The notes beneath the pieces are model-generated. The model did no database searches, was not told the origin of the DNA, and was given only the letters and a program-made list of their open reading frames with translations. This document shows, piece by piece, positions 1 to 64,000 of a stretch of DNA of 64,000 nt. How positions within the stretch are numbered: the stretch's first letter is position 1; every line of letters starts with the position of its first letter. The DNA lies in contig JAPEUD010000036.1 in NCBI GenBank assembly GCA_026026165.1, forward strand, positions 62,001 through 126,000, written 5' to 3'. Position numbers and translations under genes: made by a program. Source of the DNA: Sarea resinae (lineage: Eukaryota).

Positions 1-1325
1 GCTTTTGCAATAGTCTCACGGAGAGCACTTGACGAATTAGAAGTCTTTCGCGCTTCAACGGCTGGCGTAGGATGTTTCGATGGCGTCAGAGATTTCGATG
101 GCGTCGGAGGTTTCGATGGCGTAAGGGGTTTCGGAGATCTCTTCGCTGATGCTCCCGATACCGATGTATTGGAGGAGCGTGGTGAGACCACAGGAGAGGG
201 ATCTGCCGAACGCGGCTCTGAGGGCGCCGGAGACACATTTGCCTTAGGGAGATTGCCGAAAAGTCCGTTCAGAGAGGGTCTAGACCTCGGAGGTCTGATC
301 ATCATGCTCTTGCTCCCTTTGGGGAGCGGCGAAGTCTTCTTCATCTGATTTGAGGCAGCAGAAGCAGGCCTTGCTGTTAATCCAGTATCTGTCCCAGAGT
401 ATTGAGACCTATTTGGAGTTGCACTTGGCACTTGACCCGGTTTCAACGAGCTCGCAAAGCTACCTCTGCTATATGAAGAGCTAACGTTTCGCTTCCCCAT
501 TGTTGGCAGCGAGGGTCGGGGACGCACAGAAGATGATTTCGGCACAGCAGGGGCCTTTGTTGGCGAGGCAGGCCGAGCGGGCTGGCGACCAGTCCCGAGG
601 TAGTTTCCGAGACTTGACCCCGATCTGCTGTTATTACTCATCGCCGACGCCGGTCTAGAGGGGGGGCGCATAGGACTCTCCCCAGAGAAGAAGCTCGATC
701 TTCTTCTCCGACTAGAAGGGGACGGTGGGACCTGTGAAATTGTCTCCATAGTTCGTTCTGAAAGGGATGGCCGTCCATGACGACGTATACTGGGCATTTC
801 TTGGTTGCTCTCTTCATCGAAGACATCAAATCCTGATTGACTCGGCCCATCTGCAATGCCCTCCCCTTCTATTCCATACCTTCCACTCTGACTGGATGGA
901 GGTCTGGAACAATTTTGCTGACGTGATGAAGGTCTTGATAAGTTTTGCTGACGAGATGATGGTCTTGATGTGTTCTGCTGACGAGATGGTGGCCTCAATG
1001 TCGGTTTCTTGAAAACGAACTCTTCGTTCTTCTTTTTCTCTGCGACGCTGCTTCGGGAAGGTGACGTAGTACCAGGTGAGACCTTCCTGAAGCCTGAGAT
1101 GCTTCTTCTATCCGCAGGTGCTCTCGGTCTTGTCGAGGCGGAAAGGCTGTCTCGAGAATGCGGGCTGCGTAGTGTATTTACGGGGACACCTGGATCTGCC
1201 GCCAACTTCTCTCTCGAAGGCGATGGGCGAAGAGCGTTTGTCAACCCTGTGCGCGGAACAGGTAACCTCGACAGGCGTGGGATCTGGGATCGCCTATTCT
1301 GCCCTTGGGTCGTTGTTTGGTCCAT
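1..1325 (-). CDS. 5' part of a large Ser/Pro/Arg-rich fungal protein, probably the N-terminus of a conserved fungal leucine-rich-repeat protein (runs off the window)
   Basis: Frame from ATG 1325 (MDQTTTQGQNRRSQIPRLSRLPVP...) via RPSLSERTMETISQVPPSPSSRRRRSSFF to SSSALRETIAKA at the window edge; translated manually in part and absent from the ORF track, consistent with no stop in the window. I associate these motifs with fungal LRR proteins, but the LRRs themselves are not in the window. Confidence 0.6.
   Translation of the reverse strand, partial: MDQTTTQGQNRRSQIPRLSRLPVPRTGLTNALRPSPSREKLAADPGVPVNTLRSPHSRDSLSASTRPRAPADRRSISGFRKVSPGTTSPSRSSVAEKKKNEEFVFKKPTLRPPSRQQNTSRPSSRQQNLSRPSSRQQNCSRPPSSQSGRYGIEGEGIADGPSQSGFDVFDEESNQEMPSIRRHGRPSLSERTMETISQVPPSPSSRRRRSSFFSGESPMRPPSRPASAMSNNSRSGSSLGNYLGTGRQPARPASPTKAPAVPKSSSVRPRPSLPTMGKRNVSSSYSRGSFASSLKPGQVPSATPNRSQYSGTDTGLTARPASAASNQMKKTSPLPKGSKSMMIRPPRSRPSLNGLFGNLPKANVSPAPSEPRSADPSPVVSPRSSNTSVSGASAKRSPKPLTPSKPPTPSKSLTPSKHPTPAVEARKTSNSSSALRETIAK
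888..996 (-). repeat. 30-nt coding tandem repeat (RP[P/S]SRQQNxS x ~3.5)
   Basis: RPPSRQQNTS RPSSRQQNLS RPSSRQQNCS RPPSSQ; an 18-nt PSKxxT repeat also lies at ~75-130. Confidence 0.8.
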
Positions 1326-1623
1326 GCTGAAAGCAATCCCTTTCTGGGTACTATGTCAGCATCTCTTTCCGTACACGTGCCCGGGCGGGTGGCAGTCCAG
1401 CAGCATAACGTACCTTTCGCGTCTTGCTGAGATACTCGCCTGTGAGTTTTTCTGCAGGTTCCTTCAGGATGGATGCAATTGTCTTTTAGGTGAGATCACC
1501 GTCATGGCAACGTCAATCAATGCCCCTCAACGGTCGAAAGCAAGGGCCCGATGGTGATGTGTGGAGGACACACCGCTCCGTTGCGGCTCTGCGACTCCCC
1601 GGCTTAATTGCTGAGGACCCTTT

Positions 1624-1670
1624 TTGGTGGTGTTGGTGGTGTTGGTGGTGTTGGTGGTTGCTGGTGGTTG
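1624..1670. repeat. (TTGGTGGTG)n simple repeat
   Basis: Directly visible; about 5 units, degenerating at the right end. Confidence 0.85.
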
Positions 1671-2276
1671 CCGTTGTCTTGTTTACTCCTATCGGTTGCT
1701 CCGCTGGACCCAGATCCCAAAGCGGTCAAGTAAGGTTGGTCCGCCAATGAGAGGCCGGAAACGGCCTAAGGACGGCCCGCGCCCCGGTACCCGCGCCGCG
1801 CAGAGGCCATCGATCATTCATCTGCTCCAGCTTGGCCTCCCCTCCCACCCCCCCCAGCCTCCCTCATCTAAATCACCATAATCATACTCATCATCAACAC
1901 ACGACCTGGAACACAACACTCCAAACCTCACTCGACATCATCAGAACCCATCTTATGCTGATCGCATAAGTCATGCGATCCGCCAGACTCGGCTTGGAGC
2001 GACTATCCGGCATCTTGCGCCTCTAGAATTCAATCAGCGGTCAGCCGACAGCCTTTAGGCCGTTTGCAGCCTCCTGGGTCGCATACCTTCCAGCTTGCGA
2101 CGGAGCATTCATTCTTCGATTCATTTCTTGTTTGGACGACAATAGAAGCAGCGCCTGTAAGTGCTCTTCGGTCCCGCGTTTGCGCGTTGACGTATTGGGC
2201 TAATTGACGTGTCCCTGCAGGTATTGCGTTGACTGACATACTATACCGGTATCCAACATTTTCTCAATCTACCAAA

Positions 2277-3866
2277 ATGAGCTCTCAAGAAGACCCGTCG
2301 CTATCGCAGTCGTCTCTTGCGCCTGCGCCAGAGCTGTCGGTCCCTCGCACTCCATCACCTGCGTACGCATCTCTTCCGGACCACCTCTCTTCCCCTAGCC
2401 CCGCCAGAGCGCTTTCGAGCTCCCAAGCATCGCGGGTCGAGCATATCAAATACGAATCTCCTCCGCCGGAAGCTGCTTCGATGACACCCCCGCCATCCTC
2501 TCAACCTGGGCAGGCGGAGACCTCCATGATTCTGCCGAATGTCCGCACGCCTACTCCACCAATATCTCTGTTATCATCTCCACCACCCACAAACACGGTT
2601 GCTTCAACATCTATGGGCATCTTCAATGCATTCCCGACACCCGAGCAGGTCGCTGCAGCTTCCCCTGTTGAGCTTCAATCAATGGTGAACGAGTTGAGCT
2701 CGACCGTCAAAGCGGCTCGCATGGCAGAGGCCCACTACAAACTGCAGCACAGCCTACTCAGTATCGAGACAAGTGAAGCTGCGAAGCGCATGGAAGTCGA
2801 GCACGAAATGACTCGACGTGAGGTAGACCTTCTGAGAAGCCACGAGCAGCAGCGTCAAAACAGCGTCTATTCCCCAATGCTGAGGCAGAAAGAGACGCCG
2901 CAGACGCCATCCCGTCGGGAGTACGAGTTGGAGATGCTCTGCAAATCGCTTCAGTCAGAACACGATGCTCTTCGAAGAAGGCTCAGGAGCGCCAAGAAGC
3001 TTCTATTGATGAAGGACGACGAGAACACTCTCCTTGCTGAGGAGAATCAGCACCTACGCCGCCGCATCAAGGATAATCGGGAGCACTTGAATCGTCTTCG
3101 TGGGCCCGGCGGTATTTATGAGGCAATGACCCCCCGCACAGAGCCTGGGACTTCGCAACGCAATACTCCTCGCCACTTTGAAGCTGCTCGCCCAAGCCGT
3201 CTGGAGCACCGTCGTGGCGATGGCGAAGACAAATTTGCATTCCTTCTTGCTGCAGATCAAGTCCTTAGCCAAAACCAGGACAACGCAAGCGCTCCCACGA
3301 CACCCATCAGAAATCGGCCTTCGAAACAGCATTCGAGCCATACCCGGGGGGCCCATTCTTTGTCTTCATTCCCTTCAACCCCACAGAGCGCACCCCGTGA
3401 AGTAGGAGAACGTGCTGGTCTTTCCGTGAATCCGGTCTTCAGCGATGGACAAGACTGGTCCCAGCGCTTTCAAGAGTCTGCTCCGACAACGGCAACCGAG
3501 GAACAACGCAAACGAGAGGACAGAGACAGTACGATATCTGCATCCGACAACTCGGACGATGGAGATGAAGGCTTCATTGATGAGGAAACGGTCCCAGAAT
3601 CCGGAGCTAGCCAGAGTGCAGTCAATATGCTTCGTCATTCCCCGACACGGGAATTCGAAATATTAGGAACCCCAACTACAGTCGAGCGATCTGATGGACT
3701 CCTGCAGAGCAAACTGTTTGGACAGGTGAAGAAGGCTGGCTACGACCAGAAAGGCTACCATGGGAAGAGAAAGGCTGGATATGAGGCAAATGAGACACAT
3801 TCGAAAAGAAGGGCAGGCGAAGGCGTTGGGCTAGGGATTGGTGGATGGGGTAGTCCTAGGCGCTGA
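2277..3866 (+). CDS. Conserved fungal hypothetical protein, disordered with central coiled coil
   Basis: Intronless ORF, ATG at 2277 in CAAAATG context; coiled coil ...AHYKLQHSLLSIETSEAAKRMEVEHEMTRREV...; no enzyme motif seen. Confidence 0.8.
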   Translation: MSSQEDPSLSQSSLAPAPELSVPRTPSPAYASLPDHLSSPSPARALSSSQASRVEHIKYESPPPEAASMTPPPSSQPGQAETSMILPNVRTPTPPISLLSSPPPTNTVASTSMGIFNAFPTPEQVAAASPVELQSMVNELSSTVKAARMAEAHYKLQHSLLSIETSEAAKRMEVEHEMTRREVDLLRSHEQQRQNSVYSPMLRQKETPQTPSRREYELEMLCKSLQSEHDALRRRLRSAKKLLLMKDDENTLLAEENQHLRRRIKDNREHLNRLRGPGGIYEAMTPRTEPGTSQRNTPRHFEAARPSRLEHRRGDGEDKFAFLLAADQVLSQNQDNASAPTTPIRNRPSKQHSSHTRGAHSLSSFPSTPQSAPREVGERAGLSVNPVFSDGQDWSQRFQESAPTTATEEQRKREDRDSTISASDNSDDGDEGFIDEETVPESGASQSAVNMLRHSPTREFEILGTPTTVERSDGLLQSKLFGQVKKAGYDQKGYHGKRKAGYEANETHSKRRAGEGVGLGIGGWGSPRR

Positions 3867-4577
3867 GTTGGAGCATCTTGGTTGCTACTCAATCCTAACA
3901 CTTTCATGATGGTTTGGGTTTGGGCTTAGGTTTGGATATGGGATTGGACACGGAACATTCGTCATCTCCCTTCAAATTCCGGTACTTCGAATTATTGGGC
4001 GTCTAGAGCTGAAGGCCCTTCATGAGGAAGCCGTTTGGCAATGACGATTGGGCTTACGAATGAACGATATGGAATGCTTTGGTGCAGGTTTGGGAATAAG
4101 AGGCAAGATATCACGAACGGCGATCCTTTATTAGTATATGAAGTAGATAATTAATGATACGATAGACGAGATGTAACTGCTAGGATACGCCGACTCCGAC
4201 TCGATCTCTTCAATTGTCAACCTGGAAGCTCCCATCTCATGCCGTAAACGGAAAGAAGTTGCTACTACGTGTACTCCGTAGATGGTGATAGTAGTGATGA
4301 CTAAGTCATTGAAGAGTCGGGTGCGAGTACTCCAGAGTACTCGGTACCTACTCCGAGTACACTGAGAGCGCTTCCTTTTTCCTGAGGCTTAGGGCTCAGG
4401 GCTCCACCCACTTAGCGAAATGCGGCTCTGCACACAAACCGGCACCTCACCAGTCCCATCTAAGCGAGGAATCGAGAGATTGGAGATTTTGGTAACCAGA
4501 CAGGCGACTCGCTCAGCGACAGCGACAACGACATCGACAATCGCCCAACGCCGAGGATTTGATTGCCATCCGCCAAA

Positions 4578-5558
4578 ATGGTATGTCGAGCCCCTTCCAC
4601 GATGACGAGAATAGCCTTTGAGTTATTGGAAGAGAAATGCTATCGTTCGATTGCGAAAGCAGAGGAGGGTCATGGCTAACGGCTTCGTTTTCTACAACAG
4701 ACAATCAAGCACAACCAGCAGATCCAGCACAACCGTGAGTGCAACAATTCAAGTCATCGCAACTCAGATAGAAGACTCACACTTTCCAGATTTCCGAAAG
4801 GATTGGCAGCGTCGCGTCCGCACGCATTTCGACCAGGTAATATACCTTCTGGAATCCTCGCTATGAGGTCTCAATCGAACGAAAGAATTCGCATTCTGAC
4901 ACAGTCTTCCTCTCCAGCCCGGTCGTAAGCAGCGCCGCCGCAATGCGCGTCTTACCAAGGCCGCAACCCTCGCTCCTCGTCCCGTAGACAAGCTCCGCCC
5001 CGTCGTGCGATGCCCCTCAATCAAATACAACCGCCGCGTGAGAGCTGGCCGTGGCTTCACCTTCGATGAGCTAAAGGTACATAGATGCCGCCATAATCCC
5101 TCGTTCGAGCTATAATTTTCTCACACTTTGCGTCACAGGAAGCTGGCATCCCCCGCAAGCTTGCACCCACTATCGGCATCTCTGTCGACCACCGCCGCAA
5201 GAACCTCTCCGACGAGTCCCTCGCCGCCAATGTCGAGCGCCTCAAGGCTTTCCGTGCCCGTTTGATCCTCTTCCCCCGCCGCATCGGCCAGCACAAGAAA
5301 GAAGACGCTGCTCCCGACGCCGTCAAGGCTGCCAAGGCTGGCGAAGGCATCACCCGCTCCCTCGGCGCCATCCTCCCCATCAAGAACGTCACATCCATCG
5401 GCGAGGCTTTCTCCGAGCGCAGCACCTCCGAGGTGGGCAAGGGCGAGGAGAACGCTTACCGAAGACTCCGAGAAGCCCGAAGCGAGGCACGGTTGGTTGG
5501 TGTGCGAGAGAAGAGGGCCAAGGCCAAGGCCGACGAGGCCGCTGCTGCCAAGAAATAA
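4578..5558 (+). CDS. RPL13: 60S ribosomal protein L13 (eL13)
   Basis: Exons 4578-4580, 4701-4734, 4790-4836, 4918-5076, 5139-5558 give [32 protein letters not shown]...[19 protein letters not shown]...[13 protein letters not shown]; all introns GT-AG. Confidence 0.98.
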
Positions 5559-5887
5559 GCAAAGTTCGCGCCATAGAAATAGAGCGTTTAACTTTCCTTG
5601 TCCTTCTTGTCGGTCTGTGTTCTCGGGAGAATTGGTCTGGTCGTGTGTGATGGCGACTTGTGAAGATGAGGCGTGGGGACATTTCCATAGCTGGTCTCGT
5701 CTGGCCGCTGCTGTGGCTTACACTCTGCATGTGGTGTGTGTGGGATGTGAGTGTTGTGCGTCTGAATAAGAAAATCCCTGGCGATGATGGCGGGACAACC
5801 TGGCAGATGTAAACTCTTTCCTCGACGAATTCAAAATTAACAATGAACTACGAGTTTTTTCTACAATCTACGAACCAGCTCCGCTGA

Positions 5888-5940
5888 GTGAAGCTGTGAA
5901 GCTGTGAAGCTGTGAAGCTGTGAAGCTGTGAAGCCGTGAA
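5888..5940. repeat. (GTGAAGCT)n 8-mer tandem repeat; 17-bp direct repeat CCTTAATGGAGTCTCGA x2 nearby (~5992-6026)
   Basis: Directly visible between convergent genes. Confidence 0.9.
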
Positions 5941-6752
5941 GACATGAAGCCATGAAGCCGAGAACATATGAGCAAAAATGTGATAGAGCATGCCTTAATG
6001 GAGTCTCGACCTTAATGGAGTCTCGAAGCTGTAGTACCGCACTAAACATAATTCCTACTCTACAACGCTCCTGTGTCTTTGAGAAAAATAGGTAGCAAGG
6101 ACCCCGGGATACCCAAGCCATCGACAAGAAAAGTAAAAGAAAGGAATACAAAACGAAGAGCAACAAAAGCCTGGAAGCCGCCGTCGTCCATTCCAAACAA
6201 AACAGCGCAAGAATATTACCCAAAGGCATGGTATGGCACGGTATGGCACGGAACGCACACAAACACACACACGCCCAGAACACCGACTCTCCATCCATAC
6301 CCACCCCGGATTCCCCCCTGTCATATTCCAACCGCCTGAACCTTTCCTTTGGCTGTCCTTCTAATCCTACTCTGCATACGGCTCTTCCTCCCCGTTCTGA
6401 TTCTGATTCTGCTTCCTTTGCTTTCTTTTATGGATTACCTGACTTATGCACCTCTTCGCCACCCCACGTCCTTTTTCTTCGAATTGAGCGGCTGGAGGGA
6501 GGGAAAAGATATTGGATGCTGGGTATGAGGTGTGTGTGTTTGGTGCGTGCGTGTGTAAAATCTCACTCACTCACTCACTCACTCGTGCGTGCATTTGGCG
6601 TGACGAGGAGGACCGGACTGCCCATTCCAAGACCAACACGTCGACTCCATCTCCTCCACCGCCTCAATGAAATCATACGCTCGTACTCGAAGACCCATTA
6701 TCGTTTTCGTTTTCGTTTATCCTCGTTATCAATGGACGATCTCAGCTAGCTA

Positions 6753-9315
6753 TCACGCGTCGAACAAGACCGCTATGACGCCTTCGACGGCGCCAAAGAC
6801 GCCGAGCTGCTCCACTAGCTGCGAGAACATGGCTGGGATCTTCGAGAGGGTTTTGCGCCGGGCGTCGGCTACGTGGTCTGTTTTTGTTTTGTTGTTGGTG
6901 AGCGAGTTGGCTTTTTATTCGGGTTTGGGAGTCTTGGGTGTGTTTTTGATGCTTGGGGGAGGGGAGGGGAGGGGAGGGGAGGGGCTGAGACGTTGAGGGT
7001 GGAAGAGTTGGTGGAATGGAGATGTTGGAGGAGGGGTGGGGAAAGAGAAAGGAGGGAGAGAGTTGATGAAATAGGGACTTACAAGAAGTGGGAAACGAGG
7101 CATGTGCCTCGATACGCGATTCCGCGATCGAGGTCGGGGCGTGCAGGGAGATCGCCCATGTTATTGTCAGGCTAGCGTTGGGGCTAGAGGCGGACGTAGA
7201 TGTGAATGTCAAGTTGCGGATGGGCAGGTTATAGGCCAGGAGCGTCCGCTGCAAAGGCCGTTGTCTTCGTTGTTGGGAAGCGTGCCCTGTTTCTTCCCCA
7301 TCATTGTCATCGCTATTGCCTTCGTCTTCGTCTTCCATGCGTCTCGCGCCAGCAGAATTTCCTTTCGGTCTTCCACGAGCTCTGGGCGGTATCCCAGCCT
7401 GCGCTGTTGGCTGCACAGTATCCTCTTCTCCTAGAAGGTGTGCGAACTTCTCCCGACACCTGATCCAGCATTTCGCTCTCTTGACACAGAGATCCCAGTA
7501 CTCGCCCACCGCGTAACAGACACCGGGTATGTCGAACCCCTGGACGAGATCTCCGAGGGCGCGAGCGCGGATGTAGGCGCCGAGTTCGTGCTCGGCCCAG
7601 GGGCTCAGAGACACGAGGGTTAAAGACGTTGCTTTTGGCCCTTGCTGCGGGCTCCCCTGGGCGAGGTGGGTGGAAGTCGTGAAGGAGAGGGTCGCAGTTA
7701 GGAGAGAGGAGGGCGATGTTAGTGTGAGGGTCTGTCGATGGCGCAACGCTTGAGTGGCAGAGGGGATGAGTGTGGTTTTGGAGGAGAGAGTAAGGGGCGT
7801 GAACAGTTGAAGATGTGGGAGGGGATTTGGGAGGTGTAGAGGGCGGTGCGAGGGCGGTAATGATGTTTCTGTGTTCGTAGAGGAGCTAGCTACTTGGTTT
7901 GACGACTGCGGAGTGGGAGGTAGCGTTCGGTGTGGTTCGGGCCAAGCTGAGAAGGGCAAGAACAGTGCTAGTGTGTCGGATAGCGAGAAGGAGGGCGGTT
8001 TCTTCGGCACTGCCGTGGTCTCTGCTGAGTCTTTTGAAGGCACGAGAAGGGATCTTGTTGGGAAGTCAGATGTTTCTTCTTTGACACGTTGTTCAGATGG
8101 GGAAGGGGTATTACAAAAGATCGGCAAGGTTCTCTTCCTGCTCTGGTAGTGCTTCTGGGTCCTGAGCTCGAGCGACAGCCGCTTCGCAGCGTCGCACTTC
8201 TTCTTGGAGTTTTGAAAGGGAAGTCAATAGGTGCGCTTTTAGCTGTCGTTTTGAAAGAATGGGGTTGTTGGGATCTTGCCCGGTATCCACAATGTCATGT
8301 CGACGGCGGATGCGGTTGGTACGGCCTGTTTAGACAAATGTTAGCTATAGGCGCTCGAATACTGGACTAGGTTCAAGGAAAGGATGATCACTGATCAAGT
8401 AACTCGGTTTGAGGAGGGGAACGACCAGGCGAACGAAATCGGTTTGAAGAGATGAAGGCAAGCCTTACGGTATAACTTTGTTCCATTATTCCCATTATCG
8501 ACAGTCGCTGGGTCCGGCAGCCTTATCAAAGTCTCCTGTTGTGAAGGGCCTTTTGGCTTCAATGGCGATGCACCATTTTTTGCTCCTTTCACCCTAGCCC
8601 TCTTCGGCCGCTTGCTCGGCGTATTCAGCAATCCCCTTGGTGGCGTCGTAATGATGGGATCTGCCAAGCCGCGCTGCGTGGGTGTAAGCGGAAGCTCTGG
8701 TTCCTCATCTTCGGTGTTATCTAGTTGCCCCTGTCGAATCTCCTCTTCACCCCGCGTCTGTTGTAGTATTCCTCGTTCTTGTGGCGATAGCAGATTCTCT
8801 TGTGCGGTCTCTGCTAGAACCTTTTCTCTCACAAGTTCTTTTGATGGTTGAAATACTTTCGATGGCGAGAGCGGCTGCCCGGGTGTTCGTGAACGCCTGG
8901 GTAAGGCTGATAGTCCCTGTCCAGGAGACCTCCCAAGTCGCGACGGGGTAGCTGGCGGCGGAGCTGCGGCGCGAGAATCGACCATTGCTTGTTCTTCGAC
9001 CTCCGGCGTAGCTGGTCTTGATCGCATCAAGCTACCATCCGTAGCAACCTCTTCCTGCCCTTGAGATATCCGCGCCGATTGCACTGAATTCGCGCTGTCT
9101 CTGCTGCTTGGTCTCTGTACATCATTCCCTGCTGAGCGCGGTCTGGGGAGCAATCCCGGATTGAAGCGCGAGAGACTCGCTTTGGTCGGAGAGAGGTAGG
9201 AGGCATGGCTCGATGTTGGACGACGTGGAGAAGGCGGAGGCGGGGTTCGGGTGGTGGTTTCAATTGCGACAGCAGTGGTAGGAGATGTTTTGCGACGCTT
9301 CGGGGGTGAGTCCAT
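6753..9315 (-). CDS. Probable kinetochore COMA subunit, CENP-P/Ctf19-like (disordered N-terminus, coiled coil, RWD-like C-terminus)
   Basis: Joins ORFs 8395..9315 and 6742..8127 via introns 8468-8326, a short intron near 8113-8055, and 7082-6878; C-terminus FPTSYHVADARRKTLSKIPAMFSQLVEQLGVFGAVEGVIAVLFDA*. Family call is by recalled pattern only. Confidence 0.6.
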
Positions 9316-9876
9316 TTGAGATTCGCGGCATTGAGTCGCACCACCCCTCTGATGAACCCGTGGATAAAGCTTTCCCGGTAGAGAGTCTGTCTAGTCGAGA
9401 TAGCTATGGCAATCGGCCAATGTTACCGAACGAGTTGAATGTTTTGTTGCTCATTGCGCGTTCTGTGGTGATACGCGTTCAAGCGCGCGAGGGGGGAGAC
9501 CCTGGATCGAGGATGCGGCGGTACGGAGCTCCAATCATGCCTTTCGTGCATAGATTATCGACCAATATCCCCACAAGAATATTCCCACATTTCGTCATCG
9601 CAACAATGATGCAGTACTGGATTTCTTCACCCGCTCTTCCGCGCTGAGTTTTGTCGCCACGATCCCTTATGTTTCTCTTCAGCGTATATCTCGAAGCCTT
9701 GTTATCTTTTCCGTACCATAGACCGGACGAATTATTTGATCATCGCGACGTCTCATAGCGTTGCCACCAAGCCGATGTTGTGCGATTGTTACAGATTCAC
9801 CCAGATCAGCCCGAGCAGATAGCCCAGGTCGTCTTACTGCGAACACAGAGTGAGAATCCTACAATATTGGATAGCC

Positions 9877-10711
9877 ATGTGGGTAGCTTCAGGGGCTCTT
9901 AGAACCTCCTTATGTCCGAGTTGTCTACGACACTTCAACAAGCTCGAGTGTTCTCCGGGTTTTAGAACAGCCAGTCTTCAAAATAGCGACCGCGTGCAGA
10001 GAAGGCAAAAGAGCGAAGTCTCAAGGGCACGAAAGGAGCAGCAAGCAAATCCCATCAAGGGATACTACAAGCGTAATGTCGGCCTTCATCCAGTGATCCC
10101 TACGTCCCGCTAACGTCTTCCAAGTACTCCTCAACCAACCCCTCTACCAAGCACAGTCTGCTACGAGAACAGCACCCACTCCGCCTCCTACCGACAAATC
10201 CCCCAAGTCAGCCAAAGAAGAAAACCTAGCAAAAGCGCGAGTGGTCTTCGGCTCCCGACTTGCTGGTCCAGGAGAGCGTCGCGCCGAGCGCGCCCAGGAA
10301 GCAACGAACATTGCCGGTGTCATGGTACCCCCACGCCCCACGGAGCCAGACAATTGCTGTATGTCAGGGTGCGTGAATTGTGTTTGGGATCAGTTCCGCG
10401 ACGAGATCGAGGAGTGGGCTGCTCTGAATGCGCAGGCCAGACAGGCCTTGCAGAAACAGAGAGATGAAGGAAGGGGATCAGGGTTAATGCTAGAAGAAGC
10501 GAATAAGGGAGGGCCGACTCATGTTGCTGTCAGCATGGATGACGATGGTGGGGGAAGTGAATCAAATTGGAGGACGGGACTTGCACAAAGTATAGGAAAA
10601 ACCAAGGACGAGGATCTGTTTGCAGGTATTCCGGTAGGTATCAGAGAGTTCATGCGCACGGAAAAGAGGTTGAAGGAGAAGCACGAGAGAGAAGGAAGCA
10701 TAGGTGGGTAA
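9877..10711 (+). CDS. Oxidoreductase-like domain protein (Oxidored-like/OXLD1 type), probably mitochondrial
   Basis: Motif PPRPTEPDNCCMSGCVNCVWDQF and C-terminal IPVGIREFMRTEKRL; ATG 9877, one intron ~10073-10124 (GTAATG..GCTAAC..AAG). Confidence 0.85.
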
Positions 10712-10999
10712 GAGCGGGAAGAGCGGCATAATATCTGGGTCCATAGGGTTACGAGACTGCACTCAACGGCATGGGGATATCTCGCCCAGGCTGGGGCCGG
10801 GATGTCGTTTTGTAAGATCGCATAGCGATGCATAGCGACGTATCATACCAAGAAACATCATCAAAACATTGAGAGGTTCTTTCCGACACACATGGACGAG
10901 CAAACCCTTGCCCATATTGAACTGTTGTGCAAAATCTGACACCTATTCGTACACTAGACTCCAGGGAAATGATGAATCAAAAGCCACATATCCATATCT

Positions 11000-11436
11000 C
11001 TACTCAACGTCGATGCCTCTCTTTCGCAGGTCTGCCCGAGCCTCGTCGATTTCCTTCATCAATTCGGCATGCGCCTCAGGCACGTCATTGAACGTAAACA
11101 CACCCCAGCCAAGCTTGAAGAGGAGGTATGAACCAAATGAAACGAGAGCCCAGAGAGGGAGCTGCACGGAACTGTTAGCAATGCCTTGTGAACTTGCGCC
11201 ATATGGGAAGCACAGTCTCTGGGAGTGAAATGGAATTGTACTCGAGGAGGGACTTACAACAGGAATGATCTCGTCCTGGATCTTCGCAGGGAAAGGAATG
11301 AGGCCAAGAAAGCAGACCAAATACAGCTGTAGAGTGTTAGAAAAGTATGGCAGTGAAGAGTCAAATAATCTCGTAAAATTGCACATACAGAGGATGCCAG
11401 AAGGGCAAAACTGATGGTTTGCAGTGCGCGTGTCAT
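11000..11436 (-). CDS. DPM3: Dolichol-phosphate mannosyltransferase subunit 3
   Basis: Three exons: MTRALQTISFALLASS / LYLVCFLGLIPFPAKIQDEIIPV / LPLWALVSFGSYLLFKLGWGVFTFNDVPEAHAELMKEIDEARADLRKRGIDVE*. Confidence 0.93.
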
Positions 11437-11909
11437 AATGAGGTCTGACTTTGGGACTGGTTGCCGGAAATGTCCAAGTAGGAGTGAGGCTAGAAAAGTG
11501 TCGAGGAGGGAAAGACAAAGGTCCAAATGAGTGACTGAGGGTAGAAAAGAGAGAATGAGGTGCGAAAATTGACGGTAGCTGAAGGTGTTGCAGGACTTTG
11601 GTATCATGGGTTGTGATGGTTCCTCCTGAAGGCAGACTGGCAACGTAACATATTCGCATGAACATGAAAGTACTCAGTACCGAAGGACAAATGACTCTTT
11701 TGCTGTCGTCTCCAAGATCTCCACCAAATATGGTGTGATCCAACTGCGAGTATACCAAGGCTCCAGGTACTGGAAACTTCCGATTATCATCGCCAGGGAT
11801 CGAATTTCGCAACCTATTCCAAGTCTATGGGGTACTACTCACTACGCTTAAAGCCTACCCTTCTGTGCAACCTCACGGACCCTGAGTGAATGTGCGGACT
11901 GGACAATGA

Positions 11910-14465
11910 ATGGATCAGAGACTCAGCTGGCTTTCTGAGAATTTAGTCTTGGGGGAGGATTTTTCCGTAGCTTCACATATCATGACGACTGACCTGACTT
12001 ATGAAGACGCATTCAATGCCCTCTACTCCTACCGCCTACCATCTACTGATATGCCCCCGATGAAAGAGGCCACAGATGATTCCTGCCCAGGAAGGCAGCT
12101 CTCAAAGCGAGAACAAGAAGAACTATTGGACTCTCTGAAGACTATTTTCCAGAATGCCGTCGAAGCAGCCGACGAAGACGGAGACGGCGATGCCCAAGAG
12201 GTTCAGGGGAGTGAGAGCAGCAAAAGCGCCGGCAATGCCAAGAAGATAAAAGCACTAGAAGAAATAAAGAAGATACTGGATCGTCTATGGTTTCCTACCT
12301 CTGAGGTCATGATCAGAGCTGCCGAAGTGCTGGCGAACGGTAGTCGAGCTCGTGAGCCTCCCGTTTCTGCCTTTCCAGCTGGCTGCCAAAAGGGACTGAC
12401 AGAACCTAGCGGAATGGCGAAGACCTCTGGGTCAATCCGGCGTACTGGAGTTTTTCTGCCAAGTTGTGGCAACTCCTGGTGTTCGATCCGAAATAACACT
12501 GCAGAGCCTACGCTTGGTCGGAAACTCTTGCGCAGACACTGGTATGCCTCAAGGTGTGCAGATCACAGTGTGTCAAAAATGCTCACGATTGTCTTCTTTC
12601 AGATGAAAATAGACAGCGTGTTGTCGATCATAATAATTTAAAGCCTATCATTCAGTGCCTACGAAATCCTTCATTGGTTGAGATTGCGGTTCCCGTGGTA
12701 TATAATATATGTCTCGACCATGGTAAGTTTACTTTTAATACATCTCAAGAGTGCGCTGATTAGGTGGAAGACTCGGCGGCGCAGCAAGCTGGGAGCGCTG
12801 GTCTGGGCGCTATTATACTCGAGACGATTTCGGACCAGAATATACCTCGAACCGGGGCCTTGTTTGACACTACATGTCGCTTGCTTGAGCTCGTATCATC
12901 ATATAGTAGGCCTTCCATAAAATGAATTCTGGCTTGTTCGCTGACACTGAAAAGCCGAATGCAGAGATGCTTCCCCCGAGAACGCCGCGGAGCTCTTGTT
13001 CAAGGCTGCTGGCGAGCCTGAAGTCGAACTCGACGATTTTCTCGCTCTCGTTGGCTCAGCTACAGCCTATCTTCAGGATGTCCGCTCTCAGAAAAGTTTG
13101 GTAAAAGCTCGGTCTGTCGAATTCCCTCTCTCTATCCTCGTCGACTCATATTCGAGGTTTTCTTCCGAGGAGAGACAGAGCATACAGACGAGCTCTGAAA
13201 GTACCGAGAACGAGACTTCACAGGAAAAGGAGGATCAGAAGCTACTTTCTCAAATGCGCGGAAACCTCATCGAGGCACTGTCTGAGGTTTCTGCGCTCGA
13301 TGAATTTGCCAAAGCATACCCCCTCGATAGCCGCCTCATTGGGTCCCTTCGACTGTGGCTATCCGTGCCTCAGGCACAATTAAAAGTGTGCGCTTGTATC
13401 ATGCTCGGGAATCTCGCGCGTTCCGATGAAGTCTGCAGAGAGATGGTCCAATTATACAAGGTCCATGTACCGCTGACTTCTAATATCAGGGAGAGTAGTG
13501 AAGGCTCCGTGATGCATGCAGCTGCTGGCTTTCTCAAGAACCTTAGCCTTTTACAAGAGAACAAAGCTACTCTAGCAGATGCTGGTCTCATCGAGGCCTG
13601 CTCTAGGCTATGGAAAATGGATACAAACCCACAGATTCAATATGCGGGAGCCAGTCTTGCTCGTCAGCTCATCAGTAAATCCTACGACGCGATTCAGCAT
13701 CTTTTAGTGTCTCTCTCACAAGACCCCGATTCTCCAGCCTACTCTCGGACGTATCTGTCGCTGCTTCTTTCACTTTTCGAGACGTCCGACCAAACACCCA
13801 CCAAGACCGAGGTCGCGAGGACTATTGCTGCGATCTGCCGAGTACTCAATTCGACAAACGATTCTGGAACTGCAAGAGAGCAGCTAGAAGAGACAAATCA
13901 CCGACTCTACTCACTCCATCCCAACGTTGGTCACCCAATATCCGTCATGGTGTGCCAAGACAAATGGCCTATAGTTCGCTCAGAAGGCTGGTTTGCATAT
14001 GCGCTGATGGCCAGAACTGAAGAAGGCGCCTCTGTTGTCAATGAGTGCTTGCGTAGCACGCTTGTTCTTTCAAGTTTGCTCAAAACGGTCTCCAGAACGG
14101 CTTCTACCACCAACGATGACACGGAGCGAGTGCCTTCGCCACCAGATCAGCCAGCACCAAATCAGCCAGCAAATATTGATGCGACGGTAGATATGCAGGA
14201 AAAGGATGTAGAAAACATTCTAGTACTTGTTAGCGAACTTTCAAAATGGCTTGTAAGTGATAATATCGTCCCTTAAGCTATGCCAGCCGTCAGACTTATC
14301 CGCCTCTGATAGGGCGAAAGGATGGGGCCTGCCCGAAGACAGTTCTTTGATGATATTCTACGAAAGGGGAAATCCTTCGCTGGGTCGTTCAGTGAGCTTT
14401 TAGAGCAGGTGACTGCCGTGGAGGAAGCAAACGGAGATCACTATATTATGTCCACCACGACTTAG
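11910..14465 (+). CDS. ARM-repeat protein, SmgGDS/RAP1GDS1 (Bem4-like) GTPase regulator
   Basis: Multi-exon; motifs QSLRLVGNSCAD, CACIMLGNLARSDEVC, HAAAGFLKNL, VRSEGWFAYALMA; last exon ends TAG 14463-14465. Start codon uncertain (11910 or 11982). Confidence 0.8.
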
Positions 14466-15029
14466 CTGCTAGCTGGGATCATTAATCATTCATCTTCAAC
14501 TCTGCTGTTGCGTTGCGTAGTTCAAGATACCATTTTGAGGCAATTTGACAGCATGAATTGCCCCATGACAAAAGCTCACAGCACCAGTGACGCCGACTTG
14601 ATGTAGTATGTCAATGATCATCATATACTCTACATGTAGACTTGAACGTGAACGTGGGGCTTCCAACAGCACTGGGCTCGACATGGCTAAAGGAGGCCGG
14701 AGGGGAAAAACCTTTAGCCGGATTTCACCATGACCGGTGCTGTGGTGGCGTTCTGGTTCTGGCTAGCGAGGACGGGCCGTCGATATTTATCGGAAGCTGG
14801 ACCTTGAAGAGATAATCTCGCTGTATCTTGCTGCATCCTCCGAACTTATTGCTTTCAGCTTCCATCGTGAAAACCTGCATCTTCCTTTTCCATTTGGGCC
14901 TCATATTTTTCATACGAAGAATGCGAGCCTCTGAAACAGCATCTCGTTTCATCTAAGGCATTTACTGCTGGTGTTTCTCTCTAAATTCATTCACATGAAT
15001 GGTCTCGATTGCGCCTTTCGCCGCGAGAC

Positions 15030-18000
15030 ATGAGGAGAGCTTTGGTATGTAGACCACCCCCAGAGAACTCACGACGAGGCCACTTACGAACTCTCTGTGA
15101 TCAGTTTTCTTTCAGACCGTTTATTATGCCTAGAACGTGGAAGCCAGACCCCTTGGCGGTGCCGTCATGGCGGACCGCAACTGCCGGGCCACCGATCCCA
15201 AATAACAAATCATACTCGACCGCGCAGCAAGATAGACTCTGGGAAGATTCTCCCAATGGCAACTTAGCGATACCTAATGATAGTCAACCTAGAGAAGCGC
15301 AGCATCCTGGCAGCCATCCACGGACGGCTCACGCCTGGAAACCTCATCCTCAAGCCGGCGGAGGGCAACACGCGCCGGCTGCTCGGGGTGCCGGCAGAGG
15401 ACGAGGTGGGCCTCCCCTTTCGGGAGCACAGGAAATACTTGCGCGAAGACCGAAACGCAAAGAGACATCACCTGCTCCACCACGACCGGCCCAACGCGCG
15501 CGACATGGACCACCTCTTGATCTGATGGATGAACCGTATATACGACGCCACTTCAAGATACCCACCGCTGCGGAGTATCCTGGAGCGCCGCAAAATCTGG
15601 CAATCCAGCCTCAGGTAGTGCTTCGTAAGGTGGGGGGTGGTGCTCTCAAGATCAAAGGAAGGGTTACCACTCTTCCAAGGGGTAATTTCAAATACAATAT
15701 CACCTGCCAAATTCCTGATAGGGAACCAGTCATCGTCCACGGAGAGGGAAATAGTCAGGTATGCTTCTGATTCTATTGAGCGTCAACGGTCTACTGACTT
15801 CAGTCATAGAAAGCTGCCGAGAAAGCCGCCTTCTTGCGCCTACTTGCAGACTTCCATGAGTCTGGCATTCTTAAAGAGATCTTTCACGACGATCCTTCAG
15901 ATGAAGAGGTCGATCAACAGACATTACAAGACGAGGCCGATGCTAAGACAGACATCTATAACTACGCGGCTCGATTTGACCTAGTGCCACAGCTAACCGT
16001 GCGGCCAATTTTCCGACCCTTCCGAGCAAGGGGTAAGAAGTTGATTGAGGTCTCAATTGAGCTTCCAGACCAAGGAATAAAGGTAGCGGGGAGGGCACTC
16101 AACTTGAAGGCTGCGGAAGTTGGTGCGTCTATTCGGTTCAAGCAAGAGGCCGAAAAATACCACGCGGAGCATGGTGACAGCTCTCTTGTCATCAAGGATT
16201 CTACTACTATCAATTCTTCGAACGTCAAGAAGTTCTTTGAATTTTATCAGATACACCATAAGGATGCCAAGTTTGAGACGGATACGAAGCGGGTGACTGG
16301 TCTCAAGCAGTTTGGGTCTATACCATACCGTTCTCAGGTCCTCATGAACGGAGAGCCTATTGGGGAACCCGTTGATATGATTGCCCAGAAGAAGGCTGAA
16401 GAGCTGGCATATCTTACCGCTGCTATTGCCCTGAAGAAGATGGAGCCAGACCTGCATCACCAATTCGCCCGTGCCCTCCAAGCCGGCAATGGGGAGATTT
16501 TGAAACCAATCCCGCCGATTACTATGCCTGTCGATATGGACTGCGTCCTTGTTATGCGCGAGACACTTTATGAGACGAGGACTGCGGGCCTCCCAGATGA
16601 AGCCGAAGAGATATTGTCGGACGAAGAATTAGAAGAAAACAGGAGGGTACGGCCGCGACCAAAGCTTTCTCCTGCTGCGATTCAGAGAAAAAATGAGACG
16701 CTTCTCCAGAAGCATCAGAAATACCTGGAAGATCCGAAATTGGAAGAGATGAGGAAAAAGAGGGAAGAACTTCCCATGAACCATTACCGAGCCAAGGTCA
16801 TCGATATCGTGGAAAATAACACCTATAGCATTATCGTTGGAGCTACCGGAAGTGGTAAGACCACTCAAGTGCCTCAAATCTTGCTTGAGCATGCAACCTC
16901 CGCAGGGAGTGGAGCAGCATGTAACGTCGTTTGCACTCAGCCGCGAAGAATTGCCGCAATATCAGTTGCAAATCGAGTTGCCAACGAGCGTAACGAGCCT
17001 CTGCAAAATTCCATCGGCTATCAGGTCCGGTTTGACTCGAAAATCCCTCAAGCTGGAGGCAGTGTCCTATACTGCACCACTGGTATTCTATTGAAGCAGC
17101 TTCAATCATCTCCAGATGAGATTCTGGATGGCACATCCCATCTCATCATCGACGAAGTTCACGAGCGCGACATACTAATTGACTTTCTTTTAATTATACT
17201 CAAGAAAGTCATGACAGACAGAATAAAAATTGGAAAGCACGTACCTAAAGTGGTTTTAATGAGCGCAACCATGGATACTGAACTCTTTGCCGGGTACTTC
17301 AAGCAAACTTCGCCTCATGGCAAGCTCGTGGGATGCCCCTCACTCAGTGTACCAGGACGAACATTTCCTGTACAGGAAAATTATCTAGACGGGATCCTAG
17401 AGACCCTCAACAAGTCATACTCGAAAAATGAGCTGCAAGTGATGAACTCCGACCCACCAACCCGGGAATTCATTGCATTCGAGAATGCGTTTCGATCCTC
17501 TTTACCATCTAGCAACCAAGGAACGGCCACTCCTGAGGAGGCTGGATCCGATGCTGAAGCGACCATTGACTGGAAGCGCGAACGTATTCTATCCGCAGAA
17601 GGGGAAATGGCAATCTCAAATGAGAAGGAGGATGCATGCATTCCTTTTGGGCTCATCGCCACCATCATCGCCCATATTACCAAGGTTAGCGAAGAAGGAG
17701 CTATACTCGTATTCTTGCCAGGCTTGGACGAGATCCTCAAGGTCGACGATATCTTACGTCGTCTGCGTCCTCTTGGAGTGGATTTCAAGGATGAGTCAAA
17801 ATTCAAGCTTCAAATGCTGCATTCATCAATCCCGGCTGGCCAGACAGACGTCTTCAATCCTGTTGCGAAGGGTTGTCGTAAGGTCATCTTGGCTACCAAC
17901 ATCGCAGAGACCTCTATCACTATACCAGACGTCCAATATGTTGTGGATTCCGGCAAGCTTCGGGAGAAGAGGTATGACCAGATCCGACGCATCACGAAGT

Positions 18001-19460
18001 TGCAATGTACCTGGGTCAGCAAGTCGAACTCGAAGCAGCGAGCTGGTCGTGCAGGCCGTGTCCAGAACGGCAACTACTACGCTCTCTTCTCCAAGCCTCG
18101 CTACGAATCTCTACGAGCCATCGGATTACCGGAAATGCTACGCTCAGATCTCCAAGAAATCTGTCTGGATATCAAGGCTCAAGCTTTCAAGGCTCCCATT
18201 CGAGATTTCTTGGCCGAAGCTATTGAGCCTCCATCCGCAAAAGCAGTTGATGCCTCCGTTAACAACCTGCAAGCACTAGAAGCACTGACGGAGGACGAAA
18301 AGCTCACCCCGCTTGGCCGGCTCCTAGCCTCCCTTCCTGTTCATCCTTCTCTCGGCAAAATGATCGTCCTAGGTGTCCTCTTCCGCTGCCTCGATCCCAT
18401 GCTCATCCTCGCCAGCGGCTCTAGCGATCGTAGTCTCTTCGTCAGTCCCATTGACGCTCGCAGACAGGCAACAGAAGCGCGTCTTGCCTTTGTAGAAGGC
18501 ACAGGGAGCGATCATATCGCCATGATCAACGCCTTCCGTGAAATGCGCCGCATCCGCGAAGAAAAGGGCCAAGGCGCCATGGTTGCCTTTGCCCACCAGA
18601 ACTTTATCCACATGGGCGTCTTCAAACTCATCACGCAGGTCGCCAAACAAATCGAGGAGATCCTTGTCGAAGCCAAATTGATTCCTTACACCCCCATCCA
18701 CGAACGCTACAACTACGAATTTGGTCCTCCAGACCTCAATCGCTTCTCCTCGAAGATCCCACTCATCAAAACCCTCGCGCTGGCAGGCCTCTATCCTAAC
18801 CTGGCCGTTAATGCCGGCGGTCGCAGTTTCCGCACTCCGGGCGAGAAAGGCTGCATGGTGCATCCATCGTCCATCAACTATCTTCGCAGTGCCGGTACCT
18901 TTAACAACTCCCATGCCTCCGAAGAGGATAATAAGCATCCTTACGGTACCCTTTTCGCCTACAGCACCATGGCGCGCTCCAATGACGGGCGTCAGACTTT
19001 CCTCCGCGACACCTCCACCTCCACACCTCTAATGGCTACCTTGTTCGGCGGTCGCCTACGCAATCCCAGCCGCAATATTCTTGAAATGGACGGCTGGCTC
19101 CCCTTCTACGTCCGTGGCGACGACACCCGAGCGGTCAAGACGATCGTCGAGTTCCGCAAGGCGTTGGACCGCCTGCTTACGGGCGCCTTCCGAGACTTGA
19201 GGGATCTTGGCAAACCGCAGGGAGGCAGATGGGGGGACCGGAGCAGGATGCAGAGGGAGAAGAGAGGAGGCTTCGGCGGCGCAAGTTGGCGGAATGGGAA
19301 TGCGAATGGATATGATAATGAGAGCGATGACGGCCAGGGACCAAAGTATCTCGCGGACGAGAAGGCTAGGGACCTGTTCAGTCAGGGCTTGGTCGAGGTA
19401 TTGGATCGCGATGTTAGAGTTCGCGAGGGCATTGCCAGACGCGGATGGCGACGACAGTAG
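15030..19460 (+). CDS. DEAH/RHA RNA helicase, DHX30/DHX36/DHX57-like, with N-terminal dsRBD-like repeats
   Basis: GATGSGKTTQ, TQPRRIAA, DEVH, MSAT, ATNIAETSITIPD, QRAGRAGR, HA2/OB regions; intron 15759-15809 joins the two ORFs in frame. Confidence 0.93.
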
Positions 19461-20272
19461 TAAAACGTCTGTTTCTATAGGTCTATCTCTGGCTGTCTTT
19501 TGGCTTTCTCAGTGTTGTGGTACTTTCTTAATATACATGCATGTCCCCATTTTCATCCTCTTCCCATATGTGCCTTATCCTTAGACTCAGGGCTGAGGGG
19601 TCTGTCGTGCAACTCTGGTGGATTCATTTCTCGTCTGCTTCTATCTTCTCTTTCTAGGTTCGTGCCTGGATTGGAGACAAAAACATCGGCTTCTATCCAT
19701 CCCTGCTGATTCATCGAAGCTATTAATTCGATAGAGAAGGAAAGCGGAGACTTGCTCTGTCTTCAAGTCTTTTAGCTTAGCTATCGCATTTCTAGACTAT
19801 CTACTTGGCTAGCCACTACTATAGTGATATTCACTTAGAATTCAATGTGCAAGATACGTCTCGTTCTCTAGCTAGTACTTCTTGCTGCTGCTCAGTTCCC
19901 TGGATATCGAGTGAATTTGAAGTAGGCAAACAGGAATGTAGTGAATGAGTGAGTGAGTCATGTGTAGGTAGGCTACATATACCTTTCCATGGCAAGACTA
20001 CTTAAAGGTGCGTCCTTCCTGCACCACCTTCTTATCATTTTCAATAACTTACAACCTCATACATCTGTAAGGTCCAGTAAATAGGCAAACCTGTTCCTAC
20101 ATGCGCCAAAAAGACGACTATAGCTTGGTACATCCGGGCTGTGCCTAGGTGTTTGCCTACTATATAGCAGCGCTCCTCACATCATAGGGCTAAAGTTCAC
20201 CGATCCTTATTGGTACACAGTGTAATACTGCTGACTACCTACCTAGCCAGATACTTGTAGCGCAACAGAATA

Positions 20273-21920
20273 GTGTCAAATGCCACTAGCTTTGTGCTAC
20301 TCTTGCCGCACCTCGAATTAAAAATGCAACAACGGCTAAATATGGTCATTCGAGGCCCGACAAGCGCCAAAAATCTTCCCCTCTCTATTCCCTGCAGAGC
20401 CCTTATAATTCTCCTAAGGCGTGGATATCTCGAGGATCACGACATGCTCGAAACGCTGATGAGTGGTAATGAGCAAGACATAGCCATCCTACCTGCTGCT
20501 TAGCATCAGCCGATTTTTCTTGCCGCGACAGCTCATGGACTAGGACTATCAGGATGCCCTAGGAGTGCAAAGTCTTCGACGGGGTATCTAAACATACAGG
20601 CTACGTGGGCCGGGTATCCTCCTAAAACAAACATGTACTTATAGAGGAGGAAGGCAGGAACAAACGTTGAGAGAGCTGCAGGTATTTGCAAAGAAAGTTT
20701 ATTCATGGCACACCAGACTCGCTCTATGGTCTGTGAGAAACATTACGATCAAGGCCTATACGACTTCGATGTCATAGGTGTAGCATTTGAAGGTACTAAT
20801 AGCCGTGGCTTAGATATCCTTAAACAAGAGTTATTAGAAGCAGTACAACGTGCAAAGCTAGTGAGGGTCAGTATAGATAGAGACCTTATTATTAACGCAT
20901 TTGGTACAATACTATGCGGAAGTGCAGGCGGCAAAAGCAGAAAGCAGCAAAAGGGCACTAAGACAGGCAAAGAGAAGAGTGAAGCAGGCAGCCTTAAAGG
21001 CTGTGTTAGCAGAAGAGGTTGCCCTATAGCGGAAGCCGCGAACTCTACTAGAAGTACAAGAGCGGCTAGAAGAACTGCAACGCTTGTCTGAGATACTAAA
21101 AAAGATTGCAGCAAGAATAGACAAGGATGCTATGACCTTGGGCTAAGATAATACGCAAGTCGAAGAAGATATGGATGAGACTTCGGCAGGTGACTAGTTC
21201 CGGGATGTTGAAGTCTCCGGCAGCCAGACGCCGTGAGCAAGAATACCGGAGACAGCATCCCGAGGTACGCCTTTGAAGCAATATGCCCTCGAAAAGATGA
21301 CAGTACTGATTGCTGATCCACTCCTCGCTCAGGCCCTACCAAACACCGAAAACGCTGTCGAGAATGAAGACGGCGCTAGCCATAGAGAGGAGCACGAGGT
21401 TGAAGTTGATCCGGACGAGCATCCATGGGAGCACAGCACAGCATAAACAGAGCTAAAGAGAGTTAACACAAATGTGATCGAAAACCTAGAAGAATGGCGC
21501 AATCTAGTGTTGAAGTTTATAACGCTTATCCTAGAGCTATCGAGTTTATCTCTAGACAGGACCTTCAGGTGCCAGCTATGCTAAATGGACCCAGACGCAT
21601 CAACGGAAAAGAAAAAAGAGCGGGATTGGGTATTCCAAACCCAGCTAGACTACCACGTGAATAGCTTATACCATTCCCTATTTTTGGCCCTTCGCCGCTG
21701 GCTGAAGAAAGAGCAGCAGGAGACCAGAAGTTTAACATGCCCCTTTGGCTATATAAAGGTCTACAGGCAAATGTCTTATCTAATTCGACATCCAAGCCAA
21801 AATACTAATACAACAAATATCTGCATTATACCCTCTTCAGCCACCACTCACCTACATTTCAAGACATTTACTGGTCTTAGACCTAGCTCGCTACCTATGT
21901 ATACCTATACAGTTTCATAA
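20273..21920 (+). pseudogene. DUF3435-like tyrosine recombinase with coiled coil and C2H2 zinc-finger tail
   Basis: Same frame through TAG 20501 and TAG 20642: LSIPCRALIILLRRGYL..QPIFLAA..AGYPPKTNMYL*RRKAGTNVERAAG..FMAHQTRSMVCEKHYDQGLYDFDV. Frameshift near 20903-20916; six further stops (21027, 21144, 21195, 21234, 21444, 21582); then CQLC..HVNSLYH and CPFG..LIRH. Confidence 0.7.
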
Positions 21921-23199
21921 GCTGATAAAGGGCGATTCTATAGCGAAAGGGCCTTTCTACATTGAGAGTTATTCCTAAGGTAAAGTGAGTGCACTAGTGA
22001 TGGTAAACAACTCTTATCCAGTATTTTACAATCTAAGGTATCTCCTACCGGTCAGGAAAGTTCGTCAAAGAAGAAATGCTTCCTTGAGACTATACCATGA
22101 AATCGGAAAGAGGGAAGCTGGCTGGTACAGCGAAGATTTCTTCCCCGGTAAAACGAGTCGAGGAGCCGCACACATAAAGCGAAGGACGTGTGTGCTAGGG
22201 GAAGATGAGATGAGCGATGGACCGTGGGAATTGAAAGCCAGCACCCCAGCTAGAACTGCCGGTGCACCATACCTGGAGGGGTTGGCTGTCTTCGGACCTT
22301 CTCCAGGAGGAACGCCAGGAGTTCATAACCTCAGCCTAGAGGTCAATGCAAAGGCCCTCCGCCAAGATCTTGGCTCAATTCCAGTTCCAGATGACGCTTT
22401 ACATCTGTCTTATAAAGCCGACGCTAGTCTGCCTCTTCCCGCGACTAGTCCTCCGCCTCCGTATGTTGAACAACCATCTATGGCTCAGTATCTCTTACCT
22501 GAGAACACATGTCCGCCATATTTCGATATTGAGGGTGAATATGCGCCTAGTCAGTCCTCTCGCATCTTATAAGCACTCTAGACTGGATGAGCAGCTGTCT
22601 TTACTTTGGTATGTCGTTTTCAGAGAGTAATGCACTACTGGAAGCAGAAGCAGCGACTATTTTGATTTCTTCAGGATTTTCGCTGCAATTCCTGGCAACG
22701 CCATGTAATGGCTGACCTTGACATTGATGTGAACAACGTCGAGAACGGACAAGTTGAGCTGAGGCTCATGATGCTAGGGCCGCCTGTAAAGAATACGGAA
22801 GAGAGCAGCGGGCCGATACTGCCCGGCCCTCCGTTCCCTCTCAGCGAGCGGTTTCTAGACATGATCGCGTTGATAATCCTCTACCCAGGAAGCATCCTCT
22901 CGGCAGATGCGCTCCAAGAGCGTATTGAGAGCCGTAAGATGAACCCTCTGCTGAGAAAATTCATCAGCAGAAACCTGGAAGCGATCGTCGCGGAAGCCGA
23001 AAAGCAGCAGGAAGAGCTCAACGGCCAGAACAGAGAAGGTTGCACGGTAACCTTGAAGAAAAGAAAGTAATGCCTTGTTGTGGCAATCAACCCGACTCCC
23101 AGCAAACAGTTCAAGTGGTCCTTGTGTTCAGGGCAGAGATTGGCGTTATCTAATAGTAGCTGACTCTGCAAAGGAGCGGCCCCTAAAAGCAATAGCAAG

Positions 23200-25500
23200 A
23201 TGCAGAATAAGGGGTGGTTAGTGCAAGTCAGAGAAGACCTTCTTATAGAAGGGAAGGTTGTAGCAATCATGGAAAACAACATCAAATATCCAGAAGAATT
23301 TGATGGTGTGGTAGAACATGGGAGTGATCGTTCGACCGATATTCGGCTCCACGACGGCGGAAAGACACTCTTATGGAGTGACTCGACTTGCGTCTTTCTA
23401 TAAGTCGATCGACTTGGACGAGACTCTCCTGCTTCTGCAGGATCTGAGGGATGACGCGCCTCTTTTGCCGGAAACCAATCTCGACTTACAGACGATTTTG
23501 GTTGATGGCATCGCGGCTAAGAACCTCCCAATGATGTCTCTTGACGCCAGCGAGTCGACACCGAATATTCCGGATCGTTGGGCATGCAATGAGCAGCAGA
23601 AGGCAGCCATTAGGCTGGGCCACTCTGCGCCTAGCGGAGTCGCCATTGTTCATGGCCCACCCGGAACCGGAAAGACCGCGACAGCAGCGAAGCTGCTCCT
23701 CACTCTGGTCAAGGCCAATCCGGCGAGAAAGATACTCTGCTGCAGTGTGATGAACAAGTCGCTGGAGCAGCTGCTAAAGCAGACAGCTGCCATCTTTCAG
23801 TCCGAGAAAACGACCCTCAAAGCAGTCCGCATCTGGAATTAATCGCAGATTGGCCAGCGATTGACTCTAGGGGCCACTACGACAATGCATGGTACCATAT
23901 CCTTCGACATCGACCAAATCAGAGCTCGGCTGGCAGCCAAGACCAAGCACTAGTAGAGTATGGAGTTTATTATACTAAGCTCACTACTATTAGAAGAGAG
24001 CGGCATTTCAGACCCTAAGATAGCTAAAGCATATAGGTTCGATGTCAATAGATTGAACCATTTAGTCATAGCCGAGGCACAAATCGTGTTTTGCACTTGT
24101 TCGATTGAGCAAGGGGAGTACACTGTCAGACCGCGAATACAATGAATATAGTAACCGATTTGTACAGTTCCTTGCACTCCTTATAATAAGAAGAGATAAG
24201 TCTGCAAAAGATCTTAACAGGCGCCTGTTAATAGAGCTACTACCTGCGCACCGACGACAACGAGATGTTAAAATGCAGGATAAGAGATAGAAGGTAGTAC
24301 TACAGAAGTACTAGAATACAACTGTGGTCTGAACCACTACATGGCTAGCAACCGCTAGTAGGGATAGGATAACAGCTAGAACGCAAGCCTTGACGAGGTC
24401 ATATCGTTTGAAGCAGACTATCTCCTCATCGACGAGGCTGCATATTCGAAGCATCCCGATATAATTCTTCCGTTGATGACGCAGCCAAAAGTGAAGATGC
24501 TGTACCTGACAGCCCGAGGCGACCATAAGCAGCTCGGGACAGTCCTGTGCACGGCAGCGGCACAACAAACGTGGGATCCGCCTTTGATGAGCCAATTGAT
24601 TCGGAGAGGATATTCAACGGTGCTGTTAGATATCCAATACCGTTCTCTCCCTGCCCTGTATGGGCACACGACACGGAACTTCTATGATAACCTCCTCAGT
24701 TCACATCCGTCGACACATGGGAGAAAATTCAAGATAATGTTTCAAAAGAACTTAGCATCAATTAAGCTGAGAAACGGTAACGAAAAAGTTGTCGAGTTGC
24801 GAAATGCCTGGGGGCATTTCATTGATATTTCTTACGGGCAATCAGTAACAGAAATGAGCACAAGTAACAGCTCAGAGGCGGAAGCAGTGAGCGTACTTGT
24901 CCAAGGACTCCTGAGTACAGGCATGCCATCAAGTAGGATAACAATCCTGGCGCCCTATACCGAGCAGGTCGACCTGATTCATACTCTTGCAAGGAGAGAC
25001 AGCTGGACGTTGCCTCGACCTCGAAGTCGAACGTCTGAGAATCTTCTCATTACCAACTGAGCCAGTTATGAGCAAGAGCAAATCTAGCCTTCAGTCACGT
25101 CTTCGCTGGTCACGCGTCAACGTTGGGCTTTGTAAATCCATGAGCTGCAAGTTATCAGAGTCACGAATTTTCAGTTGCAAGTCATCACAGTCACAGATCA
25201 CGAGTCACGAGTCCTGCAATCAAGTTGACTACTAGTATCACTGCGAGTCACCATAACGTGTGACGTCTCATCTGCTGACGCAGTCTTCGGGCAGTAAAAT
25301 GATATCATTGTATTTTGCTTCACAAGGACCCAGGGTAGGCTGGCCTTCCTCGCCTCAGATCGCCGCATAAATGTGGTAACCTCGAGGGAAAAGGAGGCCT
25401 ACTTTGTAGTCAGCAATTAGGACTACATATCTTCTGTCAAGGAAGACAACCCTTGTTGGGAAGTCGTGCAAGACATCAATGCCCATGTCGAGGGTTATTG
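23200..25500 (+). pseudogene. Upf1/DNA2/Nam7-like superfamily-1 helicase (AAA_11/AAA_12)
   Basis: Q motif NEQQKAAI, GPPGTGKT, IVFCTCS, LLIDEAA, GDHKQL, LDIQYRS, NSSEAE, ILAPYTEQV, SADAVFGQ*NDII, FLASDRRINVVTSRE; several stops plus an insertion. Ends approximate. Confidence 0.88.
25011..25255. mobile_element. 245-bp insertion, solo-LTR-like, with 4-bp target-site duplication ACGT
   Basis: ACGT at 25007-25010 and 25256-25259; removal restores the helicase frame (SWT-CDVSSADA); termini TG...TA; internal GTCAC repeats. Confidence 0.75.
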
Positions 25501-26229
25501 CATCACTATCAAGCATGGCATAAAACAATAGTCTACATCCGGACTGATCAGTGGGAGCCAGATCCTGCTGTACAGCCCGAGGACAAGATCTATAGCAAAA
25601 GTTGAGCTAGGGACACTAAGCGAGGTAGCGAACAGATCAACGTCGCTCAGCCAATTTTCAAGAAGCAGAGCAGCGACAGCGAGAAGCATTAAAGAAGCAG
25701 CAGCAGGAGCTCTAGAAGAGTATCCTAGCCAAAATCAGAGCTGTGAAGGTAAATGCAAGGGTGGGCGCTATCCGAGAACTTTGCAGCCGGCAATCTGGAG
25801 CGCAAGAAACGAACAAAGGCGCGCGCAATAAATAGCATGATTGATACATTGTCTTATAGCAGCAGTATTTAGATTCGGATATGCAAGATACTAGACCTTC
25901 TCAGCTAGCTATTAAATACTGCATTCTAGAGTAGTAGTAAGTGACTAGCGGCTTAAGTTTAGCATTTTCCATGTACCGCCGTCAAAAGAAGCCATTTGTC
26001 TGTCTCCACTGTCCGTTCGTTGTCCACCCATCATCCATGCATGCATCACTCACATACACCATCATCATCTATTCTATAGATCTCCAATCCCACACAAAAT
26101 CCCACACAACGCACACACCTCTCTCTCCCTCTCTTATCAAGGAAAAAAGGGCTATTCCCTACCCAATCAATCAACACCCAGAAAAAAAAATAATACCCGC
26201 CACGAATGGAGCCAAAAAGATAAGAGTCC

Positions 26230-26328
26230 TGGACGATCGGGGAATCGAACCCCGGACCTTCCGCACATCCATTTAGCTAGAACCTCTAGCGATGCGAAGC
26301 GGACATTATACCCCTAAACCAATCGCCC
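26230..26328 (-). tRNA. tRNA-Ala(CGC) with 27-nt intron (26266-26292)
   Basis: GGGCGAT/ATCGTCC-A acceptor stem with G3:U70, anticodon arm TCCGC-TTCGCAT-GCGGA, T-loop GGTTCGATTCC, downstream T5 Pol III terminator. Confidence 0.96.
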
Positions 26329-26674
26329 GGTGGACGGAAGATCTGGCGGTTTATGGTGGATATGACTCAGGGGGAAAAGTAGTGGTGGGTGGTGGGTGGT
26401 GCGAGGTTGTGTAAGCGAGTGACTAGCTGGGTACTTTGCAGTACTTACCTATCTACTGTACGTGTGGAGTTCACTGGTCGTTGTTTGTGTCTAGTAGTGA
26501 ATAATAGAGTACTCCGGGGCTTGGTACAGAGTAGAGGAGGAAGTAAGTACCTCTGTATACAGACAAAGTGTCGTTCTTTGTTATTGTGTACTCGGAGTAC
26601 TCCGCGAAGATAATGATAGGTTAGTAGTGCATCTATAAGGACAACTCTATATAGTAGCGCTCCTTACAAGGGGA

Positions 26675-26702
26675 GGAAGGAAGGAAGGAAGGAAGGAAGG
26701 AA
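26675..26702. repeat. (GGAA)n microsatellite
   Basis: About 7 units, directly visible. Confidence 0.9.
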
Positions 26703-27113
26703 AAAACAAAATCACAATTCAAGGTCCTCAGATTGTTCGTTGCCTCTAGTATGCTGGTCTAGAACGAGAACAGTAAGACTACAACATTTGCTATCGGTAA
26801 TCGATTTTGTTTGTGATCCGTTTCAGTGATTCCGCAAAGCGACCCAGCCTAGCCCAAGTTCCAGCTAGCTAGCTAGAGCATCAACACAGTGAAAATGAAG
26901 CCGATGGATATTGCTTTGCTTCTGTGGTACTGATCCCGCCTTTTGCTTTCGCTTTGCTCAAGGCGGTGCCTCTTTTCGACTTTTCCATGCCTTAAATTAA
27001 ACCCCAGTCTGCTTTTCCTATATCTTTCCTCGACTCCAAACGACGGCCAATTCGAGCCCCCTTCAGCAACAGTGCTGACCGACCACGCCAGCTAAACGGC
27101 TTGTAAATCAGAA

Positions 27114-28757
27114 TCAGGCCGAAACACTCAGAACCCACGCATCACCCAGCCGTTCATTCTTTGAATCGACGCCGCCCCAGAGGAAGATAGACGAGGGATC
27201 TACATCGGCGTCCATGGCAGAGGCGAACCAGCCGCGTGCTCCAGGACCCTGAGCTCCCTTCTTTCCCGTCTCCGGCTCGTGAGGCGACTGACTGACATCG
27301 TCGGGACCGGCATCTTTCTTGTCAACGTCGAGGAGTTTATCATTTGTGTCTGTTTCACTGCCTTCACTGCCGCCGCCAGCAATCCTAACTCTGGCCCATT
27401 TCGCCTCGTCCTTGGCGCCGAAAATCCACCTGGCAGCATCCTTCCATCGTGCAGCCGATGCGGCGCCCCGGGTCGGCAGCTGAAAGCACCACACGTCGTC
27501 CCAGAATGCGCCGGCAGCATCGTGGCCGAGGGAGCGCGGACTGGGGGAGCGCTCGCCGAGGAAGAGGACGAGGTAGGTACGGCCTTGGCCTGTGGAGAGG
27601 ACGTGGAGACCGGCGACACTTCTTGGGCCTGGGACATCGGTTAACGGGGGTGGGGGCGGGGTATCATTGTCTTGGGAAGGAGTTGTGATCGTAGTTGTAA
27701 CCTTATCAGGAGAAAGCTGTGTTGGGCTGAAAACAAATGATTTCCATTCTGCCGTCACGGGCTGGAGGAGAAGGAAGGGAACAGCGTCTCCAGCACCATC
27801 ATTTTCATTCCTTTTTGCTGCTGCGGCTGCGGCCGCTACCGGCCCGCTACTTGAAAAGGGTTCCAAAACATCCAGTTGGCCTCCCAATTCGCTCTGCCCA
27901 TCGAATCCACCAAATCGATACAGCCGCTCTTGCGCAGTCACCAGGCTCGTGCCGCCTCTGGCCGAGCCAGGCGCATCTGCAAACCTCACCCAGACGCGCG
28001 ATGCGAGGTCCAGAGCCCATAGGTCGGACAGTCGCCCTGAAGACGGACACCCGGCGTGAATAAAAAGCGTACCATATTCCACAGCGGTAGCGAGGTGCTC
28101 GCCTGAGGTTTCGGCGGCCGTGTCTTCGCTCAGATTGAACTGGAGCGAGAATTTAAGGGCGCCTTGCTGGTGTTTGGGGTTGGGAGGATACTCCGTAGCG
28201 GCTGAGGCATGATATGAGCGGGCAGGCGGATAGGGTGAGCCCGGCGCAGGATCCAAGTATGACCAGGTTCCCGTGCCAGTGTCGAAGATCCAGACACGGC
28301 CGTGCTCTTCAAGCGGCTTCATATCTTTGCCGCCGCGGCCCCCAAAGACAAATATGCGGTCGCCGATGACGCTGGCGGTATGGCCTACTCTTGGAGCGGG
28401 GAGTTGCTCTTCTTCTTCTCCCTTCGTCCCAGGGTGGTTGCTGTTGATAGATGAGGTCTCAGTGACTGCAGAGACACTGCGGTAGTCCGCGTCCGGGACG
28501 GAGGACGAAGGCAGCGTAAAGATGTGCATGGCATTGTCGACGGGGTTGCGCGGAGTAATTTCGCCGCCGAAGACGTAAGCTCGACCTCTGATGATGGAAA
28601 GGGTGTGAGAGGAGCGAGGGAACGGCTTAGGGAGGGAGAGGGGAGTGAAGGTTGCGTGGAGGGGAAGAGTGGGGTCTGCGATGCCTTTGGCGGCGGCTGC
28701 AGTGGCTTCGACAGCCGTCTCGACGCCGTAAAGTGCCCCTGCTGTACCGGGATCCAT
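27114..28757 (-). CDS. Kelch-repeat beta-propeller protein (nitrile-specifier-like fungal family)
   Basis: Repeated PRxxH...FGG...W units (PRSSHTL..VFGGE, PRVGHTA..VFGGRGG, ARSYHAS, RFGGFDG, LWGG); intronless 547 aa. Confidence 0.9.
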   Translation of the reverse strand: MDPGTAGALYGVETAVEATAAAAKGIADPTLPLHATFTPLSLPKPFPRSSHTLSIIRGRAYVFGGEITPRNPVDNAMHIFTLPSSSVPDADYRSVSAVTETSSINSNHPGTKGEEEEQLPAPRVGHTASVIGDRIFVFGGRGGKDMKPLEEHGRVWIFDTGTGTWSYLDPAPGSPYPPARSYHASAATEYPPNPKHQQGALKFSLQFNLSEDTAAETSGEHLATAVEYGTLFIHAGCPSSGRLSDLWALDLASRVWVRFADAPGSARGGTSLVTAQERLYRFGGFDGQSELGGQLDVLEPFSSSGPVAAAAAAAKRNENDGAGDAVPFLLLQPVTAEWKSFVFSPTQLSPDKVTTTITTPSQDNDTPPPPPLTDVPGPRSVAGLHVLSTGQGRTYLVLFLGERSPSPRSLGHDAAGAFWDDVWCFQLPTRGAASAARWKDAARWIFGAKDEAKWARVRIAGGGSEGSETDTNDKLLDVDKKDAGPDDVSQSPHEPETGKKGAQGPGARGWFASAMDADVDPSSIFLWGGVDSKNERLGDAWVLSVSA

Positions 28758-31742
28758 GATTGATATTGGTTGTGATTTGCTGTTGACGAAACTCGGTGGT
28801 GATGCCGTGATACTGTGGTTCTGGGCGTTGTTTACAGCCCTTTCTTGAGGTCACAGTCGCTACGTCATAGCGGGAGCCGAAGTAAGGGTTCAGGCAAGGA
28901 TGAGGTCTGAGATAGAAAGCTGTCGAACTTTGATTGTTGTGGAAAATCCTTGCTTCTTAGAATCGTAGCTGCCAGCGAGGCTTGGCCGTTTATGTATAAA
29001 AGTGTACCATTTCGAGAAATAAATATATACTCTAGTAAGATTGACGACTTAAATCAGCTTAGTAGCTATAAGCAGTGTCTGACATTCTGGTATCTCTAGC
29101 ATAAGGGACCATTTGTAGTGAAAGCGACCTCCCCTGTCCAACAGTAGTCTATTCGAGCAATCTGTATCACCGTCTAAAACCTCCCTTGGTTGAAAATTGC
29201 ATATCGCCGTACGGGGAAGCCCAATACTCCTGCCGGCTGGAGTGCATCATGGGCTGTTTATCTTTGGGAGCGTTCTGTCCTCAATCATTACCTGTAACTC
29301 GTGTCATCTGCTGCGCTTTTAGCTACAGTGGTAGCATCGGATAGCGGAGTAGCAGATTGTCAGGTTAGGGCTCAATTCCAGATAGGCCTGGCGCCTGCCT
29401 TACTGCTAAATCTATCGCGATCCGCCATGGGAAGAAATAGGTGCCGCCTTGGAGCTGTAGTAATCCTGAAAGTTGAGAAGTGGGAGAGAGTGATACAACT
29501 CACTATTTTCAGTTTGATAGCTAATATATAGTAGAAGGACTGTGATTAGCATTTGTGTGCCAATCCCTCCGAATTCGAAGCAGTCTCCATCTGATGGTGC
29601 TCTCCTCCTAAGAAGTCAGAACGCCTCTTGATGAGAATCGAAGCAATATTGTGCAGTGCTTGCTGCTGTCAAGTGAAACAATCACACATTGAGAGAAGAT
29701 CGCAAATAGAAGCACAAGCTACATCTCTCGCACTTTTCCCCTCCGATCCACGCGATGACGACAGAGCTCAGGAACGAGAGAGAGCGTCATCAAGAAGCGC
29801 ATGCTTGCGCCAGGCCTCAGAGAGCTATTGGAGCAGCGTAGACTGGACAATGGGTTCGGAATCTCGACTCTTCCCCCTCATTCATTATCTGAGTGTCGCA
29901 CATAGATTGTCTTGCTCAGGCTTCTCATAATGCTTCACTGCTGTCCTGACCGATGGACATGCGGTCCTCAGCAATCTGAGATCAAAAACTTCGGACCGGT
30001 GTCTTTTGCTTTGAAGAATATTGCACGTGGAGAAGCCATTTATATAGACTCGTTAGACTCAGAGGCGCGAGTGTCCTCGAGCAGCGCATGCAGGTGCAAT
30101 AAAACAACATGCGTGCGCTTAACGTCTCAACTCCTCGTGCTTTCATCATAGTCTTGACCCTTGTTACGATAAATGATTGCGATTCCCGCGTAAACTCGGC
30201 GGCGTGTAACCCCTCGACGAAGATGTATGATATTTGTTGTCACGCCGTTGCCCTCGAAAGCATAATTCGGCCGCTACGTCTCGCGGTCCGAAGTCCTTTG
30301 CAACACCCACAGAGAGCTTCATCGTATAGCACATGCATTGCACCAGGCGTGCCTTTTAGAGCAGCGGACAAAGCATGCGCTGGAGGTCTCGACTCTCTGC
30401 GAGCTGTTCTAGACATCGTCCGTTGACTTTGAGGGTCAGAGTCTTTGCCCAAAAACTCTGGCTCTGTCTTGGTGGCTCGTAGCGGAGATGGTTTCCCAGA
30501 ACCGAAAGGGAAGGTGGGAAACTTATGTACGATGAAGCGGTTGAATTTGCAAAGTGACATGTAGTCACAACTGGAGAGAACTATACCAAAACTGTAACAA
30601 AGAAATCTCAACCGGCCCGGATGAGTCTATTTCTAACTTAAAAAGACGCGAATGAATATAGAAAAAAAGGAAAGATATATTGAGCGTTGTTTCTCCGTTT
30701 GAAGTTGCTCTGGCATCATCCTGTTGCTATTACAAGATTGTTGTGCAGGATGACGATAAGATGAGATCCCTTTAAACCCAAATAGAAAGAGGAGGTAAGG
30801 CATAGTCCAACATAGAATACCCTCAAGTTCTAAAACACAAGAGAGAATCTCTAGCAGCAACAAGCTACTAAGTAATCACTTCTCGAGAAGTGGCCGTCCA
30901 GTCTGACTTGGGAAGAGAGCTGACTTCTTGTTCCTGACTTACCTTAGCCTCCGTAGCTTAAACGCTGAATGTTTAGCGGCAGAGGCGGTGGAGGGCTGAG
31001 CGGGTGGCGGGCGGCGGGCAGCGGGCAGCGGGGCCTTCGGAAACATCTCCGCACCGAATCAGATCTCCTCTTGTATTCATCAACCTTATCTTATCAAGTG
31101 GGACAGATACTGCGCAGGAACCCACCCCCCGCAAGTGAGAGAGAGTAAAGAAAGCCAAACGATTATTCAAAATGAAGGGAGGTTCCACAGGTCATCGATC
31201 ATTTCAGTATTGACGGCAACCTGCTATCTGCTCTCCTTGGTAATGGGCCACTCTGGTCTGAAGCGGGAGGAGGCTCCCAAATACGAAGTATTGTAGAAAG
31301 GTGGATCCCGATCGAGCAGGACACTCTAGTCAGCTTGTTTGGCACCGTATATGCTTTACGGATAATTGGTATAACAGGGTCTTGAGATTGAAGTAACTAG
31401 ACACTGCCTACTTAAGGTATATAGAAGACCTGCAGATCAGATCCTTTTCCGTAAAACGCCATCATCCATCTTACGCCCAACCGAATGGCGCGTCTCGAAA
31501 ATTTGAATAAAAGGAAGTACGACGATCGCAACATTGAATCTCTGAACGCTTAGGAAGAAATACGCGGAATGAACGGATGAGGCAACCCCGAAATCGATAC
31601 CTGCCCGACATCATCCTTTCGTAGTCGACAGGGAGCGAGAGGGAAAACGCAGACACCATAAATCTAGACTTGAGAACCATAAGTGCACAATCGATAGCTG
31701 GACGACTACACCAAAGGGACTGCCTCGTCATTCTCGCATGTC

Positions 31743-32925
31743 CTAGCCCACCTGCGAGGGCTCGGCTCTCTCTTTATCATCGGCACTACTTCCAGGCACG
31801 GCTATACCCCCACTCGTTTCGGGAACCCTAGCCGCAGCCGCAGATTGACGTCGATTGGTAAGTTCCCTCTCCAATTCCCGTACACGCCTTCGGAGGATGT
31901 TGTTCTCGTGGCGAACCGTCTCGAGCTCGGCACGATGGAAGGCAACCTCCTCATAGCGAGCAGTAGTGGCGGCGGAAGAAGACGAAGATGCCGAGCGCAT
32001 GCGTTCTGGGCTCGCGGCCGGTTGAGCAGAGTAGACGCCCTGAGGGCTTTGCAGTGGATGAGTCGGCATTGATCGACTGGAGGGATGAAAATATGGGTAT
32101 TGAGTATCGGGCGGCAGTGACGAAGATAGCATCGGCGAGGAGCGGCCCGATCGGCGAGATGACGCGACGGAGTTCTGCCGGCTGAGCCCTTCCCTTGTGC
32201 GTTCGGAGGATGCGTAAGATGCGCCTGGTGGGATGGTATTCGATGTCTGTGTGGGTCCTGCTGCGACGCTTCCGGCAATGGCACCGGTGCTCCAGCCTGC
32301 GGTGCTGGTGCTCGCTCCAGTCACCCCACTAATCGAGGTCGTGGACGTGTTGATACTCCGAGTACTGAGGCTCGAAGAGGAGCGATGGCGTCGGGAGGGA
32401 GTAGGATGAGTAGGACCGGATATCAAATGATTTGTACTATGCTCAGAGGCTTCCGCAACACCTGTTGAGGTCGAAGAGGTCGTCGAGGCCACAGAAGCAG
32501 TCTGCGCTCGTAGGTTGGAGAGTTCTCTCGTCAAGCGATTTACCTATGGAAGCATGCAGGTATTAGCTCTACAGAGGCCCATGCTTAGAAGATGATGGGA
32601 ATCATGGGGATTGTCATACAACTGCCTCTTGCTCTTTCTCCATCTGCAGATGCAGATCTGCCGCGGTCAACGGCCGGGGGTGTCTCATTGGTGTGCTGTT
32701 GTCGGCCACGATGGAACCTCCACCTCCGGTGGCTGGGGGGCTCAGGGAGGGCATTGGACCATTCAGGACCTGATGCGAGGAGTTGGAGATGCTCAATGAG
32801 GTCGTCGGCGGAGGTGGTGGCCCCATTAGTTGCGAGCCGCGGCGGGAGGGATTTGTGGAGGTGGGGTGAGAGGTCGGAGGAACACTACGCGGGGACGGCG
32901 AGACCGAATTCAAGTCTGGAGCCAT
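31743..32925 (-). CDS. Ser-rich coiled-coil protein with CCDC6/DUF2046-like motif
   Basis: Intron 32619-32544 joins ORFs to give MRHPRPLTAADLHLQMEKEQEAVVNRLTRELSNLR; second coiled coil RAELETVRHENNILRRRVRELE. Confidence 0.75.
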
Positions 32926-35106
32926 GGTAAATAGAGGGTGGATGATTATGATGGTGAGAAACCGGGTAGTTTGTACGGAGTAGACTCGCAGCAGTCACAC
33001 CACTGCACTACCGTATCCTGTTCGTGGTGAACCTTGATGTTCTCTGGGAGCTGGTCACGACGGCTGAAGATCGTGACCGCGGCCGGAATATTCCCGAAAA
33101 GTCTCCTGGTATCGTGCAAAGAGAGCTCGGGTTTGGCGCGCCGGTCAAGAAGCGGGCACGATCATCATATGCGTCTAGAGGAGGTAGTGATGATTGTCGG
33201 GAATGAGAGAGAATCTCGACCGCAAACAATGGCGGTCCGTTAGGCAAGCAGGAATGGAACCAGGGCCAACCTGCAACCTGTCGCGCTGTCGGCCTGACTG
33301 CCAAGTAGGTCTTTCGACCATCCAATAATAATGCAATAACGACTACAGAATGACCAGCATCCGGGACAGCACGAAAGATGATATTTCAGTATGTTAGAGA
33401 GTGAATATAATCCTCTTTGTTTCGAGATCAGTCAGAGGAGTCATAGCAGGAGACGCATTCATAGGTGTGGGTGGGTGGATGGGAAGCGCGCGGCCACCAA
33501 GTCTTCCTACTTCGTAGTATGAAGTACTACGTAAGGTGCTGCCAAGATGACCCTACTCCATTTCTGGGGGGGGGTTGGATGGTGCCTAAAGGGAGCTGGA
33601 GGGAAGTGAGGCAAGCAACCCAACGCATTCGCTCCATACTCATAGTATGGTTTCCACCATCGATCCATCGTACCTTGCTTGCAACCGAGAGACAATCATG
33701 TTCGTCCAGCAGCCCTCGTGATATACTACCTTATATACGCAGTCGCGAGCATCCGATCCGAGCCAAGTAACATCCAGGATGATTATGGACATGTAAGGCC
33801 GTACGATTGATCGAGCTTCTTATATCTACCCTTGGCCTCCCTCCCTATTGACTACCTACTGGTATCTAATGTCCAATGTTCTCCGTGTCAATAATGTGTC
33901 AATAATGTGTCTTCCTCCTGTCCTCTCCCATGTCGCGCAATAGATCTATGCTCCAGTTTTCTACTCATGCTTTGACCACATCATCTTCCGTCCGACGTAA
34001 GATAGACCTGCCCAGCCATGGCCGTCCATTCGGCTCAACAACAGCTCTTTCGCTGTCTAGCTCTCTTGACCTTACTCTCTATCCATACTACGAGTCCTAT
34101 TACTCCGTGCGCCAGGATAGACTACCGCCTACAGAAAGGACCTCGTAAGCACGACTGCAGGATCGTGGATAGCTAACGAACAGGCCTGCCGGATATGATC
34201 CGTTCGGCCAGCCCTGGTAGGAAAGACAATGGATGCAAAAGCAACAAAAGCGCATGAGCGAATTTCCCATCTTCGGACCAATAATAGTTACACCACTTCC
34301 CTCTCTTCCATCACTGTCAATCATGGATCCTCGGCCCCACCACCACCACCGATAACTAAGGTACGGTAAGGTACCACTCCGGCGCCTGAAGCGAGGTAGA
34401 TACCTGAGACAGCAACAGCACCAGGTACAGAGTGCAAGTACCCCCACCATCCATCACAGCGATCCCTATCGTAACCAAGTATGACGTCGCCAGTCCACGC
34501 CCAACACAACACTTTGAGATGCCGTCAGACGTGACAGAACTGGAACTCTTACGCCATTTGCATCCCTAGTGGGGCACCTCCATTGAACCTTCCATCTCTT
34601 CTCTTCAAAAACCTGCATCTTCCATCCTCCAATCCCTCATCTTCACACTTCAAATCTTCCAACATAACAACATAGAGCCCATCATCTCTCAATTGTCCCA
34701 AACAAACATCTCCATCGACATCACATAGAAAAAGGTCAGTTGAAATCGTGGCTTCAATATCTTGCTTCCTTGCTTTTGTTTTGCTCTTATGATACCCCGC
34801 CATTAAAACCATCACTTTTCTTAATCCCCCTCATCTATTTCATCACTCTCTATTCCTCTCTTCGAACGAGCTTCCTGCAACTATCCTATCCACTCCATCA
34901 CCCCCTCATCCAATTCCACCATCTCCCACGCCACGCCTGACTTCACATCTCTCCCTTCCCTCTCCCCATTCCATCCAACTACACTGTCCATCTCCACGCC
35001 TCCCCCCGATCCTGCGACCTTCCCGACCTTCACCAATAAAGCACCCCAGCTAAGACCTCTCTCTCCAGCACCCCCACGCACCCACCCCAAACCACAACCC
35101 GCCAAA

Positions 35107-35334
35107 ATGTCCGCCCCAAACGCCGGCCGTCAATCGCCCGAGCCCGAAACGCAATCGGGCGCCCAGCAGCAAGACCCGCAAGGCAGCGGCCAAGTCGACT
35201 CCGGGTCCTCGAACGCCGCGGCCCAGGAAAGCTCCGACAAGACCAAGCACAAGGGGCTCGAGTCCAACCCCACGGGCGTGCTCGAGCACGCCTCGGAGCA
35301 GAAGACGACCAAGGACGGCAGGGGTGACGTCTAA
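35107..35334 (+). CDS. Small hydrophilic conserved fungal protein (75 aa)
   Basis: CAAAATG start, strong C/G third-position bias, MSAPNAGRQSPEPETQSGAQ...LESNP pattern, long pyrimidine-rich leader. Confidence 0.8.
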   Translation: MSAPNAGRQSPEPETQSGAQQQDPQGSGQVDSGSSNAAAQESSDKTKHKGLESNPTGVLEHASEQKTTKDGRGDV

Positions 35335-36485
35335 GTTTATTCCCTGTCAACGCTTGATCGAGTCGATCGGTCTTGGCTCGACGGAAATGGCGGAGTTAGA
35401 TGGCTGAATGATGGATGAACGGATGATGATGGGGGGGAGCAGACTGGGAGGGATACAGACGTTTCAAAGGCGAAAAATGGGAATGGGCAGGCAGGCACGC
35501 ACACGAGATCCATGAACTTGAAATGCAATGCACTGCGTAGCACTGAGATCGGAAAGAATGGAAGAAATTATGATCAATGGCTTGATCCAACGGGCCATGC
35601 TACATCCATTGTCCGACCTTGACCTCCTCCTCATGCTCGTGCTTATGCTCGTGAACTACAGTGAGATAGTAAAATACGGAGATGACGAAAACTTCTCTCT
35701 CTTGACATGTATACCTCGCTCTTCTTCTCTGCCTCTGCCTTTGCCTCTGCCTCTACTACTGCTGCTGCTTGTCATCACTGTCAAGTAACCCAGCTAGACC
35801 GAATGCATACCTTACAAAGCCTCCCCTCTAACAAATTCTCAAGCCAACTCAATACCCACAAGATGTGACACTTCTAGCGCCACTACGTCGCAGCATGGCT
35901 GTTGCAATCAGACATTCATACACACATGCACATGAAACACTCGTCTGGAAACCACCGTGACAAGAAAATTCCTTCATGATATGATTTTTCTTTTGCGACC
36001 GACGTTTTCTGACTAGCTAGACTAAAAGGTAATCAGACTACCCGACGAGAGACCCCATTCCATTCATTCATTCAGTCATCAAAGATTCAGTTCAGAGGAG
36101 GTGAAAGACCCCGAATCGGCCGGGTCAAGTCAAGCCAGCCGTCATGTCGAAAGCGCTCTCAAGTTTCTCAAATTCATTCATCCATCCCATCATTTCATCT
36201 CGTTGCAGCACAAAAGAAAAAAAGAGAAAAAAAAGAGAAAGAGGACAGGGCTAGCTTTCGCGATCGCAACGCAGTGCAAATCCTTCCTTCCCGTATCGAG
36301 AACTCGGATGTAGATAAAGAGGGTTGAGAAGTCATCATCGATCTCGTTATCCGCAAACCCAGCTCCCTCTACGTAGTCTTTTCACCAAGAGGGGCGACAT
36401 CGGATGAGGCAGCCACGTCGGCGGCAGGACCGGTGGCAGAATGCGACTCAGCTAAACACAACACAAAAACGCATGCGCGCCAGAA

Positions 36486-37537
36486 TCAGCCACTCTTCGC
36501 GCAACCGGCACAGGCACATTTGCCTTCAGCACAGGGACATTCTTTGTTGTCACCGCCGCAACTGCAGACGGACTTTTCGGGGTTTCCGGGAGCTTTGTGG
36601 GGCTCCGCAGCGGTAGAAGAAGAAGGAGAGGACTTGGCGCAATTGGCGCAGGCACATGTGCCGGGGGCACAAGCACACTTCTCAGTAGAAGAACCACACT
36701 TACAGGTAGTCTTGTCATCTGTCCCCGGGACATGCTCAACGTCAGAACGTTTCCCGCTCTTGAGGTCCGCAAGACGGCGTGCTTCAGCGTGGATGTCGCG
36801 GACTTGCTTATCAGACTGGGTGTAGAACTCGCGGACGCGCTGGCCAGTGGGGGTACCGAGAGCTTTCTCAAAGTAAGAGTTCAGGCCGCGCCAACCTGCA
36901 TTGGCTTTATTGGTGAGGCCGTAGCTAGAGTCGAGGCCCTTGACCTTGTCGGTAGCGTGATATTTGGAGTCGAAGTTGGTGAGAGCGGAGGTGAAACGGG
37001 CAGAGATGCCGTGCTTGTTGTCGAGCTCGATAGCATGCTGGATGGCTTGGTCGCTCAGGGCGTAACCATGGGCCAGGTACTCCGCCACGATGCGGGAGCG
37101 AGGCTTATCCTCTTGCTCTACGTCATCGTCGTCCTTGGATTCCTCACCCGAGGAGGTCTTTCCAGGGGCAATGTCGTCAAGGTTGGCAGCACTCGACACT
37201 GAGACTTGAGAGGCGCCAAGGACCGTGTGATCCAAGAGTAATGCAGTCTTTGCAGCACTAGAAATGGTTAGTGACAAGAACATATGATCCGAGAAAAGTC
37301 AAGAACACGAACGTTTCCTTTTCGAATGTGACGGTGGCAGACTTAGGACTATCGGGAGCATCTGCAGTTGGAGTCACAGAAAGCGAAGCAATCTTTCCGC
37401 TGTAAACATGAATGCTGTCAGCGACATCCCCAGTTGCACCTCAATGGCATGAGGCCTTACCAGAAGCTGAAGAAGTCCCTCACTTCCTTCTCGCTCGTCT
37501 GAGGAGCAATGTTCTTGACGTGAACGGTAGTCGACAT
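36486..37537 (-). CDS. vip1: Vip1-like RRM protein with two Cys-rich C-terminal modules
   Basis: Three exons: MSTTVHVKNIAPQTSEKEVRDFFSFC / GKIASLSV..ATVTFEKET / AAKTALLLD..QEDKPRSRIVAEYLAHGY... Confidence 0.85.
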
Positions 37538-37543
37538 GTTGAT

Positions 37544-37634
37544 GGTTGACTTGCGTTCGGACAATTTGATTGAGGCAAAGAAGTTGACGGTTGACTTGCG
37601 TTCGGACTGGTTTGATTGAGGCAAAGAAGTTGAC
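37544..37634. repeat. 45/46-bp tandem duplication in the vip1 5' leader
   Basis: GGTTGACTTGCGTTCGGAC..TTTGATTGAGGCAAAGAAGTTGAC twice. Confidence 0.9.
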
Positions 37635-38618
37635 GTGGCGGGTTTGAGATTGGAGATGTCTGAAGTGAAAAGTAGGTAGGAGTGTGAAGATGGTTGAAAG
37701 TGAAGGTTACCTTATGTAGGTGAAGAAGCAACACGATGTATGGCGGGGTGGTAATAGTGAGACGAGGGGCTTGTGCTTGTACGCTGAGGCGTGGTGTGGC
37801 GTAGATACGTCACCGTCACCGTGTCCCGTCTTCAGCAAAGCAGGATCAAGGGAAGTACCGGCACCTCCAAGGCAACGCGTACTCCGTACATAGTAACGCC
37901 AGGGTCCATGCAAGCGGAGGCACGACCGTGTGGACAGCCGCATGCTGTGAGGTATAGTACTCGAGTACGAAATTACAGGTACCTTCTACTGCGTAGTACA
38001 TGGATACTCAGCCACATGTCCACGCATTGATCTGCAAGTGGAAGCTACCAGCACGTACCAGGGACCTTGCCTTCCAGCCTTGTTTGCATGTGGCATCATC
38101 TGGCCCAAGTATCATCATTCCTTGGGTATCAAGCTCCATTGCCCGGCTCCACGACGAGTAGTAAGCGGATACGGCATCATTTGCGCCGTGCCACAAGTGG
38201 TAAAATTGCAACATGTTACCCTCGCTGAGTCACGCATCTCCTAATCTATTGATCCAAGAAAAATTCGAATTGTGATGCAAGACCAAGTCTTCCATCTCTC
38301 CAACGCTACTCCGTCGATACTCCTTGCCTTACACATGAAAAGAGACCCGAAAAGGAAAGCAAGGTGTAAAGGTAGCATCATGAATTCACCATCAGATTGC
38401 TCAAACGCCTGGGCCTCTCTCTCCAATGGCAAGATGAAAAGAATCCAAATACAAGTCGCGGGGAGAAAAAGACCAAGCGCCACCGTGGAGCCGAAAGCGC
38501 TTCATCGCTGAGACCAGACTGAATGAATGAAAACGAATGACCACATATGAAAGTTTAATAATGTCGAAAACCCCGCGCCGCTGAAAGCTCAATAATCAAA
38601 ATGAAAGTATAGTCAAAG

Positions 38619-41421
38619 TCAAGGTGCTTGGCCATTGTAGTGGCTATGAGAGCTGGCATCCATAATATTCACTTGGTCAGGACGCTTATTGTCCTGAGTG
38701 TTCGGCCAACCGTAGTCATGCGATGGAGGATCAGCAAAGGGGTCTTCCGGAGTCTCGTCGCTGTCTTCCTCCCCATATGGACTAGGAGGTACCGCTCTGA
38801 TCGTCTCCATACTGCGCGCTAATGTGGTGTGCTGGTTTTGTCCTTGGAAGTCTGGCCCCTGCGAGGTTTCATTGGCACGTCCACCACTATTGTCACCCTG
38901 ATCCGATGATTGGGCAGGCCCAGAGTCTTCCACGTGAGACATTTCAGCCTTTTCTTCATCTCCAATCATCGCGGCCAAGCTCCGAAAGTTGAACATTGGC
39001 TCGGTTCCTGCTCCCCCACTCGGCGTTGGGGATCTTACGAACTCTTGACTGGAGCCAGATTTCAGAACGTTGACACCACTCGCGCTGGGAGAAGGCTCGA
39101 AGGATGAATTGGAACCAGTAATCTCGTTCCTGAGAGAAGCCGGACCGGATTCCACGAAAGAAGAAGCCGAAGAAGAGGTGTTGGAAATCTGACGGAGGTG
39201 CGACGGCTTTTGTGCCTCGAGTTTGGAAGGGTGAGATGGCTGTAGAGCTTCATCGAGATGTAGAGGGGCCCTACTCTGCTCTAGGTGTTGCTGGGGAGTG
39301 CTTGTCGGATCTACCGAGGACGTTGCCCGCGACCTAGCGGGGGATGGGGTACTAGATAAGCCCGTCGAAGTTGACTCTTGTGTCGCATTTGCTGGGCGGT
39401 CCACGCTCTTCCCTTTGCCCTCTACTGCGGGTACATCCCCTAAGACATCCCCTGATATTGACGAAGCCCCGCTTCCAACACTTGCAACAGCACCCGAGGC
39501 TATACTCTCAAAGCCGGACGCGCTGTCGTCTGCTCCTCCAGGATACAGGCCTTTCTTTTTCGCCGCTTTCTCCGCCTTCTTGTTTTCCTTCTCCCTCTTC
39601 TTTGCTTCTTTCTTTGCATCCTTGTCCTCTTTCTTCTTTCTCTCCTCCTCGGAAGCTAAGCTCAGTCTGATAGCTTCCATCATCATCATATCTTCCAAGT
39701 CCTCCATCCTGCTCCTGCCCCTTGAACTCACCCTGTCCGGAGGTGCTAACATCGATGGCTGTCCCTCGCCAGAAGCCTCGACCCGGCCTGAAGAGCCACG
39801 ACTTTCACCAGCTGCAAGAAGGAAACCTAGACTGCTAGCTCCGGCGCCTTCGCCCGGCCGCTGGCCCCCTGAACCATTGCTCGGACCTTCGTCGGGGCCG
39901 GTCCTTCTCCTGAGCCCCCCGCGCCGGCCAAAATTGCTCAAGCCACGAGCGTCAGAAGTGCTATTGTTTCCCATCAGATATGCTGCCGTGTGTAGGGCCG
40001 TAGCGGCCGCTGATCGACGAGCAGCATGCGCTCGAGCGTTTGAAAGTTTCTGTGCCCAATCTGGTCTGATCTTATCCGTAGTTATGACGGTTGGTGCGTT
40101 TGCTGAGAGGGAGGTGGTTCTCCTCCTTCCAGTAGTACTTGGTGGCAGCAAGCTTCCAGTCCCAGCAGACGGTGAGATAGATGACGCCGAGGACATCGCT
40201 GACGTTGCATTGCTGCCGGAATTTGTCGAAGGCATATTGGCGAACATTAATCCTCTTCGGAAAGGTGGTGGCTCAAAGGTGATTCCAAACTCAGGTTGAA
40301 CGCAAAATGGACAAGAGGCTGGCTCCGAAACCAAGCCTCCTTCTTCGTCAGGAGATGGGGTCTCGGAATTTTGATTGGCGACGGCAGCGGGAGATTGGGG
40401 TTCACTGTGCTCCGGAGGATGAGGATCGGGCCTCTTGATCTGGACGAAGCATTCGGAGCAGATGGGCTGATCGCAACACCGAGTTTTGTTCAAAAAAGGC
40501 GGGTAGTATAGAAAACAGATAGGACACTCGATTGCATCTTTGTACAGGTATGCCTCAATGGGTTGTCCATTGACATTGGGGTCTTTCGGTATTTGAATTT
40601 CCCGTGGAGCCATGTCAGCCGAGGAGTTATTCTTCGAGGTCGTCAATGACGCTAGTGTCTTTGCCCGTCCTCGGAATAAAGGCGAATTGGAAGGTGGAAC
40701 AACAGAAGGGAGGGACGACGCTGGCTGTGATGCTGTCTGATTCTGAAGATTGCCGGATTTGTGTGCCTGTGATGGGGAATTTATGGGTACACCTAGAGTG
40801 TTAGAGTGCGGTTCTGATGTCTGCGGATCCGAGGAAGCGGTCTTATGTGGAGAATCATCTGGGGGAATCTCATCTGCGGCTGGGATCGGCAAGCCTCTCA
40901 CGGCAGCTACGAGTTGATGTTCAGTCCAAGATTCCGAATGATCGTTCAATCCTTTCCAAAACGGGGCGATACGTCGTTCGACCTATCCAATGTGAGCCCA
41001 ACCCAGACGGAAATCAAGTCAGCCATACCATTAGCTGGCGAACAACAGATTTGTTGAAATCTTCTGTGCCAGTGTAAACGCCCTGGGTGACTAAAAAGCC
41101 ACCATCCACACTCTCCTCCCGCATACTCCTTTCTCTCTCCTTTTCCCTCGCGGCTTTCTCCTTCGCCGCTCGTCTTGCCTCCCGTTCCTGTTTCGTCTCC
41201 CTCCGTGCCTCCAATTCTGCCGTATCTCTGTCGGATCCTCCGCCCAACCCGAGAAAAGACAGATCCGGTCGGCTACCCCGTCTATGCTGGTTATATATCG
41301 GTGCGGATGAGGACCCGCTCGGTCCTGCCGATGTCGATGAACTTGCATGCCGTGCATTGTGGGATCGTGATTGTGACGTCGACTGCGAAGGCCGTGATTC
41401 TTTGGTTGAAGTGTTTCCCAT
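38619..41421 (-). CDS. SIP5: Sip5 family protein (Snf1/Reg1-Glc7 interacting, RING-like Cys cluster)
   Basis: MGNTSTKE start; [12 protein letters not shown], intron 41028-40983, [59 protein letters not shown]. Confidence 0.92.
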
Positions 41422-42599
41422 CTCGACGTTGGACACTGCCGGCCGGAGTCGGCGGAAGACGCGGATAGAGGTTGAAAGATACAGAAAGGTCGTCCGGAAT
41501 ACCAGAGAGATGGACGGCAGCGATATCCAGTCGCCGTCTGGCCCCAGAGGCGGTAGAGAATCGCAATAATCTCCGGCTCGATCGCACGCAGATATGTCGG
41601 ACTTGGCTGCTCGCAGGCGTGGGGTTGGATTTTAGTCACAAGCGATCTAGACGGACCGTAACAGCTCCAGGACCCTGGACATCAGGTCATGCGACGAAGA
41701 CCCAAGGAAGGTCTAGGATCGATATGATGATAATCGACGACGGGCTGGTGGTTGCAGGAGAGACAGATGGAGTCGAGCATCGACACTGGCCCTCACAGGA
41801 CGTTAGGATGGATGAGGCCGAAGTGTGACGAGCAAGCAAGTAGAGTAGGTAAGGTAGGTAAGGCGAGCAAGTTGAGGCGTCGGGATTAGGATACCTGGGA
41901 GTGTCCGTGAGGTACGAGGAGAGTGGAATAGGCAAGGACCTCACGGGCATATGCAAGATACAATCGTTCGTGTTGTCGAATCTTACTCGTATGGGAGACT
42001 GGGCTTGCCTGGCTTGCCTTGCCCAACTAAGGGAACTACCTTGATCTAGCTGGGACGACCTTACGTAGTATTACCTTATGTATGACATAGCTCGAGCCCT
42101 CTTGTCTCTTTCGGGGTGCAGCTGCGTCAGGAGCCCGCGAGACGAGAGAGGGGGGCAGGAGGCGAACGGCAACAGAGAGGCGAGGGGTTTTGACAACAAC
42201 CTGGAAAGGGTACTCTACAGAGCACTTACCTTAGTCATCAAGTTGTCTTCGGCATCATACATCAGGTACTTCGTACTTGTACTTGCATCGCAGTGGCCAG
42301 ATTTGAGGGTTCAATGTTATTACAGGGCGGTGCACATGCTTGGTAGACCTTTTGTACGATCTCGACCAATTCTACTCCCGTACATTCACATCACCCACAT
42401 ATTGATCCGCGTTTGCATTGATCATCTTCCGGAGAAATGCTTCTACACAAGATATCTAGTCTTGCCACAAGGGTCGCCCCATCTCTATTGTTACAATGCC
42501 CGACGTATCTCGGTACGGCAGGAAACCAAAGAACTCCGCTCTTTGCAGATCCGAATGCTAGCGGTTCTGAAAGCATCTGCTGATGCCCCTGCACTCTCT

Positions 42600-43850
42600 C
42601 TAAACCTCATCGGCTAGGGACAATATTTTCTCGGTCGGCGAAGCAGCTGGCGTAGGTAATGGAGCAGGCACGATGGGTGGCAACTTCCGGACATTGACAA
42701 ACCCTGGAGCGGGACTGGGCCACGCAAAGTCAACCCAGGTGCCAATGGCCTTCTGCACCCCCTCCGCTAGGTTCTGCACCTCTTTTTGTCGATTCAGACT
42801 CCACTCATGATCACTCGCCCACTTTGCAGCCTCGATATCTCTTTCTCTGCCAACCTCGAGGCCATCGAGTATGCTTCTCCATACCCGCATCGTTTGCGTC
42901 AGCTCCTCCAAAGTACTAACACCAATGACGCTAATGCCCAACTTTTGGCCTCCGACGTCCTCGATCTTCTCGCGCCTCAAAGGGACACCAGATGCCGGAT
43001 CACCGAGAGAGCCAACGGAAGCGCCAGCCCTAATCCATGTTTCGAGTGCGAAACGAATGGCAATGACTTCTAGTTTCTCGCCGTGCGCATCACAATATTG
43101 GCTGGCATTCCGCACAGCGGCCCGAAGGTCGTTGTTAGCCGGATGGAAGTCCCCCTGACCTCCTACTGGTACGCCATCTCTGCGTAAGAGGCCCATTCCA
43201 AGGGGTGATGCATTGGGGACAACGTCGACGCCCGCAGACTTCAGTCTCGCGACGCCTTCAGAGCCAAGCGTCGTATTTTGTAGAGTATGGTTGGCGTAGG
43301 ACATGACCGCATCCAATGGCTCGCCCGTCTCGCGGAGGACCAGCTCGGCAAGCTCGCACAGCACGTCAATTGGATATCCTGATATTCCAACATATTTAAT
43401 TATTTCAGATTCGGTGCGAATTCGTCGCAGCTCCTTGACTGCGTTCAAAACCTCCTCTGCTGAGACAAATTCCACGTCATGACAGTAGACAACGTCAAGA
43501 TAGTCGGTCCTCAATCGCTCTAGGCTCCGTTGGACGCTTTGTCGAATCCATGGAGGCGAGTAGTCAAACTCTGACTCTGCGATCCGCCCGACTTTGGTGA
43601 TGAGAAAATAGTTTTCGCGCTGGAAATTGTCTCGCACTATAGGCGTATCCAAAGCTTTCCCGAGGAGTTCTTCTGCTGGGCCATAGTATGGCGACGTATC
43701 AAATGCCCGAATTCCGAGTGAGAGAGCTTTGTGCACTATGCCTGTGGTAGGAAGAGCATAGGGATCCCTATTGTATAGGGAGTTGAAGGTTGCAGTACCA
43801 CAAACGAGAGGAGGCAGGACTGAGGATAAGGGAGCAGAGCTAGGGGCCAT
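42600..43850 (-). CDS. Aldo-keto reductase, D-arabinose/L-galactose dehydrogenase (Ara2-like)
   Basis: FDTSPYYG, ITKVGR, SLERLRTDYLDVVYCHDVEF, YVGISGYP. Confidence 0.9.
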   Translation of the reverse strand: MAPSSAPLSSVLPPLVCGTATFNSLYNRDPYALPTTGIVHKALSLGIRAFDTSPYYGPAEELLGKALDTPIVRDNFQRENYFLITKVGRIAESEFDYSPPWIRQSVQRSLERLRTDYLDVVYCHDVEFVSAEEVLNAVKELRRIRTESEIIKYVGISGYPIDVLCELAELVLRETGEPLDAVMSYANHTLQNTTLGSEGVARLKSAGVDVVPNASPLGMGLLRRDGVPVGGQGDFHPANNDLRAAVRNASQYCDAHGEKLEVIAIRFALETWIRAGASVGSLGDPASGVPLRREKIEDVGGQKLGISVIGVSTLEELTQTMRVWRSILDGLEVGRERDIEAAKWASDHEWSLNRQKEVQNLAEGVQKAIGTWVDFAWPSPAPGFVNVRKLPPIVPAPLPTPAASPTEKILSLADEV

Positions 43851-45713
43851 TTCGTAGATGTTTATCAGACGTATGGAGAGGATGCTGGATTAATGATCGA
43901 CGTTCAACAGGCGAGAGTTGTCTACCAAGGACAGTGATATAGTGATAACACAACAGCTGATGACGCATACACTTCTACCTGATAGGAAGACCGTCCATTT
44001 TGGGTCGTGTAAAATCTCGATGCAAGTAAGGGTCTCAACAGTGGAAGATCTGGGAGCGGTGAGCAGCTAGTGATTAATAAATGATTAGAGATGTGGGTTG
44101 AATTTCTTTATCAGATTTCACCGAGGGTTTGGTAATCGGACGTTAGTGTTTAGTGCTTCCGTCTTAGCGATGGCGCAATCTGCAGTGATGACTTCAGCAT
44201 TCAGGGAACGAAGACTGGGTGTCCTGGATCGCCTTGGCCTTGCTTGCCTCAGACGGGGTAAGTCCTGGGCGGTCGTGTTGCGAAACCGAGGGTCTAGGGC
44301 TATCTAGCCTGCCCTCGATGTCGCTCTAAGTTGCTAATACTTGGATGCCTCAGGGGACCCCCATCGGGCGGAGGACCGATCGCCGAGATGAAGGCGAAGA
44401 GGGTCTGACGAAGTCGGAGAGGGTCACAGCGATACTCGGGAGACATACTCGGACATAGAAGAAGTAGGTGATAAGGAGGTAAGGATGTGAAGGTGCTTTG
44501 TAGTCGAACATGTCGTCGACATCAATGGTTTTCTGTGCACTTCCTTCTTTCGCTTAGGAGGCCGAGTCACCTTTTGATATGTCGAGCGATGGAAGAAGAA
44601 GAAGAGGCTGAGGGGCCCTGCAGTAGAACCCCGACCCAGCGTAGAGATGCCAATCAATCATCACTTCCTCCTGTATCCATGGGATCCAACACCTTCCTCT
44701 GAGGGATGGGATCTGCCCCCCAGCATGCATGATTTTCCACTGAGGTGGTCAGCGAGGCTGTCAGCCAAACACATCGTGGTCTCGCGACACGCTTTGTGAT
44801 TCGGCTTCTAGAAGTACCTAGTTACACACAGATAGGTATGCTGCTGCAGTCGATGATGCTGTAAAATCGACGAAAGGACACGAAGATCATGGAAGGCCGC
44901 GTATCTGTACTCCGGAGTAGGTGATCGAGGCTTGCCTCACGAGCGAGCTACTACTAAGTACTCCAGCTACGAGTCCCTATGGGATGGTACCTCGTATTCT
45001 TGGCCACGATCAACCATGTGTGCTCCAATCAAGATCCAGGAACAGAGCCCTGGGATGAATACGGGAGTACGAAGTACGAAGATCGCCTATGAATCGCAAG
45101 CTGTTCTCAATATCTTACCGGCAAATTACCGTAGTAAGCACGAAGACGGAATTGGACCAAGGTTGATTGATGAAAGCGAACGCTTTGTTTACGCCTTCGG
45201 CCAAGCACACAGAGACGTTGCGAGTCGAGGCATTTCTTTTTAGCATCGTTGACTGCGTTCTTTGACGGATGAAAATCCGCGTGCTATCTCTGTAGAGCCC
45301 CTGTAAATCCACGACTCTAATAGTACATATGGCAAGAAATAATGTACAAGATTCTCTAATCAGTCTCAGGCACAAGCAGAGACGGAGACAAGAAAGATGA
45401 AGAGAGATGCGAGTTCGAGTCATCCAGAATGCTTCCCAGCCCATCGTCAAGTCATCTCATCCTCAGTTCGGTGGCAGGAAGGTAGGATCACGGAGAGGTC
45501 TGGGCCCGGCTATGACATCGAGAATAGAAGGGTGTGAGGTCGAGTTTGAGATACCGAACGCCATGCTAATGCTCCAACAGCAATAGATCATACACCACCG
45601 AGACGGTCGAAACCAAAGGAAAAGACAGCCGCAGTGAAGGCCGCCACGTATTGTTGGGGGTATCGGAAGGAAAGGTTTGGAGCTGCCGAAGTCCTGCCCA
45701 TATCGCCTCATCT

Positions 45714-46228
45714 CTACCGCTCTTTATACACCTTCGGTTTCCATCCCTCATTCAGCTCCGATTCCCGCTCAGCCGCCCTTTCTGCCTGACCGACTTCCAT
45801 CTCTATTCGTTCCCTCGCGCGCAGGATTTTACTCTGCAGATAGAAACTGCCTCCTTTCTTCGGTTCGTTTATATCGAATAGTTTTTTGAATCTCGCCATG
45901 ACATCCTCCATATTCATCTTGCCACCCTGAGGCGGCTTGACGTTGAGGATCTTGCAAGCCTCATCCAGCGTCAGACCCGAGGCGGCAAGGTTGTTGACAC
46001 CGCCTGGGTTGTTTTTTGCGGCTTGAGCGGCGTACTTTTGCGATGCCGACGCTTGTCGATATGCTTCTGCGAATGCACGCCCAAGTACTCGAGAGCCGGT
46101 GATGACAACTTGTGTGATGATCCGGTGCGCCTAGAAAGAGTCAGCTTGGCTTTTCAATTATGACCGCCACTGAACCGAGCAATCCCGACGTGGAGCTGTG
46201 GCAAGATCAGGACAGCGCAAATTACCAT
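45714..46228 (-). CDS. PAM16: Mitochondrial import motor subunit Pam16/Tim16
   Basis: ATG exon 46228-46226, intron 46225-46131, AHRIITQVVITGSRVLGRAFAEAYRQA...LTLDEACKILNV...GGSFYLQSKILRARERI. Confidence 0.95.
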
Positions 46229-47224
46229 CTTGAACCAGGGGACTTGATGCCGGCTCTGACTTTTGATCCCGACCCGTGAATCGTCTGCGGCGCAAGATCG
46301 ATTGCGATGATGCAAGACAGGTAGTAGCTGGAGATTAGAAGACGAGAACCGTGTACTGTTCAGAGCAGGCAGGTAGTAGTAGGTAGCGATTGTAGCAGTA
46401 GCCGTGGTAGTAGCAGTCTCGCCATAAAAATTCTCGGAGTGTCCATCCAGGCGCACGGCTATTACTAACGAGATTAGATGCGTCGGCTCGCCAAGACTTG
46501 CCGATCTGATAACATCTAGTGCTTACTCAGTACTCCGAATAGGCTCGATGAGTCCATGGCCGAGTACATAGTAAAGAAATGGATCGCAGCTTTCCAGATA
46601 TTTGTAGCTGCCCACTCGGAGTACTTCGCTCTTTGCTGTATTTGTACACCTCCGTCTCCTTTTTCTCGAATTGGCATGCAAAGTCAAGTAAGGTAAACTA
46701 CGGGGTAGAGAGCCTACTACTATGTACGTAGGAATACATAGCTCACAGGTGTATGTACGAAGAAACCGAAGTACCCTGCCCACCTCACGGGGCAGCAAAG
46801 TCCTCGGCCCTTTGTCATCCCGTACCGTCTCTGAACGCATGTGACGACAACCGGTGCCCTAGTAAGGCTTCAGTGATGAGCACCTCAGCGATATATTCCA
46901 GTCCGGAAGCAGGCGATTCAATATTGTGCCTCACCATGTGAATCGAACTCTTCGCCGTCTAGAGTGAGACTCCTCGTATCATATTCTTGGTTGCATCTGG
47001 CATCAAGGCATCGGTCTGTACGATCAATCGACTAATCGACGTACCGTCCCCAAGACTGCTCACTACCTGCCTGAGGTACCCCGAGAGCTTGTTCGCCTGG
47101 GCAATGACGCTGCGTGCTGTTCATGGCAGCATTTGGTATGACCATCACCAGAATGCAATCCTTTGCACACTTTTGACACCTCACACATTAACACGGATCG
47201 ATAGAGTCTCCCTGGCTTGCTTCG

Positions 47225-49052
47225 ATGTCCTCCTCCGCCATTTCCACTCCGAATAGCGGACCTTCCTCGTCTACAAATCAAGATCCAAATCCTCCCACGG
47301 TGGCTGCCTTCTCCCCCTCATCACTCTCTCATCCAGCATCGATCCCGAAACAGCGCTCCACGATCCTTGTCCATCAGAAGTCGCCGTTACTCGTTGCGAC
47401 TCCTCCGCAGATAACACGCGCCTTAGCTTATTCACACCCATTCCTCCTGCCATTAAATAAACTTGCTGGCCTCCTATCATGGACGAGTCGTGATCCTTAC
47501 GAGAGCTTTCTCCTATTAGCCGGCTTCTGGGCCGTCGTGCTATATGGAGATACGCTGCTGCGATGGGCGGGGCCGATCATTGTCGTCGTGGGGTTGATGG
47601 TGGGCATGTACTCGCGCAGATACTCCCCCCTATCTTCGACGGGATGGACAGGAGAGAAGCTATCGAAGAGCCACAAACGAGCAGAATCGGAAAGTAGCAT
47701 GAGGCATCAAAAGAGCTTGGACGAAATCGTAGAGACGTTGCGTGAATTGACTGCAAGATGCAACGTCCTTCTCGACCCATGTCTACGTCTGACGGACTTT
47801 CTATCAACCCAAAGGACCGCGACGTCTGCCACGACCAGGCCAGCTCTTACTACGCTCTTCATTAGGATCTTAATGATCACCCCGCTCTGGATTGCCCTTA
47901 CTCTACCGCCACTCTACCTCATCACCACCAAACGCATCGTCTTAGCCTCGGGAACAGTCTTTCTAACCTGGCACTCACGACCCGCACGTGTCTCTCGAGA
48001 GATCCTGTGGCGTTCGTTGACCGTCCGCCGTATCAGCTCCTTCATCACGGGCCTAACATTCGACGGCGATTCATCTCCCGTCCACGCCAACACCAAGGGC
48101 CAATCAGGCCAAACCGCTCGCGCCGGCTTCGAAAACCACGTCGCCTCCTCTCTAGCCGCCAAACGACGAGGCGACTCTCAACGTGTCCGCTTCACGTTCT
48201 CCGTCTACGAGAATCAGCGTCGTTGGCTAGGCATCGGCTGGACATATTCGCTGTTTGCTTACGAGAGAGCAGCCTGGACGGACGAACACCTCAACGCGGC
48301 CCCTTCAAAGGACAACTTCAAACTTCCCGAAGTCGAAGATGGTATCGCGAAATGGCAGTGGGTGGAAGGCAGCGAGTGGCGTGTCGAAGGCGCAGGCGAA
48401 GCTGAAGCTAGAGGTGATGGCGGCTGGATATATTACGATAACAAGGTCCGTCAGCACTCCCCTCCTCGTCCCTCTTTTCTTTCATTTCACTCCTTCCAAT
48501 GAATTGCTAGTTGACTTGAAACTCGTACTATAGTGGCGCGATGGCCGCCGTGGAGAAGACAGTTGGGGTCGATATACTCGCCGCAGGAAATGGTATCGCG
48601 ACGCAGAGCTCGTAGAAATCTCGCCTTCCTCGTCCCCCCCTAACGCCGCGGCAGACGCCTCCACCTCCGCAGCCCAAACTTCCTCCGATCCCGCTGGTAC
48701 CGACATCAATGACGGCCCTCCTCCTGATTATGCAACCAGCATCCAATCGGACGCGGCGAGCACGACCAGCAGCACCAATGCCACCAACCGACGAAGCTGG
48801 TTCAAGAGCAGTAGTAATAACAACGCCAGGAAGGCCCCTAGCATCACGCCTAGTACCGCCACCGCTACTAGCACCAGCGCCGCAGCCGGAGCGGGAACAA
48901 AGAGTGGAGCCGACAGCGGGAAGAGCGTCGACAGCCGCAGGAGCGGTACGTCGTCTGCGGACGACGAACATCATGACACGCATCGTAATTACGAGGGCCG
49001 GGACGGCGGCGGCTGGACCGTCAGTGATGAGGCGCATATGGGCTTGGGCTGA
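47225..49052 (+). CDS. Pex23/Pex30-family peroxin (Pex24p/DysF domain)
   Basis: TM hairpins, VYENQRRWLGIGW, GWIYYDNK / intron 48446-48533 / W..GRRGEDSWGRYTRRRKWYRDAEL; stop TGA 49050-49052. Confidence 0.9.
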
Positions 49053-49935
49053 TGGACGATGCTGACGGCTATCTTTCTTTCCTACTGGAGCTCTCTGGGT
49101 CTGGGTGTTGGTACCGGCACTGCTGCTGACAACGTATGGCATAAATTTTCACTATCATGATGGCTACGGAACTGGTTGGCTTACGAATCTCTCTCTTTGT
49201 GGGCCCTCCAAACTTTGGCGTCTGTTGGTTCGGTTCCCTTACCTCTTACTTTTCTTGCTTTTTTGAGAAGCTCTTTTAGCGACCGTTTTCTATCCTTTTC
49301 TTTCCTGTCTCTTCGCTCACTTCGAATTGGTAACAGACTTTGCATTTGAGGCTCCGATTCCAATTCAGACTTGTTGAAACATGTTCCCATCCAGAGGCTC
49401 ACCAAAACAATGTCATGTCATCAGATAAAGATAGATCACCATCACAAAAGCTCTCACGCCGACAGATTTTGCACAGACAAGAATTAATTTATACGGCTCC
49501 AAAATCGTCGCCATTTGATTGATTCGCAAAAAGCAATAAGCTAGCAATCTCTCGACGCTTAGCCCCTAAGAGATCCCAGCCGAACCCTTGCCTCCTCGAA
49601 GAAGCCAGGGATCCTCGACTTGGGACTCCGTTCCAAAAAAAAAAAAACATTTGGATGTGTGTATGTGGTCATTAAGCCCGCGAACCTACAAAGGTAGGCG
49701 GGGCTGGTCGTAACGGGAATTCACAAGGAAAAGCAGAGGTGGGTTCCCCTGCAGATGACATGGATCATCCCGCTTCGCCCTGCCTGTCCTCTTTGCCGTG
49801 CACCTCCATCTTCATGTGGGATTCTCAGATGTCGGCTTCGTCGTCGTGGGTAGAAGGGTGGATGAAGGATGAAGGTGGTGGACAGGACGGGGTGAGGTGG
49901 GGTCGGGCCCAGTCGTGGCGTGTGTGGGGTTGGGT

Positions 49936-50230
49936 TTACTTCTGTTTTTTGGTGAGGGCGGTGGGGTTAGCGGTGTTCGGGGTTTTAGGTAGGAGAGGCG
50001 TATGATCAGAGATAGGTAGAGTGTGTTGGAATGTAATGACTTACAGAGCAGCCACCGCTGCAGCAGGAGCAGCTGGTGCATGCGCCGCTGTGGGAGCAAG
50101 AGGAGCAGGCTGTGCGTATGGGCAGGTTAAGTGTTAGCCATATGTTTCTTTCAGAGGGGCCAAGTGGCGCAGTTGAGCTCCACGAAAAGAAATATAGCGG
50201 CTCCGAGAAGGGCTTACAGCAGGGAGACAT
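49936..50230 (-). CDS. Metallothionein (27 aa, 8 Cys), three exons
   Basis: Exons 50230-50218, 50109-50045, 49941-49936 = MSPCSCSSCSHSGACTSCSCCSGGCSK*; donors GTAAGC/GTAAGT, branch GCTAAC twice, CAG acceptors. Confidence 0.88.
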
Positions 50231-50381
50231 GATTGATGTTGGATTGAGGGTTTTGGCTTTGATTTGGGAAAGTGCGGTTGATTGCTTTGTCCGTTTGCTG
50301 GATGTGTGTGAAGCTGTAAATGTGTTGCGGGGTGAGGGAGTGAGAGGAAAGGAAAGATGGGGGACTGGAGAGATTGGAGGC

Positions 50382-50387
50382 TTTATA
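50382..50387 (-). promoter_or_regulatory. TATA box of the 27-aa metallothionein gene
   Basis: TATAAA on the minus strand ~150 nt upstream of the ATG, followed by a pyrimidine-rich tract. Confidence 0.55.
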
Positions 50388-52233
50388 TGTCCGGGTCGGT
50401 GCTGTCTGTCAGTGTGGGGTTCCAATTGGCAAGCCAACCAAAGGAAACAAGCCATCCACCTCCAGCTTAGTAGAGTGCCCGTGATTCACTAAGAGGCTCC
50501 CTTCGTCATTGGATCTGGGTTCCAGTCCTCATTCGCCCTACGATAAGTACCTATCTCTGTCGATTCACCTGCAACTGTACGAAGGTACTCGACTGTCATC
50601 AGCTACGGGTTCTCTACCTGAGTGCTGCATTCCCGCATTTCCTCGAGGACTGCATTCCCCCCTCTCGGGTCCCCAAGGAGAGGTTCTGATCGAATGACAC
50701 CCACGGTAGGCAGTCGGTCTGTGGTGAGATATCCAGCCATCCATCATCTTATCGGTCCTGGCGATCCATCCACCGCTAGCGTTAGATACAAGCGTGGCAT
50801 GGCATTGGCGGGGCAAGCAGCTGTGACTTCGTTACTCGAGAGGTCATGCTTCCTTCATTTCCACCCCACTTCACGCCTCACAGAGCACGAGCCAGCAATG
50901 TCCAGTCGCTCTCTGTGAGGTGGCCAAAGGCCGTCCCACCCCGCGTTCGTGTTGGTGTGCTGGACCCAATGCGCCGAAGGTGACCGAGGACTGTTTCATA
51001 ACGTAACTCGTACGTACCTCCATAGTAGTTGCGGGAATAGTGAGGCTGATAACTGACCTACCTGAGGTATTACGGCAGTAAAAGTCTCTTCCTCCCTATC
51101 GGGCTATGCCCAGGTATACCTACCAGGGAGTCAGCCAGCAGAGTAGTACTCCGGAGTAGAAGAGGTAGAGCAAGCTAGGTAATTCTCATGCCACTTGGAG
51201 TGCAAAGACGATGAAATCCCATGTCCGTTGATCTCGGTGAGGGGCATCCGGGCCATCGGGAGCCAACGGGCGTGCCATACGGTATACATGTTACCGCTTT
51301 GGGGAACAATGGGGCCGACGGATCGGGCCACGTATGGATGACATACTTTAGTTCGAGCCTTACGTTCTACCATTCGAAATGAACGGGCATGTAGAGCTGA
51401 TGCGGCCAATCGCTGTCATTGTGCTAAGGCGTCGTGGACGAACGGCCTTCTTTCTAGTGGATTATGCTGCCTTGAGCAATTCGCAAAGATTTGCAAACGT
51501 GAAAGAAATCGATAGAGAGGCTACGTGAGGACTTCATGATGGCAGGGCCTTTATCTTTGCTTTTTTCGCATACCCATATCTAGCAGGCCGCCGAACTAAG
51601 ATCACGACCTTGAAATCATGATCGCATGCATCCCTGTGAACTTCAGAAGTCCCCACGGGGAAGGAATGCAGGGCCACGAAATGATCGAAATGAGAATCTT
51701 CGTTTTCCCGCGGGCAATCTTCACGTCATTTTGATCAAAGGCCAAAGCTTTCTTTTCCTCTCGGCTTTCTGCATCCGGGTGATCCGATGTATTGATATGA
51801 TATTGAGACTTTGGTCGTGCGAAACGACGATGCTCCAAATGATCGACAAACCCACGTGGAACACCCCTCAATTCTCCATCCTTCAATTTCCAACCTCCAT
51901 CATCTTCCATGCCTCGCTTTCAAAAGAATGCCGCAATACATCTTGCCCACATAGCACGAGGTGTCGGTTTTGTCCCATATCCTTCCACGCTTGCTCGCCC
52001 CGATTTTCCGCCAAATAAATAACAAACATGTCTCTCGACGGTCCTCGCTGGTTCAGATATTGAGAATGCAGATTCGATGGCATGAGAAAGCCAAGGTCGG
52101 GAGTTGCTATCTTCCTAGCATTTATTTTCTACCGGCCATTACACTTACTGTCAGTTTGAAGCTATGGAGTTGCTGCTCCATGCAATCAAATCGGTCTTTC
52201 TGGACAAGAGGGTAGTGTTGAGGACGTGGGAGC

Positions 52234-52406
52234 TTACTTGTCGCCGCAGGTGCATGAAGTGCCACACTATAGTAATAGCAAGGGTCAGCGCAAAGGCCGG
52301 AAGAGGAGTGGGAAGACAACGAGCAGATCCAGACCGACTTGAATTGCTTGTCTAGTACAGAGCACGGGCTCACCTTGCACTCGGATCCACAAGAACATCC
52401 AGTCAT
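52234..52406 (-). CDS. Second metallothionein (21 aa, 6 Cys), two exons
   Basis: Exons 52406-52374 and 52266-52234 = MTGCSCGSECKCGTSCTCGDK*; intron GTGAGC..GCTGAC..TAG. Confidence 0.85.
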
Positions 52407-53515
52407 GTTGTCGGTTTGTATGATTTGGACCGAATCAGTCTCAAATAATCAGAAAGCTGGGTTTCCAGAGTTGTAATTGATATTCGAAGGTTTGGTGATT
52501 TTCGGAGCTTCTTGAAATTTTTTTAGTTACGCGTCTAGAGAGCGGGGCATATTTCTGCCTTTATCCTATCCAGAGATCTCGGCGACCTTTCCGAACTTGG
52601 AGGGGCTCCAGGGTCCTGCTGGTGTGAGAACAGCGCCTGAAGCGATCGATCCAGTCAGTCCCTGCAGACCTTCACTTGGGCTGTCCTCGCAGAAAACCAC
52701 TCCACCTAATTCCCGTTACTGTATTTGTTTATTGCGGGGTCCCACCACCACCACCACTATTTCTACCACTTACGGTAAAGATGCTAGCTGCAGGATGCTT
52801 CGCGCCACAATTCCCAAATCTCAATTGCATTTGGTCTGCGCGAATTGGAGCACCTAGCTGAGGCCAACTACTATCATGAGGCATGAAAGTGGTGAGAAAT
52901 TTGCGCTTCCTCCAGCTGTCCGTCATGTAAGTCGGAACCTCATGCGTCCGCTCTTCCTGGTCCTGTCAGGATTGGCCTGTATGAGCACGGAAATATATGG
53001 AAGAAGATACAGGCCTCTAGAAACTATATCGAATCAATCGACTCATCCGAATACCTACATTGTTGCACTATTTGGACGTGAGGCTGATCTTCTGATCACC
53101 TCGGGCCAGCAGCCAGGCTCGAAAGCCATCTCGATGTGCTTTTATTGGACGCTCTGAGTCCTTGCTGTTGGTGCTCCCCTGGGTCAAGGAGCGGTTTGGG
53201 CAGTGTCAAGGAGCCTCACGTTTACCATTTGGTTTGCTGTCGCATTTCCACATCATGGACCCCTACGGGAAGTGAATTAGAAGTCCACTAACAATCAGGG
53301 CTACCTGGGATCTAAGACGGCCTCCCGCTGGGGTGACCCGCATAATGTGCTCAATACTTCTCAAACCACGTGGGGTGGAACTCTTCGCTGACACTGAGGG
53401 AGCTGAGGCTCTCGGGCCGAGCCCTTGCCTAGGGCGCCATCTTTGTGGTTTGATATGGATAACAACTTGCATGAATTATCGTTGCATTTTATTTTAATAT
53501 GTTTCTAGACTATCT

Positions 53516-54625
53516 TCATGACGCCGCCTCTCCCATCTTTGCTTGTGCCATATGTGCCCGTCTTTTCAGGTCGGCAATCATCTGAGCTGGATTATCCTTT
53601 CCCGTCTTCTTTGCAAATTCTTTCATCCCTCGTAGCAGATAAGCTATGAGTGCTTTGTTTGCTGCATCATCCGCGTGGCTCACTTCCCAGTACCTGTACT
53701 CAAGCCAATCATCCGCTCTCGCACCGCTCTCCGTACGGAGAAGCCCGATGCTCGGCTCTATTATATCTGGTCGCCCATGAGCTTCATAGAAGACCGTTGC
53801 GCCACAAGTTCCGCAGAAATAACGATCTTTGCTTTCGGAGCTGTGATATTTCGTCAACGTCCCGGCGTTGCTGATGTCGAGTTTGCCACCATCTGTGGCG
53901 AACAGGTCTATTTTGGGCACATAACACCAAGCGTTGATATCGAACCCGGAAGCCAGACGGCAAGAGCTGCAGACGCAGACCCCACATGCGTATTTGCCCA
54001 ACACCGCCCGGAGCAGCCATGTGAGCTTTTCGCCATCGGACGCCGAGGGTGATATTTCATTGAGTGACTTTTTGACTGCCGGAATGATATGAAAATGAAC
54101 ACCGCCGCAGTGGCATCGAACTTCCAGCTGCTTTTGCTCGTTCTTACTTGCGGCCATCTTGCTTGCTGGCCAATGATTTTCGGGCAATGCCTTGCTCTTC
54201 CCAGCCGATTGCTCCCACCTCTTCAACGGCTGATCTTGATCAAGCTTGAGTAACCACTCACTCAGTCCACCGTCTTTTGTGTCGCCCACGTAGATGTGCC
54301 CTGCTACCTTTACTACACCCTCGACCCTATCCAAAACACCGGTCGAGGCCCACCACTTGCCATCATTCAACAAAACCATGTGAGTGCCGCAGGATTTGCA
54401 GAAATACCTCGTCATATGATCGGAGGTATCATAGGCTGTGAGCTGAGTCCCTTCCAGATTCGGTTCAGGGATAACAACGCAAAGCGCACAAAGCATTCCC
54501 GAGACGTGTCTGCAGCTATCACAATGGCAGAAGATGGCGTCGATGGGGAGAGACGACGTGGGGACAGGAACAAGGATGGCATTTTTACGGCAGAGGCATG
54601 AGAGTGTCAGAGTTGTGGTTGCCAT
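53516..54625 (-). CDS. Tandem GFA/CENP-V (Mss4-like, DUF636) zinc-binding protein
   Basis: Two copies of CxC..CxCxSCR..SG..RYFCxxCG (CLC, CHCDSCR, RYFCKSCG; CHC, CVCSSCR, RYFCGTCG). Confidence 0.9.
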   Translation of the reverse strand: MATTTLTLSCLCRKNAILVPVPTSSLPIDAIFCHCDSCRHVSGMLCALCVVIPEPNLEGTQLTAYDTSDHMTRYFCKSCGTHMVLLNDGKWWASTGVLDRVEGVVKVAGHIYVGDTKDGGLSEWLLKLDQDQPLKRWEQSAGKSKALPENHWPASKMAASKNEQKQLEVRCHCGGVHFHIIPAVKKSLNEISPSASDGEKLTWLLRAVLGKYACGVCVCSSCRLASGFDINAWCYVPKIDLFATDGGKLDISNAGTLTKYHSSESKDRYFCGTCGATVFYEAHGRPDIIEPSIGLLRTESGARADDWLEYRYWEVSHADDAANKALIAYLLRGMKEFAKKTGKDNPAQMIADLKRRAHMAQAKMGEAAS

Positions 54626-55080
54626 GATGATGATGCTCAGCCTTTCAAATCTGAACGATTCAAGACTGTTGTTGCCAAAGAAGTCAAAGAAAGAGGCGGG
54701 AGAGAAGAAGAGCGACAGCTAGAGGATGCTTGAAGAACGGACCAAGTAGCATGTGTCATTGAGCAGCTTCCCATGGACATCGGACTGAACTTGGACGATT
54801 ATATCGAAACGGCTCAGCCGTTCTCTCAACAAAGCTCTTTTGCCTCCCCACCGTTTTCAAGATTACAGTCCTCCCTTACGTTAGATTAGTACCTATTCGT
54901 AGTTGTCAAGGAGTCACATACCTAGGTACCTACCTACTTTACCTACCAAGCTAAACACGAGGGGCGTAAGCAGTCCCTTGGGCCAACAACGATAGGTCCT
55001 CTGTCGGAGTCGGTGCTATCGATAGCTTAGCGAAGCAAGCTGGAGCCCTCCATGCACACACATACTGCACTTGTTCACGT

Positions 55081-55128
55081 AGGTACGAAGTACGCGTACC
55101 TCGTACTTCGTACCTCGTACCTCGCACC
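55081..55128. repeat. Degenerate (CGTACCT)n 7-mer repeat
   Basis: GTACGAAGTACGCGTACCTCGTACTTCGTACCTCGTACCTCGCACC. Confidence 0.8.
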
Positions 55129-55850
55129 TGCTCGACTGGAGCATTCAAGTTCAAATTCATTTGCAGACACGCGACGACGGCTTCCGAATCCGATGACGCT
55201 CGCCAATTTTTCCAACTCAATAGTCGACACCTCTTTCTGCGCGTTTTGCGACTGTCATCTCCAGCTCGATATTCCAGCCATCTCCAACGCACAAGTGCTT
55301 CGCCCAGGCATCTCGTAGCCAAGTTCGACCAAGGGCTGGAGGCTCGACACACTCCTTTGAAATACTCCGCCTCGACATATTGCGCAGCGTTATCAAACGA
55401 CAGAGATGGTGTTGGGCCTTGACGACGAGTAGCTCCATCTAATCGCCCAATGACAGTCAACCTCGTCCAGACGTCGAGAGCACAATTGCCCCTGATATCC
55501 GGATTGTGAGCTTCTTGCTTCCAAGTCCGATTGCCTCGGGGTTTCTGCCGCCAGTCTGTCCACGACATTGGTACCGTCAAAGTCGCGCATCATTCACATC
55601 TGCAAATAGATTTCACTTGTTCCATTCATCATTGACGGTGAAGGCCCCGGCTCCTTCGTCGACAGCCCTTTAAGTCTTCGCTGTAAATTGTTGTCAACCT
55701 TCCAGGTCAAGTAATCTTGTTAAGCTCGCGCTTGACCTTCGCTCCTATCCTAGGCCGTCTTCACACGTTACGGTCACAGTGTGTTCCTCTATCTTTCCAA
55801 GCACCATACTCATGCTCTCCGACACAGTCGAAGCATAGATTCGAGCTAAG

Positions 55851-58800
55851 ATGTCAGCATCGGGAGATAGACAGCAACGGAGGCCGCCGCCACCCCCTCC
55901 AACTTCCCGTTTGCCCCCACTCCCTCGCGAGCCGCCTCCTCCAATGTACGGCTTCGGCAGCACAGACTCTTACCGCCCTAGGGACTCACAACGTGGAAGA
56001 CACCAACAGGATTTCTCCTTTCGCGTCGAAGACTCTAGAGCCCCTCGTTATCCAAGATATGAGTCTCCGCCGCGACAGCCTCGAAACGATCGGCATCGGT
56101 CAGACCATCGACCAGAATATTCTCGAAGGAATCAAGGTCCCCCGGGTAGAAACGAGAGAGATCGTAGGCCCAGACGCGATTTCGCTGGACGTGGAGGGCG
56201 ACCATTCGTTCCTACTCATGAGCGACCTCTTTTGAGGTCCAGAAGAGAATCCACACCGGAGCAGCTGAGTGGGATGGCATTTGATCCAGATCACCACGAT
56301 CGATTTATGGCTATCGAGGATGTGTCTGACAGTGAAGAAGAGGATATGGACGTCGAGTCCGGTGACGACGGGGATGAAGATCCATCTGTTTCCAATGGAA
56401 CCAAGGTTAACGGTTCAAAGGCAAATGCATCTTTTTTGGAAGCAGATGAGCCGCCACGGAAAAAGCAGCAAAAAGCTCCCGGGGCGGAATCAACCGATGG
56501 GTCAAGTGTTCCTAAATGGTCAAATCCTGACCCGTACACTGTGCTCCCGCCGCCAGATGAATCTCACAAAAAGAGAAAGGATGTTGTGAAACTCATCCGC
56601 AAGGCCAAAGTTCCAAAGCCAGATGACTCGAAAAATACGGCAGTTGTGAATGAAGACTTTATCTCTCTTGATTTCGACGACGATGTTAATGCCGAAGACT
56701 CCGAAGACTCCGAGAAGCCAGGGCCCGACGCCCTAGAACAGTCACCGGGACGCCGTGGGTTTAGCCATTTGGAGAATTTGCATGGCTCGACTCTTTCTAC
56801 TGCTACTAGCGCTGTTCCTCCTACCAACGGTGCACCCCCTGGGACTGCTGGGAACGTTGTATCTGCTAGCTCTCTCGGTCCTCCACCCGGTTTGCTAGTC
56901 GGCCAGGAGAGTACAATATTGAAGTCGTCTGAAGCGTCTGCATGGCCACCTCGAAGCATAGATGATGCAATTCCTCAGAGAAAGAGAAAGCATGATGATT
57001 ACCTCGAGGACATAAAGCCCATGAAGAAGAAGAGGGCTGGAGGTAAAATGCCAAGCACGGGAGCTATTGTAGATGAATGGCAACCTTGCAAGCAGGGGAG
57101 CGCAACTCCATGGTGTACCGTAGATCATTCCAGGACCAAGCGAATGGGTGATTGGTACGTGTTGTCTGAGTGGGATTGAGTGGTATCGACTGACTGGAAT
57201 TTCCTAGGCTCCATCAGGAGATTTGTGACTTCTACGAATTTGTTCGGCCAAAGGAATTCGAGCACGTCATCCGCAATGAGCTTCTCGATAGAATGAGAGC
57301 ATTTGTTGCTCGGAAGTACCAAAATTGTGAAGTTCAGTGTTTTGGTTCGTTTGCAGCCGGACTCTATCTCCCCAATTCGGATATGGATCTGGTGATCATG
57401 TCTCATGAATTTGCCCGTCGCGGAAGAAAAACAGTTTTCCAAAACAAGAAAGAATTACACAAACTAAGCGGCCTGCTGGAAATCGCCAGATTTCCTGTTC
57501 CCGGCTCTATGGAGGTCGTTGCTAGCGCCAAGGTGCCCATCGTCAAGTTCGTCGATCGCCTTACTGGACTGCGGGTTGACATATCCTTTGAGAATGACAG
57601 CGGACTTGTCGCACTCAAGACATTTGAGGATTGGAAAGCCCAGTTCCCAGCCATGCCTGTCATCGTCACGGTGATAAAGCAACTCCTAATGATGCGAGGG
57701 CTCAATGAGGTATTCAATGGCGGCGTTGGCGGGTTTGCCGTTACTTGTCTCGTTACGAGCTTGCTGCAGATGATGCCTCAAGTTCAGAGCGGCAATATGA
57801 TACCCGAGCATCACCTTGGAGAGATCTTGATGGAATTCTTTGATCTGTATGGCAATGAATTCAACCGGGAATATAGCGGTATTCAGCTTGATCCGCCAGG
57901 ATACTTTGTCAAGGTAAGGTCTATATTCAACAGTCTTATAAAGCCACAGCTAATCAATTACCAGCGGCCCAATGGAGACAGAAATTACATTGAACGGCTG
58001 ACAATAATTGACCCCAACAATCCTGATAACAACATTTCTCAAGGATCAGGTAACATAAAGCTAATCTTGGGTCTCTTCTCCCATGGTTACAACTCGCTTC
58101 AGCGAAAGATGGCCGAGCTTCAAAACGCAGAGTTTTCCAAACGAGAAGGGCAAAGCATTCTCGGGACGCTCCTTGGTGGTGACTACTCGTCTTTCGAATG
58201 GCAGCGCAATCGCCTGAGACTGCTCTATGATGAGAGGTTCGGTCCTGGACAATCTTCGAGGAGCAATTGACAGCTAACGGGCCCGGGGGATGACAGGTCC
58301 GGCGGAGATCCGCTGCCGGAGATGATAGCTGCCGAGACCAAGGCCGGGCATGTGTGTGAATTACCAGATGATCCTTCCGGTTCTACTCAGCATCAAGTAG
58401 ACGAAGCAGAAAAGCCAGGAAAGAGAAAGAAAAAGAAGGGGCCAAGCGTGTCGAACAACCCTTTCGGTCCTGATATCTCTCGACTCAGTGCTAAAGCGGG
58501 GAAAGCACGGCATAGAGAAAAGATAAGACTAAGAGCGAAAGAGAAGCAGGCAAAGAAGGAAGCGGAGCAGGCAATGGAGGTACACAATGCAGCTCAAGAC
58601 GCCGATCGGGTGGTTGGTGGGTCCTCTTCAGCTCCAAATGCGGCTAAGCCACCGGTCACAAGAGACAGGAAGAAGGGCAAGAAAGCGCTCGTCTCCAGGG
58701 AGCGGATGGAAATACACGGAGCAGACACCGTACTCCCTGGCGCTATTACTGCCGAAGAGTCTGCAAGTTTGCCTAGGCTTCGCTCAGGTGCCAACAGACT

Positions 58801-58888
58801 TCAGACTGCACTAGTGCCGAACTCAGGCAACAAGCGTTCCAACGAAAACATAGGATCAAGTCGTGATCCCATCATACTCGATCAGTAG
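55851..58888 (+). CDS. TRF4: Non-canonical poly(A) polymerase of the TRAMP complex (Trf4/Cid14)
   Basis: WLHQEICDFYEFVRP, FGSFAAGLYLPNSDMDLV, AKVPIVKF, VDISF, RGLNEVFNGG, IIDPNNPDNNIS; introns 57155-57207, 57914-57964 and probably 58237-58296. Confidence 0.92.
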
Positions 58889-60720
58889 CATGGATGCCTG
58901 GATTCAGGTAGCTTTCGATGGCTTGCTTGCTCGCCTGCGTTGCAAGCCAACAGGCTCTGCTGATGATATTCTGCGGCCCCGAGCTTATCTCTCTCTTTTG
59001 TATCTCTTTGTCTTCCTTAGATAAACACGCTAAATTGTCTTTTCCTCACAGGGGCGGCAGCGTCGATTTCGGCGTTCTGATATACCCACATCACATCACG
59101 AGGCGACATGAATTTATCAATGTAGTATTAGAGCTTTTATGCTGGCTGGCTGACCGCTGATGGATCTCCAGCCGAGCTAATTCCCCAGCGCTGTGCCGTC
59201 CGTCTTTATCGATCCACATTTAACTCCCCGGAGCAATCGAACGAACGCGGTTTTCTCACAGAATTCCTTCACTCTCATTAGTTCATCTCTTCCTCGTGCA
59301 TTACCTACCTATACTTTGACCCGTCCATCTTCATGGGCGAAACTCTCTTGAAATCTGTGTTTCTGCTTCATACGATACTTTGTTCTCGAAGATATCTTGT
59401 GAGTGAAACGCGAGAATACTAGTTTTGCGGTCTAATTTCAGGCTCTAGTTTTATCTTCGCCACGATCAGATACGATACGATACCGCAGTAGCAACAGTGC
59501 AATTGCGTTTTGCACAGATCGTCGACAACATTCGCCGGAACATTCTCATCATTGGCTGGCCCCGTGTTATGTCGCTGTTGCTCGCTCAGGAAAGCAAGAG
59601 CGAAAAGGTTCAGATGATGGCAGAAGCTCTTCTTGGCGTCGATCGCGCCTTCTCCAAATCTCCGACCTTTGGTTTCGTGCTTGCTCTGGATTGATTGTAC
59701 GAACCCCGCCATCACACTTTTTCTCTCATCGCTGATGCGCTTTATGCGTGTTTGTGAGGAGGGGATCTTCAGGGTTCACTATACGTGTTTGTTGATCCAA
59801 GAGAAATGAAGAGGCCGTATATGAGAATGGAATTGGGTGCTATTACAAGGAGAGGGGTGCAGTCTGATTCAGCCATAGACGATCCACAAACATGTCAAAC
59901 GAGACCTGATGGCATTTCCGAAGAGCTGACCTTTCCCCTTCTCTTCTCGCGCACAGAAAGAGGCAAGTCGAGGAGAGCGATCGGCATCTTGATCTCGGTA
60001 TTGTTCATCCAAGGTTTCTAGGCTCGGCGCCCTCGGCGTCAAGTCATGTCCTCACATGGTTCCGATTTTGTCCAGAAGCAGCGTCGTGGTCCTGATGCTT
60101 GTGCTATCCAGAGGGCCGTGCCGACCGCTTTGATCGTCACCCACATCGATAGTGACGGCAACATCAGTCTGTTTGAGCATCTTCTCTCAAACGTCCGTTG
60201 TAGCTCAGTCATGCGTGAGCCAGTTGGATTTAGCCGTCTACCCATAATGGGGTTGGTATTAAGATTACAAGAAGTGGAGGTCCTAAGGCCCCCTACGAAG
60301 AAACACCAACAAGAAACGAGCTGGCTGATGGAGACATGCTGTGCGTGCCACGACGTCAAACAGGTCATGGCTGGCTGACTCCCGGGTACAGCTAGTATCT
60401 CCTCTCTGGTCTTGTACGCCATGTTGGCTCGAGGGGAACGAGCCCGCCAGAACATGCGGTTGGTTTGGTAACACAGACTGTGATATGAGGATATAAGATG
60501 TGGAAATCCCATCTTCTGTTCTCAGCTGATTCTCCTACCTCTGTCTCATTTAACCAGCACCTCTACAACATCGTGACGCGTGAATTTCAGCCCTACTATC
60601 AGAAGTCATCACGAATCGGTCCGGCTCTCCCCACGAAATCCTCCCTAGCGAACCGCACGGCAGGCGAGAGCATTAAGTACTCGGTACCTCCTTCTTGTAC
60701 TAGTGGAGCCCTTCAATAAT

Positions 60721-63473
60721 ATGTATTCGTTACTTCGTTCACATGCGCCGACATGGAGTCGTCAATTCAGGCTACTTCTCCTTGGCCTCATTGTGTTGCT
60801 TGCGCATGTAGGCTCGAGTATCGCACAAAGCCCTGATAGTCCATTGTCGGCCTACGCGCCTACGTACGGTAATTGCCCGAGCGATCTTAAGGTCCGCGGA
60901 GCTGCTCAGGTTGGTATATTCTTTTCTCTATTCCCAGGTCCGGGAAGTTTCATGGCTTTGGTTTGATTTGGTTTCTACCGTTTTGTTGATTATCTGTTCA
61001 CAAAGGCACCAATTTCGATATTATTTCCTTTTTTTTATTTCATGCCCCTGACTATCCTATCTCTGTGTAATCCGATGGCTCTTTGTTTGGCGCGTCGTTG
61101 CTTTGCTTTCCAAATCCAGGCTCTAAATCAAACTTCTAGGGGCTTTCACCAAATGAAACCGCCTGGCGTTCAACTCGCCTTCGGAATGTAATCAGTTCCT
61201 TACGAACATATCTTGAGCGAGCGAATATCACCGGCCTCGACCTCACTTCCTACTTGGGTAGCCTCAATGATTCCAATGCCCCTATCGTCGGTCTATCCGT
61301 ATCCGGTGGTGGCTCCACCTCGGGTCTGGGTGGGCTGGGAATTTGGCAGGCTTTCGACGACCGATATCCACCTGCGGTCGCAGCAGGCACTGGTGGCATA
61401 GTTCAGATATTGAGCTATCTCACCGGCCTAAGTGGCGGTGGCGGTTATACGGTAGTACCCTTGTCAGACTTTTCGTCACTCTGATGGCGACGCTCAAGCT
61501 GATTTCCTATAGGGCGAGTAATAATTTCAGCACCGTTGCAGATCTTCTTACAAAAGGCAACTACACGGCCAACTACGAGACTGGCCCCACCGGGAATTCT
61601 ACCAGTTATTTTGAGGGCATCTTCGAAGAGCTCGGATCGAAAGCCGAAGAGGGTTTTACTATATCGACCGGGGATGTCCTGGGCCGCTTCTTCTCCAATT
61701 TCCTGGCGCCCGAGTGGAGATATCGGGACTTCTCGAACATTGCCACATTCGCCAACCACTCCTTCGCACTGGGTCTAGGTCCCATGCCAATCGTCACCTT
61801 GGTCGAAGTCATCAACGGCTCCTCTTCATCTTACGACGGTGTCCTGTATCCCGGAAGTAACTCGTCCATACTGAATCACCTAAGTAACTACGAGCTGAGC
61901 CCCTTTGAATTCGGTAATTGGATAGGCGGCCGGGCGGAGGGCTTCATGCCGACGCAGTATATCGGCACGACGATGCTCAATGGCTCTGTGGCCAACATCT
62001 CCGAATGCGTCACGGGCTTCGACAAGATGTCGTTCGTGCAAGGGAGCACAAGTGACGCTTTCAACATCTACCTCATCACCAATTTCTCGAACAGTTCCCT
62101 GGAGCTCTTCGCCAAGCGCGATGACCCTGCCTGGAGTCCTCTAGAAAAACGCAAGACCTCCTCCTCAGCTGCGGCGCCAACCTCCCCCCAACCAATCTCG
62201 TTTGGCGGCATCTCCGTCCCCAGCGGTGATGAGAATAGCGGGTATCTCGAACTGGTCGAGCAAATCGCATCGAACTTCAACCAGACGGTCGAGGAGTCGC
62301 TATGGGCGACATATCCGAACCCGTTTCTGGACTATAGTAAGGCGATGAGCGGGGTGGAAGACTTGACGTTAGTGGACGGCAGCGAATCGGGGCAGACGAT
62401 ACCGTTCTGGCCTCTGCTGCAGCCGGCGAGGAAAGTCGATTTCATCATCGCTTTCGACGGCAGTCAGGACGGCACGGACGGTTGGAACAATGGCACCAAT
62501 CTTATTGGTATGTTCAAATGATGCCCCCTTGCACTCTGAACCTAGATCACAGAGTCCCCGTCCCTTTACCCACTCCCAATCTTTCCAATTCTTCAGTTTT
62601 CCACCCACTAACAAGCAGGCCCCACCACGGGGGCTCCATTCCATAGACACATACCACACAGCCCTCTCAGCGGGTCTGCCGTTCCCAGCCATCCCCGACG
62701 CGGCGACAATGGTGAATCTGCGCTTGAACCAGAACCCGACGTTCTTCGGATGCCCCGCACCGTACAGCCCGTCGTCGTCGTCCAACTCGACGTCGGCTTT
62801 CAACTCGACCGGTGGAAAGACGAATGATACGGCACCGCTGGTGCTGTATCTCAGCAATGCGCCCTGGACCGCATTCACGAATTATAGCTATACAACCGCC
62901 AAGTACGTGTCTTCCCCCTTTATTCCTTCTCTCCTCCTTTTCTGTCCCTTGCCAATCTTCCCTCTTCCCCTTCCCTCTTCCCCCATCGCCTTCTCCCCCA
63001 TCGCCTTCTCCCCGGCCCCTCAAAATCAAACTCCCTCACCGCCCACCTCCCCAACCTAATCCAACCCAACCCAATCCACCCCCACCCTCTCCCCACTATT
63101 CCCCACGTCCATCCATCCTGCCTAACATATGCCCCCCTACCTTCACAGTTTCACCCCCTCGAAAATATCCTCGATCCTACAAAACGACTTCTCCATCGCC
63201 ACCTTTGGCAACGGCACCACCCTCAACACCACCACCTCCTCCAACACCTCCTCTTCGTCAAACACCACCACCACCCCGAACTGGCCCACCTGCCTCGCCT
63301 GCGCCACCATCGCCAAATCCCTCGTCCGGCTCACCATCCCGCTGCCCGCCGCGTGCGAAGCCTGTTTTGCCGCGCATTGCTGGAACGGCACCGTGGTGTC
63401 GACGCCGGCCAGGCCGGTGTATGCGCCGTCTTTGATCTTGGGCGGGGATGGCGCTGGAGCGACGATTGTTTAG
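60721..63473 (+). CDS. Secreted lysophospholipase/phospholipase B (PLA2_B family), divergent
   Basis: Signal peptide, YAPTYGNCP, SGGG, GLSGG, YELSPFEFG, LVDGSE, PLLQPARKVDFIIAFD, PTFFGC, WPTCLACA; exons 60721-60909, 61140-61462, 61513-62507, 62647-62902, 63149-63473. Confidence 0.9.
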
Positions 63474-63502
63474 GTTAGGGGGTTACTTGTATGCTTGTAT
63501 AG

Positions 63503-63530
63503 GTGTGGATGTGGATGTGGATGTGGATGT
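63503..63530. repeat. (GTGGAT)n hexamer repeat
   Basis: Four or more units between convergent 3' ends. Confidence 0.85.
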
Positions 63531-63817
63531 ATGAAAAGTAGATAAGAGAATCATCAATCTCAATCCCAGTTGCTTGTACGCTAGGGCAGGGCAAGGGGGA
63601 GGGGGGGAAAAGACAAAGCAGCGGAAGGATAGATAGATCACATTCATTGTATACACAGCCCTGCTTTCTTCTCCTTCCTTCCATGTCTTTCTCCTTCTTC
63701 CAAGTGGCCAATAAAACACACGATTATCATACAAATCCACAATCGCTCCTCCCCGGGGCTCACCACTTCGCAAGTCCATCAATCCACTCACTACCCAAGC
63801 CCAACGACCAAGGGAAC

Positions 63818-64000
63818 CTAAGCAGCAGCGGCAGAAGCAGCAGCAGCATCGTCGCGGCCTGTAACAGGCAACTCCCTCCTCCGCAGCTCCTTCTCAATGA
63901 CCTTCCACCTGCCAACCGTCTTCTCGCGATCGATGGGCGTGACTCGGCGATCGAAGACCTTGACGTTCGGCAAGCTGGCCAGTCGGGCGTCGGTGGCGAG
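63818..64000 (-). CDS. 3' end of a conserved fungal hypothetical protein (partial)
   Basis: Open frame LATDARLASLPNVKVFDRRVTPIDREKTVGRWKVIEKELRRRELPVTGRDDAAAASAAAA* entering from the window edge; function not recognised. Confidence 0.7.
   Translation of the reverse strand, partial: LATDARLASLPNVKVFDRRVTPIDREKTVGRWKVIEKELRRRELPVTGRDDAAAASAAAA

What the first reader, a model, noticed from the sequence alone, without database searches (positions are those of the whole stretch)
19835..25960. Compact tyrosine-recombinase + Upf1-like helicase element: mini-Starship relic or undescribed YR element family
Seen: a ~6 kb TpA-rich island of broken frames interrupts intact housekeeping genes. The first gene, pointing inward, is a YR-like pseudogene, followed co-directionally by unknown ORFs and an SF1 helicase pseudogene. 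Established: Starships carry a DUF3435 YR 'captain' as first gene but are normally tens to hundreds of kb; Helitrons use Rep-Pif1, not Upf1-type helicases. Inference: either a deleted Starship or a small element whose core is YR plus an Upf1-like helicase, a pairing I do not recognise as a described class.
Basis: partly seen in the sequence, partly recalled or inferred. Interest (0 to 1): 0.85.

Follow-up and report, generated by a model that had tools for sequence, protein, structure and literature searches.

The report
Dead recombinase-plus-helicase mobile element relic
A 6-kb stretch between two healthy fungal genes holds the broken remains of a Starship/Crypton-type recombinase gene followed by a broken Upf1-like helicase gene: an ordinary transposon fossil, with no evidence yet that the pair forms a new element class.

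Summary
The island is real. A 5'-truncated DUF3435-type tyrosine recombinase (YR) pseudogene lies at 20327-21803 on the + strand, with a weak tail match to 22161. A profile of its three relatives gives E 2e-48 and 4e-18. It lacks the first ~150 codons, which hold the box-I Arg and the Lys.

An Upf1-like SF1 helicase pseudogene follows on the same strand at 22708-25477. It has six in-frame stops and one frameshift inside conserved blocks.

The flanks are intact: a DEAH gene, a tRNA-Ala and a Kelch gene. TpA is enriched (0.97 against 0.65), but the second classical RIP index is not met.

The claim that YR plus helicase form the core of a new element class could not be tested properly, because no fungal genome context was reachable. 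The one relative locus I retrieved holds an intact helicase with no YR in the 2.7 kb upstream. The helicase family is multi-copy in lichen fungi.

Verdict: a mobile-element relic and a new member of a known kind. The two-gene-core idea stays open at about 20%.

The parts
15810..19460 (+). Left flank: intact DEAH/RHA-type helicase gene (host gene, not part of the relic)
   Evidence: Open frame of 1216 codons. Pfam DEAD, Helicase_C, HA2_N and HA2_C.
19461..20326 (.). Spacer with no recognisable coding homology. This is where the missing 5' third of the YR gene should lie.
   Evidence: The YR profile (positions 1-149) finds nothing here in six frames with filters off. No Pfam hit. TpA/ApT is 1.19.
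20066..20177 (.). Short dispersed high-copy repeat inserted in the spacer. Its left edge is sharp at 20065-20068; its right end is uncertain.
   Evidence: In run X1 the summed depth is 5080 against about 360. Thirty contigs cover position 20116, and 25 contigs begin to match at 20065-20068 with unlike left flanks. I read ACATC on both sides (20062-20066 and 20178-20182) from the sequence; this could be chance.
20327..20902 (+). YR relic, catalytic-domain part. It retains Y..R of the 'YAWRR' motif, with the W codon now TAG, and also 'MAH' and 'KHY'. Two in-frame stops.
   Evidence: Profile positions 150-341, 153.8 bits, E 2.1e-48. tblastn against P0277, P0278 and P0279 gives 42, 37 and 32% identity. 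Stops at 20501 and 20642. The ESM atlas's first hit is a DUF3435 cluster at 0.90, which is a lead only.
20889..21803 (+). YR relic, C-terminal region in the next frame (one frameshift near 20890-20900). It has a coiled-coil/acidic stretch and a Cys/His-rich motif (CxxC ... CP[FY]G ... H) at about 21567-21791. Six in-frame stops.
   Evidence: Profile positions 337-586, 53.7 bits, E 4.2e-18. tblastn against P0278 residues 504-579 gives 36% identity, E 6e-8. Stops are listed.
21979..22572 (+). Open frame of 197 codons that probably holds the YR tail ('HEIGKREAGWYSEDFF'). This is a weak match.
   Evidence: Profile positions 581-615 at 22054-22161, E 0.0036, 4.3 bits. tblastn E 0.43 and 0.8. No Pfam family.
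22708..23301 (+). Helicase relic, N-terminal accessory region. Two in-frame stops (23068, 23161). The frame shifts before 23315.
   Evidence: Helicase family profile positions 101-220 at 22948-23301, E 1.4e-9. The N-terminus of P0148 matches 22951-23349. The public gene model P0122 uses 22708-23046 as exon 1.
23315..24103 (+). Helicase relic, motifs I-Ia (GPPGTGKT) up to 'VFCT'. Three in-frame stops (23840, 23951, 23954).
   Evidence: Pfam AAA_11 E 3.9e-12. Family profile positions 228-478, E 2e-40. Stops.
24104..24400 (+). Stretch rich in stops and TpA with no counterpart in the family profile: an insertion or a decayed variable loop or intron.
   Evidence: Eleven in-frame stops at 24143-24377. 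The profile jumps from position 478 to 491 across 297 nt.
24401..25009 (+). Helicase relic, motifs II-IV (LLIDEA, GDHKQLG, QYR). No stop.
   Evidence: Pfam AAA_12 E 8.8e-16. Family profile positions 491-691, 171.5 bits, E 3.7e-54.
25010..25255 (+). Second stretch without a counterpart in the profile. Four in-frame stops.
   Evidence: Stops at 25058, 25085, 25133 and 25226. The profile jumps from position 691 to 694 across 246 nt.
25256..25477 (+). Helicase relic, motifs V-VI ('RRINVVTSR'). Two in-frame stops (25295, 25418), and homology runs on past the second.
   Evidence: Pfam AAA_12 profile positions 112-194, E 9.8e-10. Family profile positions 694-763, E 6.9e-17.
25478..26229 (.). Right spacer with no homology found. 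The right end of the relic is undefined.
   Evidence: No Pfam hit. No significant repeat with the left edge.
26230..26328 (-). Right flank: tRNA gene with an intron, read as tRNA-Ala(CGC) with G3:U70
   Evidence: Rfam RF00005, 50.3 bits, E 1.1e-8. The anticodon is my own reading of the sequence. ARAGORN reported none.
27114..28850 (-). Intact Kelch-repeat gene (host gene beyond the tRNA)
   Evidence: Open frame of 578 codons. Pfam Kelch families, E 3.5e-31.

Best explanation
The island is the dead remnant of a small mobile element that was moved by a DUF3435-type tyrosine recombinase, the enzyme family of Starship 'captains', which is related to Cryptons.

In its working form, the recombinase (about 680-690 aa in intact relatives) would have cut and rejoined the element's ends to excise and reinsert it. 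This step is inferred from the family and is not shown here. A Upf1-like SF1 helicase gene lay 135-300 nt downstream on the same strand and was carried along as a passenger or accessory gene. This is also inferred.

Later the element lost about 450 nt or more of the recombinase's 5' end, and with it its own 5' terminus. A short high-copy repeat landed in the remaining spacer. Both genes then decayed by point mutations and one frameshift each. Nothing here can transpose or make a full-length protein today.
For: - YR identity: the single database hit of ORF 20645-21088 is P0277 (PF11917), E 1.9e-6. A profile of P0277, P0278 and P0279 gives E 2.1e-48 and 4.2e-18 on two + frames. P0277 and P0279 pass Pfam's DUF3435 cut-off at 36.9 and 39.4 bits against 25.8.
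- Truncation: profile positions 1-149 match nothing in six frames of 19300-22800 with filters off.
- Helicase identity and decay. A model of relative P0124 (pLDDT 80) hits Upf1 best, 8rd3_A, E 3.1e-36.
- One unit: the two genes share a strand. The open frame with the YR tail ends at 22572 and the helicase ATG is at 22708. Stop densities are of the same order: 8 stops in about 1.5 kb of YR homology (20327-21803), and 6 to 7 (one of the adjacent pair 23951/23954 falls in a profile insert column) in about 2.0 kb of helicase conserved blocks. Both flanking genes are intact.
- The helicase family behaves like repeated DNA in related fungi. Three copies of 92.5-93.8% identity lie on contigs of 3.2-9.0 kb in one lichen-fungus assembly. 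Two loci of 92.9% identity lie in another. Three fragmentary, diverged copies lie in this genome.
- The intact YR relatives P0278 and P0279 were seen only on contigs of at most 7.2 and 6.6 kb. That size would fit a small element.
Against: - No second locus with both genes was found.
- The only relative locus with usable flank (L001) has an intact helicase of at least 851 codons and no YR in the 2.7 kb upstream; another + strand frame lies there instead.
- None of the 29 helicase relatives whose contig lengths I looked up shares a longest-contig length with P0278 or P0279.
- In the source run the helicase part is covered by one contig, with nothing else at 80% likeness or more. There is no sign of sister copies in this genome.
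- No terminal repeats, target-site duplication or empty site were found.
- The match of the 21979-22572 frame to the YR tail is weak (E 0.0036), so the tight spacing rests partly on a weak alignment.
- Published Starship and Crypton descriptions that I searched do not mention a helicase partner.
Confidence: 0.45

Rival explanations
1. Chance juxtaposition. A 5'-truncated fragment of a single-gene, Crypton-like YR element landed in, or was left in, the promoter region of a host helicase paralogue. That paralogue belongs to a fast-turnover, lineage-specific Upf1-like family and decayed on its own.
For: - L001 shows that an intact member of the helicase family can stand without a YR upstream.
- This genome holds at least two other fragmentary members of the family on other contigs (P0126, P0148). 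Decay of these helicases therefore happens repeatedly.
- No helicase relative carries a YR domain.
- Cryptons as described carry a single YR gene, sometimes with a peptidase gene (passages of PMC3212892).
Against: - The genes share a strand, with only 135-300 nt between the end of the YR frame and the helicase ATG.
- The two relics show stop densities of the same order.
- The helicase family is present in near-identical multiple copies on short contigs in two lichen fungi, which suits mobile DNA better than a host gene.
Confidence: 0.3
2. Stump of a large Starship. The YR was the captain at the 5' end of an element tens of kb long, and the helicase was simply its first cargo gene. Deletions removed the 5' terminus and nearly all of the cargo.
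For: - The YR family is DUF3435. Captains are the first gene and point inward (passage of PMC10104507).
- Starships occur in lichen-forming fungi, and degraded copies reduced to one gene have been proposed (passages of PMC13486527).
Against: - It needs two separate deletions that spared both neighbouring host features.
- Only about 750 nt lie between the end of the helicase and the tRNA.
- The smallest catalogued Starship is 15,020 bp, but the catalogue dropped everything under 15 kb, so small elements are unsampled rather than absent (passages of PMC11162782).
- No Starship accessory gene families were seen by Pfam in the island.
Confidence: 0.2

Closest known systems
Starship elements and their DUF3435 'captain' tyrosine recombinases (Pezizomycotina)
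   Same: Two of the relic's three closest relatives pass Pfam DUF3435. The YR precedes the other gene and points towards it, as captains do (passage of PMC10104507). The host lineage is close to lichen fungi, where Starships are reported (abstract and passages of PMC13486527).
   Different: At most about 6.8 kb lies between intact host features, against at least 15 kb for catalogued Starships. The YR lacks its first ~150 codons. No ends, direct repeats or empty site were found. No known Starship accessory family was seen. The word 'helicase' is absent from the main text of the three Starship papers searched.
Crypton DNA transposons (CryptonF of fungi)
   Same: Small YR-only DNA elements without long terminal repeats. 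The ESM feature search put an NDC10_II cluster at rank 2, score 0.89 (a lead only); Cbf2/Ndc10 contains CryptonF-derived sequence according to passages of PMC3212892.
   Different: CryptonF proteins carry a GCR1_C domain. No such Pfam hit appears in P0277-P0279 or in the window frames; a Cys/His-rich tail is present instead. No helicase gene is described in Cryptons ('helicase' occurs 0 times in PMC3212892).
Upf1-like SF1B helicases (Upf1, Ighmbp2, Sen1/SETX, ZNFX1)
   Same: Pfam AAA_11 plus AAA_12. Walker A (GPPGTGKT), DEA, GDhxQL, QYR and the motif VI Arg are readable. A model of relative P0124 matches Upf1 (E 3.1e-36), Ighmbp2, Sen1, Dna2 and ZNFX1.
   Different: The closest full-length relatives are only 26-35% identical. 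The N-terminal region of about 370 aa has no Pfam family. The copy here is a pseudogene. The family is multi-copy and often fragmentary in lichen-associated fungi.
Helitrons / Helentrons
   Same: A eukaryotic DNA element that carries an SF1 helicase.
   Different: No Rep/HUH domain appears in any frame of the island or in the helicase relatives. The helicase is of the Upf1 type, not the Pif1 type. A YR is present instead.

Membership tests
Starship (captain-led YR element) | Encodes a DUF3435 tyrosine recombinase | tested here: met
   The window relic matches P0277, P0278 and P0279 (E 2.1e-48 by profile). P0277 and P0279 pass Pfam PF11917. The window fragment itself gives no Pfam hit at E <= 10.
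Starship (captain-led YR element) | Captain complete, with the catalytic residues (RKHRY pentad, PMC10104507 passage) | tested here: not met
   Profile positions 1-149, with 'G[IV]RPG' (Arg) and 'LK' (Lys), are absent. There are 8 in-frame stops and a frameshift. The second Arg, the His and the Tyr codons remain. In this clade the first His position reads Tyr (my reading of the alignment).
Starship (captain-led YR element) | Captain is the first gene at the 5' end, reading inward | tested here: inconclusive
   The YR precedes the helicase and points to it. The 5' end of the gene, and so of any element, is missing.
Starship (captain-led YR element) | Large size with cargo (catalogued range 15,020-511,117 bp) | tested here: not met
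   19461-26229 is 6.8 kb between intact host features. The range is taken from a passage of PMC11162782, which dropped all elements under 15 kb.
Starship (captain-led YR element) | Defined ends (DR/TIR) and an empty site in another genome | tested here: inconclusive
   Best edge repeat is 19835-19888 / 25869-25922, score 36, reached by 3 of 200 shuffles. Other repeats are at chance level. Only 1 of 3 runs holds the locus, and it is probably the source.
Crypton (CryptonF) | YR protein with a C-terminal GCR1_C domain | tested here: not met
   No GCR1_C hit in P0277-P0279 or in the window frames.
Crypton (CryptonF) | Short (4-6 bp) terminal direct repeats | not testable with these tools
   The ends of the relic are unknown and no second copy is available.
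Upf1-like SF1 helicase (AAA_11/AAA_12) | Both RecA-like domains with motifs I-VI | tested here: met
   Pfam AAA_11 E 3.9e-12 and AAA_12 E 8.8e-16 and 9.8e-10. Family profile E 2e-40, 3.7e-54 and 6.9e-17. Relative model against Upf1, E 3.1e-36.
Upf1-like SF1 helicase (AAA_11/AAA_12) | Intact reading frame | tested here: not met
   Nineteen internal stops in the frame 23315-25420, of which 4 lie in aligned conserved blocks. Two more lie in the N-terminal block, and the frame shifts at about 23301-23315.
Helitron | Rep (HUH) endonuclease fused to a Pif1-type helicase | tested here: not met
   No Rep family in any frame or relative. The fold is closest to Upf1.
RIP-affected region | TpA/ApT >= 0.89 and (CpA+TpG)/(ApC+GpT) <= 1.03 (thresholds recalled from the usual RIP-index practice) | tested here: not met
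   The island has 0.97 and 1.26; the rest of the window has 0.65 and 1.26. Only three 500-nt bins of the island have a positive composite index.

The most novel reading that the evidence does not exclude
The recombinase and the helicase are the conserved two-gene core of an undescribed compact (about 6-7 kb) family of DUF3435-recombinase elements in Lecanoromycetes and their relatives. Starship surveys miss such elements by design, because they discard everything under 15 kb. The near-identical helicase copies in Pleopsidium and Hypocenomyce would be its active members, and the 6.6-7.2 kb contigs that hold P0278 and P0279 would be whole elements.
Probability: 0.2. Interest if true: 0.65.

Novelty: new member of a known kind. 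Interest (0 to 1): 0.3.

Why it matters
As it stands, this is a transposon fossil in a resin-dwelling ascomycete and has little consequence. If the pairing recurs, it would show that DUF3435 recombinases also drive small two-gene elements with a helicase partner. That would widen the known range of eukaryotic YR transposons below the 15 kb floor used by current Starship catalogues. It would also give a first hint that a helicase assists YR transposition in eukaryotes. The public gene model for the helicase (288 aa) is an artefact of a pseudogene and should not be used as a protein.

Tried and rejected
- Whole genome: none is held for this window.
- Second copy in the window: blastn of the island against the window gave only self-hits. 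The tblastx step of the same script printed nothing and may not have run.
- Terminal repeats: the families scored within the shuffle range.
- High-copy repeat as a hairpin MITE: the DNA fold z-score is +0.97, so this is not supported. The 17-mer occurs once in the window.
- Runs X2 and X3 (other organisms of the same study) laid only pieces of about 36-212 nt on conserved motifs. This gives no synteny and no verdict on an empty site.
- Word-indexed protein search with the helicase at 'near' lengths gave only generic helicases.
The narrower A3 gave 2 loci. L002 holds only a 36-51 aa match and nothing else of use.
- The YR alignment found no relative in viral contigs or in prokaryote genome contigs.
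- The genome search on L001 and L002: records not held.
- Profile of the YR clade against PDB sequences: 0 hits at E <= 1.
- AlphaFold model of P0278 from 3 sequences: pLDDT 37.5, unusable, so no fold search was made.
- ESM atlas on the helicase N-terminal region: DUF6469, ZNFX1 and 1B-domain clusters at 0.86-0.88, leads only. No N-terminal family appeared in the Pfam table for P0124 or among the 25 of 49 families listed for all 24 members at E <= 0.1.
- Earlier notes of this scan: none for this genome, and none by sequence.

Full report
**What is there**

The window is fungal. Between an uninterrupted 1216-codon DEAH/HA2 helicase frame (15810-19460, +) and a tRNA gene (26230-26328, minus; Rfam 50.3 bits) lie 6.8 kb in which every long frame is broken. 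I read the tRNA as tRNA-Ala(CGC) with an intron from the sequence. ARAGORN found none. Beyond the tRNA is an intact Kelch-repeat gene.

The RIP substrate index is 1.26 in both, and only three 500-nt bins have a positive composite index. Loss of coding constraint would explain it equally well.

**The helicase**

Pfam finds AAA_11 (23315-23839, E 3.9e-12), AAA_12 (24380-25057, E 8.8e-16) and the end of AAA_12 (frame of 25061, E 9.8e-10). All three lie in one frame, which holds 19 internal stops.

A profile of 24 relatives maps onto the window as follows:

| Window | Profile positions | E-value |
|---|---|---|
| 22948-23301 (another frame) | 101-220 | 1.4e-9 |
| 23315-24103 | 228-478 | 2e-40 |
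| 24401-25009 | 491-691 | 3.7e-54 |
| 25256-25477 | 694-763 | 6.9e-17 |

Fifteen of the 19 stops fall in two stretches with no counterpart in the profile (24104-24400 and 25010-25255). These may be insertions or decayed variable regions. Even so, four stops lie in aligned conserved blocks: one in the block aligned to the family's 'VRlYSeaQI', one in motif V, one at a conserved Trp, and one of the adjacent pair 23951/23954. Two more lie in the N-terminal block, and the frame shifts once. It is a pseudogene.

A full HMMER search of 1.84 billion representatives returned the window's own public gene model P0122. This is a 288-aa product built from 22708-23046 and 23315-23839, and its 'intron' contains homologous coding sequence with stops. 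The next hits are only 26-35% identical. By the names their sources give, they come mostly from lichen-forming or lichen-associated ascomycete assemblies. All 21 relatives scanned are plain helicases with an unassigned N-terminal region of about 370 aa, and so are the 24. A model of P0124 (pLDDT 80) is closest to Upf1, Ighmbp2, Sen1, Dna2 and ZNFX1.

**The recombinase**

Pfam reports no YR family in any read-through frame of 19800-23400, even at E <= 10.

An ESM feature search of 20645-20899 gave a DUF3435 cluster first (0.90), then NDC10_II and Phage_integrase clusters. These are leads only.

The word-indexed search with ORF 20645-21088 returned a single protein, P0277 (479 aa, PF11917), at E 1.9e-6 for a database of 5.8 billion. 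tblastn of P0277 on the window gives 42% identity over 152 residues without a gap (20330-20785), plus a second segment in the next frame.

A search with P0277 found two longer relatives, P0278 (694 aa) and P0279 (678 aa). P0277 and P0279 pass Pfam's DUF3435 cut-off; P0278 does not.

A profile of the three, run with filters off on six frames of 19300-22800, matches as follows:

| Window | Profile positions | E-value |
|---|---|---|
| 20327-20902 | 150-341 | 2.1e-48 |
| 20889-21803 (next frame) | 337-586 | 4.2e-18 |
| 22054-22161 (weak) | 581-615 | 0.0036 |

Three conclusions follow:
- The YR is real and lies on the + strand.
- Positions 1-149, which hold the conserved 'G[IV]RPG' Arg and the 'LK' Lys, are missing altogether. 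The loss is abrupt rather than gradual, which suggests deletion rather than decay.

The second Arg, the His and the Tyr codons survive. The Trp codon of 'YAWRR' is now TAG.

**The left spacer**

In the probable source run, about 60-110 nt starting at 20066 are present at roughly 14 to 40 times the single-copy depth. Twenty-five contigs start to match at 20065-20068 and have unlike flanks. This is a dispersed short repeat inserted in the spacer. Its nature is unknown, and it is not a good hairpin. Apart from this and a few short low-complexity matches, the island is single-copy in that run at 80% likeness or more. The helicase part is one contig.

**Are the two genes one unit?**

For:
- They share a strand.
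- The open frame that carries the YR tail ends at 22572 and the helicase ATG is at 22708. If instead the YR ended where its relatives end, the gap would be about 300 nt.
- Stop densities are of the same order in both relics.
- The neighbours on both sides are intact.
- The helicase family looks like repeated DNA in related fungi. Three copies of 92.5-93.8% identity lie on contigs of 3.2-9.0 kb in one assembly, two loci of 92.9% lie in another, and three diverged fragments lie in this genome.

Against:
- The single relative locus with flank (L001, from one metagenome scan that gave 2 loci out of 139 pattern matches) has an intact helicase of at least 851 codons. Its 2.7 kb upstream holds another frame and no YR.
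- No helicase relative is fused to a YR.
- None of the 29 helicase relatives looked up shares a contig length with P0278 or P0279.
- No ends, target duplication, second copy or empty site could be found.

Fungal genome context was out of reach.

**Literature**

- The starfish paper states that all elements under 15 kb were discarded, and that the smallest catalogued Starship is 15,020 bp. 'Helicase' does not occur in its main text (passages).
- The Tangerine paper reports Starships and degraded copies in lichen fungi, with no helicase (abstract, outline and passages).
- Urquhart et al. state that captains are always the first gene and carry an RKHRY pentad, with no helicase (passages).
- Kojima and Jurka describe CryptonF with GCR1_C and short terminal direct repeats, with no helicase (passages).
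- Enterprise carries an unrelated DEAD-like helicase ORF, 'Uhera' (passage).
- Full-text searches for the pairing:
  - 'DUF3435 + helicase + Starship' found 3 papers. None of the two whose passages I read describes the pairing; the third I saw only in the listing.
  - 'Crypton + tyrosine recombinase + helicase + fungi' found 21 papers. Fifteen were listed, and I read passages of two of these (PMC9977147, PMC8092012).
  - 'tyrosine recombinase + Upf1-like + transposon' found 0 papers.
- Supplements were not read.
I could not check it, so it is only a lead.

**Verdict**

This is a fossil of a DUF3435-recombinase element with an adjacent Upf1-like helicase fossil.

| Reading | My odds |
|---|---|
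| The helicase travelled with a small element | about 45% |
| Chance neighbours | about 30% |
| Stump of a large Starship | about 20% |
| Other | about 5% |

It needs a survey of lecanoromycete genomes that I could not run.

Noticed in passing
window 20066-20177: A short dispersed repeat is present at about 14-40 times single-copy depth in the probable source run, with a sharp left edge at 20065-20068. I read ACATC on both sides of a 112-nt span, which may be a target duplication or chance. The element type is unknown.
   Followed up: partly
window 22708-23839: The public gene model for this locus (P0122, 288 aa) joins 22708-23046 to 23315-23839 across a 268-nt 'intron'. That intron in fact holds homologous coding sequence with two stops, and the model ends at the premature stop at 23840. 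It is an annotated pseudogene fragment.
   Followed up: yes
window 26230-26328 (minus): An intron-bearing tRNA is found by Rfam but not by ARAGORN under the tool's settings. I read it as Ala(CGC) with G3:U70.
   Followed up: partly
window 26666-26714: A (GGAA)n-like simple repeat lies beside the tRNA. The read-laying tool skipped it as a repeat, and contig cover of the source run stops there.
   Followed up: no
proteins P0123/P0272/P0273 and P0274/P0275: The helicase family has copies of 92.5-93.8% identity on three short contigs of one lichen-fungus assembly, and copies of 92.9% identity at two loci of another. This suggests recent amplification of an intronless helicase gene of about 2.7 kb by an unknown vehicle.
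   Followed up: partly
L001:699-2267: Upstream of the intact helicase relative lie two + strand open frames (209 and 312 codons). They have no Pfam family except a weak CNNM-like hit (E 0.0036). Identity unknown.
   Followed up: no
proteins P0277-P0279, alignment: In this DUF3435 clade the position of the first catalytic His ('HxxR') reads Tyr ('YAWRR' or 'YGFRA'), and P0279 has Ala-Glu after the Arg. I did not check whether this is usual among captains.
   Followed up: no

What the first reader, a model, noticed from the sequence alone, without database searches (positions are those of the whole stretch)
20273..21920. Hidden YR catalytic motifs and C2H2 tail recovered by reading through stops
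Seen: Y-L-*-R-R (TAG probably from TGG), F-M-A-H and E-K-H-Y-D in one frame. They match the order and spacing of the YxxRR...MGH...Y...D box of DUF3435-type recombinases (catalytic R, H, Y). A charged coiled coil and CxxC..H..H fingers follow after one frameshift. The N-terminal half with the first catalytic Arg is not clearly recoverable; VHPG at ~20128-20139 might be a mutated RPG. The ORF track shows only unrelated-looking fragments.
Basis: partly seen in the sequence, partly recalled or inferred. Interest (0 to 1): 0.7.

Follow-up and report, generated by a model that had tools for sequence, protein, structure and literature searches.

The report
Dead, half-deleted Starship-type recombinase gene
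This is the broken rear two-thirds of a fungal gene for the DNA cut-and-rejoin enzyme that moves giant "Starship" transposons; it is an ordinary fossil, with a weak hint that its lineage settles beside tRNA genes.

Summary
The motifs are real, and this is a dead Starship-captain-type tyrosine recombinase gene in a fungal genome. Read through with X, it finds 205 homologs (best 51% identity, E 3e-48). 22 of 35 scanned pass the DUF3435 cut-off; the relic itself has no Pfam hit. Y, R, H and Y sit in the conserved catalytic columns, and a homolog's model matches Cre (Z 16.3). The coiled coil and zinc fingers match homolog tails independently, and the gene runs on to about 22572. It has 8 stops, two frame changes, a lost zinc-finger cysteine and no recognisable N-terminal half. 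The proposed 'RPG' (VHPG) is wrong: it lies inside a 116-bp repeat with at least 40 copies. Two homologs are listed as family-unassigned clade-3 Starship recombinases. Element ends and cargo are unproven. A tRNA-Ala lies 3.7 kb downstream, and the one homolog locus I could read also abuts a tRNA. The scan has noted dead captains and tRNA-flanking captains before on other DNA.

The parts
20066..20181 (+).
   Evidence: 40 scored of 87 candidates. 5-bp flanking duplication is perfect in 12 of 24 copies with auto-called ends, of 30 examined; 3 of 5 bases here. No full-length parent was found.
20245..20319 (+). Possible, very decayed Box I stretch in a different frame; if real, the first catalytic Arg position is not Arg and about 45 codons after it are missing
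   Evidence: PSSM score -7.9 (family members score 18 or more); 3 of 300 shuffles reach it with close homologs and 12 of 300 with all; post hoc, 1 of 12 tests. An HMM test found nothing. Inconclusive.
20321..20902 (+). C-terminal half of the tyrosine-recombinase catalytic domain: Tyr 20636, Arg 20645, His 20711, nucleophile Tyr 20744; TAG stops at 20501 and 20642
   Evidence: phmmer; column counts Y 127/141, R 137/139, H 131/131, Y 116/124; codons; the top 8 VIA rows for its model are recombinases, Z 4.2-5.6
20901..21120 (+). Charged coiled-coil segment after a frameshift at about 20900-20905; TAG at 21027
   Evidence: tblastn of homologs changes frame here; profile match
21121..21560 (+). Acidic linker with 4 stops; 21211-21400 has an 87% identical partial copy at G000:C41:10035-10224
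21570..21674 (+). Zinc finger 1 (CxxC ... H-x5-H, long spacer); all four ligands kept, TAA stop at 21582 inside it
   Evidence: columns C 68/68, C 66/67, H 49/51, H 47/49 in homologs
21738..22125 (+). Zinc finger 2, broken: second Cys reads Tyr (21750); the last His and the GW motif lie about 300 bp downstream in another frame (22096-22125)
   Evidence: Cys in 46 of 47 homologs; His-to-His stretch is only 10-34 residues in 41 homologs; profile match in the third frame
22126..22572 (+). Probable C-terminal tail of the recombinase (rest of ORF 21979-22572)
   Evidence: In frame with the GW motif; no Pfam hit; homology beyond about 22220 not shown
22666..25530 (+). Upf1-like superfamily-1 helicase pseudogene (AAA_11, AAA_12) with in-frame stops; possible cargo, unproven
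   Evidence: Pfam; stops; paralogs at C77 and C59 with no captain or tRNA in 17 and 16 kb around them
19835..19875 (+). Left copy of a weak candidate direct repeat
   Evidence: 2 of 200 shuffles reach the score; intervals chosen post hoc, 1 of 6 tests
25869..25908 (+). Right copy of the weak candidate direct repeat, 322 bp from the tRNA 3' end
26230..26328 (-). Intron-containing tRNA gene (Ala, CGC); its 3' end faces the decayed block
   Evidence: Rfam RF00005, 50.3 bits, the only Rfam hit in the window; isotype from relaxed ARAGORN; default ARAGORN missed it

Best explanation
A pseudogene of a Starship-captain-type (DUF3435) tyrosine recombinase from a divergent, zinc-finger-tailed lineage that the 2024 classification leaves at 'clade 3, no family'. 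Shown: homology, four retained catalytic-column residues, the tail architecture and the breaks. Inferred from the family: the intact ancestor bound the ends of its own element, nicked DNA through a 3'-phosphotyrosine on the residue at 20744 (helped by R-K-Y-R-H), and excised and re-inserted the element, with the fingers as extra DNA-binding modules. Inferred history: after insertion between a DEAH helicase gene and a tRNA it lost the core-binding domain and Box I, gained a solo-LTR-like repeat upstream, and decayed by point mutation with a mild RIP-like bias. Today it makes no recombinase.
For: 205 homologs, best E 3e-48. 22 of 35 scanned pass the PF11917 cut-off. Named homologs are ascomycete proteins. 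KEQ98213 (90% cluster mate of hit P0026) and EME77334 (hit P0051) are tagged tyr/clade03 in the starfish supplement, and both hits fall with the relic in one FastTree clade of support 0.97. Model of homolog P0007 (pLDDT 86.6): Cre Z 16.3, rmsd 4.0, 231 aligned; XerH Z 14.6; Foldseek Cre E 2.9e-4. The relic's own model aligns to Cre residues 203-341. Tail match independent of the query. 8 stops in 20321-21800 and two frame changes. TpA o/e 1.03 and CpG 0.77, against 0.55-0.64 and 0.95 in the flanking genes.
Against: The relic has no Pfam hit at E<0.1, and the PF11917 search of its own genome does not list it. 13 of 35 homologs lack DUF3435 at E<=0.01. Its own model gives no Foldseek match at E<=0.001 and only Z 5.6 at best, below the tool's trust level of about 8. 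The profile match to the catalytic half is circular, since the profile came from hits to it. The tree had no members of named families. 8 of the 10 sets of accessions looked up were absent from the (cut) supplement. RIP is weakly supported: CpA is hardly depleted (0.97), the stop at 20501 sits at a Leu column (93 homologs), and only 12 of 25 differences to the C41 copy are transitions.
Confidence: 0.9

Rival explanations
1. The relic heads a small derelict cargo element of about 6 kb (about 19835-25908) that carried the Upf1-like helicase and inserted into the 3' flank of the tRNA-Ala gene; its lineage targets tRNA flanks as other clade-3 families target 5S rDNA.
For: The whole block is lower in GC and broken between two intact genes. 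The captain is at the left end pointing inward. Candidate direct repeat, 2 of 200 shuffles. tRNA 3' end 322 bp from the right copy. The only homolog locus with DNA (L049) has a tRNA-Val ending about 115 bp before a 5'-short captain. No Rfam tRNA in 20-25 kb fetched around the three other DUF3435 remnants of this genome. RNA-run contigs of a near-identical strain cover 19091-19863 and stop there (one study only).
Against: n = 2 loci, with opposite orientation to the tRNA and 3.7 kb distance here. No copy of the tRNA 3' end at the left edge, and no shared flank sequence with L049. The repeat test is post hoc. No empty site: no other strain was available. The smallest curated Starship is 15,020 bp. 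Helicase paralogs elsewhere have no captain. Repeats gather near tRNAs anyway: a second LTR-like end lies 5' of this tRNA.
Confidence: 0.22
2. The relic is a cargo-free ('solo') recombinase insertion, Crypton-like in behaviour; the helicase next to it is a host paralog that died separately.
For: No Starship auxiliary gene among the window ORFs scanned. The helicase belongs to a small family in this genome. The helicase is less TpA-rich (0.81) than the captain (1.03). The 2024 paper could not link some clade-3 recombinases (Family 11) to any cargo element.
Against: Both genes are broken, adjacent and on one strand; a weak repeat brackets both. No boundary between them was found.
Confidence: 0.45
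3. A domesticated, N-terminally shortened DNA-binding protein that is still expressed, like captains that lack the core-binding domain.
For: Tangerine-family captains often lack the core-binding domain, and the Xanthoria one also lacks sites 1 and 2. Four catalytic-column residues and six of eight finger ligands in register survive.
Against: 8 stops and two frame changes, one stop inside the YxxR motif; three different stop codons, so no alternative code; no RNA contig listed over it (weak).
Confidence: 0.02
4. Chance motifs in non-coding DNA.
For: The bare motif occurs 3 times in the window; no Pfam hit; a word-index search found nothing among longer proteins.
Against: E 3e-48 and colinear matches over three frames.
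Confidence: 0.01

Closest known systems
Starship captain tyrosine recombinases, clade 3, family-unassigned (aursub2_KEQ98213.1, psefij1_EME77334.1 in Gluck-Thaler and Vogan 2024, PMC11162782; passages, sections 23 and 27 and supplement searches seen)
   Same: Direct homology; YxxR motif typical of clades 1 and 3; His and Tyr columns; DUF3435 in most full-length homologs
   Different: Dead, 5' half missing, below Pfam detection; no element ends or cargo shown
HhpA of Hephaestus (PMC10104507; passages seen)
   Same: Cre-like fold and Tyr in place of the first His, with a second Tyr about 35 residues later (36 here; Y381 and Y416 in HhpA)
Tangerine captain of Xanthoria parietina (10.1101/2025.11.25.690456; abstract, passages and section 8 seen)
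   Same: Lacks the core-binding domain and active sites 1 and 2, as this relic appears to
   Different: Clade 1, Lecanoromycetes-specific, described as a 283-aa gene; this one has stops and a zinc-finger tail
5S-rDNA-targeting Starships (Voyager, Arwing, Enterprise; PMC11162782 sections 23, 27; PMC9156397 passages)
   Same: Voyager and Arwing are clade 3; association with a polymerase III gene would be analogous
   Different: They insert inside 5S with 6-16 bp repeats; here the tRNA is intact, only nearby, and targeting is unproven
Cre / Xer / lambda integrase superfamily
   Same: Fold of the homolog model (Z 13-16) and catalytic order
   Different: 8-16% identity; fungal coiled-coil and zinc-finger tail added

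Membership tests
Tyrosine recombinase superfamily | Cre/Int catalytic fold | tested here: met
   Homolog P0007 model: Cre Z 16.3. The relic's own half-domain: top 8 rows are recombinases, but Z is at most 5.6 and Foldseek finds none.
Tyrosine recombinase superfamily | Box II residues (H/Y)xxR, H/W and nucleophile Tyr | tested here: met
   20636, 20645, 20711, 20744 in conserved columns
Tyrosine recombinase superfamily | First catalytic Arg (Box I, RPG) and core-binding domain | tested here: not met
   Box I profile at shuffle level in 19461-20330; VHPG belongs to a repeat; the weak candidate at 20245-20319 has no Arg at that place. One 4.8-bit N-terminal hit on the opposite strand beat 100 of 100 shuffles (1 of 8 tests) and is unexplained.
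Tyrosine recombinase superfamily | Catalytic Lys | tested here: inconclusive
   MAFFT puts Lys 20321 in the conserved Lys column; the HMM does not; the PSSM finds no match to the preceding strand
Starship captains (DUF3435) | PF11917 above cut-off | tested here: inconclusive
   Not met by the broken fragment; met by 22 of 35 homologs including the best hit
Starship captains (DUF3435) | Placement in the reference captain phylogeny / family HMM | tested here: inconclusive
   Indirect only: two homologs tagged clade03 share a 0.97 clade with the relic in a tree without named-family references
Starship captains (DUF3435) | Intact reading frame able to mobilise an element | tested here: not met
   8 stops, two frame changes
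Starship element | Captain is first gene, with direct repeats at the ends | tested here: inconclusive
   First gene of the decayed block; only a weak post hoc repeat
Starship element | Empty site in another strain or species | not testable with these tools
   No independent DNA run holds the locus; no eukaryote relatives are served
Starship element | Cargo or auxiliary genes (DUF3723, FRE, PLP, NLR) | tested here: inconclusive
   None among the 28 + 5 window translations scanned (not all ORFs); a broken Upf1-like helicase follows
Crypton (DUF3504-type) recombinases | DUF3504 domain or Crypton-type homologs | tested here: not met
   No DUF3504 listed for 35 + 4 homologs at E<=0.01; DUF3504 as the Crypton marker is from a search listing and recall

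The most novel reading that the evidence does not exclude
This relic and its 200-odd homologs are an unnamed, zinc-finger-tailed clade-3 family of fungal recombinase elements that insert into the 3' flanks of tRNA genes, a eukaryotic parallel to tRNA-targeting bacterial integrative elements, and here the element carried a Upf1-like helicase in only about 6 kb.
Probability: 0.2. Interest if true: 0.68.

Novelty: new member of a known kind. Interest (0 to 1): 0.27.

Why it matters
As it stands it is one more dead captain, useful only as a reminder that Pfam-based screens miss this divergent lineage. If the tRNA-flank link held, it would add a new target niche for Starship-type recombinases beside 5S rDNA and AT-rich sites, give a name and target to family-unassigned clade-3 enzymes, and point to intact homologs as site-selective integrases for fungal safe-harbour sites.

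Tried and rejected
No result: Pfam scan of the read-through; PF11917 on the own genome, which found three unrelated remnants at C28, C35 and C104; word-index search among longer proteins; PDB sequence search with the read-through; PDB profile search, which returned zinc-finger proteins and no recombinase, best E 0.0013; Foldseek with the relic's model. No ESM Atlas result is available. Context of homologs: one metagenome scan and one viral scan found none; a second metagenome scan gave one locus. No second copy of this lineage in the genome. The repeat pair at C89 is not a full retrotransposon: it flanks a dynamin-like gene, named from recall of its motifs. A relaxed ARAGORN tRNA call beside the C104 remnant was not confirmed by Rfam, and 6 of its 7 calls in the window were not confirmed either. 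That all 8 stops are one transition from a sense codon is true of any stop and was not used as RIP evidence. Runs X3 and X4 lay only short conserved pieces, and no RNA contig is listed over the relic; neither shows absence. Helicase search gave only distant hits. Literature on tRNA-targeting Starships: none found or in passages read; C2H2-tailed captains: one listing, not read. The library is open-access only, and the 2024 supplement was cut, so its insertion-site tables were not seen.

Full report
Setting. The window is part of contig C74 of a 25.5-Mb genome; its genes and homologs point to an ascomycete fungus. The finding lies in a block of lower GC (about 0.46 against 0.50-0.58) between an intact DEAH helicase gene ending at 19460 and a Kelch gene starting past 27100.

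Observation. The three motifs are in one frame as described. The pattern alone proves little, since it occurs 3 times in the window's six frames. Pfam finds nothing on the read-through, the DUF3435 model does not list this site in its own genome, and a word-index search was empty. The exhaustive phmmer search settled it: 205 proteins at E<=1e-3, 72 at 1e-10, best 51% identity over 170 residues at E 3e-48, matching window 20321-20830.

What the homologs are. I scanned 35 of the 150 listed hits; 22 pass the PF11917 cut-off and 13 show no DUF3435. The named ones are hypothetical proteins of Aureobasidium, Colletotrichum, Zymoseptoria, Pseudocercospora, Fusarium, Hymenoscyphus, Pestalotiopsis and lichen fungi (30 hits looked up). 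In the supplement of Gluck-Thaler and Vogan 2024 (PMC11162782; searched, cut when stored), KEQ98213 and EME77334 are Starship recombinases of 'clade03' with no family; the other accessions tried were absent. The matching hits share a FastTree clade (0.97) with the relic among 113 rows with at least 140 of 167 columns; the tree has no named-family references. A model of homolog P0007 (pLDDT 86.6) matches Cre at Z 16.3, rmsd 4.0 over 231 residues, then XerH, XerA and lambda integrase. The relic's own 194-residue model ranks eight recombinases first, aligned to Cre 203-341, but at Z 5.6 or less, and Foldseek finds nothing significant. That fits half a domain and is weak taken alone.

Anatomy. Against a profile of 62 long hits (852 positions), the window covers positions 261-427 in one frame, 458-729 in the next and 707-756 in a third. 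The first match is circular; the tail is not, and a tail-only profile scores 49.3, 27.8 and 13.6 bits against at most 0.9 in 100 codon shuffles. Tyr 20636, Arg 20645, His 20711 and Tyr 20744 fall in columns conserved in 127/141, 137/139, 131/131 and 116/124 homologs. YxxR is the clade 1 and 3 form. The frame shifts at about 20900-20905. Finger 1 keeps all four ligands but holds a stop; finger 2 has Tyr for a Cys kept in 46 of 47 homologs, and its last His lies about 300 bp on, against 10-34 residues in 41 homologs. That gap is an intron, an insertion or extra decayed fingers; I could not tell which. There are 8 stops in 20321-21800.

The missing front. Profile positions 1-260, with the core-binding domain, the RPG Arg (82 of 86 homologs) and the Lys (85 of 105), are not recognisable in 19461-20330: the Box I profile scores at shuffle level in all four intervals. 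VHPG lies inside a 116-bp TGT...ACA repeat with 40 scored copies of 87 candidates and perfect 5-bp flanking duplications in 12 of 24 auto-called copies (30 examined). The commonest reading among 29 other copies (13 of 29) would give A-R-P-G in that frame (my translation), so the resemblance is a coincidence of the repeat's own sequence. Two weak leftovers remain: a possible decayed Box I at 20245-20319 (3 of 300 shuffles, negative score, post hoc) and a 4.8-bit N-terminal hit on the opposite strand near 19900-20045. Loss of the same parts is described for the Tangerine captain (10.1101/2025.11.25.690456, section 8).

Decay. TpA is raised (o/e 1.03 against 0.55-0.64) and CpG lowered (0.77 against 0.95), while CpA is near normal. 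The stops at 20642 and 21027 sit at Trp and Gln columns, the one at 20501 at a Leu column. Only 12 of 25 differences to the 190-bp copy on C41 are transitions. I read this as old decay with a mild RIP-like component.

Is there an element? Downstream lies a broken Upf1-like helicase (about 22666-25530) whose two nearest paralogs have no captain or tRNA nearby. A gapped direct repeat at 19835-19875 and 25869-25908 would bracket 6 kb, but it is borderline and post hoc, and curated Starships start at 15 kb. No independent DNA run holds the locus. So ends and cargo are open.

The tRNA lead. An earlier scan note on another genome prompted me to test this. The window's only Rfam RNA is an intron-containing tRNA-Ala at 26230-26328 on the minus strand, its 3' end 3,658 bp from the end of the captain ORF. 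The single homolog locus I could read, L049, has a tRNA-Val ending about 115 bp before a 5'-short, also broken, captain. The other three DUF3435 remnants of this genome have no Rfam tRNA in the 20-25 kb fetched. With at least 52 tRNA genes (63 of 701 candidates scored), a tRNA within 3.7 kb of a random point has a chance of about 1.5%, or 4% if there are 150 (my arithmetic). Against: two loci only, opposite orientations, no duplicated tRNA end, and repeats cluster near tRNAs. I found no report of tRNA-targeting Starships; the papers read describe 5S rDNA and AT-rich targets.

Verdict. It is a dead new member of a known kind (interest 0.27). The tRNA-flank family idea is worth a genome-context survey (probability 0.2, interest 0.68 if true).

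Noticed in passing
window 20066-20181; copies L004-L011, L025-L045: A family of 110-122-bp TGT...ACA repeats with 5-bp flanking duplications, about 90% pairwise identity, at least 40 copies; unusually short for a solo LTR; no full-length parent found. Its ends also appear in RNA-run X2 contigs.
   Followed up: partly
window 26409-26668: A second, single-copy LTR-like stretch (TGT...ACA) whose last 22 bases are 91% like the end of the 116-bp repeat, 5' of the tRNA-Ala.
   Followed up: partly
G000:C41:10035-10224 (L003, L021): 190 bp of the captain's acidic linker at 87% identity, behind a microsatellite and an ATG, followed by exons with two C2H2-like motifs: perhaps a captain piece recruited into another gene.
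   Followed up: partly
window 25762-25818 and G000:C24:86549-86605: 57 bp at 96% identity to the start region of an ORF on C24; suggests capture of a host fragment near the right edge of the block.
   Followed up: partly
G000:C28:21132-22364, C35:422993-423256, C104:95559-95984: Three further degenerate DUF3435 remnants of other lineages in the same genome.
   Followed up: partly
L049:110-2191: A metagenomic homolog with tRNA-Val just upstream, a start near the end of the core-binding region, one stop and a degenerate first finger.
   Followed up: yes
window 21263-21558, 22290-22319, 22922-22951, 25560-25615: Contigs of run X1 break at these places and depth rises (556 against 360 in 21242-21875), hinting at related copies not held in the assembly.
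   Followed up: no
G000:C77:39378-39923 and C59:80800-81459: Divergent Upf1-like helicase paralogs (33% and 24%) with only distant database hits: a small lineage-specific family.
   Followed up: partly
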